A stretch of DNA of 64,000 nt from Phaeosaccion multiseriatum (Eukaryota > Protista > Ochrophyta, other classes): positions 2,976,001 to 3,040,000 of the forward strand of contig OZ218953.1 of the NCBI GenBank assembly GCA_965112735.1, given 5' to 3'. Shown here one piece after another: positions 1 through 64,000 of this stretch (the first letter of the stretch is position 1; each line of letters opens with the position of its first letter). The notes under the pieces were generated by a model that searched no databases, was not told the DNA's origin, and saw nothing but the letters and a program-made list of their open reading frames with translations. Both the position numbers and the translations under genes were made by a program.

Positions 1-190
1 GGAGGAGGAGGAGGAGGAGGAGGAGGAGGAGGAGGAGGAGGAGGAGGAGGAGGAGGAGGAGGAGGAGGAGGAGGAGGAGGAGGAGGAGGAGGAGGAGGAG
101 GAGGAGGAGGAGGAGGAGGAGGAGGAGGAGGAGGAGGAGGAGGAGGAGGAGGAGGAGGAGGAGGAGGAGGAGGAGGAGGAGGAGGAGGAG
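1..190. repeat. (GGA)n trinucleotide microsatellite, ~63 units, running off the window start
   Basis: Uninterrupted ggagga... from base 1 to ~190. It probably lies in an intron of the minus-strand RCC1-repeat gene (reads (TCC)n on the sense strand). Confidence 0.95.
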
Positions 191-315
191 GGAGGGAGGA
201 AGAGGTTGCGGAGCGGGGCGTGAAGGGTGGAAGCCTGGCTTGCTTAAGGCGACAGGGGCTGCGGCGCTTATTGCTGACTGTCATTGCGATGGTGCAGGCT
301 ATCGCATTTCTCTCT

Positions 316-3300
316 CTACTTTACCTTGAGGGCGTTTTCCTGGGGGGCGCCAATGACGTCACCCTCCATGATCATCGACTTGATCGCCTTGCTCTGAGCA
401 GAGCCTCTCCCCCTGTTGTTGCTGTTGCTGCCCGACTGGCCTCCCCCTCCTCCTCCTCCTCCTCCTCCTCCTCCTCCCTTCAATAGGTCGGGGTTGCCCC
501 CCCATGTAACGGCTCCATCTCCAGTCACATACACCGTGCCGGCGGCGGAGAGGAAGACGGTGTGCTCCTCCCCGCAAGCCGCCCCCACCAGCGGCACAGA
601 GGAGAGCGCGCTCACCTACAGGAAGGGATGGCAGTGGGTGGCACAGAACACACAAGATTTGTGGTGAGGTGGGTGGGTGCGTGCGTGAGCGGAGGTGTGC
701 GTACTTTGCTTTTGACTTTTTTGCCTTGCCTTGCGCGGCGTTGCCCACCCCAGCGCCTGGGCTCGAATGGCCCTGACCTTCTCCAACTCGCGAGTCTGTC
801 GTGCGTATCAAACAGGTGTCGGGACGGGGAGGGGGGGGGGGAGAGCAGAGGAGCGGGATTTAGGGATGGGAGGGGGGGGGGGGTTGGGTGGGGGAGGGAG
901 CAGGAGAGAGAAAGGGCGGGGGAGAGATGGAGTGTGTGTGTGAGAGAGACAAGAGAGAGAGAAAAGGGGACAGACACACAGAGACAGAGAGAGAGAAAGG
1001 ACTTCAACCCTCCCCCCCCCCCCCAACTCCAACCCCAATTCCAACTCAAGTCTCTCCTGTGCTACTACACCCTCTCACCACCACCTGCCATGACCCGCCA
1101 CCCACCTTGGCCAGAGGCACGATGTTGAGGTCTATTTCGTGACCATCTTTCCCTCGACTCTTGCCCGCCAGTAGGCCCATAACACTGGCCTGTCTCTCCG
1201 CATCGCTACCAAACTTCTGCCCCGTCCGAATGCCCAGCTCCCCTTGACCGAGGCACGCGCTTCCCTCTCCGCCCCACGACCACGCCACTCCTTCCCCGTC
1301 CACCACCACTGAATGCCCTCCTCCGCACGCCACGTGTCGAGCCGCTGCCACACCATCATCACCGACATCACCTCCTCCTCCTCCTCCTCCTCCTCCTCCT
1401 CCTCCTCCTCCTCCTTCTCCGCCTCCCCCACCCGACGTCCCAGCCGTGGGGGCACGGGTGCCAGCCTTGCCCCCCCCACGGAAGGAGCTACTTCTCCTCC
1501 CCAGGAAGGGCTGTACAAGATTGGGCTCCCATGCGTCGCTAAGCAGCGTCGAACCCACAGCCGAGGGGTTGGCAGCAGCCGCCCCGTGAAACGTCCGGAT
1601 GGTACCCGATGCCGACGTGGCAGGGGCCACATAGCCCAGTTGACCCGAGCCGTTGTGGCCCCACGACCACACACGGCCAGAGCGCGTACGCACGAGGGAG
1701 TGGTACGTACCGCACGCGACCTGCACCACCCACTCATCGTCCGCCAGTACGTCAGCACTACCCGCCCCTCCTCCTTCGACGGCACCATTACTGCTGCTCC
1801 TCGTGGCTTTTCGTCCCCCTCCCCGCCCCCCTCCGGCTAGTGCGGCCGCGGCTCCTTGAATGTCGACCTGCCTGGGCACGAGCTGAAAGCGTGGCACCCG
1901 TTTCTTGCCCCCCGTGACCCTCTCTGCAGGCTTCCCAAGGCCCAATCGCCCACGCGCCCACGTACCCCAGCTGTACACCCTTCCGTCGTGGGTCACCGCC
2001 ACAGAGAAGCCTCCGCCACACGCTGCCGTCAATACGCGATGGTGACTGCTATCGTCCCCATCGTCGGTCTCCGAGTTGGGGTCTATGCCGCCTCCTGAGG
2101 ATGGAGCTACCCTCTGCTGCCCAGTTGTGCCAGTGCTGTTGCTGCCTCTGCTGCTCTTGCTCTGGAGTCTTCTCTTTTGGAAGAGGGGCACTTCTTTGGG
2201 AGTCAGCATGGGCTTGACAGTGCCTTGTCCGGTGCCCGGCCCGATGCCCCAAGAGTACAGACGCCCTGGAGTGTGGTGTGTGGAGGGTGGTGGGGTGGAG
2301 GGAGGGAGGGAGGGAGGGAGGGAGGGAGGGAGGGAGGGAGGGAGGGAGGGAGGGAGGGAGAGGGGGGGAGGGAGAGGGAGGGAAGGAGGGATAGAGGGAG
2401 GGAGGGAGGGAGGGAGGGAGGGAGGGAGGGAGGGAGGGAGGGAAGGAGGGATAGAGGGAGGGAGGGAGGGATAGAGGGAGGGAGGGATAGAGGAAGGGAG
2501 GGAGGGATAGAGGAAGGGAGGGAGGGATAGAGGAAGGGAGTGAGTGATCAGGTCTTGGCTGGATCCGCCTGTTTATTGTTTTGATCTTCTTCTTTTTCAG
2601 GTCTTTCTTGTTCCTCCCTATGCCCTCACCTTCATCGTCGATGGCCAGGCTGTGTGCCCCAAGCATGTCCCCTCCTGCGGCGGCAAACACAATCACAATT
2701 GGCTGCTGAGAGGCCCGGAGGGGCAACTTGTGCTGTCGTGAGTCTTCGTCCCGGGAAGGGTCTTCGAACCAAGTGATGGGCCTAAGTGTGGGGGGGTGAA
2801 GGAGAGCACGCGCACGCAGCAGTAGCAGTACGAAGAGAAGCACCATGAAAGAGGTGTGTGTGTGTGTGTGAGTGAGTGAATGAGTGAATGAGTGAGTGAG
2901 TGAGTGAGTGAGTGAGTGAGTGAGTGAGTGAGTGAGTGAGTGAGTGAGTGAGTGAGTGAGTGAGTGAGTGAGTGAGTGAGTGAGTGAGTGAGTGAGTGAG
3001 TGAGTGAGTGAGTGAGTGAGTGAGTGAATGAGTGAGTGAGTGAGTGAGTGAGTGAGTGAGTCGGTGAGTGAGTGAGCCGGTGAGTGAGTGAGGAAGTGAG
3101 TGAGTGAGGAAGTGAGTGAGTGAGTGAGTGAGTGAGGAGGGAAGGCATCAGATAAAGTAAAACTGAAACTGACAATACCGTACTACTGACCGAAAGGACT
3201 CGCTGTTCTCCAAACCCCCCAGACCCAGGGCCCCGTCTTGTCCGTCTCCGGCGGCGTACATGCCTCCCAGACTCGTGACGAGCAGCGTGTGGCGGGGGCT

Positions 3301-6300
3301 GCTGGACACGCACAGCACAGTCTCCGAGGGCATCATCTAAAGGCGGGGTTTAGGACACTGAAGTGTTTAGAGTCGGCAGCAGCAAGCCATGTGACTGGAA
3401 GCCAGACAAAAGTATAGAGCAGAAAAGAGAACAGCCTACCCCCTTGTCCGGCCAGACCCCTCCCCTCCCCTCCCGTCTCCCCCCCACCCAACCCCAACCT
3501 GCAAATCCGTGGGCGATGGCCTCAGCTGTGCCACGCAAGCGGAGGGCAGCCCCAGACAGCCTCTCTCGTTCTTGCCCCAGCCCAGCAGCTCCAGTGTGCG
3601 CTTCTTGGCCTCGCGCACCACCCCGCAGCCCCGGAAACCTCCGTCACCGCCGAAACCGACATCGGAGCCTTCACCTTTTTCCAAGTGCAAGTCCGCCCTG
3701 CCCTGGGCTTTACCGTCGTTCTGGATCACATCTCGGAGGCTGACTCCTCCTCCTCCTCCACCACCACCACCACCACCACCTCTGCGGACCCCTCCTTGCC
3801 TTTGTCTGTCTCTATTGTCACCCATGCCCGCTTCATCATCATCCTCCTCCTCCTCCTCCTCCTGCTCGCTGTGTAAGTCGTCGTCTTGGTCCGCGACTCC
3901 CGAAGCTTTGAAGCGGAGGCAAACGCTCAAATTCTGCCATGTCTTGTTCTTGTTGCGTATCATGCTGCTACCCTCAAGAGGAGTTGCCCCTCCTCTTCTG
4001 ACCACCTCGCCTCCAGCTTCTCCTGCTGCTTCTCCCTCCTCCAATGCATCGACAAAGTAATCCGCGATGCCAGTGTTGTCTGTTCCTCCCTCCTCTGTGG
4101 CGTCGAAGAAAGAGCAGTCATGGCCTTTCGCAGTGCCCTCTTGTTCCTCCAATGAGTCATCGTTGTCGTTTTCTTCATCCAGCTGCTCTCCGTCGTCGCC
4201 AAAACGCCTCAAGGTGCGCCCCTGACAGAAGTCAACAGTTACACTTCCGATCCACTCCTCTACATCTTCCCCAGTCACGCGGTATTCACCCGCCGCCACC
4301 GCCGTAGCTACTGCTGTCCTGCCTTCTCCATGCCCCCCACCCCAGAGCCTTCCCCACCCCTTAACCTTGGTCGTTTCGGTAGCCTGCTTCTCTTCTTCTT
4401 CCTCTTCCGGCGAGGTCGTGTATCTCCTCCCCTCTTCGTCGGTTTCTGCTCCCGCTCTTACGACCGCTGCTGCTGCTGCGGCTGCTGCTGCTGCTGCTGC
4501 TGCTGCTGCCTTGGCTGCCGCTTCCGCTGCCGCCCCTGCTTCCACTCGTCTCTCCACCGCCTCCTCAGTCATCCACCCGATACGTCGCTTGTGCTGCGTC
4601 TCCACGGCGTACCCCAGGCCGTAGCCGCCCCTCTCCCACTGCTCCACCCCAATCACCACGTCCACGCGCTGCAGGGGGGAGGCGCCCCTCCTCCTCGATG
4701 GCGACGACGAAGAAGCACCATCATCAACACCACCACCACCACCACCACCAGCGGCAGTAGTAGCAGCAGTAGTAGCAGCAGCGGAGGGGTCGAGAATCGC
4801 AATAGGATTGGTACGACTGCTCTTGTGGAGCTCCTCCTCGCCCTCCTGTACCGAGCCCTCATGCCCGTGGCGGCATCTAGCTCTATCCTCCTGTCCACTG
4901 CCCTCGCCGCTGCAGGCTGAGGCCGGAGTGGCGTATTGCGTGGCTGCGGTGGCGAGCTGAGGAGAGAGCATGGCAAAGTGAGTGGCACCGCGGAGCACGT
5001 CTGCTGCCATCTCTGCCGCCTGTGAGTTGGAGTGGTGTCGGCAAACAACAATGTGTGAGTTTGCGTGTTAGGTCAGCACAGCACTCCCCCTGGAATGTAT
5101 GCATGTTGGTACTTCAGACCAAACAGCAAAGAGGAAAGGGCAAAGGGCAAAGGCCAAAGGTCACACATCGACTCTTCGTACGACCACAGACAGGCACAGG
5201 GGCCGGGAGCCCAACCAACGCAACTCCCAAAGAAGCACGACAACGCACGACAGACAGCCACAGGGTGTGCATACCCAATGCCACCACCAACGGTACTCCC
5301 TCCCTCCACTCACCTCCGGGAATGAGAGAGCCCGGTCCATAGCCATGAGGGCTTTCCGAATGCGAATCAGCAGGCGCTCAAGCTCCTCTTCCTTGTCCCC
5401 CATCATCATAGCCCCATCTCCCCCTTTTATCTTTTGCCGTGCATCTTCTCGTCTACCCCCCCCCGCAAGCACTTGGGTCCTGTCGTCGTCGTCGCCGGTG
5501 TCTTTGCTACTGCGCGGCCCTTCCTTGTGGTGCCCGTCGCGCACCAAGGTAGTCGCAGCATCCCAATCCTCTTCCTCGCCATCACCACGGCCGTCGTCGC
5601 TTTCGTCAGTGTCGTCGTCGTCGGAATCCTCCAGATACTCCACACCGTCCGTATCGAGCACTCGAAACCACAGAGCATGCTGCTGCTGCTGCTGCTGCTG
5701 CTCGTGCTGCTGCTGCTGCTTCTGCCGCTGCCCTCTTCGTGCCGGTGCTGGGGCGACGTCCTCGTCTTCGGTCCAAAGCACACCCGCTACGTCCGCCAGC
5801 TCGGGCAGGACGGGAGCTGCGGCGCTTACGTCGCGTAGAGCTGCAGCGAGGACAAGAGACGAAAGGGATGACAGGGGGAAAGAGAGGAAGTGGCAGAAGT
5901 TAAGACTAGTCGTGGCGAGAGGTCTATTGTGAGGGGAGGTCGATCGAAACCATGTCTGACTCACCTCCTTTGGGTATGAGACTAGCCTGGAAGAGCAGCG
6001 GGACAAGGTTCTCCCCCTTGCTCTTATCCCGGCCTTCGCCTGATTCGAAAGGCCGCCGGCCGAAGACTCGTTGCCGGAGGGCCTCCCTCACATCCGAGGC
6101 CCCTGCCCCGGTCCCGAGAGAAGATGCCCCACCGTTTGCGCACCGCCCTACCACATCAACATGGTCGTGCACGGCATCCCGAAAGCGATGCAGGAGGGCC
6201 ACCCTGGGGTGTTGCTGCTGCTGCTCTTTCTGCTGCTGCTCTTGCTGCTCCTGCTGGGCATAGTCGCCAGCCACGCGGCCAGTAGAGACAGAGGAGAACT

Positions 6301-6631
6301 TGCTCAGTATGGCGTCAAGAGTGTGTCTCGCTCGCAGCATGTCTGCCGCAGTGGTCGAGGTGGTGTGGCGGGAGGGGGGGTCGTTGTCGCCCCACACGGC
6401 CCGAACTTGATCCACAAGCGTCATGTTATCGTCCTCGAGTTCACCATCATCCTCTTGGTCCTCCTCTTCCGCCAACTTCTCCCCATCCTCGCCACCCCAT
6501 ACATCTTGTTCTCCATAAGGGTCTGCTCCTTCTTCCTCTTCCCCATCCGCTTCCTGCTCGTAGTCGATTGGTCTCATTCGAAGCGCGCCCTCCTCTGGGC
6601 GACCGCACTCAGCCTTAAAAGTATACTCCAT
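316..6631 (-). CDS. RCC1/BLIP-II repeat-containing protein with a long acidic N-terminus (3' end may continue off-window)
   Basis: Frame-consistent exons 6631-5965, 5840-5314, 5019-3499, 3336-3191, 2781-2630, 2265-1106, 795-730, 615-~326. Multiple RCC1 repeats: AACGGGFSVAVTHDGRVYSWG, VACGTYHSLVRTRSGRVWSWGHNGSGQLG, VACGGGHSVVVDGEGVAWSWG, AACGEEHTVFLSAAGTVYVTG. A donor AAG|GTAAAG just before the stop at 316 suggests more exons beyond. Confidence 0.88.
2296..2540. repeat. (GAGG)n / GGGATAGAGGGA compound microsatellite in an intron
   Basis: Direct reading. It is (CCCT)n on the sense strand, just upstream of the acceptor at 2266. Confidence 0.9.
2868..3134. repeat. (TGAG)n tetranucleotide microsatellite in an intron
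   Basis: About 65 units of tgag with a few variants; (ACTC)n on the sense strand of the RCC1 gene. Confidence 0.95.
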
Positions 6632-7008
6632 CCGTTGCCTTCTCTCCGCCGTTCCAATCAGAGGTGGAAGCTCTCACTCGCCCACTCACCCAGCCATCTG
6701 CACGATGTCAAGCGCTGGCAACGGGTGAGATGTGCATGGGAAAAGTCCCGGCGCGGAGTCCTTGAGGCCCAAAATCGCTGTTTTCCGATATCGTTTTTCT
6801 CCTTCCGGCCTCGCTCATAAAGGAGTCAAAGCCCCCTTTCTTCTCTGTCCCTTTCTTCTTTTCTCTTCATCTGTCCATGTACATGTGCATGGTCTACTCG
6901 TAGTCCCGGATGGGCAGTTGATCAGCGAAGGAGCAGTGGCAGCCACCTCATCCTATCAAGGGGGGGGTGGGGAACTTCCGTCCGCCTTCTTGTAGTCAAG
7001 CAGCGTCC

Positions 7009-9098
7009 ATGGATCTTAAGGACCGTGCCGTTCTGGTGGACTATATTGCTGGAGATGCCGCAGTAGAGGGAGGAATCCCGGAAGTCGGTGAAGGAGGAGG
7101 AGGAAGTGGAGGAGTAGAAGGAGGAGGCGGGGGAACCGGAGAAAGAGAAGCGGCAGTAGCTGCAGCAGCTGCGGCTGCTGCTGCTTCAGTGGAAGGACCA
7201 GCGGGAATGGCTTCACACGCCGCACCACCACCACCTCCAGCAGCAACTTCGGTAACAGAGGAAGAAGAAGAAGAAGAAGAAGAAGAAGAAGAAGGAGGAG
7301 GAGGAGGAGAAGCGCTAGCAGACGAGAGCAGCGCCAAGCGGGAGGGAGGAGGAGAGGCGACAGTAAGAGGCGGTGGGGGTGCGGTTGAAGCAGCAGAAAG
7401 CGAGGAGAGTAACGCCAAGAGCCGGCTCATGGCCATGTACGATACCGCGGCGGGGAGCAAGGTGGGCGAGGAGGGCGCTGACGACAAAGAGGAGAAAGAG
7501 TGTCGAGTGTGCCGGATGGGAGAGGAGGACGGCAACAAACTCTACTACCCCTGCAAGTGCAAGGGCAGCATTCGATACGTGCATCAGGACTGCCTGCTGC
7601 AATGGCTCAAAGTGGCCCGGAAGGACGAGAAGAAGTGCGAGCTCTGTGGACAGGTATGACGGATTGTTTTGCTATGCCCTCTCTCTCTCGCTCTCGCCTC
7701 GCTCTATACACCTGTCGTGTGTTCGTGTTTGAGTCGTAGGCCTATGGCCCCCTTCCCCCGCATGCCGAGGGCATAAACAACGACGACGACGACAAAGACA
7801 TGACGTGGCCATGTCCCATACCACCACCTGCACCCCCCCCTTCTCACCTCACCTACCTCCCACGTGCGTCCCTGCCGAACGCCCCTACACCTGCACACAC
7901 GCATCCCTGCCTCAGGTGCTGGTGTTCGAGGCGGTGTACCAAGAAGGCACGCCGCGGACGCTCACCCCCTGGCAATTCGCAAAGGGCCTGGGCAGGAGGG
8001 CTCAGGTACGACGTACGTCCGTCACTGAAGGAAGGAAGCCGGCTTACGAGCTGTTCGTTGGTTCCTTCCGTGCGAAGGACGGACGAGTCTACCCCCTCCA
8101 AATCTCCCGGCTCGTCGCACTCCTCGGTATCCACCTACCCACCCGGTGGTGCCTCGCCCATCTCGCCTCGATTCTTCTCATCCCCCCGCCTTCCCCCCTC
8201 TCCTCCCCTTCACCCCAGAGCGGAGCCCCCTACGTTGCTCGCCTGAGCTTGCTGGTGTTCCTTTGGACGGGCGTGGTTCCGCTCACCACGTGCTTGATGT
8301 TCAGGGTGAGTGAATGCGTGGATTGAGAGAGTGAGTGAGTGAGTGATAGGGTGCGTGAGTGAGTGGGTGAGTGGGGGAAGTGAAGTGAGCTAAGTGTCTG
8401 AGTGTGTTGCATGCTGGAGTGAGGATAAGGGTGATAATCAAGGTGTTTCCGAGGACCACTCTCTTCTCTTCTCCGCCTGCTGTAGTGAGTGTAGAAGCAC
8501 TGAGTAGTGTCACCCCCCCTCCCTCTGCTGTGCACGGCGCAGATCTTCTTCATGACGACTCTGGACGAGCTGGCGGTGTCCTTGACCTTTCCGTGGTCGC
8601 CGTGGTTACTGATGCGCGACTGCCTCTACGGGACCATCCTGTGTGTCATCATCGTCAGCGCCACCACCGTGCTCACAGGCCTGGCGAGGGAGGCAGCACT
8701 CTTCATTCGCCAGCAGCGCAGGGAGGAGCTCCGCGAGCGCAGGGAGGAGAATGTGAGGCGAAGAGAGCAGCGGCAACAGCGTCGGGTTGCTCAGCAACAG
8801 CAGCAGCAGCAGCAGCAGCCGGAGCTGAATGCAGCGGCGGGAGAGGTTGGGGACGATGCCGGTGCGCTTCCTCCTCCTCCTCCTCCTCCGCTAGTCGATG
8901 GTGGGAATGGGAATGTTCCTCTTGCTTATGATGTTGTCGCTCTCCTCAACGGTGTTTGGAATAGGAATGGTCCTCCTGCTCATGGTGCAGCCGAGGACGA
9001 AGCCGAGGCAGCTGAGGACGAGACTGACGGCGAGGAGGAGGAGGGGGAGGAGGAGGAGGAGGACGAGGAGGACGACGAGGAGGAGGAGGAGGATGATA

Positions 9099-9130
<32 letters not shown>

Positions 9131-10817
9131 AATGATGATGTTGGCGACGAGGATGATGAAGAGGACGACGACGACGATGACGAGGAAGATGAGGAAGAAG
9201 GGGCAGGGGGGCTACTCGCCGAGCTGCTCCTACTGGATGAGGAAGACCTCGCCCCAATGGACCTTCAGGAGCTACTCGGTCTAGAGCTTCCCCTCGGCTC
9301 TGCACTGCAAATGGTGTTTCAGACATGCTTCTTCAACCTCATGTTCCTGGCCTGCTTTCAGCTGCTGCCCTTTGCGCTGGGCTCCTTCCTCTGCTACCTC
9401 TGGACGGGGTCAGGGGATCTCAATGTGGTGCAGTTGGTGACCAGTCTCACAGGTGCGACGGTGGCAGCGGCTGGGGGTGGGGGGAGCCCAGGAGGAGGAG
9501 GAGGATCGGGATCGGGGGCTGCATCGGGAGGTGCTCCTTCGCCCGCGCCCGACAACATCGACAACAGTACTCCGACGCTCCACTATCCAGGTATCGTATG
9601 GTGTGATGTATCACCAACCACGGTGGTGTGCTAAGGTGTGGGTGGTGGGGTGGGGTGGGGTGGGCGGCCCTCTTGTCTTGTCCTTGAATCTAGACTTATA
9701 GACTGCCTTCTCGTCCTTGCCGCATTCACTGACTTCCGCGCCTTACCCTCACTCACTTTTTCACTGACTTACATTCCAACACAGGCGCTGCGAGCGACCG
9801 CGCGCTACTGGAGGCCACCCGTACCCTGGGGAGCTTCCTCATGGAGTGGGTCATCGCACCCTTCTCCATTGGAGAATCGGAGCACGGTGAGTGAGAGATT
9901 GATTGAGTGAGTGAGTGAGTGAGTGAGTGAGTGAGTGAGTGAGTCAGAGTGAGTGAATGCGTGACTTGAGGGAGCGAGTGAGGGAGGGAGCGTGAGTGAG
10001 AGACTGAGTAACTGAGTGAGTGAGTGAGTGAGTGAGTGCCGGGAGAAGGGGGGAGGGGGGCAGGTGTGACTCATGGGTAGCTCGGTCCGTCCTTCTGTCG
10101 TTATTGTCTTTCTGTCTTGCAGTCGTGTATAGAGTTCCCCCAAAGGCTTCTTCGCTTCGCTTCCATGGAATGGAATGGAATGGGATGCCACGCATGCGTG
10201 TCATGAGATGGTACACAGAGCGCTCTTTTCTGACTCGTTTTCCGCGTGTCTCTGCCTCTTGTCTCCCCCCCCCTCTTTCCTCTCCGCCCCCCGCCCTGGC
10301 CTTCAACTCTACGTCACACCACAAACACACACATACATACACTTGGGGGGGGGGGCATTGGGGTTTCTGCGGCCTCGTGTGTGTCCGTCCCACAGGCAAG
10401 ATGCTGTTCGGTGGGCATTTGGACGAGGAGGGAGGAGGAGGAGGAGGAGGAGGAGGAGGAGGAGGAGGAGGAAGGGAGGATGAGTGGCGAAGGGGAGAGG
10501 GGCTCCCCACTGCGACAGACGAGTTCGCCCCTGAGCTGCGAGGGATGGTCAAGCTGGCCAATAACTTGGGCATACTCAGCGTGGGCTATGTCGCACTCCT
10601 TGCAGGTTGGTGGTCTGGTGGTTGGGGTGGCTTTGTGGTTGGTTCACTCACTCGTCTTTTGAGGTGTAATCTTACATGGGCTGCGCTTTGCTTTTTCAGG
10701 TCTCATTTCGGCCGTACTGGTGTGGTACTTGACGGACACCAAGACATACTGGTCGATGGGGAGGAGACCCAGGGGGGGGGGCAGAGTCGGAGCCGCAGCA
10801 GCAGACGCGGTGGAGCA

Positions 10818-10852
<35 letters not shown>

Positions 10853-13800
10853 GCGGGCCGCAGCAGGGGCAGGGCGGGGGCGTGGGCGGAGGTCGTGTTC
10901 TTGCTGTTGGTGGGGGTGCCGGTGCTGCTGCTGCAGGAGGGCGGGGCGGAGCTGCAGATGCGGGTGGGGCAGGTGGGGGGCGTCATGTGTTGGCGCGAGG
11001 GCAGGGCGATATTGTCGCGCTTCAGCCACAGGCGCTGGATCAGGGAGACGCGATTCTGGTGTATGTGGGGGAACAGGTGAGGAAGAGAGGGTCGCGGGTC
11101 GGAAGGCTTGGGGAGGGGGGAGGGGGAGGGAGAGAGAGATTACACGCTCCCCCTCTCTCTATTCTTTAGGTTCGGTATCGGCGCTTCTATTTTGTCTTGC
11201 TGAGCTTCACGCCATGTGTGTGGTTGGACCCGTCTCCTTCCAAGTAGCGTGGGGGGTTGGCCATACGAATCGAACCCTGATGGTGCCGTACCCTACCCCT
11301 TCCCCTTCCCCCTTCCCTCTCTGTCTCTCCCTCTCTCTCTGGAATGCCGTTCCGTCCACCTACACCCTATGTACGTAATGTCCATGCATCTCCATCCTCC
11401 AGGTGGCAGCCCTGATCACGGCAGCGGGGACAGGCATGCGTGTGTGCGCGCTAGGGTCGCTCGAATTCTTCGCACTACCTCTGTGGGTAGGGTGGGTGAT
11501 GGATCTTTTCACCCTACAGGCCTTTGGTAACACGCTCCAGGACAGGCTGGACTTGCTGACGGAGGTGCCAGTGGTGTCGCTGCTGATTCACTGGTTCGCA
11601 GGCTTTCTCTTTGTCGTGGCCACGGCAACGGTGCTCGCTGAGGTGAGAGGAAGAGGTAGATTGGGACATACACACACACACACACCGGCACACACACACA
11701 CACACAGGCGTGCACAGTGTTCCTGGCCCTGTTCAGGGGTTACTGACAGACACTCACTTCCGTCACTTCTTTCCCTCATCTCTTGTTACCATGGCGCTTG
11801 GTACTGGGGCCCTGTGTTGTTGTACTCCACCACACCCCACTTCAACCAATGTGTAGGTCAAGAAGCTCTTCCGACCCGGCAGGCTTCCTCTGCTCTTGAC
11901 CGCCAATGATGACCACGACTTCCGATTGCAGGTATGTAGTATGTCCCCAAACCCAACCCACGTGGGCACAGGGTATCTGTCTGCAGGTGCGCCCACTCCG
12001 TCGTTCTCTCTTCATCCTTCCTCTTCCTCTCCCTCTCTCCTGCTTTGCAAAGCTCGCGCTTATCATGGGATGATGAGGCTTTTATCTGAATGATTATAGC
12101 TCTGTCCGTGGGAGGCCGAGGATAGAGCATGCGCATGATTCGCGTCAATTCCCCCTGCCCCACCCTCCCACACCACCTGTGCAACCCCTCCCTCGCCCTC
12201 CTCATCCACCTACCCACCCCACCCACCCTTCCATTCTCGCCCCCCCTCCCCAGGCTCTGGATGAGTACTACAGCCAGAGTCTGGAGCACCACGCAAAGCG
12301 CCTCCTGTTGCTCTTCACCATGTACGTCCCCCTACTCATGTTGGTAGTGTACCTGCCTGTGAGAGCCTCCAAGCTGATCCCAGCGGAGTGGTGGGGTGGT
12401 GGCCAGCTTCACTTGAGATTCAAGGAGCCCTTCTTGGAGCTGCAATTGCCGCTGGAGCTGCTGCTCTTCCATGTGGTGATGCCGGCGGCGGTGGAACGGT
12501 TCCATCTGCGTGTGCTTGTGCAGCGTGTTTTGGCTAGGTGGCTGTGTTGGATCACGCCGAAGCTAGGCGTATGGAACTATCTCATGGCGGAGGCAGAGGC
12601 AGGAGAAGAGGGACAAGGAGAGGAATGGGCAGGGGCAGGGGCACGGTTGATAGTCCACCGTGGCGGTGTGGGAGGAGCAGCAGTGGGAGGGGAAGGCGGA
12701 GGAGGAGGAGGAGGTGGACGACGACGACGACGAGGAGGAGGAGGAGGAGGAGGAGGAGGAGGAGGAGGAGGAGGAGGAGGACAAGGCGCAGCGGTGCAAC
12801 AGCGAGAGCCAGAAGAGGAGGAAGTGATAATTGTGTCAGATTCCGAGGAGGAGGAGGAGGAGGAGGAGGAGGAGGAGGAGGAGGAGGAGGAGGAGAAGGA
12901 AGGCAATCTTTTGAACGGCGATCTTAACCAACAAATGATTCTGGGGCCCCGCAGGGACGATGAAGATTATGATTCCGACTCTGAGGAAGATGAAGACTCC
13001 GAGGAGCAGGGGGAGGACGTGGAGGAGGAGAAGGAGGAGGAGGAGGCGGAGGGAGAGGTGAAGGAAGACGACATTTGGAAAATGTTCCGTGTTCTTCAAG
13101 GGGGCGAGGAGGAGGAGGAGGAGGAGGAGGACAAGTTTTTGAACATGTTCGAAGCTCTTCAGGACAACGACGAGGAAGAGGAGGAGGAGGAGGAGGAGGA
13201 GGAGGAGGAGGAGGAGGAGGAGGAGGAGGAGAAGGAAGGCGATCTTTTGAACGGCGATCTTAACCAACAAATGATTCTGGGGCCCCGCAGGGACGATGAA
13301 GATTATGATTCCGACTCTGAGGAAGATGAAGACTCCGAGGAGCAGGGGGAGGACGTGGAGGAGGAGAAGGAGGAGGAGGAGGCGGAGGGAGAGGTGAAGG
13401 AAGACGACATTTGGAAAATGTTCCGTGTTCTTCAAGGGGGCGAGGAGGAGGAGGAGGAGGAGGAGGACAAATTTTTGAACATGTTCGAAGCTCTTCAGGA
13501 CGACGACGAGGAGGAGGAGGAAGAGGAGGAGGAGGAGGAGGAGCTGGACGAGCAGCAACTGTTGCAACGACAACAAGTACAAGAGCAGCAGCAGGAGCAG
13601 CAGGCACGGCGGCGGCAGAAGCGGCGGCGGCAGAAAGAGCGGCGGCGGCAGCAGCGTGAGGAGCGGCGGCGGCAGCAGCGTCAGGCGCGACAGCAGGCAC
13701 GAAGAGCAGCACCTCCCCAACGACCAGACTTCCTATCAGCCAGGATTGCGGCGCTACTCGTGTGCAGCAGTGGGGCACTGACGGTGTTCAGCACGGTGTC

Positions 13801-15148
13801 GATTCATCTACCGCTCTTCATGGGAAGGTGAGAGAGAGAGCTTGTTTCGCTTGTTTCGCGTCCGTTAGTAGTAGTTGTTGTGGTTGTTGGTGTTGTTGTT
13901 TGTGGTCTTCTTCTTCTTCTTCTTCTTCTTCTTCTTCTTCTTCTTCTTCTTCTTCTTCTTCTTCTTCTTCTTCTTCTTCTTCAGCGAATTTCAAACTCAA
14001 TGTTGCCCCCACTTGCTCTACCCTGCCCCCTCTATCCCTCCCACTCCCTCCCCCTTCCTTCCTTCCTTCCTTCCTTCTCCCCCTCCCCTTCCAACCGCTC
14101 CCCTCCCATCGCCACACCAGAGCCCTCTTCTCCCTTGTCCGCCTCCCTGTGGAGAACGACTTTTACAGCCTTTGCATAGGCCTCTTGTGCTCTTGGGGTC
14201 TCTACGCCTTTGGACTGTACGCTCAGCAGGTGCTGGGCAGGATGCATCGCAGACAAGTCGCATGGACACTGCTCAAGTGGGCAGACTTGGCCGTGCAGTG
14301 GGCGGTGAGTGGAGGGAGGGAGGAGGGGGGGGAGAGAGGAGAGGAGGGGTGAGGAGAGGAGGGCAGGGAGAGAGGGAGGGAGGGAGGAGGAGAGGAGGGA
14401 GGAGGGGAGGGAGAGGAGTAGAAGCTCATGTCTATCGTTAGCTCAACTCTCTCCGCCCAAAGTTGGAAGAGAGTCTGTTCAGCTTTGAGCGAAAAGCAAT
14501 TGAGTATGCATCTCACTCTCTTTCTCTCCTCCTCCTCCTCCTCCTGCTCCTCCTCGTCCTCCATGCTGTATCATCAACTGCTGAATGTCGTCGGCCCGCC
14601 GCCTTAGGTGCTGCTGCTCGTGTGGGTGGTGGCCCTGCCCCTCATGATCGGGACTCTGTTCGAGCTCGTGTTCGTGCTGCCGCTCCGCATACCCGTAGGA
14701 GAGGTGCCGCACGTTGCCCCTGCTCAGGTGAGGGACGAAGCTCAAGGGACGAGGTTCGAGGGGGAGGGAGGAGGGGAGAAAGCTACGATTGTCCACTAGG
14801 CCTATTGTCAGCTGTGACTGTGATGCCAGCTTATTCGCCCCCCTCCCTCCTCCTCTTCCTCCTCCTCCTCCTCCTCCTCCTCCTCCTCCTCCTCCTCCTC
14901 CTCCTCCTCTCCGTCTCCACTCGCTGCTCAGAATTGGGCACTTGGGCTCGTCTTTCTCAAGATATGGGTGCGCTGTGTGATGCTCGGCCCTGCTGAGCCG
15001 CACCACCCTGACGACGGAAACCACTGGGCCAGCTGGAGGGAGCTCTTTGAAAAGGTCAAGAGGAACGGCGTCCGAGGGGTGCAGTTCATGTGGACGTTTC
15101 AGCATGTCTGCCAGCCGCTGTTCAACGTGGTGAGTGAGCAAGAGAGAG

Positions 15149-15189
<41 letters not shown>

Positions 15190-15611
15190 GGGGGATGCAG
15201 GGCTCAGCGGCAGAGGAGGGGGAGGGGATTCCCTTGTCCGTGCTGCGTTTGGCGCAATCCTCTTCCTCTGGCTCAGTCCCCTTCTCTGTCTCTCTCTCTC
15301 TCTCTCTCCTACCCCACCCCCGCCCCACACCCACTCACACTCCTCAGATCGCCGAGTACCTGTGCGTGCCCTGTATACTTGCCCAAGGAGTGGCACCCCT
15401 CGTCTTGACCTATGTACACTCCAAGGGCGCGGACCCCATGCTGCTGTCAGGGATTGAGCGTTTCGCCTACCTGTGGTACGTTGTGTTCAAGGTGGTTCTC
15501 TCTTGCCTGCGCAAGGCCGGGGTCTGGCTGGGTAAGCTTCATGACAAGATTCGCGACGAGGCCTACCTGGTGGGGTTGGAGCTCAAGAATGCACCGGGCA
15601 GCACGCCATAG
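7009..15611 (+). CDS. MARCHF6: MARCH6/Doa10/SUD1-type RING-CH polytopic ER membrane E3 ubiquitin ligase
   Basis: N-terminal RING-CH CRVC...[21 protein letters not shown]...CELC; many TM exons (LEFFALPLWVGWVMD, SLLIHWFAGFLF, LPLELLLFHVVMP, LPLMIGTLFELVFVLPLR, QNWALGLVFLK); C-terminal HDKIRDEAYLVGLELKN matches the MARCH6 C-terminal element. Multi-exon gene with GT-AG introns. Confidence 0.92.
12895..13543 (+). repeat. 336-bp near-perfect tandem duplication inside a MARCH6 exon
   Basis: gaaggaaggc(a/g)atcttttgaacggcgatctt... starts at 12895 and again at 13231; the copies are bounded by (GAG)n arrays. Confidence 0.95.
13906..13982. repeat. (TTC)n microsatellite in an intron
   Basis: About 25 units of ttc. 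Confidence 0.9.
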
Positions 15612-16112
15612 CAGGAGGAGGAGCAGGAGAAGGGTGGTAGCACCACTCCATAGCAATTGCAGCAGTAGGAGCAGCAGCAGCAGCAGCAGGAGGAGGAGGA
15701 GCAGGAGGAGGAGGAGGAGGAGGAGGAGGAGGAGGAGGAGGAGGAGAAGCTGCAGCAGGCGCTTGCTTCCTGCGGTTCACCATCGGGTGGTGGTGAGTGG
15801 CACTCACTCTCCTCGACCGCCGGCAGTGTGTCCCAAGGGAGAGAGGATGCTCCGCCGTGCGTGCGTACTTCATACATGCTCACAGACACTACGCCGGTGA
15901 TGTTATGCCATTCATAGGACAAATCTGTTTATACCATGATACCACATCGTTCACAGAGAAAAATACATGATAATAGAGAACGTATCTGGTGAGACGTTTG
16001 TGTTCTTATCCCGCCCGTCGCAGAGGTCAAGCACAGAGAAACTCCGTGTCGCCTCCTTCCTGTAGAGGCCGCCGCAGTAGCAGTCCTTCCTGTAGAGGCT
16101 GCTTTCAAGTGC

Positions 16113-17502
16113 CTAACTCAGCTCCTCCAGTCGCTCCAACATCATCGTGTACAGCGCGCGGGCGACGTCATCACTGGGTCCGGGCATGCAGAAGTGAAGA
16201 CAGTCTCCGTGAGTACCAACCTCGCCCCCCACCTTCGTATGCCCCAAGGAGTCCGTCCCTGCCAGCCACAGCATGCCGAACATTTCGTCAAAAACGTTTG
16301 TAGTGGTGGTGCCCTCCGACTGTGCCTGCTGCTGTGCGAGTTGCCCCTGGTCCTGTCCCTGCCCCTGCCCCCCTCCTCCTTGTCCTCCTTGCACTTTTAT
16401 CGACGTTTCGCGCTGTAGCGTGGAGAGAATCTCTTCAATTCTGCCCTCCTTTTCCACTCCCTCCACACACCCCAGGGGTTTACCCTCTCCCTGTAGCGCT
16501 GCAAGCTTGGCAACATCGTACACTCCTTCTGGCGTTGCAAACTGGGGCTGCCAGTTCATCATGAAAATGAGCGACGATAGTTCTCGCTGCCTCGTTCCTT
16601 CCCCATAGAGGGCCTGGATTTCACCAATGTTCCTTGTCAGCATGCGACCATAGATATTCTCCACGACGATGATATCGAACTCGCTCGTCTTGGTCAGATG
16701 CGGCACTTCACTAAAGTAAGAAAATCGCCCCCCGAGAAGCTTCCCCTCCCCCCCTTCCTGTTGCCCCCCCTGGAAGTCAACGTGGATGCTGGTTGTGCCC
16801 GAGTGCTTTCCGCACGTTAAACAGTTGAGCGTGTTATGGCAGGGCATTGGGCCGTTCCCTTGCTTGTCACAGCCATACCACGTTGAACGTATCGTCTCTA
16901 TGGCCCCGCCATGCTTTTCTAGTGCACAAGCCAGCGAGATGAGCACCTGGCGCATCAGGGAGTCACCCACAAAGGCGACTTCTTTCCCTCTGATGAGCTC
17001 CGCAAAGCGCGCCCCAGCTCCTGGGGCGGACATATCTCGGAGCTGGCAGCCGGCAGGCATAAAGTGGGTGCGGGCAGCCTTTTGCGCATGTTCCAATGCT
17101 CCTTGATGCACGCAGCTATACTTCCCCCACTCCAGATCACATGTAAGGTTCCAATAATTTGGAGCGAGCTGAGGGGAAGGGAAAGGACAGGCGTAGCAGT
17201 GAGTTGAGGGCAAAGAGAGGAGAGCAAAATATTCTTGTTCTTACGTCTCTTTCGAGCTCCCAGGTTCCATTCAATGGACGTTTACGGGAAGCTTCGCCGC
17301 TAAAGCAGTAGCTTCCTCCGCTGTCGTCTGGATTCGCGTCGCTGCTCGCCACGAGGACGAGGAAGAGCTGCGAAGCGAGGAGAAGAGAGAGCCAGTAACG
17401 GGGGAGGGAGGCGGGCAATCGCTGGGGCTCGTGCTCTTCTTTGGTATACCTTGGCCCGATGTGGACCACGCGCAAGGATGTCTTCCCCGCCTCCTCAGTC
17501 AT
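16113..17502 (-). CDS. Trichome-birefringence-like (TBL / PC-esterase) SGNH-type O-acyltransferase/esterase, type II membrane
   Basis: Exons 17502-17245 and 17168-16113 (phase 0). N-terminal hydrophobic anchor YWLSLLLASQLFLVLVAS, Cys-rich segment with NGTWE, GDS motif (VAFVGDSLMRQ) and DxxH motif (GDCLHFCMPGP). Confidence 0.85.
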
Positions 17503-17651
17503 GACAGCAAGACATGGCTGGGGCGGGGCAGGGCAGTTAAGAATGACGCCAACTGTGAATTTTCATGGATCCGCGATCTTCTCGACTCGCTCGCTCGCTC
17601 TCGCTCTCATTTCCAATCCGCTCAGCGGAGGCCTGCCGCCTCGCGGCCAGA

Positions 17652-18647
17652 ATGATCTCCTTGCGCGAGGGGAGGTCTTCTTGGCAGCCTCTGCTCGCCA
17701 TCTGCCTCGCTTGCTGCGTACTTGATACAGGACAACCCTTCGGAGTCGGAAGCATGCATGCAGGTTTACGCCTCCCGAGAAGGAGTTATCGCTCCATTGG
17801 TGGCAGCGGCAGGGGATGGCATGGGTGGGAAGATGGGCAAAGGATGAGGAGTGGAGGGAGCTTGAGCTTGAGAGCTACACGTGGGCCATTAGGCAAGGAA
17901 AGTAGGAGTAGAGTCAGCAGCAGCCGAAGCGGGAGCAGGAGGAAGAGGGTGAGGGCGGCGACAATGGCCACCGCCACCACCAGCACCAGCAGCAGCAGCA
18001 GAAGCAGCAACAGGAGGAAGACGGAGAGAGGGCCGGCAGCATCCTTGAGGAAGCGGGACGAACCACCACAGTCGATCGATGGAGCAAAGCGATTTTTCTT
18101 TCTGGGGGAGCTGGGGCTTTCAGAGGAGGAGCTGCAGGCTCTACTCCACAACCCCTCCTGGAGAAGGACGCTGCAAACTCGGAAGCTCGAGGTCTTGCGA
18201 CCTTTCGCGGAGGTTATGATAAAGGAGTTGAAAGGAGCAACACCACGAGCTGTCGGGCTGCTGCTGCCGAGACTTGTGGGGGCCAACCTCGAGCGCACTG
18301 TGAAACCGAGGCTCGAGGTGATGAAGGCGGTGGGCATTCAGCCGGTGTTTGGCCACATCCGATCCCTCTGCCGCACATGCAGCGACGACAAGTTCGGGGC
18401 GTGGGTTGCCCGAGGCGCATCATTCCGTACCAACTTCGATTTCCCCTGCTCCTCTCCCTCCTCTCCTTCTTCTTCTCCCTCTGATTCCCACTCAAGCGGG
18501 TTCCCCCCACCCCTGCAAATGTCCAAAGATTACCTACCATCCTCTCCCCCCACTGCCCCCTTCGTCTCTCCCTCTGACCTCTATGATGTACCTTTGGCAG
18601 AGCCGATCTCGTGGGTGCGGCGACGGCAGCCCCCATCTCGCCCTTGA
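17652..18647 (+). CDS. mTERF-like protein with putative bipartite plastid presequence
   Basis: Signal-like LLAICLACCVLDTGQPF, then an Arg/Ser-rich transit-like region. FLGELGLSEEELQALL and LLPRLVGANLERTVKPRLEVMKAVGI resemble mTERF repeats. No intron evident. Confidence 0.55.
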   Translation: MISLREGRSSWQPLLAICLACCVLDTGQPFGVGSMHAGLRLPRRSYRSIGGSGRGWHGWEDGQRMRSGGSLSLRATRGPLGKESRSRVSSSRSGSRRKRVRAATMATATTSTSSSSRSSNRRKTERGPAASLRKRDEPPQSIDGAKRFFFLGELGLSEEELQALLHNPSWRRTLQTRKLEVLRPFAEVMIKELKGATPRAVGLLLPRLVGANLERTVKPRLEVMKAVGIQPVFGHIRSLCRTCSDDKFGAWVARGASFRTNFDFPCSSPSSPSSSPSDSHSSGFPPPLQMSKDYLPSSPPTAPFVSPSDLYDVPLAEPISWVRRRQPPSRP

Positions 18648-18859
18648 GACTTGAGAGAGTTGAGTGTTGAGGCTTGACTCGGCAGCGTAGGGTCGGCACC
18701 TCCTTTAAGGGAGGGAGAACGCACTTTTGTTGTCAGCCGTAACGGGCAGGGCGTCTCTTCAGCTTTTTCAGTTTTTGTTTTGATTTTGATTTTGAATGCA
18801 AATAGCAGTAGGAAATATGTTTTAAATATGGCCTTTATGTGCCAAGTAAATATATTACG

Positions 18860-19296
18860 AGTGCACACACACGAGCAGGGGGCTTGCACCATCATTCCTT
18901 TTGTAGGCGAGAGAGGTGGAGAAGAAGAGGAGGAGGAGAGGGGGTGTGGGTGGAGTGCATTTCATCCTCATCTAGCAAGAGCGCAGGTTACCTCACGCAC
19001 GCACACACACACGCGCACGCACGCACACCTCGCCAAAGTAAGCGTGCCTGTGATTCCGTGCGTGGTTGGTGGAGTGAGGGGTGGGCGTGAGCGTGAGTCG
19101 AGAGTGAGAGGGAGTGTGTGAAGAGTAGGCCTTGCATACCACAGGACCAGAGTCTCAGATAGGAGGTAGAACCACACCGAGACCAGCACCGTCCTAAACG
19201 ATCAGCTTGTTATTATGATCCACCTATCTGGAGTTGAGCAAGGAGGAGGAAACTTTATTGACTTAATAGGAGTCACCTAAGAAACTGAAAGTGTGA

Positions 19297-19332
<36 letters not shown>

Positions 19333-20085
19333 GTGTCGCTGTGTCTCCGGGGCCCTCGAGGGGCCGGTTACTCCCCCTCTAGGGCGGGGAGGGGGAGTGC
19401 GGGACCGGCTCCGCGGTTGAGCCGACCCAGGAAGGCGCGCTCCCGCTCCGAGAGCCACATCTGGTGGCTGCAGCTGACGAGGCGGCGTAGTCGTGTCAGG
19501 ACGTGGCCCTTGGTGGTGGAGGAGCCCGTGCGGCCAGTGCGGGTGACCACGTGCTCGGCGAGTGCGTGCAGGAGCGATTGCGCCTGTGCGCCGAGTCGGC
19601 CGTGGGTCTCGATGGCGAAGGTGGAGAGGCGAACACGCTCTCGGTCGTACGTGCCCCTGTAATGTCGCTCCTTGCGGGTCTCGCTGTTGGCGGCTGCCGC
19701 TCCCGGTCTAATGTCCGTGCGGAGCACATTCAAGGCCGTCCTGCAGAGGTTGTTACTCAGGGTTAGGTCAAGCATGTGCGCCGGGTGGGCAAAGGTGGGG
19801 TCGCGGGCTCCGGAGAGGGCGCCTCGGGGGAGGGTGGCGTCCATGCGGAAGGTCCGGGCGATGTTGTGCGGGGGGTTGAAGAGCTCCGAGCTCTCGTGTC
19901 CGACGCGGGAGACGTAGTTCTGCTTGAACATGTCCTCGACGGAGGAGAGCATCCCGGTGTGATAGAGCGAGCTCTGGTTGGGGCAAGGAGGAGGAGGGGA
20001 AAAAAATATGTCAGCAAATATCGAATACGGTCGATTTTAAAAGCGTTACTCCAAAATCGAGGCTCTTCCTCATTTTCTGTATCAT
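18860..20085 (-). pseudogene. Putative small spliced host gene interrupted by the retrotransposon copy
   Basis: Chain of canonical GT-AG introns on the minus strand: 20049-19974 (with branch-like GCTGAC and pyrimidine tract), 19276-19194, and two further introns between ~19140 and ~18900. Product not recognised and reading frame ambiguous. Confidence 0.35.
19297..19956 (-). mobile_element. 5'-truncated non-LTR retrotransposon, restriction-like endonuclease (RLE) class, CRE-like
   Basis: ORF 19952-19368 has the RLE pattern RMD...LDLT...AAAANSETRKERHY...FAIETHGRLG. Short 3' UTR with a GC hairpin, then a (CA)n tail (19299-19330). GTGTGA occurs at both flanks (19291-19296 and 19957-19962) as a candidate TSD. 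No RT domain is present. Confidence 0.8.
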
Positions 20086-20124
20086 TACAACAAGGATGAG
20101 GTAGTATAGATAGAATGATGTAGG

Positions 20125-23100
20125 ATGCTGGAGAATCGCCTCTCCTTGACAGTCCCCCAAGACGCCTCCCTTGAGGAGGTAGTCTTGGCGCGGAAGCTGT
20201 CTCGCAGGGAGGAAAGATCAATCCCTCCAGAAGCCCATGTGAACGCACTGGGCTCGCCAGGGCCAGGGGCATCGGCCAAGCGCAGGATGCGATCGAGACG
20301 GCCGCCTTCAGCCGACGATTCTACTAGCTTTCGACAGTTCCCACCATTGAGCTTGACCTCACGACCAGTGACCACCATTGGTGGCGTGAGACAGGGCGCA
20401 TTGGTGGGCGTGAGAGGGGGCAGCATGGTCAACAACAGCATGGGACCGACACCAGACCCTGCTACGCTCTTGGCATCCAAGTGCAATCAGATGGCGACTA
20501 GACTGGCCCAGGTAGAGGGTGAGCTTCTGACGCTCAAGGCCTCTGCGGCCGCTGCGAACTCCGAAGCGGTAAAGAAACAGCTCAAAGCGGCGTCTCCCGC
20601 GCAGGGCAACGGGGTGGATTCGGGGCCGCAGGGGGAGGCCGAAAATAGGCGAGTCGAGCTTGAAAGGACGGTGGATGGGGCGTTTTCGCAAATCAGTTCG
20701 ATGGTGGACAACTTGTCGGACGTGTTTAGCAACGCTCAGCACATCTTGGCTACGAGGAGGACAGCGGCCACGAGAATCTCTTCGCTTGTTCGTCGGTACG
20801 TCGCGCGATGTCGCTTCTTGCGCATGCAAGACGTCTTGAAGGCTTGGCGTGTGCAGCACTCTGTGACGATTCTGCAATGCATTCGTGGAGAGATTGTGCG
20901 GCAGAAGCAATTGGAGGCGATTTACACGCAACTGCGCACCCGAGTGGACCACAACATGGTTCGGAAAGTGTTTCGAGAGTGGGTGTTTGTGGTGGGGGAG
21001 AACGAGGAGAGAAAGTACCAGATCAAGGAGCTGACGGCTCGGGTGGCGAAGAGGCAAATCTTCCAGCTCCAGGAGCGAGTTTTTCGGGAGTGGTGGGACG
21101 TCATGTTGGGGCCTCGAAGTGGGCGCATGTTGGCCAAGAAAAACCGGGACCGCATGCAAGTCGCCAGGGAGACACTGCATGCCCAACTGGTGGCGCAAGG
21201 TCGTGAGGGCCAGATCGTCACGAGTGAGATGGTTCGCGCAGCCATGAATAGGGGCGCTGTGCAAATCATGGAAGCCAGCCGCAAGACGCGGAGGCTTGTG
21301 GTGGCGTTTTGGATTCTGGCGGACGAAGTAGAGCTGAGAAAGCAGCAGGCCAGGGATAGTATACGGCTGTGTCGACGCAACATCCTGGGCAAATGCATTC
21401 GGGGATGGCAGCGGTGGGCGGCTCTGAACAGTGGCGGGCTCGCTCGGAAACCCATGACGGCGTACAAGGTCACCGTGGGGCTGCGCTACAACCCCAAGCG
21501 AGTGCAGCAGTTTGCCGATCAACGCTGTAAGTCGTCCCACTTTACAGCTTGGGCTCAGAAGGCAGCCCAATTAGCAAAGGCGGGGAGGAAGGGCCAGGGA
21601 GTCTTGACCAGGGTGGCCAAACAGTACTTCGACGTGTGGCAGGAGGAGACGGTCCGTCAGAGGCGCATGCGGCGAGCGGCCATGGGGGTGTGGCAGGCCA
21701 ACTCCACCAAGTCTCTGACCATTCCCTTTCGGATGTGGTACATTTTTGTAGATCGACAGAAGCGCCAGACGGAGGACCAGGAGCGAATCGTCAATGTGTA
21801 CCGCCGGGCCAGATCGAGGCACTTTTGCTACAAAATCTTGCGGGCGTGGCGGCACCAGGCTTGCTACGGACGGGTGGAAGGGCTATACACCCGACCCCAG
21901 CTAATGGCCTCCTTGGCAGAGCAGAAGGAGCACTGCTTCGCTCTCAACCAAGAGGTGAATGACTTGTCAGGGACGGTGGAGGACATGAACAAGGTGTCTA
22001 CGCAGTACCGCACCCAAATGATCTCGAGACAGAAGGAGGTGGCGGACCTGAGGGCGACGATTGATAAGCTTAACATGGCCATGCACCACGCGGAGCAAGA
22101 CGTTGTGCGCATGCAAACGGTGGTGGAAGCGGTGGTCAAGATTGCGCCTCATGTGCACGACGCAGTCATGGGCATGGCGCCCAGTTTCAATTTCCACGAC
22201 AGGGGGCTCACCCCTCTGGCTGCCACGCGGCAGGAGGACGTGGAGAGGGAGGAGGAGGAGAAGTTCCAAACGCGGCTGCACGAGTGGCTGGAGGAGCACC
22301 ATTACAACGACAGACCAGGGCAAGAAGGTGAAGGGGCAGATGCAGGTACCGCACTCAGCGACGGGGGAAGTATCGCTTCCAGTGGTGGTGGGGGGGGGGG
22401 TCGGAGGGTTGGTCCTGCGGTGGTCATGCGAGATGCCAGCACGGAAACCAGCGGGAGCAATGTCAAGGCGGATTCTACCGAGGCGGCGCAAGCGGCTCTC
22501 GCTGCCGCTGCGCTGACGGACGGGGTGGAACCCATCCTCTTGCCCGGAGAGTTAGAGGTGTTGGATCGAGTGGGGTGGGTTATGGAGAAGAGCAACTTGG
22601 AGGCCGTACTGGAGAGGACCAGAGAGCGAATGAGCGCTTTCGATCGAGCAAGGGAGGAGGCCTTCGAGGCGGAGAGACGGCAAGCAAGGGAGGAGCTCGA
22701 GGCCGCGGAGAGGGCCACCAAGAACGCTCGGTTGCTTGTGGATCGGTATCAGACCACCTTTGGGACATTGGAGGACGATGGTGCTGATCCTTTCTTGGAG
22801 CAACAAGCCATGGCGGTCAAGAGCAATGCTTCCGCGAGTGGTGGCGGCGAACAGTTGGGCGGTAACGGTAACAGTAGCAGTAGCAGTATCAGCAGCAGTG
22901 GGGGAAGCACAGGACCAGGTGGTGGTGGTGCAGCAGCAGCAGCAGCACCTCCACCATCGGAGGAGCCAGCAGAGCAAAGCAGACTCCTCCTCCGCCAGTG
23001 CGAGCAGGAGCTTGCTTACGTGGCGGGCCTTCACGAGTTCTTACGTAAGGGCGACCTCGAGGTCCTGACACCAGCTGCTGCAGAGGAGTGGGGCAAGCGA

Positions 23101-23547
23101 CCCAGCGCGGGCCTTGCCGTCCTACGTAAGGGCATGATGTCGAGTCTCCCCTGGCTCTCCCTTGGCAACAACGCTAGTGGCTGTGGGGCCGGGGTGGACG
23201 GCAAGATGACCTGGCATGACTTTTGCCTGGCCCTGACGTCTCGAACCCCGCAGGGGCGGGTCACGGAGACGGTGCGAGACAGACTCCAACACCGTCTTGG
23301 AGAGGCCAAAGAGCACGTGGATAGCATTATTGTCAAGGCGTTGTGCGGTAACGACCCTCCGGCAAGGGGCCCCAACCTCTACTCGTCCTCCTCCGGGGCG
23401 GCGGGGCGGGGGGACGGGGAGGAGGAGGACGAGGGCGTGAAGGGTGGGGAGGGAGGGGATGCAGCACCAGGAGGAGGAGGAGGATGCCACTCCGGTGCAG
23501 TAGCTCAGCAGGAGGACGAAGGTAGCAAGAAGTGGGGGTGGCGATGA
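20125..23547 (+). CDS. IQ-motif + Sfi1-like (centrin-binding type) repeat + coiled-coil protein, 1140 aa, single exon
   Basis: IQ-like AATRISSLVRRYVARCRF. Recurrent F/LxxW motifs in Arg-rich helices: RKVFREWV, ERVFREWW, KCIRGWQR, SHFTAWAQ, QYFDVWQE, IPFRMWYI, KILRAWRH. Heptad region follows (LNQEVNDLSGTVEDM...). Confidence 0.7.
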   Translation: MLENRLSLTVPQDASLEEVVLARKLSRREERSIPPEAHVNALGSPGPGASAKRRMRSRRPPSADDSTSFRQFPPLSLTSRPVTTIGGVRQGALVGVRGGSMVNNSMGPTPDPATLLASKCNQMATRLAQVEGELLTLKASAAAANSEAVKKQLKAASPAQGNGVDSGPQGEAENRRVELERTVDGAFSQISSMVDNLSDVFSNAQHILATRRTAATRISSLVRRYVARCRFLRMQDVLKAWRVQHSVTILQCIRGEIVRQKQLEAIYTQLRTRVDHNMVRKVFREWVFVVGENEERKYQIKELTARVAKRQIFQLQERVFREWWDVMLGPRSGRMLAKKNRDRMQVARETLHAQLVAQGREGQIVTSEMVRAAMNRGAVQIMEASRKTRRLVVAFWILADEVELRKQQARDSIRLCRRNILGKCIRGWQRWAALNSGGLARKPMTAYKVTVGLRYNPKRVQQFADQRCKSSHFTAWAQKAAQLAKAGRKGQGVLTRVAKQYFDVWQEETVRQRRMRRAAMGVWQANSTKSLTIPFRMWYIFVDRQKRQTEDQERIVNVYRRARSRHFCYKILRAWRHQACYGRVEGLYTRPQLMASLAEQKEHCFALNQEVNDLSGTVEDMNKVSTQYRTQMISRQKEVADLRATIDKLNMAMHHAEQDVVRMQTVVEAVVKIAPHVHDAVMGMAPSFNFHDRGLTPLAATRQEDVEREEEEKFQTRLHEWLEEHHYNDRPGQEGEGADAGTALSDGGSIASSGGGGGGRRVGPAVVMRDASTETSGSNVKADSTEAAQAALAAAALTDGVEPILLPGELEVLDRVGWVMEKSNLEAVLERTRERMSAFDRAREEAFEAERRQAREELEAAERATKNARLLVDRYQTTFGTLEDDGADPFLEQQAMAVKSNASASGGGEQLGGNGNSSSSSISSSGGSTGPGGGGAAAAAAPPPSEEPAEQSRLLLRQCEQELAYVAGLHEFLRKGDLEVLTPAAAEEWGKRPSAGLAVLRKGMMSSLPWLSLGNNASGCGAGVDGKMTWHDFCLALTSRTPQGRVTETVRDRLQHRLGEAKEHVDSIIVKALCGNDPPARGPNLYSSSSGAAGRGDGEEEDEGVKGGEGGDAAPGGGGGCHSGAVAQQEDEGSKKWGWR

Positions 23548-23710
23548 ATATCATGATCATATGAATGCCACAGGTGCTCTTTACAGAATGCTTTTCCTGT
23601 TCAATACAGTCACTCAGAAAAGAGGAGGGAATACTGCATACTGCACCTCTTTTGTTGTACCTCTTCCCTCATTCCCGCCCGCGGGAGACGATAAGATCCC
23701 GCTCAACGCT

Positions 23711-23770
23711 ACCATCGAGTGCCATCGACTGCCATACTCTTCCATGCATTGCCATCGATTGCCATCGACT
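23711..23770. repeat. Degenerate 10-bp tandem repeat (GCCATCGAYT)x6
   Basis: accatcgagt gccatcgact gccatactct tccatgcatt gccatcgatt gccatcgact, abutting the PGM3 stop codon. Confidence 0.8.
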
Positions 23771-26700
23771 AGAGGCTCCGCGGTGGGTCCCCCAGGCCGC
23801 CGGCGAAGGCGTGCACAGCCTGTAAGGCGCAGAGAGCCAACTGGTCTGCCAGGTCTTTCGTCTCGGCCTCTGCGTACACGCGCACCACATCCTCCGTCCC
23901 CGAGGGGCGGACAAAGCACCGCCCTGACGAGAACAGCCTCGTCGCTGCGTCGAGGGCGATCTGAGTGAGTGAGTGAGTGAGTGGGTGAGGGGGGGAGAGA
24001 GAGGGAGGGAGGGAGGGAGGGAGGGAGGGAGGGCGTCAGTCAGCCTATCCGTCAGTCAGTCCGTCAGTCAATTCGTCACTCAGTCAGTCAGTCAGGCAAA
24101 GGGTCAAGACTTATCAACAACGAGCAGAGCCTACTACTTCCTCCCTTTCTACAACACTCGCGTGCGCACCAAATGCCACACCCTTCCCCCCGACCCCCTC
24201 CACCCCTGCCGCACTCCCAAAATGGTCGTCAATACGTACACACACCTAACGTGAAGACAAAAAACAAAAACGAGACGCACCTGAAGCCCTTGAATCCCCA
24301 CCCACCCCGTCACCCTCGATATACTAGGTAGACCAATCAGGTAGACCCATTAGGTACATTACACACGCACAGGGCAACACACCCACCCACTTCAGATGTC
24401 GCTCACACCTTCACGCACCTGAAGCTCCACCGGCTGCACGACGTGTGCTTCGTCCTCGCTGCACTGCACCACCGTCCGATCCTTCACAGCAAGCTTCGCC
24501 TGACGAGAGGGCAGCTCTGTGTACATGGCGCACCACTCAGGCATGCCCCAGCCCCGCAGCCCCAGCACAGCCGCCACCAGCAGCATGTCACAGATGGCAT
24601 CTCCGGTGGCCTGGTTCGCCAACCTCATGACGGCGGAGAGGCGTCTCACGGCCAGCTGCTGCCGCTCTGCTGTGGCCTCCGCCTTTGCCTTCTTCGCCGC
24701 CTTCTCCTCCTCTTCCTTCTTCTCCTCTTCCTCCTCCTCCTCATCCTCCTCCTTCTCCTTCTCCTGGCCGTTTGCCCCTGTCTCTGCCTCTCCTAGGTCA
24801 ATCTCCTCAAGCTCGCCCCCCAGCTTTCCAACTTCCTTCTTGATCCGCTCGCTGAAGAGTACGGTGCCGTGTCCATTGGCTTCAAAATACACCCCCACGT
24901 CATACTTGACCGCTTCGTGGTGCAGGTATTTGACGCCCGTCTTGGTGATGACGGTCTTGATCGACTTCGATTTTAGGTATGCGGTAGAGGCTCCGTTCGC
25001 GTACGCTGTTTGCACGCAGGCCAGCGAGAATTTACTGTGGGGTGTGCGTGTGTGTGTGTGTATGGGTATGATGAGACGACAGGGCGTCGTATTTTTTACG
25101 TAACAAGTTGCGATGAGGCGACGAGAAAGGCCACAGGAGAAACCGAACAGAGGGCAAGAGAGAGGAGGGCGTGAGGTAGGCACGCAGACACATAAAACGC
25201 AACGCAAGGGCAGACAGGACGAAACAGACTACACCACACCAGTGAAGCAAGCAGCAAGAACAAAACAAGTAACCAACACACAAGAAAGCACAAGCAAGGG
25301 TCCACCTCTTCGCCCCCTCGCCCCTCAGCTCAAACCCTCACCCCCCCTACTGAAGCCTTACATACACACCCCACACCATACCTGTCCAGCGCCAGCACCC
25401 CCATCTCCTCCCCCAAGAATCCCGCCAGCAGCGCCGCAATCTTATCCCCATCTGCCAGCGTCCACTCGCCCTCCTTGTCAAAGTAGTGAAACACGATACG
25501 GTCGGCGTCTCCGTCGAAGCTGCACAGGGTCTTGCCCCTGTCTGTTTCCTTGTCCACCCCTCTTGGTGGCTTGACGCCCTTCTGCACAAACTCCGCCCCG
25601 CAGCCCTCGTTGAGCATGCCGTGCCCGACTCCGTTCCTCACCTCCAGTCGGAGGGTGGGCAGCGCGGCTTTGACCAAGGCCAATACCTGTGTGTGTAGGT
25701 AGGCGTGGGTGGGTGTGGAATGAGTGGTGGGTGTGCGTGTGGATGTTAGGGGGGGTGGGGGGGGGGGGGCAGAGAGGCGCGATGCAGTCACTACACAAGG
25801 GTGGGAGAAGGGTGAAGGGGCAGTCGGCAGTCTTCATTCTCAAAACACGAGAGCCTCCAATACAGAGTATGCGGCAGACACCTACTCTTCACCATATGAA
25901 CCCCCTTCCACCCCGAACTCCCACCCCACCCCCCCCTCACCACCACCACCACCACCACCACCACCACCACCACCATCACCGCTCTCCAACAGTCAAACAC
26001 CACCAACCAACCTGAGGTCCTCCTACCCCGCACGCAGCGTCGACGTACAGCGTCTGGTCCTTCACCCCCGCAACCTCCAACAGAGCATCCCAACTGGAGC
26101 TGGAGCGTCTCTTGATGTCCTGCCAACTCGGTCGCTTGCCCTTGCTGTTGGTAGGCAGGCCCGTGGCCACCAAGTCGTTGTACGCCTGCCCCACCATGCG
26201 GTAGTAGCCTGCCTCCCCCTCCCACTCCGGTCGACCCCATGCCGTGCCTACCCACTTCTCGCCCACCTTGCCGAACGACTTGCCCGTCTCTATCCGCACA
26301 GCATGGTGCAGCTGAGGCGTGGTCAGGATGCCGAGATCGCGTACTTTCCCCTCCACTAGCTCCACCCCCTTCTTCACCAATGACGCCAGCCTCGGGCTGT
26401 GTTCTCGTGTGTCTCTGGCCAGCAAGACCAAGGGCACACTTACCCCTCCCCACGCGCTGCTACTGCTGCCTTGTTGCCCTTGCCCTTGACCTTGTCCTTG
26501 TCTACGTCCTCCTCCCCCCTCTTGTTTGTCTTCATCTGGCAGCGGGCCTTGCACAGGTGCGCAACAAACCGCCTCGCCCTCTGGAGGGTGGGGAATGGAC
26601 TCGGCCACGAACAGCTTGGCGAGCACATCAGTCACCTCCTGTGTGTTGGTGTGCATGTGAGGAGGTTTGGGGGGTGGGAAAGGAGAGTGAAATTAGACAC

Positions 26701-27765
26701 CGCAATCAACAAGGAGAGAGACTGAGCGAACTCGATTAGCTGCTGAGCTGTGCAGCCCGTCGCAGTCTCCATCCATGAAGGATGGACTTTGCCTCTCTTG
26801 CCCAAGCCTCTCCACCTTCCCCCACCTGCCATGGAGCATTGGCCAGCATCTCCGCGTACGCCTCCCACTTCTGATCGAGCATGCCTCCGTCCGGATCCAC
26901 GATCTTGAGGCCGTTGTCCTGCCCGGGGTTGTGTGACGCCGTCACCATGACCGCCACAGGCAGCCCCAGGCCGCGGCTCCGCAGCGCAGCGAGGATGCCC
27001 ATCCGCAGCACGGTGGAGTCCAGGATCTCCGCCTTGTCGCGGAAACCTTTTGGTTTGGGGGCGAGCGAGAGCGAGATACATATGATGCATTGAAACATTC
27101 AAACACGGGGCAGAAGCGAGTATACAGCAGCAGGTTACCAGGATGTCATTTTGAGGGATCGATAGAGAGGTCTTGGTCTGGGCTGCGGCGATAAGAAATA
27201 CATCACTCGATAGTTACCGCTGTTCGTACGCATCCCCTGCCCTGTCCACAGAACTCGACCACAACGATTTCGTGTACGTGTGCGCGTACATGGCTCTCCT
27301 TCTTGCTTCCTAAGGCGCGGCCTTGACGGCTGGAAGAACAAGGCTCGAAAAGGACAAGAGAGAAGAGACAACTGAAGCAAAAGGGCTCGACACTCTAAGT
27401 GCTACATGCCTACCTGCTGTGCCGTATCGCATTTTCTTCGAAGGCTTCTCCACGTTTGCCATCTCCGTCGTTAGCGAGGGGTACCATCTCTCCACCTTTG
27501 GGGAATGGGAGGGTGGGGGGGTGGCGATGCTTGAGGAGGAGATGTGCTGACCTGGATACGTTATCTACTTCTCCCGCTGCCTCACTCCCTCCCTCCCTCC
27601 CTACCTCTACGCACGTATGTAGCGTGTTCTGTCCACCGTATCTTTGGATCTTCCCCTGTCCCCCCCTTTCCAGCATCTCGTACCTGCGCCCCTCCCCATT
27701 CGCCCTCTCCCTCTCCCTCCTCTCCCCTTCCTTCGTACCTTTGAGGATGAGACCTGGGCCCCCAT
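23769..27765 (-). CDS. PGM3: Phosphoacetylglucosamine mutase (PGM3/AGM1/PCM1)
   Basis: YGTAG|FR across the 27413-27047 intron; catalytic VMVTASHNP; metal loop SFDGDADR; sugar loop VYFEANGHGT; phosphate loop FVRPSGTEDVVRVYAEA in the last exon (23960-23769). The first exon 27765-27739 (MGAQVSSSK) is less certain. Confidence 0.95.
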
Positions 27766-28028
27766 CCTGAACGAAGGTGGAGCAGCGTTGCGATCACTTC
27801 TGACCAAGGGTTTGGCGTTAGGCCGCAAAGAAGTGCGCCCGCTGTGAACTGCTGGACCACCAACAAGCCCACTTTCCCTCTTCAATCCCTGTAATATATA
27901 CCGCCGTCATATATACTCATCTTCAATCCCTGATCTCTCACAGAGAGAGAGAGAGACAGACTAGACCTGGGTTGTGCGTGTGAGGATCACATCCACGTCC
28001 AGGACCGCACGAAAAGGTGTGGGACACG

Positions 28029-29234
28029 ATGAGGAATCTGCGTTTTTTTATCATCGTCGTGTTGGTCTTGATCGCGGTGGCATTCTCTTTGCTTGCGGTA
28101 GAGCGGGAACACGTGCATAATCTTCTCGAGAAGGACGTCGAAGATCACACAGGCGCCATTCGCAAGAGGTATGGGCATGTGGACACTGTCTATCAACACC
28201 CACGTGAACGAGCTCTCTCAGCCGGTGTGTTCTTTCTGTTTCACGGGTGTGGACGCTCTGAGGAGGATTGGTTTTCGTATCCCGAGGAGCTCCTCATGAC
28301 ACAATTTCTCTTAGAGCATGGCTACTCCGTGGTGGGGCTAGCTAAACAGAGCAGGGTCGGGTGCTGGAAGAGGGAAGAGGCGGATTGGGTCGTGGAAGGG
28401 ATGAAGCTTTGGATCCTCGACAACCCTCTCGTCGGCGAGGGGAAAGAGCGCGTTCCATTTTTCGGCCTGGGGGCTAGTTCTGGAGGCTCCTTTGTGGTAG
28501 CTCTCTCATCACACCTCATCGATGCTGCCGAGAGACGAAAGGATGGGGACGAGGGCGGTGGTCCGGAACTGCTTTTCTCAGGCCTAGTGGTGCAAATTGC
28601 CCCCATCCGGAAGGAGGTGATGAGACTCTCCAGCCCCCCAATGGTGGTGCAATTCATGCCAAAAGACCCCTCGTTTGGCCCCCGGTCGCCAGCTGCAGCG
28701 GCATTGGATCAGGTTCGCAACGCTTACGAAACTCCCATCAAGTTGCTTCCACTCCTCCCTCGGCACTTTGGGTCCACGTATTTCGCAGAGCTCATGCCGA
28801 ACGACTTTTCAGAGCAGGTGAGCCGAGGATGGGCAGGTCAGATCAATCCATACCCTTTCTTCCATAGATCTATATGCGATTATCCCCTCCTGTTTGTTCC
28901 CTTTTCCCACTTGCCCTCCCGTCCTGTCCTGTCTTGGTCCATCCCTCGCGCTTGACTTCTTCCCTCTTCTCAGGCCTCTATTTCCTTGTTCGAGCGTTGG
29001 AAAACAGAGGGGTACTTTGATTGCTCCTCCGACTCGGGCCTCTGCACCATTGTCAGGGACCCCCGGCGTCACATCGCAGTCATGAAGCCGGCCCTCGACA
29101 ATGTGGAGCGGTCTGGGCCTCTCCTGTGGGAGAGGGTTCTTGAATTGCTCAACGTCGCATATGCTAGGCATGAGATCAGCTCCGAAGGGCGAAGTGAGTG
29201 GCTGGAGTGGCTTGAGCAGGAGCAGCAGCAGTAG
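28029..29234 (+). CDS. Membrane-anchored/secreted alpha/beta-hydrolase-fold protein
   Basis: Exons 28029-28817 and 28974-29234 (phase 0). N-terminal TM FFIIVVLVLIAVAFSLLAV, oxyanion-type FLFHGCG, nucleophile elbow GASSGG, C-terminal His (YARHEIS). Confidence 0.75.
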
Positions 29235-29518
29235 TAGCCGCCGCAGCAGCTGCACCCCAGAAGGCGCCTCGGCGCCAGCCCTTGAGCCATAGAACGCAGA
29301 GACTGGGTCCCGTGAGCCGCACTGGATGCTGTACATTCATAGCAGGTGCTCGAAGGAGTCACGCACAACCTGCGCCCAGCAACGCCCCGCCTGGCCTGTG
29401 CGACACGCGCACAAGGCTAGTCGAGTGCACACGGTTAGAGGCTCCGTGGCACACGTGTCGAGGCCCCGGGCGTCCGGACAGTGGCTCACCCTCTTCTCTA
29501 CTGAGCTACCTCTGGCTG

Positions 29519-30607
29519 CTACGGCTGCTGCTGGTGCTGTTGCGGCTGCTCTAAACTGTCTAGTAAGTCATGCGCCTGACTGAGTAGCGCACAAACGGCG
29601 ACATCAGAGCGCAGGACTCGCGGACCCCAAGTTACAGTCTGGAAACCTGAAGGCGTGCAAGAGGTGTCGGTGATGGTTGGGGTCAGGTATGGGAGGGGCC
29701 CGTCGAGAAAGAGCAGAGCAGGAACGGACAGAGAGAGCAAGAGAAAGAGAAAGAGAGAGAGAGAGGCAGAGCAGGAACGGACAGAGAGAGCAAGGGAGAG
29801 AGAGAGAGGAGGAGGAGGGAGAGACTTGCTCCAAACTTGTGTACCACAAGTGCTGCGTCGCCTGCTTGCTTGCTGCGAGACAACAAGAGACTTGCACAGC
29901 ACAGCAAGACGGGTGTGTAGTACGGCGCATCCTCTTTCCTCGCCCACTCTCGCACCACCAGTCGGTCGCACTGCACCGCCCTCACTCACCGTGTGCTTGG
30001 AACAAATCCAACTCGAAAGGGTCGTCCCAACCGCCTGTGGTCATCGGATGATATATATGGAGTTGGGGCCGTCAAGTCAGTTACAGGAGGCGAGGGGGAT
30101 GAGGAGAAGGAGGAGGAGGAGGAGGAGGAGGAGGAGGAGGGGGAGGAGGAGGAGGAGGAGGGGGAGGAGGAGGAGGGGCGAGTGAGCATGAGTGCCTATG
30201 CACGCTCCTGCTCGTGCTCCAGGAAAAGTCATTTGCCTGAACGAAGAGGCGCGGATGATGATGCATAACACATCATTTCACAGAACTGTTTCTTTGAGCA
30301 AATCCACCTGCATTCTTGAGGGCTCCCAGTCCCCATCTTTAGGGACCGATACACTTGCACCCGAACTAACCTTCTGGCCCTATCGCAAGCAGGATCCTGA
30401 CGTCACTAGCAGCCACCCCCGGGGGTGGCAGAGCAGACCGGACTCGAGGAGGAGGAACCTTGCTGTCCCACCGTGTAGGATGAGCGATGAGCTGCGAGAA
30501 GATGGAAGGGGGGATGGGGAGACGGGGGGGGGGGAGGGGGGGAGAGAGAATGAGATGAGGACCAGGGGAGAGACAGCCAGACAAGACAGAGAGACAGACA
30601 TCCAGAT

Positions 30608-30638
<31 letters not shown>

Positions 30639-32435
30639 GAGAGAGACACACAGACAGACGGACAGGCAGACAGGCAGACCTTCATGTACTTTTCTGGCGG
30701 GAAGAGGGTGTCCAAGGAGTCCTGAAGGAACACCTTGAGCCTCTTGGCCACGACAGTGCGGGGCAGAGCCGTGTCTCCACACTGAGCCAGGCCCTCCGCC
30801 AGGCCTAAGCGGATAGCGCTAGGCTCACGGAACAAGTGCGATCCGAAGTACGCCTTCTCCACCTGCAGAGTAGAGGGGGAGGGAGGGAGGGAGGGAGGGA
30901 GGGAGGAGGTGGGGTGGGTGGGTGGGTGGGGGGGGGGGGGGGATGAGGGGGAGAGAGGGAGAAGGGGTGATGGGTCATCGCCCTGCTCGGGCGTAAACGT
31001 GACTGTGACCGTGACCGTGACCGCACCTTGGCGGCGTTGCAGAGCACCAGTGTGCCCACCCCGAGGGAGCTGATCATGGGCAGGAGGCGCTCCAGCTGCA
31101 GCGGCCGGGGTACCGCCAGCATAAGATCAACCTTTGTTTGGGGGGGGGGGCAGAGGAAGGAAGGAAGGAAGGAAGGAAGGAAGGAAGGGTAGGGTAGGGT
31201 AGGGTAGGGTAGAATAGGGCACAAGAGGTTAGGGTAGGGTAGGGTAGTGCAGGGCCGGGTAGGGCAGGGTAACAACACCAACACCAACACCAACACCAAC
31301 AGCACCAAGTGGAAGAAGGTACCTCACCTTCGGCCTGCTGTCCACCGGCACGGAGGCGAGCAACTCCTCCGCATGACGCCTCAGCTGTAGTACCAGCACC
31401 TCCTCGGCGTTCCTCTTCGCGGCCTTGCTCCTGTTCTTGGGTACGTTATGGGCGGGAAGAACCTTGGATGGCAGCTTGAGGCCGGGCGGGAGAGAGGCAA
31501 GGTCGCCCAAGCTGCTCCCAGGGAGCATGTTTACGTCGCCCTCTGGCGAGCCTCCTTCCCGACCTGGAGGACTAACCCATTGCACGCCTGTAGAGAGAGC
31601 ATAGTCCCAGTGAGGAAGTGGGAAATGGGAGGGAGAGAGGAGGCATGGCTTTAGATACATGCACCCCCTGTGTCTGTTGGTCGTGTCCTTCCCTCTCTCT
31701 CTCTCTGTCTGTCCCCCTCTCTCGCCCCATCCCGCTCTTCTGTCTCCGTCTCACCCGCGTCATCCAGCGTGCCACCGTCAAGAACGCCACATCTGACACT
31801 GTCACCGCTATTCGCCTTCAGAATCGACCGGACATGCTTGGTCCGGGGATCCAAGCCACTCAGTACCACAAAGGCATCCGAGGCGCCGCCCTCCTCCCCT
31901 GAACCACCCATTGTCGCCCGAGGCACCTTCACAGGAGAGTAAGAGGGCCAAAAAGAGAAGCAGAGGAGAAGCACCGGCGCAAAATGCACGGTGAGCTGCA
32001 GCTCCTCTCGGGCAGCCATGGCACGGCAAGGGTGGTCGTTTGTCCTCCTCATCCCCCCTTCCCTCCCCTCTCTGCATTTACCTGCTGGACCTCCTCGCGC
32101 TCAATCATTATCCTGTTCAAGTAACGAACTCCGAGTAGCCGCTGACCCCGGTTGCCAAACAGGGGATGTCGTCTGCGTGCTGCCAGTCCATTAGAGTGCC
32201 GAGGTGCCGCTGCTGCTGCTGCTACCAAGGCTGATCCTTGGCCTCCAGCAGTCATGAACCTCACAGGAAAGGCTGGCTGAAACGCGACCCCGTTAACTTC
32301 CTTGCCACTGCATTGCCCGCCGCTTCTTGTCCTCTTCCTGCCTCCAATAGTGCTCCGTTCAGCCACAGTCCTTGTTCCCATCATGGCCGCCCGTCCTGTC
32401 GCGGCTCTTGCTGCTGCTGCCATCAACACCCCCAT
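29519..32435 (-). CDS. rsmE: Organellar 16S rRNA m3U1498 methyltransferase RsmE (SPOUT family)
   Basis: Spliced motifs NRIMIEREEV, DPRTKHVRSILK, VDLMLAVPRPLQLERLL, VEKAYFGSHL, EGLAQCGDT, LLAIGPEG|GW, GPRVLRSDVAV. Ala/Arg-rich N-terminal extension; start codon uncertain. Confidence 0.88.
31146..31270. repeat. (GGAA)n followed by (AGGGT)n microsatellites in an RsmE intron
   Basis: Direct reading. Confidence 0.85.
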
Positions 32436-32775
32436 GAGAAAAACTCTGGTGCTGTTGTGGCGAGAAGGGTGCTTCTTTAACATGAGGTCGCACGCCCTGC
32501 AATGATGTGAATGCTGAATAATCAAATCAATCGTTCATCAGGGGACAAGGGCCGCATCTCACATTCGTTGACTTACCAACATTTTTTTCTCCTCTTCTCT
32601 CCCTTAGGGAGTGAAGCTCTTGGGGAGCATTGATAGCGAAAGAGGCGAGCCTGGGGAAGAAGAGGAGCGGGGGTGAGGTGGGCAAGGAAAGTCCAGCTTC
32701 GTGCGGCTGGTACGAGGCGATTACAGCTTGGCGCCGAGAGAATAAGGTAGATTTAAGATAGGATTGGGGAGGGTG

Positions 32776-35700
32776 ATGATGAGCGTACAGCAGCAGCAGC
32801 AGATCAGCCAGACAAATGAAGACTTGCGAGCGAGAAAGCTGGGACCGATATACAACGCGCTGGACAGCGGCAACTGGAAGCAGGCGCTGAAGCTGTGCGA
32901 GAAGAAGGAGATTGAGAGATGGCCTGTGGTGAAGGCGCTCAAGGCCTCGGCCCTCATCAGGCAGGGAAGGAGAGACGAGGCGCTGCACCTGTGCGCCGCA
33001 GTGAGGGTAAGATATCCTACATAATTGGAAGAGAGAGCGGGAGGGAGGGGGGTTTTAATCCATGTTAAACGTGTGCAAGGTGGTGGTCATGTCTGTGGGC
33101 GCCACTCGAGGCGCCCATCCCATGCCTCAAGTTGGCGGGGGGGGGGGGGGGTTCCGTATTTTGCAGCACTTCTCCGTCTGCAATACCGCTTCTTCCGCAT
33201 CCGTACCTGCCCCGCCTGCATCCTCTCTTTCCCCTGCGCTTGGGCCGCCATCAACCTGCCTAAACTCCACTGCTGCCCGTGCCTTTCTACTGTCACAGGA
33301 CTGCGGACCCACAGACTACAACACGCTTAAGGCCATGCAGCTCAACTACCGCATGATGGACGACATGGGGCAGTATACCGCACTCGTGGAGAAGGCGGTG
33401 GCTCAGCGGCCGGGGGACTCGGACTTGCTCAGTGACTTATTCTCGTGCTACATCCGCGACAAGGCCTATCTCAAGGCGCAGCAAACAGCCACTCGGCTGT
33501 ACAAGCTCAAGGGGGCAGGGGCCAGCAAGTACATCATGTGGGCCGGGGCTGTCATGCTCATTCAGGTGGGGAGAGGGAGGGGATGGAGGGGAGGGGGGGG
33601 GGGGGGCTCAATGTAGGCGGGAGAGAGTCGGAGGGGTGCAGACAGGGGCGCGCTTGTGCTTGTTTACCTTGTGTAGTGTAGTGGCTCTCGCCCTCATGCT
33701 ACTGCTACTACTGTCGCCTTCGCCCGCCGATGTCGTACGTACGTACCTACGTACGTGTGTTGTTTTCCGCCAAAGGTGCGGCGCGGCGGCAGTCCCACGC
33801 TGCTCATGCTGGCGGAGAGAATGGTCGAGAAGACGCTGAAGGAAAGCAAAGAGAGTGGGCAAATCATCACTGGGGAGGGAATGATGCTCTATCTTGACAT
33901 CCTCCGGGAGCAGGGCAAGCACAGTGAAGCATTGGGGGCGCTGCGTGAGCTCTTGGGGGAGGCCGCCGATGAACAGACCCCCAACCTTGCTGTGGACGAC
34001 GAGACCAGCCTCGACAATGGTACAATCGTCACAATGCAGTGAGTGAGGGCCGCACTCGGGCATAACCCACACATGCCCTTAGGGTTAGATAGAGAGAGGG
34101 GCGCGGTGTCTGTCCTCCAAGGGTTGCGGGCTGAGACCACTTTCAAAGGGGAGGACGGAGGAAGGAAGGACGGAAGGACGAAACCCTGATTCGTTTCCTT
34201 GTCCACTCACCCTCTCACCCTTATTCCCCCCCCTCCCTCCCTCCCTCCCTCGTGGCTGTGGCTCTGACTGCCCCCCTCCCCCTGTGTGCAGATATGCCGA
34301 GCGAAAGGAAGTCGAGGCCTCGCTCCTGAGGAAGCTAGGGCAGGCGCAGGAAGCCACCGAGGTGTTTGCTGAACTGCTGCGCCGGACGCCCGACCAATGG
34401 TGCGTGAGAGGGTAGGACTTTTCCCTTCCTTCCTGCCTCACTAACTGCCTACCTCACTACCGTACCGTTCGACGCGGCGGGCGGGCGCTACTCGGCTCTC
34501 TCTCCTCTCTCTACTCTCCCTCTCTCTATGAACACCTGAAACTGAGAACGGAAAATGTGCTGCTCCTTTCTCCTCACTTCACTGTCCCTCCCTCCCCCTG
34601 TGGGCCAGGTCCTACTACCTTGCGTACATTGACCTGAGTTTGAGCCACGTACTCGGAGGAACGGAGGAGGGGGAGGAGGGGGGGGGGGAAGTGCCGTCGC
34701 GGAGCCCGCCTTGGTGTGGACGGAGATATGCAAGGCCCAGAAACACATCAAGCAACTGCAGGTACGGCACGAACTGAAGCACGTGTGGGCCTTGACTGAC
34801 CACTCCCCCCTGGGCATAAACAACTTTTTTTTTAATCCTTGTGTGTGTACTTACCTCATTTTGCTGACACACACACACAACAAATTGATCTTTTCTGGCG
34901 TATAATACGTAACAATACGTATACACACTTACACTTGCCCTATGCCTACAGTCCGACCTCGCGCGGCCCTTCGGCCTGAGGGGCCCTTACTTGGCCGAGC
35001 TGGAGCTGCTACTGAGGGCCCTCAAGGCTCTGGGGCCTCAGGCTGAGCTCTCCTCGGACTGGGCGGAGACGGAGACTGGGGAGGGAGCAGGAGGCGGGGA
35101 GGGAGGGGGGTCGAGGGCGACGTGCGAGAGCGAGATGGTGCGGCTGGTGATGTGCTACTTTGATGCTTTTTGTGGCAAGTTGTGCTGCCTGTCAGATCTG
35201 CGGCCGTACTTGGCGGTGTTTCTGGGAGGACAGCCCATGAGCAAGGGCAGCGGTGAAGGGGATAGCAATAGTACAGAGCAACTCAACGAGCGGCGGAAGA
35301 AGGAGCGGCAACAGGAGGAGCAGCTCGGCTTGTCTTGGGAGGGGATGAAGGGCGGGAGGGAGCAGCTTCTGAGCTACTTTGAAGGTGTGGCCAGGGAAAC
35401 TCGCCACACGCAAGCAGCACCAGATGCAGTAGCAGCAGGAGCTAGTCCAGACAAGAGCAGCAGTAGCAGCGGCAGCGACGGTAGCAGCAGCAGCGATGGC
35501 ATCAACAGCAAGGATCCCAAAGCGCAGGTTCGTCGCCTTCTCCGCTACATCCGCGCCATGCAAGGCTTGCGCTTCTTAGGGCATTGCCGAGCCTCTTGCG
35601 CCTCCATGGATGAGCTCCGACGGCTCGCTTCAGAGCTCGTGCAGCAGTACAGGGACACGCTGTGCGTCAACGACGGGGCCGAGGGCGGGCAGAGAGAGGT

Positions 35701-36139
35701 GCAACACGGGGACGAGCTTGCCCTCTTGGCAGCTCATGTGTTGAGGGACATCAGGGGCAGGCTGCTGCTGCTGAGGAGGAGGAGAGGGGGTGGGAAGGAG
35801 GAGTGGGGGGGGGAGGAGGCGGCGTATCTGATCAATGTGGAGGTGGCGGCCCTGCTGGAGTACGCGATTCGCCTCTCGCCCTTCAATTACCAATTCAAGC
35901 TTCTCGCCATACAGGTACTTAGTGGGAGGAGATATCGCGGAGGAAGCCCTTGCTGCCGCGGCTGCCGCTACTGCTGCTGGTGTTGGTGTTGGTTGCTGCT
36001 GCTGCTGGTCGTGGTGGTGTTGTTGGGTGGTCGTGGTGTGGTGTGTTGATTGTGCTACTGCTGCTGCTGCTGGGGTTGCTTGGTGGTGATGGTGGTGGTG
36101 GTGGTGGTGGTGGTGGTGGTGACGGTAGTAGCGGTGGTG

Positions 36140-36171
<32 letters not shown>

Positions 36172-37943
36172 GGTGGGGTAGCAGGTAGGAGAGTGTGTGT
36201 AGATGGGAAGGTGGATGTACGCATAGCGTGCTCACCTCTTGCGTTGCGTTTGTCTTGCTGCGTGTGTGCGTGCGTATACGTGCATGAATGACTCACGCAT
36301 GCCTCCGAAACCGACTCACTCCTCCTCCGAAACCGACTCATTCACTCCTCCGAAACCTCACCTACCCCCTACTCCCTTGTACTGTCGTGTGGCTGTCTGT
36401 GCCTGTCTGTGGACACCTGTGGACGTCTGTGGACACCCAACAGGTTTACAAGGAGCTGGGCGCTTTCAAGAGAGCGCTCGAGCTGGAGCAGGTGCTGGAC
36501 ATTAAGCAGGTGCAGCTCGACAGCCTCAGTTGGGTCTTCTATCCAGGGGCCCTTAGCTGCGGCTTCTTCGGGGAGGCGTACCATCGCAGCAGGGCCATTC
36601 TCAACCTTCACAAGGTAGGGTGTGGGTGTACGGGGGCGTGTGAGTTAGGGACAGGGGTCAGAGGGTCAGGGCCGAGGTGGGGGGGGGGGGGGCTTGCCTT
36701 GAAAGTGTGTGTGTAATCAAGGAAGGAAGGAAGGAAGAAAGGAGGCTGTTGCTGTTGGGGGGAAGGCTTCACTCGAAAGGAAAGCATTGGGGATCACTTG
36801 GCTGCGGAAGGGTACTGTGCTGGGCTGGGTTGCGCTGGACTGAGCTTGTCTTGTGACTACGCTCGCTTCGTTTCATGCTCGCTCTCTTGTCACAAGCCTA
36901 ACGAAGCCCCTCGCCCCCCTTGTCCTTCCTGCTTCTCCCCGCCTCCCTCCTTCTGTCTTCTTTCCCTCTTTTCCCCCTGTCCGGGCAGAACTTCTGCAAG
37001 GATTCGGCGGACTTCATCCAGAAGGCTTTTACACAAGGTAAGCGTGTGAGCGAGAGAGCGAGGCTGACTGGTTGGGCCAGTTCCACCCATTCAGCTCCAC
37101 CAATCACTGCCGCCATGTCCTCCCTCTTAATACCTCTCACAGCTCGGAAACATTCCTGCCATATGCTGAAATGGGACGATCCCTGCTAACCTCACCCCCC
37201 ACCTCCCCCCACCCCCCGCCCGCTTCTCGTTCCTCCCGCCTCACACCTCCTTCACACACAGGCAACTACTCCAAAGCCATGGAATTGGTCTCGTTTCAGG
37301 AGCACAAGATGGAGAAGTCTCTACAACTCATGGCGGCTTGCGCTGAAAAGTCGGCCATCGAGATGCTGCTGACCCACCACTCCCTCAGCGTTGGGCAGGA
37401 TTTCCTCAGCAGCCTGGTGTCAGGACGCTTGTCGGAGCAATTGAAGGGCATGGACAGTCAGGAGGAGAGAGAGGGGCTCCGATCCAATATGGATTATGGG
37501 GCGCGTATACAATGGGACTGCCCTCTGGAGGGAGGGCAAACAGCAGCCACGGTGAGGGAGGGGAGGGGGGAGGGAGGGAGGGAGGGAGGGAGGGAGGGAG
37601 GAGGGGACGGGGGTAGGGCGTGGGTTGTCGTGGGCTGGTTTCTTCGAGCCTCTGGTTTCCTCTCAATGTGTACACCCCCCTCTTCGCTACTCTGCTCCCC
37701 CGCCCCGTGCATTTGTACCGCTCCTTCTCCTACTTCTCCCTTCTCGCAGAGCGAAGCGCGGAGGCGGGACGACAAGCTGAGGGCACGCATTCTCGTGCGT
37801 AAGTGCTCCAACGAGTGCCTGCTGATGGCGCTGCAAGGCACATGCGCCATTGGGGAGTTACAGGACGCTCTCCACGCCTTGAGGCAGGCCTTGATCGACA
37901 GCAACATTGCCGTCAAGGAGGGAGTGGGGCCGAGCAGCAACAG

Positions 37944-37976
<33 letters not shown>

Positions 37977-39114
37977 TAGCAACAGTAGCAGTAGCAAGGG
38001 GCCCGAGGGTGTCAACGGAGGCGTCGTGGGGGGGAAGGGTGTCGAGGTGGGGGCGGTACGGCTGGAGGAGGGAGGGAGAAATCTTGAGCACGATGGGTGG
38101 GATATGCTGCTAGAGCTCATGTGGGCCACTGGGCTCACTGCACGGGCATTCAAGAGTAGTGCCAGTAGTGCTGACGAGGAGAAGGAGAAGGGAGGGGTGA
38201 CAGAGGAAGAGAGAGAAGAGTTGATGGCAAAGGCCTTGGTGGCCTTGGCCAGCGTGGAAGGGCAGGCCAAGCAGACAAGAGACTTGCTCATGCAGGGTGT
38301 TGGCAAGTACGTGTGTGTGTTGGGTGGCGACGGGGAGGAGGAAGGAGGGAAGGGGCCAGACAAGGCGAGGGCAGCAGAGCTGAAGAGGAGGCAGAAAGCA
38401 GTGCCTCTGTCTCCCGCGTGGTTGGCCGCGCTGAGTAAGTGGGTGTTAAACACCGCACCAGGCGTGTGCTTGCTCCTACAGTCTCTGGCAGTCATCGTGC
38501 CAGCCCCCTCTAAGAAGAAGAAGGGAAAGAAGACGAAGAAGAAGGGAGGAGGAGGAGGAGGAGGAGGAGGGGGCGATGCAGCAGGAGGCGACGGAGGTCC
38601 TTCACCGGCGGAGAGGCGGCTGACAAAGGCGGGTGTGGCCATTTCAAGCCTGGGCAGCTCTGTGCTTGCGCTTCTCGCCACCATCGCCACAGTGGCGGGG
38701 CAGGAGGTGGAAGCCAAGGGGACTGAGGCGGAGCAGGCACGAGAAGGAGGGGGGGGGGGGGTGATTGTGGAGGTGATGTTGCGGCGGGAGCGGAGTGCAT
38801 CGAGGGATGGCACCCCTCCTTCTCCTCCTCCCCCTGCCGCTGGTGGTGGTGCTGGAGGGGAGGCATCGGCCTACGACCTTGTCCTGGGCTTCCTCGGGGA
38901 GCAGGAGAAGGATGCGGGGGCAGCGGAAGGAGCAGCAGCAGCAGCAGCAGCAGGGACGTCAAAGCAACAGCAGCAGCAGCGGCGGCGAACCAGCGACGTG
39001 CTAGGGCGGACGGTGGGCTTCGCAGCCAGCGGACAGGCCGCGAGTGGGGAGAGACTCAAGGAGGTAGTGAAGGACAAGATCGCTGCCCTCCAACAGAGCA
39101 CGTACTTCCGGTAG
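32776..39114 (+). CDS. NAA25: N-terminal acetyltransferase B auxiliary subunit (NAA25/MDM20)
   Basis: RKLGPIYNALDSGNWKQALK, LFSCYIR...AQQTATRLYK, LMLAERMVEK, LYLDILREQGK, PDQWSYY, LRGPYLAELEL, YFDAFCGKLCCLSDLRPYL, SPFNYQFKL, LDIKQVQLDSLS, AFTQGNYSK. An apparent 1-nt frameshift lies in the G-run 34678-34688. Confidence 0.92.
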
Positions 39115-39283
39115 AGGCTCCACGTGTGTGCTGTTTGTGGGAGCTTTTATTTTTATTCGTTTAATTAATTAATTAATTAATGATTGGAACAAGAGGACTG
39201 TTCGTTCGTGATGGATGGGGCGTTGTTGTGTCGCGCAAAAGGTTAGCGCAGGCCGTCCTCCTCGGCGAGTCGCTTGTCAACGG

Positions 39284-39346
<63 letters not shown>

Positions 39347-39365
39347 GTGCTATGGTAGTACCGAC

Positions 39366-41037
39366 TCATTGAGCCTGCTGGGCTTGCAGGGTCCTAACTA
39401 CCTCCTGCAGGTTGCTGCTCTGACTCTGCAACATGTTGTTCAGATAGGTCTGCTTGCCCTTCATCTTGGTCTCCCTTGTCGCGCTCTCCTGTGATTCCTT
39501 GGCCAAGTACCCCAGCACTTCCTCCTTGGTGGCCTTGAGGAACATCTTCCCCACTGTCCGGTACAGCCCCGCTTCCTCCCCTGCCTGCTTGACCTCTGCT
39601 ACTGTCAGGCTCGCTCGCTTTTGGTCTCTTTGAGAGGCTTGCAGCTGCGCCTCCACTTGGGCAATGTCGCGTTTCGTCTGAACAAACTGTTGCCCAAACC
39701 AAGATCAAAGGTCAAAGGTCAAGGTCGGCGGACAAGAGAAGGAAGAGGAGTTGATGATGAGTGAATATAGTGGGATGAATTGAGTGAGTAAGTAAGTGAG
39801 TGAGTGAGCGGGTGACTGACTGACTGATTGACTGAGGAAGTGCCCCCACCCCGTCCTTTGCTCCAACGGGCCCTCACCTTGGTCTGCAACTCCTGATACT
39901 CCGAGAGGGTCTGCTTGTCCACGCCCCCCTGCCCGCCTGCACCACCCCCGCCTCCCCCTGATGACGCTCTTTTCCGCGCCTTGATAATACGCAGCTGCTT
40001 CTCCAGGTCAGGGTTTTCTGTTGGGGGGTTGGACGCGGTTCAGAAGGGAAGTAAGTGAGTGAGAGGGTAGGTGAGATAGAGAGTGGTGAGTGAGTGGGTG
40101 AGTAAAGTGATCACCAAGCCTATAGATGGGATAGCTCACTTGGGTCTTGGGTGAGGCCCTTCTTGACCGCTGCGAGCGCCTCCGCGTGCTGTCCGTTCTC
40201 CATGAGGGCCACGCCGAGTCGGTAGTACCCCTTCACGAAGGCCGGGTTGAGGCTTACACACTTGGTAGCGTCTTCGACAGCTTTCTCGTGGTCTCCCTTG
40301 GCCACCTGGGAGAGAGGTTGTACGCAAGTTGAGTGAGTGAGTGAGTGAGTGAGTGAAGGAGGGAAGCGCTTGGTTATCATCCAGCCCGGAAGGGTATTGG
40401 GGCCCTCTCATCACTGCCTCTTCCCCGATGGGAAATCACCTACAGTTCGCAGGAAGGCACTTGACGCTAATGGCTTGCTCATATAAGCTCACCAACGGCC
40501 GGCAGGCAGTCACTCACCAGGCAAGCGCTCCGATTGCTGTAAAAGACATGGTTGGAGGGGTCGAGCTCGATCGCCTCTGAGTAATGCCGAATGGCCTCGT
40601 CATACTTCTTCAGAGCGAACGCGTCATTTCCCGCCCTGGAGGGCGAGGAGCAACACGGATGGGCAGACAGGGACAGGCCGGGAGGACAGAACCACAGGTC
40701 GAAGCAGAAAGAGGGAGGGGGGAGAGGAAGAAGGATGGAGTGATAATATGCCCCCACGCAACAGCAACACCAGAGACTGCCTGCATGAGTGACCAAATGA
40801 GAGAGTAGAGGGAAAAGGAAGCAGCAGTTTATAGCAGTTCCCATCTTCCACGGCTTTGGTTTGCCCTTTATCGATCTGATCTGCCTTACCCGCCCCCTGC
40901 CCCCGTTTCCTCCTTCCCTGTTCTCTCCCCCTGACGTACCTCTTCTTTGCGTCGGCGATACGCGCCTCCTCTGACTGCTCTGAACCTTCCGCATCTGCTG
41001 GGGGTGGTACTGGAGGGGCGGCGCTCATCTCTTTCAT
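39366..41037 (-). CDS. Fusion protein: Hop/STI1-like three-TPR domain + Gly linker + prefoldin beta-type (PFDN1-like) domain, ~280 aa
   Basis: Five frame-consistent GT-AG exons: 41037-40940, 40635-40518, 40305-40140, 40017-39878, 39686-39366. TPR part AKKRAGNDAF...YSEAIELDPSNHVFYSNRSACL...FVKGYYRLG. Prefoldin part: coiled coil, hairpin LYRTVGKMFLK, coiled coil. Confidence 0.85.
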
Positions 41038-41139
41038 CGTGGAATAAAAAGAGGTGGGGATGAGGCGGCCAGTTTTCAGTTTCAGGTACGGCCCGTACAG
41101 CTGAAACTCACACTGTTTCCCGCCTTGAGAGCGGCGCCG

Positions 41140-41263
41140 AAATGTGTTTGTTTGTTCGCTGAATCCCCTTGCAACAGCAGTATAGTGGGCTGGGAGAATA
41201 GAAATGTGTTTGTTTGTTCGCTGAATCCCCTTGCAACAGCAGTATAGTGGGCTGGGAGAATAG
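41140..41263. repeat. Perfect 62-bp tandem duplication in a divergent promoter/5'UTR
   Basis: aaatgtgtttgtttgttcgctgaatccccttgcaacagcagtatagtgggctgggagaatag occurs at 41140-41201 and 41202-41263. Confidence 0.95.
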
Positions 41264-41299
41264 AAGAGAGAAAAGGGAGAGCAAAAAGAGCATACCAAC

Positions 41300-41910
41300 A
41301 TGGCGGGTCGGATGATCTCCAAGTACCTGCCCTATTTCAATTTCGGTATTGCGTCGGCAGCGTTGACTTTTCAGACCACCGTCTTGTACCCGCGGCATGA
41401 AGGCCTGGAGGAGAGCTTGTCGGCCGTGAAGACGCAGTTCGTGGAGAAAGAGAGGGAGAAGGTGGCCCACTACGGTAAGCTTGTTCCCTCCAGCTTCCAC
41501 TCAACGCAAGATGGCACCCACCCCCACCCCTCTCCTCCTTCTCTCCCTACTCCCCCACCACAGAGAAGCTGAAGGACGACTTTCGCTCGGCCGAGCGCGA
41601 GAAGACTCGATCCATCGCCGAAATCGATCAACACATCGCCCACCTGGTGCACCGCCTGGAGTCGAAGCTGGACAGGATGGCCGAGGCGCCCGCGGCGGGG
41701 TGGTCCCAGCAGGCCCAAGGAGCAGCAGGCCGAGGGGAAGCAGTCGCAGCAGCGCGACCAGCATCCGCGGCCTCTACCCTTCATGCTGTTCAGCCCGAGA
41801 GTGAGGCCCCGACGACGAGGCTCACCGCAAGCCAGGAGACCAAGGACCTCAAGCATCTCCTGCGCACACGCACACAGCTCCTGGTGGGGGGCACCTACTA
41901 CCCGAGGTGA
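41300..41910 (+). CDS. Small single-TM + coiled-coil protein of unknown function
   Basis: Two exons (41300-~41474, ~41564-41910). N-terminal YLPYFNFGIASAALTFQTTVLYPRHE, then a charged coiled coil. From memory it resembles an uncharacterised small eukaryotic family with NF.I.S.AL.FQ..VLYPWH. Confidence 0.6.
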
Positions 41911-42395
41911 ACGGGCCCGATTTAGTGGTAGGACACTTGGTCTTTTCTTGTTGGTGACGGGGACGGCAGGGCAGTCCCAACACACTGATGAGACACACTT
42001 GGGGGGTGGGGTTAGTTATCAGTGGTTGGATTTTTGGGGCCGTGGAGGTGAAGTTGGCCGCCACCGTGAAGGTGTGTGTGTTGACGTCGTTGTTTAGTAT
42101 GGTGGGGGGTGGGACGGCAAGAAGAGCTCGTCGCGATTTACAGGGCCGCCTCATGTTTAGAGGAGAGAGGGGTGCGAGCCCGACATTTTTAATGTACGTC
42201 GTGTTCATGTTCATGTATGTACGTGAGCGATCGTATGGTTGGCAGAGGATCAGTAAATGACAAAGCAGACAGATTGTTTTTCTCTATGTTTTCTCACATT
42301 ATCGTCTCATTTGGAGGCGCTTCCTCTCTTGTCGTCTCCTCTTTCCCCCTTCTCCACCGCTGAACAAGCCCCCACAGCTACCTACAAATCATAAA

Positions 42396-43762
42396 CTACT
42401 CTTCGTCTTCCTCCTCCTCTTCGTCCTCCTCGCCATCTTCAACCAAAGTCGGCCCCGAGTCAAGCTGTTTCGCGCCAATGGAGCATAGCACACATAAAAG
42501 GGCATTGGGAAAAGGAGGTGGGGGGGGGGGGGTGTTAAGAAACAGCTGCCGAGAGAAGGAAAGCTGCGAAAGAAACGGCGGCAACACACAACAAATGCAT
42601 GGCAAGTCGGTGCCAAGTCGTTCTCGTTGTACCAGCGCACTGTTTCACTACCCCCCCCCCTCTCCTCCTCCCGCAGCAATGGGGCACTAACTAAGTAAAG
42701 GCAAATTCATCACAACACGTACATCGCCTTGCACGTAATGGAACTGCGGCGCCGGCTTGTGCGCGTGGTGCAGGTAGGGGTGGTCGAGGCCGAGCGTCAC
42801 GCCGCCGTCTTGCTTGATGCGGTACATGATCCACACCCACATGAGTAGTAAGTACCCCTGCTCATTCGTTCGTTTGTTCGGAACAGATAGAGGCCCACAG
42901 AGGTCGAGACAGAGCGAAGCAGGGAGGGGGGGCGGGAGGCGTGGAGGTGAGAGAGGGCGAAACAAGTCCGCCCGCGCGCGCCCCTTCAGTAATCCCCACC
43001 ACACCACCATCTGATGAGACTAGTAGGGTAAGAGGATCAACAGGCCAGGCTTTACTTTCCCTTACGCATTGCCCACTCAAAAACCTAAGAATAAGAAGCA
43101 AGCATTCACTGAAACGACGTACACTCACTGAGTTACACTACCAAAGAAGAACGCACCTTGGATAGGCCATCGTGTATTGGGCTGACGTGCAGTTTCGTCT
43201 CTGCAGTGAGAGGGTGCTTGAGGCCGGGTCCCGCCATCATGCCACGTGTCTGCTGCTGCGTCTGCTGCTGCGTCTGCTGTGGTCGGACATTCGCTGCTGC
43301 TGGCCTCCTCCGCAGGGTAGAGGACAGGCCTGAAGGGGCGGGAAAGCAAACGGCACACATAGGGTGAGGTGGAGAGGAAAGATGCAACCCTGAAGGAACG
43401 AAGTACTCTACGGTCTGAAAGGTCGCCATCCAAGCGAGGGGGGGCAGTTGCAAGCCTTCCTCTCTTCTCTTTCTCTTCTCTGGCGACCAAGCATAGCGTA
43501 ACTGACTGATGCCGTTGCTGGCTCCTGATGGAAAAAAAGCAGTCCTCTGTAAAGAGAACACCACCGTGGCTGCTTTTGACAACTGCTTGCTGCACACGCC
43601 CCCCTCCTCTTCCTCCCGTCTACATGTATTACCCCTCTGCCCCTGTTCCACGAGGAATGGTCAGCCCTCTAGAGGATTCGGTCTAAAAGGGCCATAGCAC
43701 GTGTAAGAGGCTAGGAAACGACGCTCACCTGCGGAAGATCTCCGGGCTAACCGTGCCAGCAT
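42396..43762 (-). CDS. NDUFB2: Mitochondrial complex I accessory subunit NDUFB2 (AGGG)
   Basis: Exons 43762-43729, 43329-43157, 42857-42723, 42464-42396. Mitochondrial-type presequence MLARLARRSSAGLSSTLRRR...QTRGM; conserved MWVWIMYRIKQDGGVTLGLDHPY; acidic tail. Confidence 0.82.
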
Positions 43763-44399
43763 GGTGAAAGAGCGTGGGCAAGGACGCCCCTGATAAGAAA
43801 GAAGACCACAGAGGGTGAGGAGAAGGAGAAGGAGAAAGACTGTGAGAAGATCGGGAGGTGAAGTACGTACGGACGTTCTGCAATGACGGTGAGAGAGAGA
43901 GAGCGCGCGCGCGGGGGCAGGAAAGGCACGGTAGGTCAGGGGGCAAGTCGAGTGTCACTCTCGTTTGGGAAAGAAAAAAAGGTGTTTCCTCGCCCTCCTT
44001 CTCCTCTCATGCCTGTCGCCCTCACAACAACGGCCCGCTAAGCCCCTCGAGAGAGAAGCATCTGTCTCCGAAAGTGTCACTCTGCTGCTTGCAACACAAC
44101 ACACAACACCCCATCCCCCCCCTCCCTTCCCCGTTTTCATCGCTCACGTCGGGCCAGCAATCTCAACTTTCGCCCCTTCGGCAAGCGCACCTATTTAGAG
44201 TAGAGCTCTGGCACGACGCTACTCCTCTCTGCTGTACGAGGCCTCGCTACTTGGCTCTCGCTCTCACTGCATGTCACTCGTCCCTTCTCCCTGTCGCCTA
44301 CATAAACTTACATAATGATACGTAAGGTTTTGTAGTCCTGCTCCTCCACTGCCCCCTTATGATCGGATCTTGAAAAGCGATATACTTTGCTTTCAAGTC

Positions 44400-46746
44400 A
44401 TGGCACGAGCAAAGGGATCACGCGGACAAGCCGCTTCAGGAGCAGGAGCAGCAGAAGAAGAAGCGGTAGAAGCGATTACAGCGGGAGGAGCAGAAGCAGC
44501 AGGAGTTGTTGCACTTCCGGGGTCCGGATCAGAGTCTGGCATTGGCAGCAGCGACAATGCAGGCAGTAGGAGGAGCGACGGATCAGGAGAAGGAGGGGAC
44601 GACAGTACTCCTTCAAGGACACCAGCCGGCTTGGACGGTGCGGCTCCTGAGCAAGAAGAGGGCGCGGCAGTAGTAAGCGCGGGGGGAGAGGCAGCAGGGG
44701 AGGCACCATCACCACCAGCAGCTGTAGCAGCAGCAGCAGAAGAAGCAGCAGCAACCAGAGATGTTGTGCCAGAATCTTCCACTAGTGCTGCTCCTGGCCA
44801 TATGGATGCCACCCTCCGGCAGCAGCTTGATGAGATCATGGCCAATATTGGGACTATAGACCTTGAAGGAGGTGGGGCCAGCGGAGGGAGGCAGGGGCGC
44901 CCGTCCGGCAGGGGCACCACGTGAGTATCAGTAACGTGGAAAGCTTGGACCTCTTTGAGTGATACGAGTCCTGACATGTCACTAAATTGTGCTCCACATG
45001 GTCGCTCTGAGCCGGAGCCTTTTCGGTGATCCCATGCTGTTCCCTGTGCCCTCCCTTTCTCCCTCCATCAAAGCTCGAACCCTTCTCTTTGTTTCATCGC
45101 GAGCTTCCCCCTGCACCCACAACTCAAGTTCGCTGCTCTCCGCTTAAATATCCTCTCTCTCTCTCTGACTGCTTTCTGTAGCACCAGCAGGATTCGGGGC
45201 CGCAGCGCAATTGAGCCTACTCCTGCTGGTGGCGTGCGAGAAGCTGGGGGCAGGGCGAGCTACCACGACCGATCTGATGAAGTGTGGGATCAGCTGTCGG
45301 AACAAATCTCTGATCAGATTTCGCAGCAGATTAGCGATGAGATTAGCAGCGCCATTGACGCTCAAATTCAGGAGCAGCTCGACGCTCAGCTTCAGGCACA
45401 GCTGGACGAAGAGCTCTATGGGGGCATAGAGGATGAGCTGGATCGGCAGTTACAGGACCAACTCGACGCAATGATGGACGAGCAGATGGACCAGCAAATG
45501 AGGGAGGACATGGCAAGGGAGGTCACCAGGGCAGGCGGGGGCATGGGCATTGGCGGTGGTGGTGCCCGTGGTGGCGGTAGAGGAGTGGGCGGAGCAGCGT
45601 TGGCGGACTTGATGGAAAGGTGGGTAGTAAAAACCTGAGGTTGGTGATAACAGGTGCTGACAGCTTTGTGTATATCGATGCAAAAGACGGGTGTGTATCT
45701 ATACACGCTTGAAATGAGCGAAGGAAGGAACTGTGGACCCTGCCGCACCAAACTTCCGTTGTCTCTAGCACTCTCCACCTAGCAGCCTCAGTCCAAGTAC
45801 TGACCGCTTTTCAAGTACCCGCCTTTTGTGTGTGGAGCCTCGCGTGTTGTATGTTGGGGTGAAGGCACTCATACGTTCGTTAGCATCAGAGCCTCATTCC
45901 ACTGACAAAACAAAGCGCCTGCTTCTGTCCGCTCTTTCTCCACACAGATTCGCTCGGGAGGATGGGTATCCAGTGGGCAGTGACCTGACGGACGGCAGCG
46001 AGGACTTGGACGGAGACGTTGAGGGGGTCTTCCCCTACCGCTACGACCCTCTCACACAGCACCGGCGGGAGCTGCAGGAGGAGAGGCGGAGGAGGGGACT
46101 GGGGGACGGGGCAGGGATGGTAGGGGTCGCAGCAGCGCAGGGGCAGGGGGGGAGAGGGAGAGGGGAGTACGCCGATGAGTTCGGAGACGAGGACGATGCC
46201 GACGACTACAGTGACTACTACTCAGACGAAGAAGTGGAGAACGATTTCGTCCCTATTACAGGGGCAATGGTTGGCATGGTTGGAGGGGGTCGAGGAGGAG
46301 AGGGTGGTGGTGGTGGTGGTGGTGGTGGTGGTGGTGGTGGAGGAGGAGGAGGAGGAGGAGGATTAATAGGAGGAGGAGGCGGAGGAGGAGGAGGAGGAGG
46401 AGGAGGAGAGGGAGGAGGAGGAGGACGGGGTATGTACGGCGGTCACGTAGACGAGTCTACAGGCGTGCCCTTTTGGAGCGACGACGGCGGCCTCGAGGCG
46501 ATGGCAGCCGGAGGCATGAATCTTCGCAACGCTTGGCAGGCGCTAGATCATCCTCTGGAGCCTGTTGTCGGGGTGGGCCTGGGGACGGAGGCGGATGAGG
46601 AGGTGCAGCTCTTGCTGGACAGTCTTTACGGGACGGCAGAGGGTGGTACTAGCGGCAGCAGCACTTTGCCTGCCGCTCCCCCCCGTTCGCAGCTCTCTGC
46701 CACGCCGCCGAGTGTCCCGTCCTTTGCGGAGGAAGAGGAGGCGTAA
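44400..46746 (+). CDS. Acidic Gly/Ala/Glu-rich low-complexity protein of unknown function
   Basis: Three frame-consistent exons 44400-44920, 45182-45619, 45948-46746 with canonical splice sites. No recognisable domain apart from a Q/D/E-rich helical repeat. Confidence 0.6.
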
Positions 46747-46929
46747 GGAGGGGTGAGGACGCACGAGGAGGTGGGGCGTCATAGACACTCCAAGGAAGGA
46801 AGAGATGCTCTATCACTGCAGGTCTGTCCCACTGAGGGCCCCGCAGGCTTGGGAGGGAGAAGCCCTTCCAACATGTCACGGAGGGTGAGATGGCGTTTTG
46901 GTTCGTCAGGGAATAAACCATGTACAGAC

Positions 46930-47260
46930 AGGGAGGAGAGAAAAGAGAGAGAAAGGAGGAGGAGTGTAAATAGTCACACCAAACTGTCAGCTTACCAGCC
47001 TCTACCCCGTGGATGGACTTGAGTATGCCTGAGCAACCCGTATCCTCGTGTGTTGCTGTAGCACCCTCTGCATCACGGTAGTCGCGATGATGCGGAGGGG
47101 TCACCGAGTCGTGATGATGCGGAGGATGCCGCTGAACATCACGAGGATACGGGTTGCTCAGGCATACTCAAGTCCATCCACGGGGTGGAGGCTGGTCAGC
47201 TGACAGTTTGGTGTGACTATTTACTCTACTCCTCCTTTCTCTCTCTATTTTCTCCCCTCT
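46930..47260. repeat. Long inverted repeat (arms ~120 bp, ~80-nt structured loop)
   Basis: 46967-47050 is the reverse complement of ~47140-47223 with two mismatches; looser purine/pyrimidine pairing extends outward. Confidence 0.92.
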
Positions 47261-48095
47261 CTGGCATCCTCCGCATCACGGTAGTCGCAAAGGGCCGTGA
47301 TGCAGAGGATGCTACCAAGTATCATGACGATAAAAAGGGGCAAAAGGGCAGTTGGAGGTGGACGCTACTTGTGTCCTTGTTTTTATCATTTTAACCTCCA
47401 ATTACTTGTATCCTTGTTTTTATCATTTGATCCTCCTTGTTTCCGTGTCTTACATGCTTACATGTATTAGCACGGGCTCCTTCCGTGCCCTTGGAGGTCT
47501 TCCCCTGTCACCCCCCCCCCCCTAATGTTCGCTGCTTCCAGATTACCTCCCCAAGTTCAGTTTCTACTCTCCCCCGAGCCGCCCATCTTCCCGCGGCCCG
47601 TGACCCCGACAAGACAGGCAGCTCTAAATATCAACTTCTTACATTCACAACCACACGCCCCTCCCCGCCCCGCCCGGGCTTGTCCCTCTCTCGCTCAATT
47701 CCTCACCCGCCCCCTATACAGCGAGAATGTCCCTCGCCTCTTACTCCACGTACCTCTCCCCCTAAACCCACAACACTTACACACACTGTCTGTCTACTAT
47801 ACATACGCCCTTCTACTTTTCCCCTCGAAAGGCCTCACATCCACACCGCCTCCATCAGCAGGTGATTGCTGACTCAGCTCAGCTCAACTTGCTCGCCCCC
47901 CCCCCGCCTCGCCACCTGCCCTACATAGCCCTACACGTCCACCGTAGACCCCAGCCATGCTGACTTCTAATAACCAGAGAGCAAGGGACCCGTACCTCCC
48001 TCCCTCTCTCCCTCCGTCCCTCCCTTCATGACCAGAGAGCAAGGGATGCGTCCCTCCCTCCCTCCCTCCCTCCCTCCCTCCCTCCGTCGCTCCCT

Positions 48096-48290
48096 TCACG
48101 ACCACAGAGCAAGGGATCCGTCCCAGCTTCCGCTGGCCATGAAGGAAGGAATGTAGGGGTGAGGGGCGAAGTCCCTAACGACATTGGCATGTGCTTCGAG
48201 CTTGTGCACCATGCGGCCGGTGGTCACGTCCCAGGTGCAGATGCGTCCATCCTTGCCTCCACTCATCACGTACCTGGTGTCAGAGCAGAG

Positions 48291-48339
<49 letters not shown>

Positions 48340-48823
48340 CGCGTGTGTTTTGCATAGGAGGGGGAGGGGTGTTTGACACTAAGCAAGCGACCCCCTTTTA
48401 AGCGACACATTGGGCCTCGAGGAAAGATCAACAGCCCATAAAACGCTTGAAGAGGACGGGAAGGCGAGGGAACAGCTCTATGGTCCCCCTTTTACTTCGA
48501 TACTTACTTCTGGCCGGTGGTGTGAAGAGGGCTGAAGTAGCACCTGTGAGAAGCGAGGCGGGGGGGTGTAGGGGGGGAGAGGGTTTGAGAGGAGGGGGCG
48601 GATTACCAGTGATCTCCCACCAGCAGCGGCCCCCTTCCAGGGTACCAAACAAAGTCTCTATGAGAGAGAGAGGAAAAGAAGATGTAACGCTTGGAGAGAA
48701 GGAGGGGGGGGGGGGGAGGGGTGCACCAGAGCAACTTGGTTGTTAGCGTTACGGACCTTATTAGAGTGTGAAGCACAGAGTGCCCCTCGAAACGCCGCTG
48801 CAAGGAGGGAGAGCGACACAAGC

Positions 48824-48891
<68 letters not shown>

Positions 48892-49387
48892 ACAAAGAGA
48901 CCGAGGGAGAGAAGGACAAATACAGCAGAGGGTGAGGACAGAGAAAAAAAACCCGTCAGCGGTGTGAGCGTGGGCGCCACGGAAGGCCCATCACAGAGGA
49001 ATGGCTAGAGCGGCGAGCGGGTTCTGTTTCCCTAGCGAGGTCGAAAGTGGATGAAGCAAAAGTCGTAACTGTGTACGTTTCTTGACCGAAGACCTCGTTA
49101 GGACTGTACAAATTTTGGAAAGGGCACTGCATTGCATGCGACAGATGTGCTTACCACCGACATGTCCACTTCGCTAGTATTCGCTCGCCGCACCCGCCGT
49201 AGAGAGTAGGAGGACTGGCGGCTGTGGTTGTCAAAGTCAAGGCACAAAATGCAGAAGGGAGGGGGGGGGGGGGGGGGGGCGGGGGACGCATGGAAAGAAC
49301 GAAGCACCAGAGTTAGCAAAACGTGCGCCACTTGACCAAAAGAAAGATGGCGAGCGAGCTCTTGGCCGCGAAGAAGACACACACACA

Positions 49388-49422
<35 letters not shown>

Positions 49423-50512
49423 CTCTTTGCGCCTCTTTGGGCCTGACTCATGCTCCGAAGCGGGCGCGATGGAAAAAAAAAACGAGCCTTCCACAAGACC
49501 CCCCCCCCGACACACACAAAGCAGGACCGATGACTCTTTGTCCATCCATTCATCCATCCCACCCATCTGCCCCTGTTCTTTCTCCCCGCCTCGCCCCTCC
49601 CCACTCACTAGTCGAAGTTGCTTCGCGGCGCCTGCTTGACGACATTCTCTGCGCCTGGCCTGACGGTACGCAGGTCCCAGAGACGCATGACTTGGTCCTT
49701 GCCGTTGGAGATGAAGTAGCGCCCGTCCTTCTTGCTGCAAGAAGAGGCAAGAGAGAGAGAGAAAGAAAGAAGGAGAGAGAGAGACAGAGAGAGAGATATA
49801 AGAGACAGAGAGAGATAGGGATGAGTGAGGGGTCTCGGTTGGAGAAGGAATACTTGGCTGACGGAGACACTCACACGTGCACACACACACACACACACGC
49901 ACGCCCTCTCTCTCTCACACACACATATATATATATACATACACACACCCTCGGGGAGGACCCAACTACCCCCCCCCCCCATGAACCCCATGCACATACA
50001 TGAGCCATCCTATTTCCTATTTCCAAGGGACACGCAAACAACAAGCCGTAAACAGCAAGCAAGCAGGCATGAAGCAAAAGCAAAACCCCTCTCCACCCCA
50101 CCTGTCCAGACACGTGATGCCCACGCTATGGCCGAGAAAGCCCCCGACTGCGGCTTGCGGATCACGCAGGTCCCACAGCAGTACCGTGGCGTCGTCACTG
50201 CCGGAGAGGAGCAGCTGTTGGTGATACAAGCAGCGACAGCAGCATGCACGTGTAGGTATATATACATATATGCAAGGGCAAGAAGGGCACGCGAACGTGA
50301 GCTTTTGATCGGACTCTGTGTCAGTGTATTTGGGGCTCTCTCTCTCCCTCTGTATGAGTTTCGAAACAAACCAAGGACCCTGAGGAGTGGGGTCTTCTCG
50401 GTCCCCATACCCCCCCCCCCCCCCCCGGTACACACCAATGACAAGCTCCTTCCTCTTACATGTGGAGAGTCGTCCACGTAGCACACAGTGTTGACGTCGT
50501 CCAAGTGGCCTG

Positions 50513-50543
<31 letters not shown>

Positions 50544-50847
50544 TGTGTGTGTGTGCGTGTGACAGGGAGAGAGAGGGAGGGAGAGGGTCAGGGAGGGAGA
50601 GAGAGAGGGAGGGAGGGTTAGGGAGAGCAGGACAAGGGTTAGCCCCTCAGCCCGGCCGAGCGTCCGACCACCAAAGCAGTAGCAGTAAACGACCGCAAGC
50701 AAGCACACACACAGGAGCAACAAACACCCTCCGCCACAGCCTGCACAAGGCTTCCTAACACACGCACGCACACACACACACTCGCTCACTCACACAAACG
50801 CACACACACACGCAGATGCATACACGCACACGCCCCCACACACCCAT

Positions 50848-50903
<56 letters not shown>

Positions 50904-51671
50904 ATGCACACACACACCTTTACCGACGGCTACGACAGTTTTGCGCTCAAGATTGTAGACGTACACGTTGCCTTCTGAGCCGCTGCCTTTTGAGGGGAGA
51001 GGGAGATGGGGGGGAGGGGGGGAGAGAGGGGGGAGAGAGAAGGGGGGGGGGGGAGGGGGGGGACCGTGTCAGAGAGGTGAAAGAGGGAGAGAGCAAGAGG
51101 AGAAAGAGACACTGAAAAATGAAAAATAGCTCATCAGGAGCAACGAATGAAGGGAGGTAGGTGCCTTACTTTCTGAGGCAAGAGAAGGTGTTCGTGAGAG
51201 GGAATAAAGAGGGGAGAGGGAAGGAAAGAAAGGGAGGAGCTTGAGGTGTAAGGGTGTAAACAGAGCAGCGCGACAACGAACGGGTCGGGAAAGCAGAGGA
51301 GGGGGGCGTGGGGGGGGGGGGGGGTTGCACAACGGGTCAGTCAAAGTCCGCAGAACTGCCGACGCCTTACTTTACTTGCCTGCGATGTGGGTCGAGTTGG
51401 GGCTAAAGTCGATACAAAAGAGGCTGAAATGGCCCGTCGAGTCGCTGAACTTGTGTGCTTCGTGCATCTCGTGCTCGCCGCTTGTGTTGCACAAATGCAC
51501 GTACCTACTCCAGCTCGAGTAGGCCTGAAGAGCGGGGGGTGGAGAGGGCGGAGGGGGTGGGGGGAGAGAGGGCGGAGGCTTGATCACTGAAAGAAGATTA
51601 CAATAACACAAGTTGCCCAGACGGTTTCTCCTCCCCTCCGCCACAACCCCCCCCCCCCCTTCCCCTCTCTC

Positions 51672-51715
<44 letters not shown>

Positions 51716-52025
51716 CCTTACCAGCCACTTGTCATCTGCGGAGAAGGCCGTGGACAAGACACTCCAGCCAATGTCTCTGCATGCGATGGTCTTGAGCGGC
51801 GCAGGCTCGGCCGTCATGTGGTCCTCCTCCTGGTCCTCCTCTTCCTCCTCCTCTTGGGACTCGTCCCTGTCGTGCTGCCTCCCACCCATGACCCTCCGGT
51901 CTCGGCCCATTGCTCTGCCCAGCACCGCCCTGGCGACTGTGGATGAGCAAAATGTTCATATTCATTGAGGAAAGTATGGAAGAAAGTTTCGTTTCCTCAA
52001 GTTAGGGGAAGAAAAAGAAGCAACC

Positions 52026-52070
<45 letters not shown>

Positions 52071-53214
52071 GAGAGAGAGACAGAGACACACAGAGAGAGA
52101 GAGAGAGAGAGAGGTTCGGTCACTTACAGCGATGGAGCCCCCCCGCCTGCTGCTGAGAAACGTTCTCCGGAACCTCTGCGCGGGCCTCGGGAATGTCCCT
52201 CGCCTTCTTCTTCCTCTTCCGGTCCTCCGACATCCACTGATACAAGCTGTGGAGGGAGGGGCGTATTTAACATGAACAAAACACATCCTGCTGCTTCACC
52301 CTCTCTCGTCACCATATCCACACAGACACATACTCTCTCTCTCTCTCTCTCTCTCCCTCCCTCTCTCTCTCTGTCTCTCTCCCTCCCTTACCGCTTGGTG
52401 TCAAAAAGCCGAATGGTGTCATCTTGCGAGCCAACCATAAGCATATCGCCGCCCTTCGAGAACTGTGTACAGAACACGCGATGCTGGAAGGAGTGGCGGA
52501 GACGACGATAGGACCTCAATGGCGGGCAGCCCGCTCCTGGCAGGTTGAAGAGTTGGCTGCTAAAGGCCATGTCGTCGGCCACCCCCTTGCGGAAACCCAG
52601 GGCCCTCGCCTTTCATATCATCGGGGGTGGGGAGAAGCGAAAGCACGAAAGCACCAACAACGCAACCGTGAGCCCGAACAAGATGGGGAGCAAGCAGCAT
52701 AAGAGCGGGACAAAGGTCTTCTCTTCCACCCCTCCCCACCTCTTCTACCTCTGTTTGACCCTGTACCAGCGCTCTTACTCACCTCGAGGAGGCGCACGGT
52801 ATTGGGTCTCCCCCTATTGCCCCAAGGTACGAAGTGAGCCCTCGTGGCCCTCGCGACAGAGGCCTCCAAGTCCTGCGCCTCGTGCACGCCATGCAGTAAG
52901 TCGGAGTTGCTCCCACCGCGATCACTGCAACTGGAGCTGGCCTTTCTCTTCCCCCTACTTCGCTCCCCGCCTCCCTCATTTGCCTCCTCCTCCTCCTCCT
53001 CGTCGTCGTCGTCGTCGTCCTCCTCCTCGTCATCCTCCTCCTCGTCGTCGTCATCCTCAACATTGCTTCCTCGTTTGCCTTCTGACGCAGCTATGGTCTC
53101 CGACAGGAGAATGTTTTCATCTTCGCCGCCACTGCCTTGACCCTGATCCCCCTCCTGCTGTGGCCCGTAGTCGTCGTCATCCTCATCATCGGACTTCAGC
53201 TGCCGCTTCTCCAT
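48096..53214 (-). CDS. DCAF11: DDB1- and CUL4-associated factor 11 (WDR23/LEC14B) WD40 protein
   Basis: RVFCTQFSKGGDMLMVGSQD, RDIGWSVLSTAFSADDKWLAYSSWS, GHLDDVNTVC, LSGSDDATVLLWDLR, GGFLGHSVGITCLD, DGRYFISNGKDQVMRLWDLR, FEGHSVLHTLIRCYFSPLHTTGQKYVMSG, HANVVRD, SGSWDG. Confidence 0.92.
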
Positions 53215-53642
53215 CCTGCCCGATCTTCGAGCAAGATTCTTCTTTTCAGTCTAAACTCTCTTCAGCCACTGGCCAACACGCCTCTTCAGTACGTATCTAG
53301 TGTCTTCTTAAGGATGAAGGAGGGGAATTCTTTGTGAGGGCGTGTAAATAGGGAGAGGACACCTTAGGGGGGAGGGAAAAAGGATGGGGGAAATCAATCA
53401 GGAAAGCACAGAGGGGGTACGAGGCCGGGAAACTGAAATTTTCGTTGGTTGGTTCTTCGCCCCAACAATCTCGATCGATCTTTGAGGGTCTAGGGTCCCC
53501 ACCCACACACACGGTCTCCACTTTGCTCGAGTGTGTGCGTGGTCTGGTTGGGGAGGTACCAAGGTGGGAATCCGCGGCCGAAGAAGGGGGGTTTGATCGA
53601 AAAAAATCACGGAGGTTGGACCTCCCTCTCGGCAGCTATCAC

Positions 53643-54120
53643 ATGTCTGCGGCCGAGGATAAGGAGACCGTAAGGAAGCTGCTGGGAAGGTGCGTGTAAT
53701 GTTGAGGAGATGGGTGATTGAGAAAGCAACAAGCTGGTCGGGAGATTAAAGAGACAGAGAGGAAATGAAGAGATTTCACGCTCTTACCTCCCCCGAAACC
53801 TTCGGCTCCGTCCCCTCCCACGTCTTTTGCCATACTCCTCCAGCACTCTACGCACGACGCTGTCTGATGGAAGGGTGGTGAAAGGCACTTTCCACTGCCT
53901 GGACAGACACCAGAATTTCATCCTAGCGAATGCAGTAGAGACAAGGACCGAGGCAGGAGGGGCGCAGCACACACGACATCTGCGCATGGTCATTGTTCCG
54001 GGCAAGCACCTCCTCAAAGTGGAGAGGCCCGCACAACTCCAAGCAGAACCTGATCCAGTCCAAGCAGAAGATGATATCAGATCAGTCCAAGTCCAAGCAG
54101 AAGATGATGTTGTTGCCTAG
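53643..54120 (+). CDS. NAA38: Sm-like protein, most like the NatC auxiliary subunit NAA38/LSMD1/Mak31
   Basis: Two exons: MSAAEDKETVRKLLG, then STLRTTLSDGRVVKGTFHCLDRHQNFILANAVE...RHLRMVIVPGKHLLKVE (Sm1/Sm2 motifs with the VPGxH ending). Confidence 0.75.
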
Positions 54121-55004
54121 AGCTTGTTCGGAGCTGCATGTATGTATGTTTACATCCCTCGTGGTGGAGGGCCCTCTTACCTCACCATGACAAGGGAGGA
54201 GAGAGATGACTGCTTTCACAAGCGGGGGACGCATGAACATTCTCCACAGCTCGGTAGGTACGACGGGGCAGGGGAGGCAACCCCTGATAGGGCGGCCAGA
54301 GCTGCAGTGCTCCCCCGGAAGGCGAAGCCATGATGAGGAATGGGCTGGACTACTGAGAAAGTGTCGGTACTGGCTGTACTCTGATACGGACTTCGGTGGC
54401 TGTGATACTCGAGCATCAACCTGAACGAAGGCGTCTTTGCCAGGATACTTACACCCGGAGAGCCGAAAGCCGCCATGCTGACTGAGGTGATTGTGATGGA
54501 GAGGCGACGCTGTGTCGACCGCTAGCGCCACGGAGGGGCGGGGGTGGCGGAGTCTGGCTGTGCTTCAAAACTCACCACCCCTCTGCCAAGTCCTCGCTCG
54601 TTCGCGAGCACGCCAACCCCCGGAACCACCAGTGTGAAGACGAATGAATTGGGGACACACTGGGGTCTGATGAGATCGCCCCGATTTCTCTCTAATGGGA
54701 TGCCTGAAGGATGAACGGCTGGAGGCTGGACCCACACTGATATACGCACTTGCCGTGTCTAAGGAGCATCGTATTGGACGAATGGGGTGGTTTATAAATT
54801 GTTACAACGAACGGCGTGGCCTGGTGGGGTGGCCGGCCTACCGCCCTCGCTAATACGTAATCTTACGCCGGCAGTTAAATTCCCCCCTTTCTCTCTCTCA
54901 AGCATAGTCTATTGTGCAGTCAGTGCAATCAGCAGAGCTCTTTCCCCCCTTGTTCTCCATTTCTCACAGCGTAGAGGAGGATCCGTGGGGGAGAAGGGGT
55001 GCCG

Positions 55005-57762
55005 ATGCCGCTCGGGCGGCGGCGGCGGCGAGGCAAGGAGAAGCAGGTCTTTCCGCGCCACTTCCTTGTCCTTCTACCCTTGCTGGCGTTCCTGTGTGGG
55101 CGTGTCAGGCTTGCTCATGCCAAGCCCACCAAGTATACGCTGGAGCTGAGCGACAGCAGCCCTTGTGTGCGACTCTTCTACAACACTGGCGATGTGGGGT
55201 GCCGGACGCCAGCCTCGGGTGGCGTAGAGCTTGTCTTGTACGCCGTCACTAGCGAGGCTGAGCTAGCGGCTCTTGAGGAGACGAGCGGGGAAGAAGTCGC
55301 TGCCATCCTCCCTTCGGCGTACTTTAATGCCACCATCGTGGACCGGCTGGAGGCGTCAGGCCGGCTCGGGGCCATCATGGTGCTGGACGACTCAGACGCG
55401 CCTCCCTCTACCAACAGCGGTGGCACCACCACCTCCTCCGCCACCACCACGAGCTTTGCAGCAGCGGCAGTAGACTACAAATTCTCACCCGATGCGACGA
55501 CTCCACAAGGCGACACCACTCCGTCCTTCTCCCTTGGGGTGGACCCTTCGCACGAGTGGAACACCCGTGGCAACGGGCTCATGCTGCGCTCCTTCGACTA
55601 CCCCATTGTGCTCATCTCCAAAGGGTCTGACTCGGAGGAGTTACTGGCGGGTGGCGAACACAACGCGAAGATGGGGTCTGCCACCTTTCCTCGATACGCG
55701 GCCAAGTTTGACTACTACTTTGGCCAGGAAGACGACGTCACCTCCATCGACTGCCTGGAGTGGACGGACATAAATGGGGTAGCCTCGCCCAAGTGCACCC
55801 CGCTCGGCGGGCAGAGTGTGTGGGGAGTGGCAGGCGTCCCGGGGGACAAGGAGGTTGTGCTTGTAGCGGCACAGCTCGATAGCAGCGGCTTATTCCACGA
55901 TGCCGTCCCGGGGGGCAACGGAGTAGTGTCGGCGCTGGCAGCCATGCTGCTGGCAGCGGAGGCGATTGCACGTGCGGCAACGGAAGGGACGGTTGACTTG
56001 TCGGGCTTGGGCCACCAATTGGGATTCGCGGCGTTCCAGGGGGAGGAGTGGGGCTTTATTGGCAGCAGGAGCTTCGTGGCAGATGCGCTCAGTAGCGAGT
56101 TTGACTGCGACAACCCCGTGGACGCGGAGACGAGTCCCTCGGGTCTGGCCATGTGTCTAGATCCGCTGCACCCGTCCCTCCAGTTTAGAGAGCTGAGCAC
56201 CAGGGGAATGGCGCATGTGCTCACCGTGGACCAGGTGGGGCGCCTGGAGGCCAGTGGCAGCGATGGCAACAACAACCTGTACTGGCACTCCTCCGCGGGC
56301 GCTTCGGTTACAGACTTGAACACTCTCAATGACCTTACATCCGCCAGCGCCCAAGAAGGTGTGACCATCGACACGGCCTCCACTGCGGGCGTGCTGCCCC
56401 CTACGCCCCTCTCTTCCTTCGCAGCGGCCGACACTGCTCAGAGCGGCTTTGTGCTGGCGGGGTACGATGACGCGTTTGTGGACGACGCCTACCACAGCCA
56501 CTGGGACGTGGCAGACGAGCGCTGTGAGGTGTCCAATGTGGTGGCGGCGGGGCTGGCCCTCGCTCAGGGCTCCCTTACCCTGGCGGTGGGGAGCGGCAGC
56601 CTGGGCACCAGCGACCTAAACACCCTCTCTGTGAATGAGACTCTGGCCGAGCAGCTGGTGGACTGTCTGTCTAACGATTGGGCCTGCGACTTGATGGAGG
56701 GCTATGTGGCCACGGAGCTGGCCAATATGGAGACCTATCGCGGGGCAGAGGTTTCCATGTCGTGGCAGATACCACCCACCTTCTACACCAGCGTGCTGCA
56801 GGTGAGTGAGTGGGAGTACGTGATTTTGTGTATCGTGGTACTGCCATGATGGTGTGAGAAAGGAATGAACGAAGGAAGGAAGGAAGAAAAGGAAGCCCTG
56901 ATGATAGATACGATAGCAAAAATGTGTCCTGTGCGTTGTAACGCTCACGCTTCCGCAATGCCGTCTCTCTGCTGCTGCTGCTGCTGCTACTGCTGCTGTC
57001 ACGCCGTTGCTTTGTCTCTCTCGCATCAGTATTGGGGCAGCTTCGGCTACCCCACGCTCAGGCACTCCTTTGGGGGCTCCTCGTGGCAGCTGTATGCGGC
57101 CTATACGGAGGTAAGCCCTCTGTGTGTCGCAGCCTCCTACGCTGCTCTCCATCAAGTATCTCCTCCTTACGATTACAGGCCCTCTCCCAACCCGCCGCGG
57201 AGAGAGAAATGCCCAAAAGACGGGTTCTCAGCAATTTCTCCCTGAAACCGTTTCCCTCCCCCACTCCCCCCGACCTACGCAGGACTTCGACCCGGACGTT
57301 GACACTCTGATGCTCACCCCGAGCCGACTGGAGACGTTCGTGCGCACCTTCCTCGCAGAGCAGCTCGCCAAGATTGCAGAGGCAGCCACGCCAGGAGAGT
57401 CCTTCGCTGTGGGCGCGTGTGACTCCACGCCGGATTGCGACGGAGCCCTCTGTCCACAGGTGGGGTCTTTCGCGCTCATGGAATGTGTGGCAGGGGTGTG
57501 TGTGTGCCCCTTTGCCTTCTACCACCTCGCGATGGACCCCGGCCTGGAGCGATTAGCGGACCCGACCGGTTTCCGAGTCGTTGATGCAGAGGCCCCGCTG
57601 TGGACCGAGCCCATCTGGGACACCATTGGGGTGTCTGTGTACAAACAATCCAGCGACGCGGTGGGGGCGGTGGCGGTGTCTGTGGGGGTGGTCTTGCTTG
57701 TGCTCGGGGCGGCGGCGGCGACGCTCACACGGCGGCGCTTGCAAAAAGACAAGCTTATATGA
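55005..57762 (+). CDS. NCSTN: Nicastrin (gamma-secretase subunit)
   Basis: Signal peptide, PCVRL...GC, QLDSSGLFHDAVPG, AFQGEEWGFIGSRSF, LPPTPLSSF, YHSHWD, WTEPIW, then a single C-terminal TM. Exons ~55005-56801, ~57030-57110, ~57283-57762. Confidence 0.92.
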
Positions 57763-58003
57763 TACGAGAAGAGACAGACTCATATATTTTGTTAATGTTA
57801 ACAAATAATAAGACCTTCCTTCCTTACTGATATACTTCATTCAGTCAGTCACTCACTCACTCACTCACTCACTCACTCATGACTCGTCATCTCTCTCGTA
57901 TATATCGTAGTATTCTGGAATAAAAGCAAGCATTTTGGTTCGCCCTTTGCCCTTTGCCCTTTGCTCTGTGTGTAGTCGGAGTGAATCCTACAATACTGGT
58001 GTG

Positions 58004-59109
58004 TCACTTTTCCTCGTCGCCCTCGCCGTCACGCTCCGACCCCGGGGCTTGAATCGGTTTCTTGTCCACTTCTTCCGCAATCTTTTGGTACTTGCCTCCC
58101 ATCAGCGTCAGCGTTTCCTTCCACTGGGGACGGAGAGGGCGGGGCGGAGGGAGAGGCAGTGGGCGAGGCAGGGGGCGACCGGGAAGGACAGGAGGGGGGG
58201 GGGGGAGGGTGTTGAGGCACAGCGGGGCGATCACGCGCCTGCAAGCCTCTCTCCCTCCCTCTCTCAGCACTCCCTCTCCGCAAAAGTTGCAAAAAGACTT
58301 ACCAGGGGAGTTGGCAGCTGAATGCAGTGCTTGGAGATTAGACTCGCGCTCGTGGCACAGCAATACCACACGCCTGAGTCGATCTCCTTCTCCAGCTGAA
58401 GGGAAAGGGAAGGGACGGGAAGGGAGACGAGAGAGGACAACAAGTTACGGTGTGCAGGGGAGAAGAAGGCCACACAAGATGAAACCACAGAAGGACGCAA
58501 TGAGAGGCGGAAGCGGAGGCGGAGGTGACGCTCCTTCCACTCGTGGCGGTCCCTTGGCGCACGCTGAGAGTTAGTATCGCCCCTCCTCACCTGTCCCGGT
58601 CCCCACATGCAGGGTCGCAAGAAGAAGCGGAAATCGTCTGCTTCCGCCTCTCCACTGGCCACCAGCTTCTTCATAGCGTCGATGCCTTTGATGTTTGAGA
58701 GGAAGACAGAGAGAGGGAGTGGGAGTGGGAGGGAGAGAGCGAGGAGAGAGAGGAGAGAGAGCGAGAGACACAGAGGGACACACACACGGGGGGCATTGGA
58801 AGGGAAGGCACGCAAGTGAGTACGTAGAGAGCGAGCACCGCAGTCTCATTTGCACGAGGCCGAGAGAGGAGAATCGCATTCGAAAACTCTCTTGCCTCAT
58901 TTATATATGTATATATATGTGGAGACAGACCACCGGAACTTACTTCCTCCGTAACCGATGCCAGGTATTACTTCAGTGCTGTTTACAATCTGCTGCGGGT
59001 GGGTGTGGATGATTTGGACAGTGTCCTCTCCTATGTTACGACAAAGGGGGGGAGTGGTGAGGAGGGAGGAGGAGGAGGACAAGGAGAAGAAGAAGAAGAA
59101 GAAGAAGAA

Positions 59110-59141
<32 letters not shown>

Positions 59142-60955
59142 ACAGGAGGAGGACAAAGAGTCAGGGAGGGGTGGTCGGGGAGATGCAAGACGATACTCCA
59201 ACCATGTGGGAACGTCCCAACTCATCCGATCCACATCGAGGCAGCACCTGCACGTGCCACCTTCAATATGAGCTTGATTCTTGAGACAGTGAGTAACTTC
59301 CCTTTATCCCCCCCCCCAAAATCAAACTGGGCCTCGCCGACTGACTCACTCACTGACTCACTCACCCACGTCGCCCCCAAAGTAAAGCATGTTCTCGCTA
59401 AACTCAGGGTCCTGTTGCGTGGAGACTTGCTTCATTTTCAGCTGCGGTGGGGTCAGACAGAGCAGCAGAGAGGAGAGCACAATCGGGAAGGAAGGAATAC
59501 AGACGAGACCGTGAGAGGCCGCTAGCGGAAACGACACACACAAGCGCAGGACGCGACCCCTCGTTCGAGCTATAGATACACCGTCTTCGTACCTGCGTGG
59601 GTAGGTTGAGGATGAAGCCAGCGCTGCCAAGCTCGTTGTGGTCGACCAACCACAAGACGCAGCGCCTGAAGTAGGGCTGGGACTCCGTAAACAGCTCTGG
59701 GTTGGCGAGGAGCACACAGCCCGGCTCCGGACCATCGATCTCGTGAGCTGTTGGATGCAAACACACACACATACACATACACATATATACATATTGGCGG
59801 GTGGGTGCGTGGGTGGGTGGGTGCGGTAAGAGTAGGCTCGGCACAAGGCTCGGGGCTCAAAGCGGGGAGTAGTATAAGCTCGGATAGACACCTGGGACGG
59901 ACAGAGAGGAAGGACGCAAGCCCCTAAGCTACACCCAATTGTACGCACCCCAGGTGGGGATGTCCTTCAGCTGCAGCTCATTCTTGTTCCTCTTGAGCTG
60001 CTCTTGCCAGGCCTGAGATGCGCCATGACAGAGGAAGCGGGGGGGGGTGAGGGGCGGGGTAGAGAGGGTCAAAAGAGAGAGCCAAAGCGTAGGGTGAATC
60101 GGCTTGGAGCAGCGCTAGTGAGGCTCTTTGTCTCCCATACCTCCTCGGATCCCGCCCGCCGCCTGGCCCGGTACTCTCTCCAGTCTCCTTTGCTGGCCGC
60201 CATGGCCCACTGGTGCTCGCCCGCACCCTCGTCCTCCTCCTCCAGCACCACCCTAGCAATAGGCAGCGGGAAGGAGGTGCATAGGCAAAGAGAGAGAGAG
60301 GGGGGGGGGATCAATTTGCGTATACCATTGCCGGATAATAACGAAAGAATAACCAACTCCGCACGAGGCTTTCTTCTTCAAAGGGGCGAGCGAGTTACTG
60401 GCAACCAGAGGCACCCAGAACACTTGCTTACATTTCCATTCCCATTGTCTCCTCCATCCACGCCTTCGCTTTCTCCTGCTGCATTTTCTCCCTCTCCCGC
60501 TTCCTTTTCTCCCTGGCTCTCTCCATCACGCGTTCCCTTGCTCTTTCTTCCCTCGTCGGCCCGCTCTTCTCCTTCTCCTTCAGGGCTTGCTTGGCCGCCA
60601 GGGCCTCGAAGGCCTTCGCCATTGCCATATCATCATCTCCGCCTTCGCCGTCCAGATCGGGTTCGCTACTTGTGGCTGGAACTGTGGAGTCTGAGTCTTC
60701 GTTCACGTCTACGCACAAAACTGATCTCCCTCGTCTCCCCACAACTCGCCGCCCGAGCCCATGGTTGATCCGGCTCCTCGTCTGCAGGTCGCACCTCCTC
60801 CCGGAGTCTCCTCCTGAGTGGCTCAGACCTCGTGCTGATACACCACTCCGAGTCTTCCTCACGACAGAAGGAAGATGGAAGCCGTGGATAGTTGGGAGGA
60901 AGCAAGAAAGGAAAGCTGCTGCCCCTGCTGCGGCAGCCGCTCTTGCTGGGTGCAT
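58004..60955 (-). CDS. DUF179 (AlgH/YqgE/UPF0301) family protein with bipartite plastid-type presequence
   Basis: Signal ...AFLSCFLPTIHG-F; DWREYRAR; PEPGCVLLA...YFRRCVLWLVDHNELGSAGFILNLPT; LYFGGDVG; DFRFFLRPCMWGPGQLEKEIDSGVWY; PLWKETLTLMGGKY. Confidence 0.88.
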
Positions 60956-61366
60956 CGTTGAGGCTACAGCTACAGCTGCAGGGCGGCGATTGGGCTACGG
61001 CGGCGGCGGAGCAAGATGTCCACAATTAGACTCCACAGTCTTTCTTACGCTTTGGATTTTAGCTTCCGCCCCTCTTCTAAGTTTTTTTTTCAGCTCCCTC
61101 CCTCTCGCCCCTCGCCTATCGCTGAGCGGAAACTGAAAATTAAAATTGGCTTGATGGCTCGCCGCCGAAGAGCTTAGCGCTAAATATCTTTACCTGACCC
61201 AGCCCTAGCAGCAGGGGGAGGGGATATCACCGACAACCAAGCAAAGTTGGAGGGGTGTCTGCCTATGGGTGTAAGTAGCTCTTAGCTGCTGTACTGCTGC
61301 GAGTGGTGCGGGGTTAAATCCTCCCTCTCGAAAGGGGTGCTGACCCTTAAGAGAGAGGACAAGGTG

Positions 61367-64000
61367 ATGGCGGGTAGCGCTAGCAATAGCTATGAGCCCC
61401 TTTGGGCGCAGATGGCAGAGCAGTGCCGACCGGAAGAGAGCACGAAGGACGGGGAGAAGTGGTGGAGACAGCAGCAACGAAAGGCGGGAGGGCAAGCGGA
61501 CACCAGGCGAGGTCGCCCAGCGGAGCCCTGCTGCTTCCTGTGCTCGGATAGGACGGAGGGTCGCTGGCTCACGAGCTGCCAAGGGAAGACCAAGGATGCG
61601 TGCGTCCAGTGGTTCCACCCCGTGTGCGCTTGGCAGGTAAGGCGAAGGTTGGCAGTTGAGGGGTAGGTAGTTCCCGCTCCTGAACAGGAGGAGGAGGGGG
61701 TGTATGAGGGACTTCTAGGGAGTCGGGGACTTTAGCTTATGCGTGTCAGATACATATTCGCTGGAAGAGAAAGAGAACAGGGCGTCGGTGAGAAGAGGGA
61801 GCAAGGGGCGGTAGCTTTGAGACTGTGAGCTGAGCTTGATTTCATGCCCACGCTCAGCTCAATAACACTCCAACATTACCGCTCCGTCTCTCGGATACGC
61901 GTCGTTTCCTCAGGCTCCGGAGATTTCCTACTACGTCGATTCTGTCGAAGGTGCCCCAGCAGCAGCAGGAGGGGAAGGCGGAGGGGGTGGGCGTGTCCCT
62001 CAAATCACCTTTCGCTGCGCGGAACACTACGAGCCGCCTTTGTACTGCTCTTGCAGAAAGCCAGACGAGGGAAACGAGTAAGTAGGGCGTCTATACCACG
62101 GCAGGACAGGAGGGGGGCAGGGCGAGTGCTTGGGGTGGATCTTTAGGTCATGGCTCTTTGTCAAGTGCTAATGCATTGGAAAACTACACCACCCCACACT
62201 GCATGCTGACTCCGCACCGGTCTCCCGCTTGTCCATTCGTCACCCCAGGGAGATGTGGGAGTGCGGGAATTGCAGGGAATGGTACCACTACTCGTGCGAA
62301 GGCGTAGCGGACGGCAACGAGCCCGAACTGTGCGCGAGCTGTGTGACTCGCAGGGCAAGGGGAGAAGAGGTGCTGGAGGAGGAGAAGGAGGCAAACGGTA
62401 TGAAAATGGAGGCCTTCACACGGCAGCAAACGGCTGAGCAGGTAAGGAGGATACGAGTAAAGTGGTGTTTATTCCGCTCAACTAAGGTTCGACTCTCGTA
62501 CATTGCATTCACTCAGCTGCTGTGTTTGCTCAAACATCCTCCTGCTTAGCGCTTTACTGCCTCTTTTATTTCCTTCCGCTTACACACTCAAACGTCGAAC
62601 TACCAAAGGTAATGAAAGTACAAGAGTGGCTGGCGGAGGCGGAAGCTGTCCTTCAATGGCGGTGTAGACACGGAGAGGAGCGAGTAGTGACTGCTGTAGT
62701 AGGGGCTGACGCGGACCGAAGGCGGCAGGCAGGATATCTGGCGTTACAGAAAGTGCTGCGTTCGGCAGCAACCTTCGAGGCACCACCCGAGCAGGAGAAT
62801 GAAGGAGGAGAGGCTGGGGGGGGTGGGGAGGAAGGGGGGGAGGAGGAGGACAGTGAGAGGGCACTGCCCGCCGGCTTGGAAGAGTTTTTTGAGGGCATGA
62901 TGGAGAGGCTGAACCGACTGAACACCGCAATCACGGAGCTGGAGGAAGAGGTGGAGGAGTGGTGGGGAACCAAGGGGCCATTTTTCACGTCCGATGGCGG
63001 AGGACGCAACTCTTGGAGCTATGACCACCCCGCCCTGGAGCAGGAGATTCGGGACTTGCAGGGCCTTGCAGCCAAGGGCGAGCGGCTGGAAGTGCCTCAA
63101 CCGGCCGTAGACTTGACCGCAGAGGCACAGGTGGTGCAGTGGGTGCTGAAGGTACAGACGCTGCTGGAGGGAGCGGAGGAGGGTCGTGGCGGTGGCGGAG
63201 GCGGAGCCCAGACGCCTCCTCCTGTTGGCGAGGTGGAAACGCTTATCGATGAGGCAAAGAGCCTCTTGGGAGAGAATCACAATCGCGCAGGTGAGCGGAG
63301 GAGAGAGGAGGGACGGTGCACAGCCAGGCATGAGTCTGTACCAGCTATGGACCCAACTCTTGTCACTTACTCTTTCTTCAAACCCTCCCCTTTTCGACGT
63401 TTTTGCTCTGTTAGGCTCCACTCTGAGGTTCCTCAATGCGCTGGCGCACACGTACCGCACTTGGCGCAAGAGGGCACAGAACTTGCTGTCTGGCATGGCT
63501 CAGGGCGTTATGAAGGGAGTCACCAGGGTAAGTCAATGGGTGTGTCAAGGCCAATATGAAACTCCTTTGTATTTCCCTTGTGTGCGCACAAGCATCGCAC
63601 GATCCTAAGATATATGGTCAAAGGCACCACCACCCGCGGCTTCGGGGTAGTGTGGCTCAACAAATCGCCCCCATCCAACGCCTTTTCCCGCCTCACACAA
63701 CAACGTCATAGACCCACACCCCCTCTCAAACCCCCTTTCCTTTCCTTCCCCTTCCCACTCACCCCGCACCGGTACTATAGGACATTATTCGGACACAGCT
63801 GGCTTCAGGCGAGTCACTCCCTGTGCAGATACCCGAGATGGATGAGATGGAGGACACTCTCTCGTTCTGGGACGAGTGGGAGGGGCGGGCGGAATCCTTG
63901 CTCGAATCGCTTGAGAGGGGCGGCGAGGAAGGGCAGTCCTCAGGCGAAGTTTTGAGTCAGCTCCAGGGACTCATGCGAGAGGCAGAAGGCTACAAGTACA
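61367..64000 (+). CDS. Chromatin protein with an atypical (C4HC2H) PHD, a canonical PHD and a PLU-1-like helical region; 3'-truncated by the window
   Basis: CFLC...TSC...ACVQWFHPVC...FRCAEH, then LYCSCRKPD...MWECGNCREWYHYSC...LCASC. Helical repeats follow (KVQEWLAEAEAVL, QVVQWVLKVQTLL, VETLIDEAKSL). Confidence 0.75.

Follow-up and report, generated by a model that had tools for sequence, protein, structure and literature searches.

A predicted fusion of an EEVD-clamp TPR domain and a PFDN1-like prefoldin domain in Phaeosaccion multiseriatum belongs to a conserved stramenopile family

Prefoldin is generally portrayed as an ATP-independent holdase that acts either alongside Hsp70 or after it and supplies CCT/TRiC. 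The transfer of clients between Hsp70/Hsp90 and prefoldin is poorly defined. Canonical PFDN1 (yeast Pfd1, Gim6) belongs to the beta class of prefoldin/GimC hexamer subunits; it stands alone and is about 120 aa long. Hop/STI1 bridges Hsp70 to Hsp90 and contains three TPR domains (TPR1, TPR2A and TPR2B) and two DP (STI1) domains. In the small adaptor SGTA/Sgt2, a single clamp TPR domain brings Hsp70 beside a client-handling module. In R2TP/PAQosome, RPAP3, a TPR protein whose clamp binds Hsp90/Hsp70, and a set of prefoldin-like subunits are separate polypeptides, and PIH1D1 and RUVBL1/2 form the bridge between them. The PAQosome prefoldin-like module consists of URI1, UXT, PDRG1 and ASDURF with PFDN2 and PFDN6, and does not contain PFDN1. 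In animals, this module uses alternative beta-type subunits. A 2022 review of prefoldin describes client transfer as supported by cooperation of HSP40 and HSP70 and states that some proteins bypass Hsp70; TPR is never mentioned.

The gene described here lies in a window of 64,000 nucleotides of the Phaeosaccion multiseriatum assembly GCA_965112735.1 (contig OZ218953.1, positions 2,976,001 to 3,040,000), and all coordinates are positions in this window. On the minus strand, from 41037 to 39366, five exons flanked by GT-AG give 843 nt, or 280 codons and a TGA stop, in agreement with the five exons and ~280-aa ORF of the initial annotation. Exon 1 (40940-41037) begins with the ATG at 41037-41035, has a second Met at codon 4 and ends at the donor AG/GTACGT. 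It encodes an N-terminal extension rich in Pro and acidic residues, and also K32, the first residue of the clamp. The extension is about 20 aa longer than in the relatives, with 31 residues before the clamp Lys compared to a median of 10. Exon 2 (40518-40635, minus strand) encodes TPR motif 1 and the first part of motif 2, including N36 (AGND) and N67 (YSNRS). The remainder of motif 2 and motif 3, with K97 and R101 (VKGYYR), are encoded by exon 3 (40140-40305, minus strand). Exon 4 (39878-40017, minus strand) joins the TPR capping helix NPDLEKQLRIIKARK, by way of a flexible linker rich in Gly, to the first part of the N-terminal prefoldin helix (VDKQTLSEYQELQTK). The PFDN1-like beta domain occupies exon 5 (39366-39686, minus strand) as a coiled-coil helix, the beta-hairpin YRTVGKMFL and a second coiled-coil helix, followed by the TGA.

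The fusion junction falls within the single exon 4, where the capping helix, the linker GGGGGGAGGQGG and the first turns of the prefoldin helix form one continuous frame. This is the single-exon arrangement that had been claimed for this locus. No ATG for a separate prefoldin start is present in intron 3, exon 4 or intron 4, and the prefoldin half has no Met before M222, which lies within the hairpin motif GKMFL. These observations bear on a gene-model artefact, in which a small TPR protein and a neighbouring PFDN1 were wrongly joined. The public sequencing runs that contain the locus leave some room for such an error: there are four, all from one sample, and all are unspliced DNA contigs that are identical to the window and contain no exon joints. 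The open frame across the junction and the missing ATG count against it, as does the family profile. This profile, which is built from 141 full-length homologues and the window protein itself, matches the window only at exons 2-5, where the matches are collinear and abutting (profile positions 13-55, 53-110, 109-166 and 162-268 for exons 2, 3, 4 and 5; exon 5 E 1e-29). The collinear match is far beyond chance. All four splice junctions fall in gap-free stretches of the family alignment.

The homologues also count against a wrongly joined model. An exhaustive HMMER search and a profile search recover at least 400 protein clusters at E<=1e-10, and the best 120 of these all contain both PF01920 and TPR. 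The exhaustive search yields 151 representatives at E<=1e-3, the best of which are 245-275 aa long and have a C-terminal prefoldin domain. TPR and Prefoldin_2 are both present in nine of nine relatives tested. Among the homologues are MMETSP ORFs marked 'type:complete', and in P. infestans an uninterrupted genomic ORF (L004:2670-3416) takes in TPR motifs 2-3 and the linker as well as the complete prefoldin domain. The artefact is effectively refuted, and on these sequence comparisons the predicted model is a genuine single gene rather than a merger of two, as the initial annotation had also held.

The similarity to the homologues is collinear from end to end, over the TPR domain, the linker and the prefoldin domain. 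Residues 22-277 of the window protein align to Ectocarpus-type brown-alga and Tribonema proteins at 47-51% identity (BLASTP, E down to 2e-79). The fusion is present in Pylaiella, Ectocarpus, Ascophyllum, Tribonema, Fibrocapsa, Chrysoparadoxa, Phaeomonas, many diatoms and Phytophthora spp.; the groups represented are oomycetes, diatoms, brown algae, a xanthophyte, a raphidophyte and others. A named example is Phytophthora infestans PITG_10463. In the ESM Atlas, two clusters contain both domains, with Oomycota and Bacillariophyta as the commonest phyla; the oomycete cluster has 83 members. The linker of the family is 18-46 aa long, unconserved and rich in A, S, K and G. Both Pfam domains are already precomputed for family entries in NCBI, UniProt, MMETSP and the ESM Atlas. 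Literature searches found no description of a TPR-prefoldin fusion, in line with the earlier statement that no characterised example was known. The hundreds of fusion sequences in diatoms, brown algae and oomycetes argue that the predicted window gene is not a one-off and is one member of a conserved but uncharacterised stramenopile family. The initial annotation is upheld in its single gene, clamp TPR and PFDN1-like half; the gene is, however, no isolated oddity and belongs to a large stramenopile family.

In Pfam, TPR_1, TPR_2 and TPR_11 exceed the curated threshold in exons 2 and 3 (exon 2: TPR_11 E 3e-9, TPR_1 E 4e-9; exon 3: TPR_1 E 4e-12). The domain contains three TPR motifs and a C-terminal capping (seventh) helix, as in the clamp TPR class. 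Its best natural relatives are Hop TPR1, SGT/Sgt2, PP5 and RPAP3, all of which are EEVD binders. Ungapped alignments pair residues 2-38 of exon 2 with residues 11-47 of Hop chain 7kw7_E, and residues 3-52 of exon 3 with residues 51-100. By these alignments, K32, N36, N67, K97 and R101 correspond to K8, N12, N43, K73 and R77 of Hop TPR1, which we take to be the clamp positions. All five residues are present, so that the clamp is intact as first described. Within the family, N36, N67, K97 and R101 are invariant in 142 of 142 full-length members, and the K32 position is Lys in 118 of the 142. These comparisons support placement of the TPR domain in the carboxylate-clamp (EEVD-type) co-chaperone class, closest to Hop TPR1, with EEVD binding as the predicted activity.

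For the structure of the family, an AF2 model was made using alignment A1 for a homologue (P0001) that is 47% identical to the window protein. The model has a pLDDT of 91.8 and contains seven TPR helices, a disordered stretch at 135-148 and then a helix, a beta-hairpin and a helix. The prefoldin part (H149-193, E201-206, E209-214, H215-264) has a pLDDT of about 90 or higher and shows the order coiled-coil helix, beta-hairpin, coiled-coil helix. In Foldseek, the model superposes best on 1elw_A, a structure of Hop TPR1 in complex with a peptide of Hsc70 (TM 0.96, rmsd 0.7 Å, 37% identity).

In a real fusion, the TPR clamp could dock a partner other than the EEVD of Hsp70/Hsp90, for example another acidic C-terminus. 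Clamp-type TPR domains of the same fold and residues act in different pathways (Tom70/71, SGT, CHIP, PP5 and RPAP3), and peptide specificity is not legible from sequence by the methods applied. Such a partner is nevertheless quite improbable. All five clamp residues are conserved, both sequence and fold place the domain closest to Hop TPR1 in its complex with the Hsc70 tail, and, to our knowledge, every close structural neighbour listed for the TPR domain binds Hsp70 or Hsp90 tails.

The C-terminal half had been described as a prefoldin subunit, and exon 5 alone scores 37.9 bits with Prefoldin_2 (PF01920; gathering cut-off 27.6 bits, E 1.8e-9), where it covers positions 7-103 of the 106 in the profile. 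Its best relatives among solved structures are human PFDN1, 7wu7_1 (E 3e-7) and 6nr8_1. PFDN2 follows at E 0.2, and PFDN4 and PFDN6 have no match at E<=1 when exon 5 is compared to PDB sequences. The nearest ESM Atlas clusters carry the name 'prefoldin subunit 1', and the prefoldin beta-hairpin motif is conserved in the family. These matches support a PFDN1-like assignment of the C-terminal half, which is closer to PFDN1 than to PFDN2, PFDN4 or PFDN6.

The fusion shares with canonical PFDN1 a Prefoldin_2 domain made of helix, beta-hairpin and helix, with a hairpin motif YRxVGKMFL that resembles YEGVGRMFIL of human PFDN1. It differs in its N-terminal TPR domain and linker of about 150 residues, and the prefoldin half is only ~30% identical to human PFDN1. 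With Hop TPR1 (PDB 1ELW) it has in common the three TPR motifs, the capping helix and the five clamp residues. Unlike Hop, it has a single TPR domain, no DP/STI1 domain is found among the Pfam matches of the window exons or of ten relatives, and the relatives are 245-280 aa long compared to 543 aa in Hop chain 7kw7_E. The likeness to R2TP/PAQosome lies in the combination of an Hsp90/Hsp70-binding clamp TPR with a prefoldin-type module, and TPR1 and TPR2 of RPAP3 are among the structural neighbours. In the fusion, the link is covalent and the subunit is of the PFDN1 type. SGTA/Sgt2 is a top neighbour in both sequence and fold. SGT contains, beside its TPR, a dimerisation domain and a Gln/Met-rich region that binds clients (tail-anchored proteins), and lacks a prefoldin domain.

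UniRef names the family 'Hsp70-Hsp90 organising protein'. With one TPR domain and no DP/STI1 domain, this name is misleading, and the domain assignments given here correct a systematic mis-annotation in public databases.

In the tree of prefoldin domains, a branch separates those of all TPR-bearing proteins from the 50 stand-alone PFDN1 rows that are clearly complete; the grouping on the TPR side includes TPR-less rows and was defined after the tree had been seen. Support for the branch uniting all fusion-type prefoldin domains is weak (UFboot 13, SH-aLRT 51), and only a core of 30 rows has 95 and 89, respectively. Strict monophyly of the TPR-bearing rows is rejected by the AU test (p 4e-6) because ten TPR-less rows are nested among them. 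These ten begin partway through the domain, within the linker or in junk, and so look like truncated models; they may also be real short isoforms. One 116-aa protein (P0050) is placed near some fusions in a quick tree and with the canonical group in a careful tree. Its 1078-nt contig contains no upstream TPR ORF, which indicates a truly stand-alone PFDN1.

The separation in the tree fits lineage-specific orthology and old paralogy alike. Under paralogy, the conserved fusion would be a seventh protein of the prefoldin-like type, assembled into an oligomer of its own or a URI-type module, and a stand-alone PFDN1 would serve the hexamer. The fusion would then also be a stramenopile analogue of the R2TP/PAQosome link from Hsp90 to a prefoldin-like module, for which the alternative beta-type subunits of animals offer a parallel. 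A stand-alone stramenopile PFDN1 could have escaped the search made with a profile of ten diverse canonical PFDN1s, which returned 12 matches and is too insensitive, and of ten canonical-side representatives only five are named (Chroomonas, Rhodelphis, Diphylleia, Phalansterium and Chilomastix). None of these five, however, is a stramenopile. When fusion clusters are excluded, the oomycete prefoldin domain lies nearest to ESM Atlas clusters of chordate and ascomycete PFDN1, with no stramenopile stand-alone cluster among the nearest, and the best human match of the prefoldin domain is PFDN1 itself. Paralogy is thus unlikely, although it carries more weight than an alternative clamp partner. Replacement of canonical PFDN1 by the fusion in the whole Gyrista (oomycetes and ochrophyte algae) is a tentative proposal that falls somewhat short of an even chance.

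We favour, with a probability of about 0.6, the reading in which the window protein is the stramenopile PFDN1, bearing a Hop-TPR1-like clamp TPR on a tether as a predicted EEVD receptor at a tentacle tip. In the alpha2-beta4 hexamer, the prefoldin half would use its beta-hairpin and coiled coil to occupy the place of PFDN1. Both ends of a beta-subunit chain lie at the distal tip of the tentacle, so the TPR domain, on a flexible tether of 18-46 residues, would hang at the client-binding opening. The topology places the tethered TPR at the distal end of the coiled coil, where the initial annotation had put it. There, the predicted ligand of the TPR domain is the EEVD tail at the C-terminus of cytosolic Hsp70, and perhaps that of Hsp90 too. 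This contact would keep the upstream chaperone beside prefoldin, and Hsp70/90 could then hand actin, tubulin and other clients straight to prefoldin, for onward passage to CCT/TRiC.

The fusion appears to have been maintained by selection across a major eukaryotic lineage, among whose members are diatoms, kelps and plant pathogens of the genus Phytophthora, and such maintenance speaks for a benefit from physically linking the two systems. In this lineage, conservation extends to both the clamp residues and the prefoldin assembly motif. If the fusion has replaced canonical PFDN1 in Gyrista, each prefoldin hexamer would have a built-in EEVD receptor at one tentacle tip. The gene would be a natural 'Rosetta-stone' fusion, evidence that Hsp70 and/or Hsp90 hand clients directly to prefoldin, and the protein would be the first known case of prefoldin docking onto an ATP-dependent chaperone besides CCT. 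It offers a simple experimental handle through clamp point mutants and TPR deletion in tractable diatoms or oomycetes.

Two repeats flank the gene. A (CT)29 microsatellite (39285-39342) begins 24 nt past the stop codon and is probably within the 3' UTR. Upstream, a perfect tandem duplication of 62 bp x 2 (41139-41265) is located in the divergent intergenic (promoter) region of about 260 bp.

The gene on the minus strand of the window consists of five exons (41037-40940, 40635-40518, 40305-40140, 40017-39878 and 39686-39366). All are GT..AG bounded and together they form 843 nt, or 280 codons plus TGA. When the in-frame exon pieces are scanned with Pfam, exons 2 and 3 match TPR_1, TPR_2 and TPR_11, and exon 5 matches Prefoldin_2. 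Exon 4 is a single open frame that runs from the TPR capping helix through the linker GGGGGGAGGQGG into the prefoldin N-helix, of which it encodes the first turns. The initial annotation was therefore correct in describing a five-exon ORF of ~280 aa with the TPR end, linker and prefoldin start in one exon, and the gene is real. There is no ATG within introns 3 and 4 or exon 4, and Met first occurs in the prefoldin half at M222, within the hairpin motif, so a prefoldin transcribed separately would lack a usable start. All four splice junctions fall in gap-free columns of the family alignment. The public runs containing the locus yield only DNA contigs from one sample, unspliced and identical to the window. 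The gene's neighbours are a convergent ORF, whose end is at 39114, and a divergent ORF that starts at 41300.

With exon 5 as the query, HMMER searched 1.84 billion representatives exhaustively and returned 151 matches at E<=1e-3. The best matches are 245-275 aa long with a C-terminal prefoldin domain, and TPR families occur with Prefoldin_2 in all nine that were scanned. The N-terminus resembles that of the window protein in 47 of the 150 matches listed, and many further matches are obvious 5'-truncated versions of the fusion. A profile of 21 full-length members found at least 400 clusters at E<=1e-10; the best 120 of these all carry precomputed PF01920 and TPR domains. Alignments of the window protein to these relatives run from one end to the other (residues 22-277, 47-51% identity, E to 2e-79). 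Judged by its best matches alone, the source of the window is probably an ochrophyte alga. A family profile built from 141 full-length members and the window protein itself matches the window at exons 2-5 only, ordered and abutting (profile positions 13-55, 53-110, 109-166 and 162-268).

Named members include brown algae (Pylaiella, Ectocarpus, Ascophyllum), other ochrophytes (Tribonema minus, Fibrocapsa japonica, Chrysoparadoxa, Phaeomonas parva), many diatoms (Cylindrotheca, Seminavis, Thalassiosira, Cyclotella, Discostella, Pseudo-nitzschia, Nitzschia, Mayamaea) and oomycetes (Phytophthora infestans PITG_10463, P. nicotianae, P. cactorum). Many of these sequences are ORFs from MMETSP transcriptomes carrying the flag 'type:complete', so each represents a single mRNA. 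In P. infestans genomic sequence (L004:2670-3416), a single uninterrupted ORF covers everything from TPR motif 2 to the prefoldin stop codon, linker included. Two ESM Atlas clusters contain both domains, with Oomycota and Bacillariophyta the commonest phyla. Family breadth, complete transcriptome ORFs, the P. infestans ORF and the Atlas clusters dispose of a gene-merging artefact, which the initial annotation had considered unlikely. The window gene belongs to a large, conserved stramenopile family, and the fusion dates back at least to the ancestor that oomycetes and ochrophytes share.

Of the two halves, the TPR is the better conserved, with a median identity to the window protein of 50% vs 31% for the prefoldin half. 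The window protein aligns without gaps to residues 11-47 and 51-100 of Hop (7kw7_E). In this register, K32, N36, N67, K97 and R101 correspond to K8, N12, N43, K73 and R77, which we take to be the carboxylate-clamp positions of Hop TPR1, and the clamp residues are intact, as first noted. N36, N67, K97 and R101 are invariant in 142 of 142 full-length members, including the window protein. The K32 position is Lys in 118 of the 142, and most exceptions have visibly mis-modelled N-termini. Sequence searches with the TPR domain of a relative place Hop TPR1, Sgt2/SGTA, RPAP3 and PP5 nearest. Hop TPR1 is closer than TPR2A (1elw, E 1e-17 vs 1elr, 5e-13), which hints weakly at an Hsp70 preference. Ahead of the clamp, residues 1-22 (within 40940-41037) form a Pro- and acid-rich extension, MKEMSAAPPVPPPADAEGSEQSEE. 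It exceeds that of relatives by ~20 residues (the clamp Lys is preceded by 31 residues vs a family median of 10), and the gene contains no downstream alternative ATG ahead of that Lys.

The prefoldin assignment of the C-terminal part holds. Exon 5 alone scores 37.9 bits against Prefoldin_2 (cut-off 27.6; profile positions 7-103 of 106). Its closest solved structure is human PFDN1 (7wu7_1, E 3e-7; 6nr8_1), with PFDN2 far weaker (0.2). The G-K-x-F hairpin motif and several heptad positions are at least 90% conserved among the 142 full-length members. The linker is unconserved, A/S/K/G-rich and 18 to 46 residues long across the family.

For the Pylaiella homologue P0001, AlphaFold2 with the 21-member alignment gives a confident model (mean pLDDT 91.8). 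Seven helices, forming three TPR motifs and the cap, are followed by a low-confidence stretch (135-148) and a prefoldin half comprising a helix (149-193), a hairpin (201-214) and a second helix (215-264). The top Foldseek match is 1elw_A, Hop TPR1 with a bound Hsc70 peptide (TM 0.96 on target, rmsd 0.7 Å, 37% identity). Sgt2/SGTA, RPAP3 TPR1 with an Hsp90 peptide, and PP5 come next. Beta-type prefoldin subunits have an antiparallel pair of helices, and their hairpin forms the central barrel. The predicted topology and this architecture thus place the N-terminus, tether and TPR at the distal tip of a prefoldin tentacle, as the initial annotation had it.

In the best-supported reading, the prefoldin half would assemble as a PFDN1-class subunit, and the tethered TPR would capture the EEVD tail of cytosolic Hsp70, possibly Hsp90. 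The ATP-dependent chaperone would thereby be kept at the mouth of the prefoldin cavity, and clients would pass directly to prefoldin and next to CCT. Of the originally proposed hard-wired hand-off from Hsp70/90 to prefoldin/CCT, the domain identities, their conservation and the geometry are established; EEVD binding, assembly and the client transfer itself we infer.

The prefoldin-domain trees separate 50 complete stand-alone PFDN1s from all TPR-bearing rows, which are accompanied by ten TPR-less rows. The ten nested rows look like truncated models: their first residues fall within the domain ('MELQEQ...'), in the capping helix or linker, or in junk sequence. Because of them, strict monophyly of the TPR rows fails the AU test. 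A 30-row core of the fusion side has good support (95/89); the separation of all 35 from the 50 stand-alone rows, a grouping defined post hoc, is weak (13/51). Within the fusion family, P0095, P0110, P0123, P0108 and P0099 form a well-supported subclade of mostly TPR-less predictions. These begin with 'MELQEQ', the exact start of the prefoldin domain, and are probably truncated models, or less probably an internal-start short isoform of that lineage. No stramenopile is among the five nameable canonical-side representatives, which comprise a cryptophyte, Rhodelphis, Diphylleia, an amoebozoan and a metamonad. Once fusion clusters are excluded, chordate and ascomycete PFDN1 are the ESM Atlas clusters nearest the oomycete prefoldin domain. 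These names and the Atlas clusters favour, short of proof, the fusion being the stramenopile PFDN1 rather than a paralogue. A true stand-alone 116-aa PFDN1 (P0050) from an AT-rich source lies at 619-969 of a 1078-nt JGI metagenome contig (L001), with no TPR ORF upstream on that contig. It branches beside two fusion representatives in the quick tree and with the canonical group in the careful tree.

The window protein is PFDN1-like with a Hop-TPR1-type clamp attached. Unlike Hop/STI1, it has one TPR domain, lacks DP/STI1 domains and is about half as long. It recalls SGT-type adaptors and the PAQosome, where other subunits provide a non-covalent link between RPAP3 TPR domains and a prefoldin-like module. 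Relatives (P0011, P0025, P0155, P0156 and others) are named 'Hsp70-Hsp90 organising protein' in UniRef, 'Stress-induced-phosphoprotein 1' or 'TPR repeat-containing serine/threonine protein kinase' among entries at NCBI, and variously 'chaperonin cofactor prefoldin' or 'TPR repeat protein' at JGI. The Hop-type and kinase names are misnomers, since the family has one TPR domain and Prefoldin_2 and no DP/STI1 or kinase domain. The literature searched contains no description of a TPR-prefoldin fusion, in agreement with the initial annotation, and the word TPR is absent from a 2022 prefoldin review. As far as we found, the family is experimentally uncharacterised. Its sequences and domain calls are already public, so what is new is the recognition and interpretation of the architecture and not the window locus.

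A perfect tandem duplication (41139-41265; 62-bp unit, 2.0 copies, 100% match) occupies the ~260-bp gap between the ATG of the fusion gene (41037, minus strand) and the start of the divergent ORF (41300, plus strand), and may be a recent doubling of a bidirectional promoter element. A (CT)29 run (39285-39342) lies just past the stop codon. Introns 2, 3 and 4 contain (TGAG)n / CTCA-type simple repeats (40330-40356, 40052-40122 and 39768-39838). Contig depth rises several hundredfold at the intron-4 repeat relative to its flanks, so the motif is spread genome-wide. Elsewhere in the window, a 616-aa ORF (54999-56849, plus strand) matches both the large-lobe (E 3e-26) and the small-lobe (E 1e-23) domain of Nicastrin, which identifies it as a putative gamma-secretase subunit gene.
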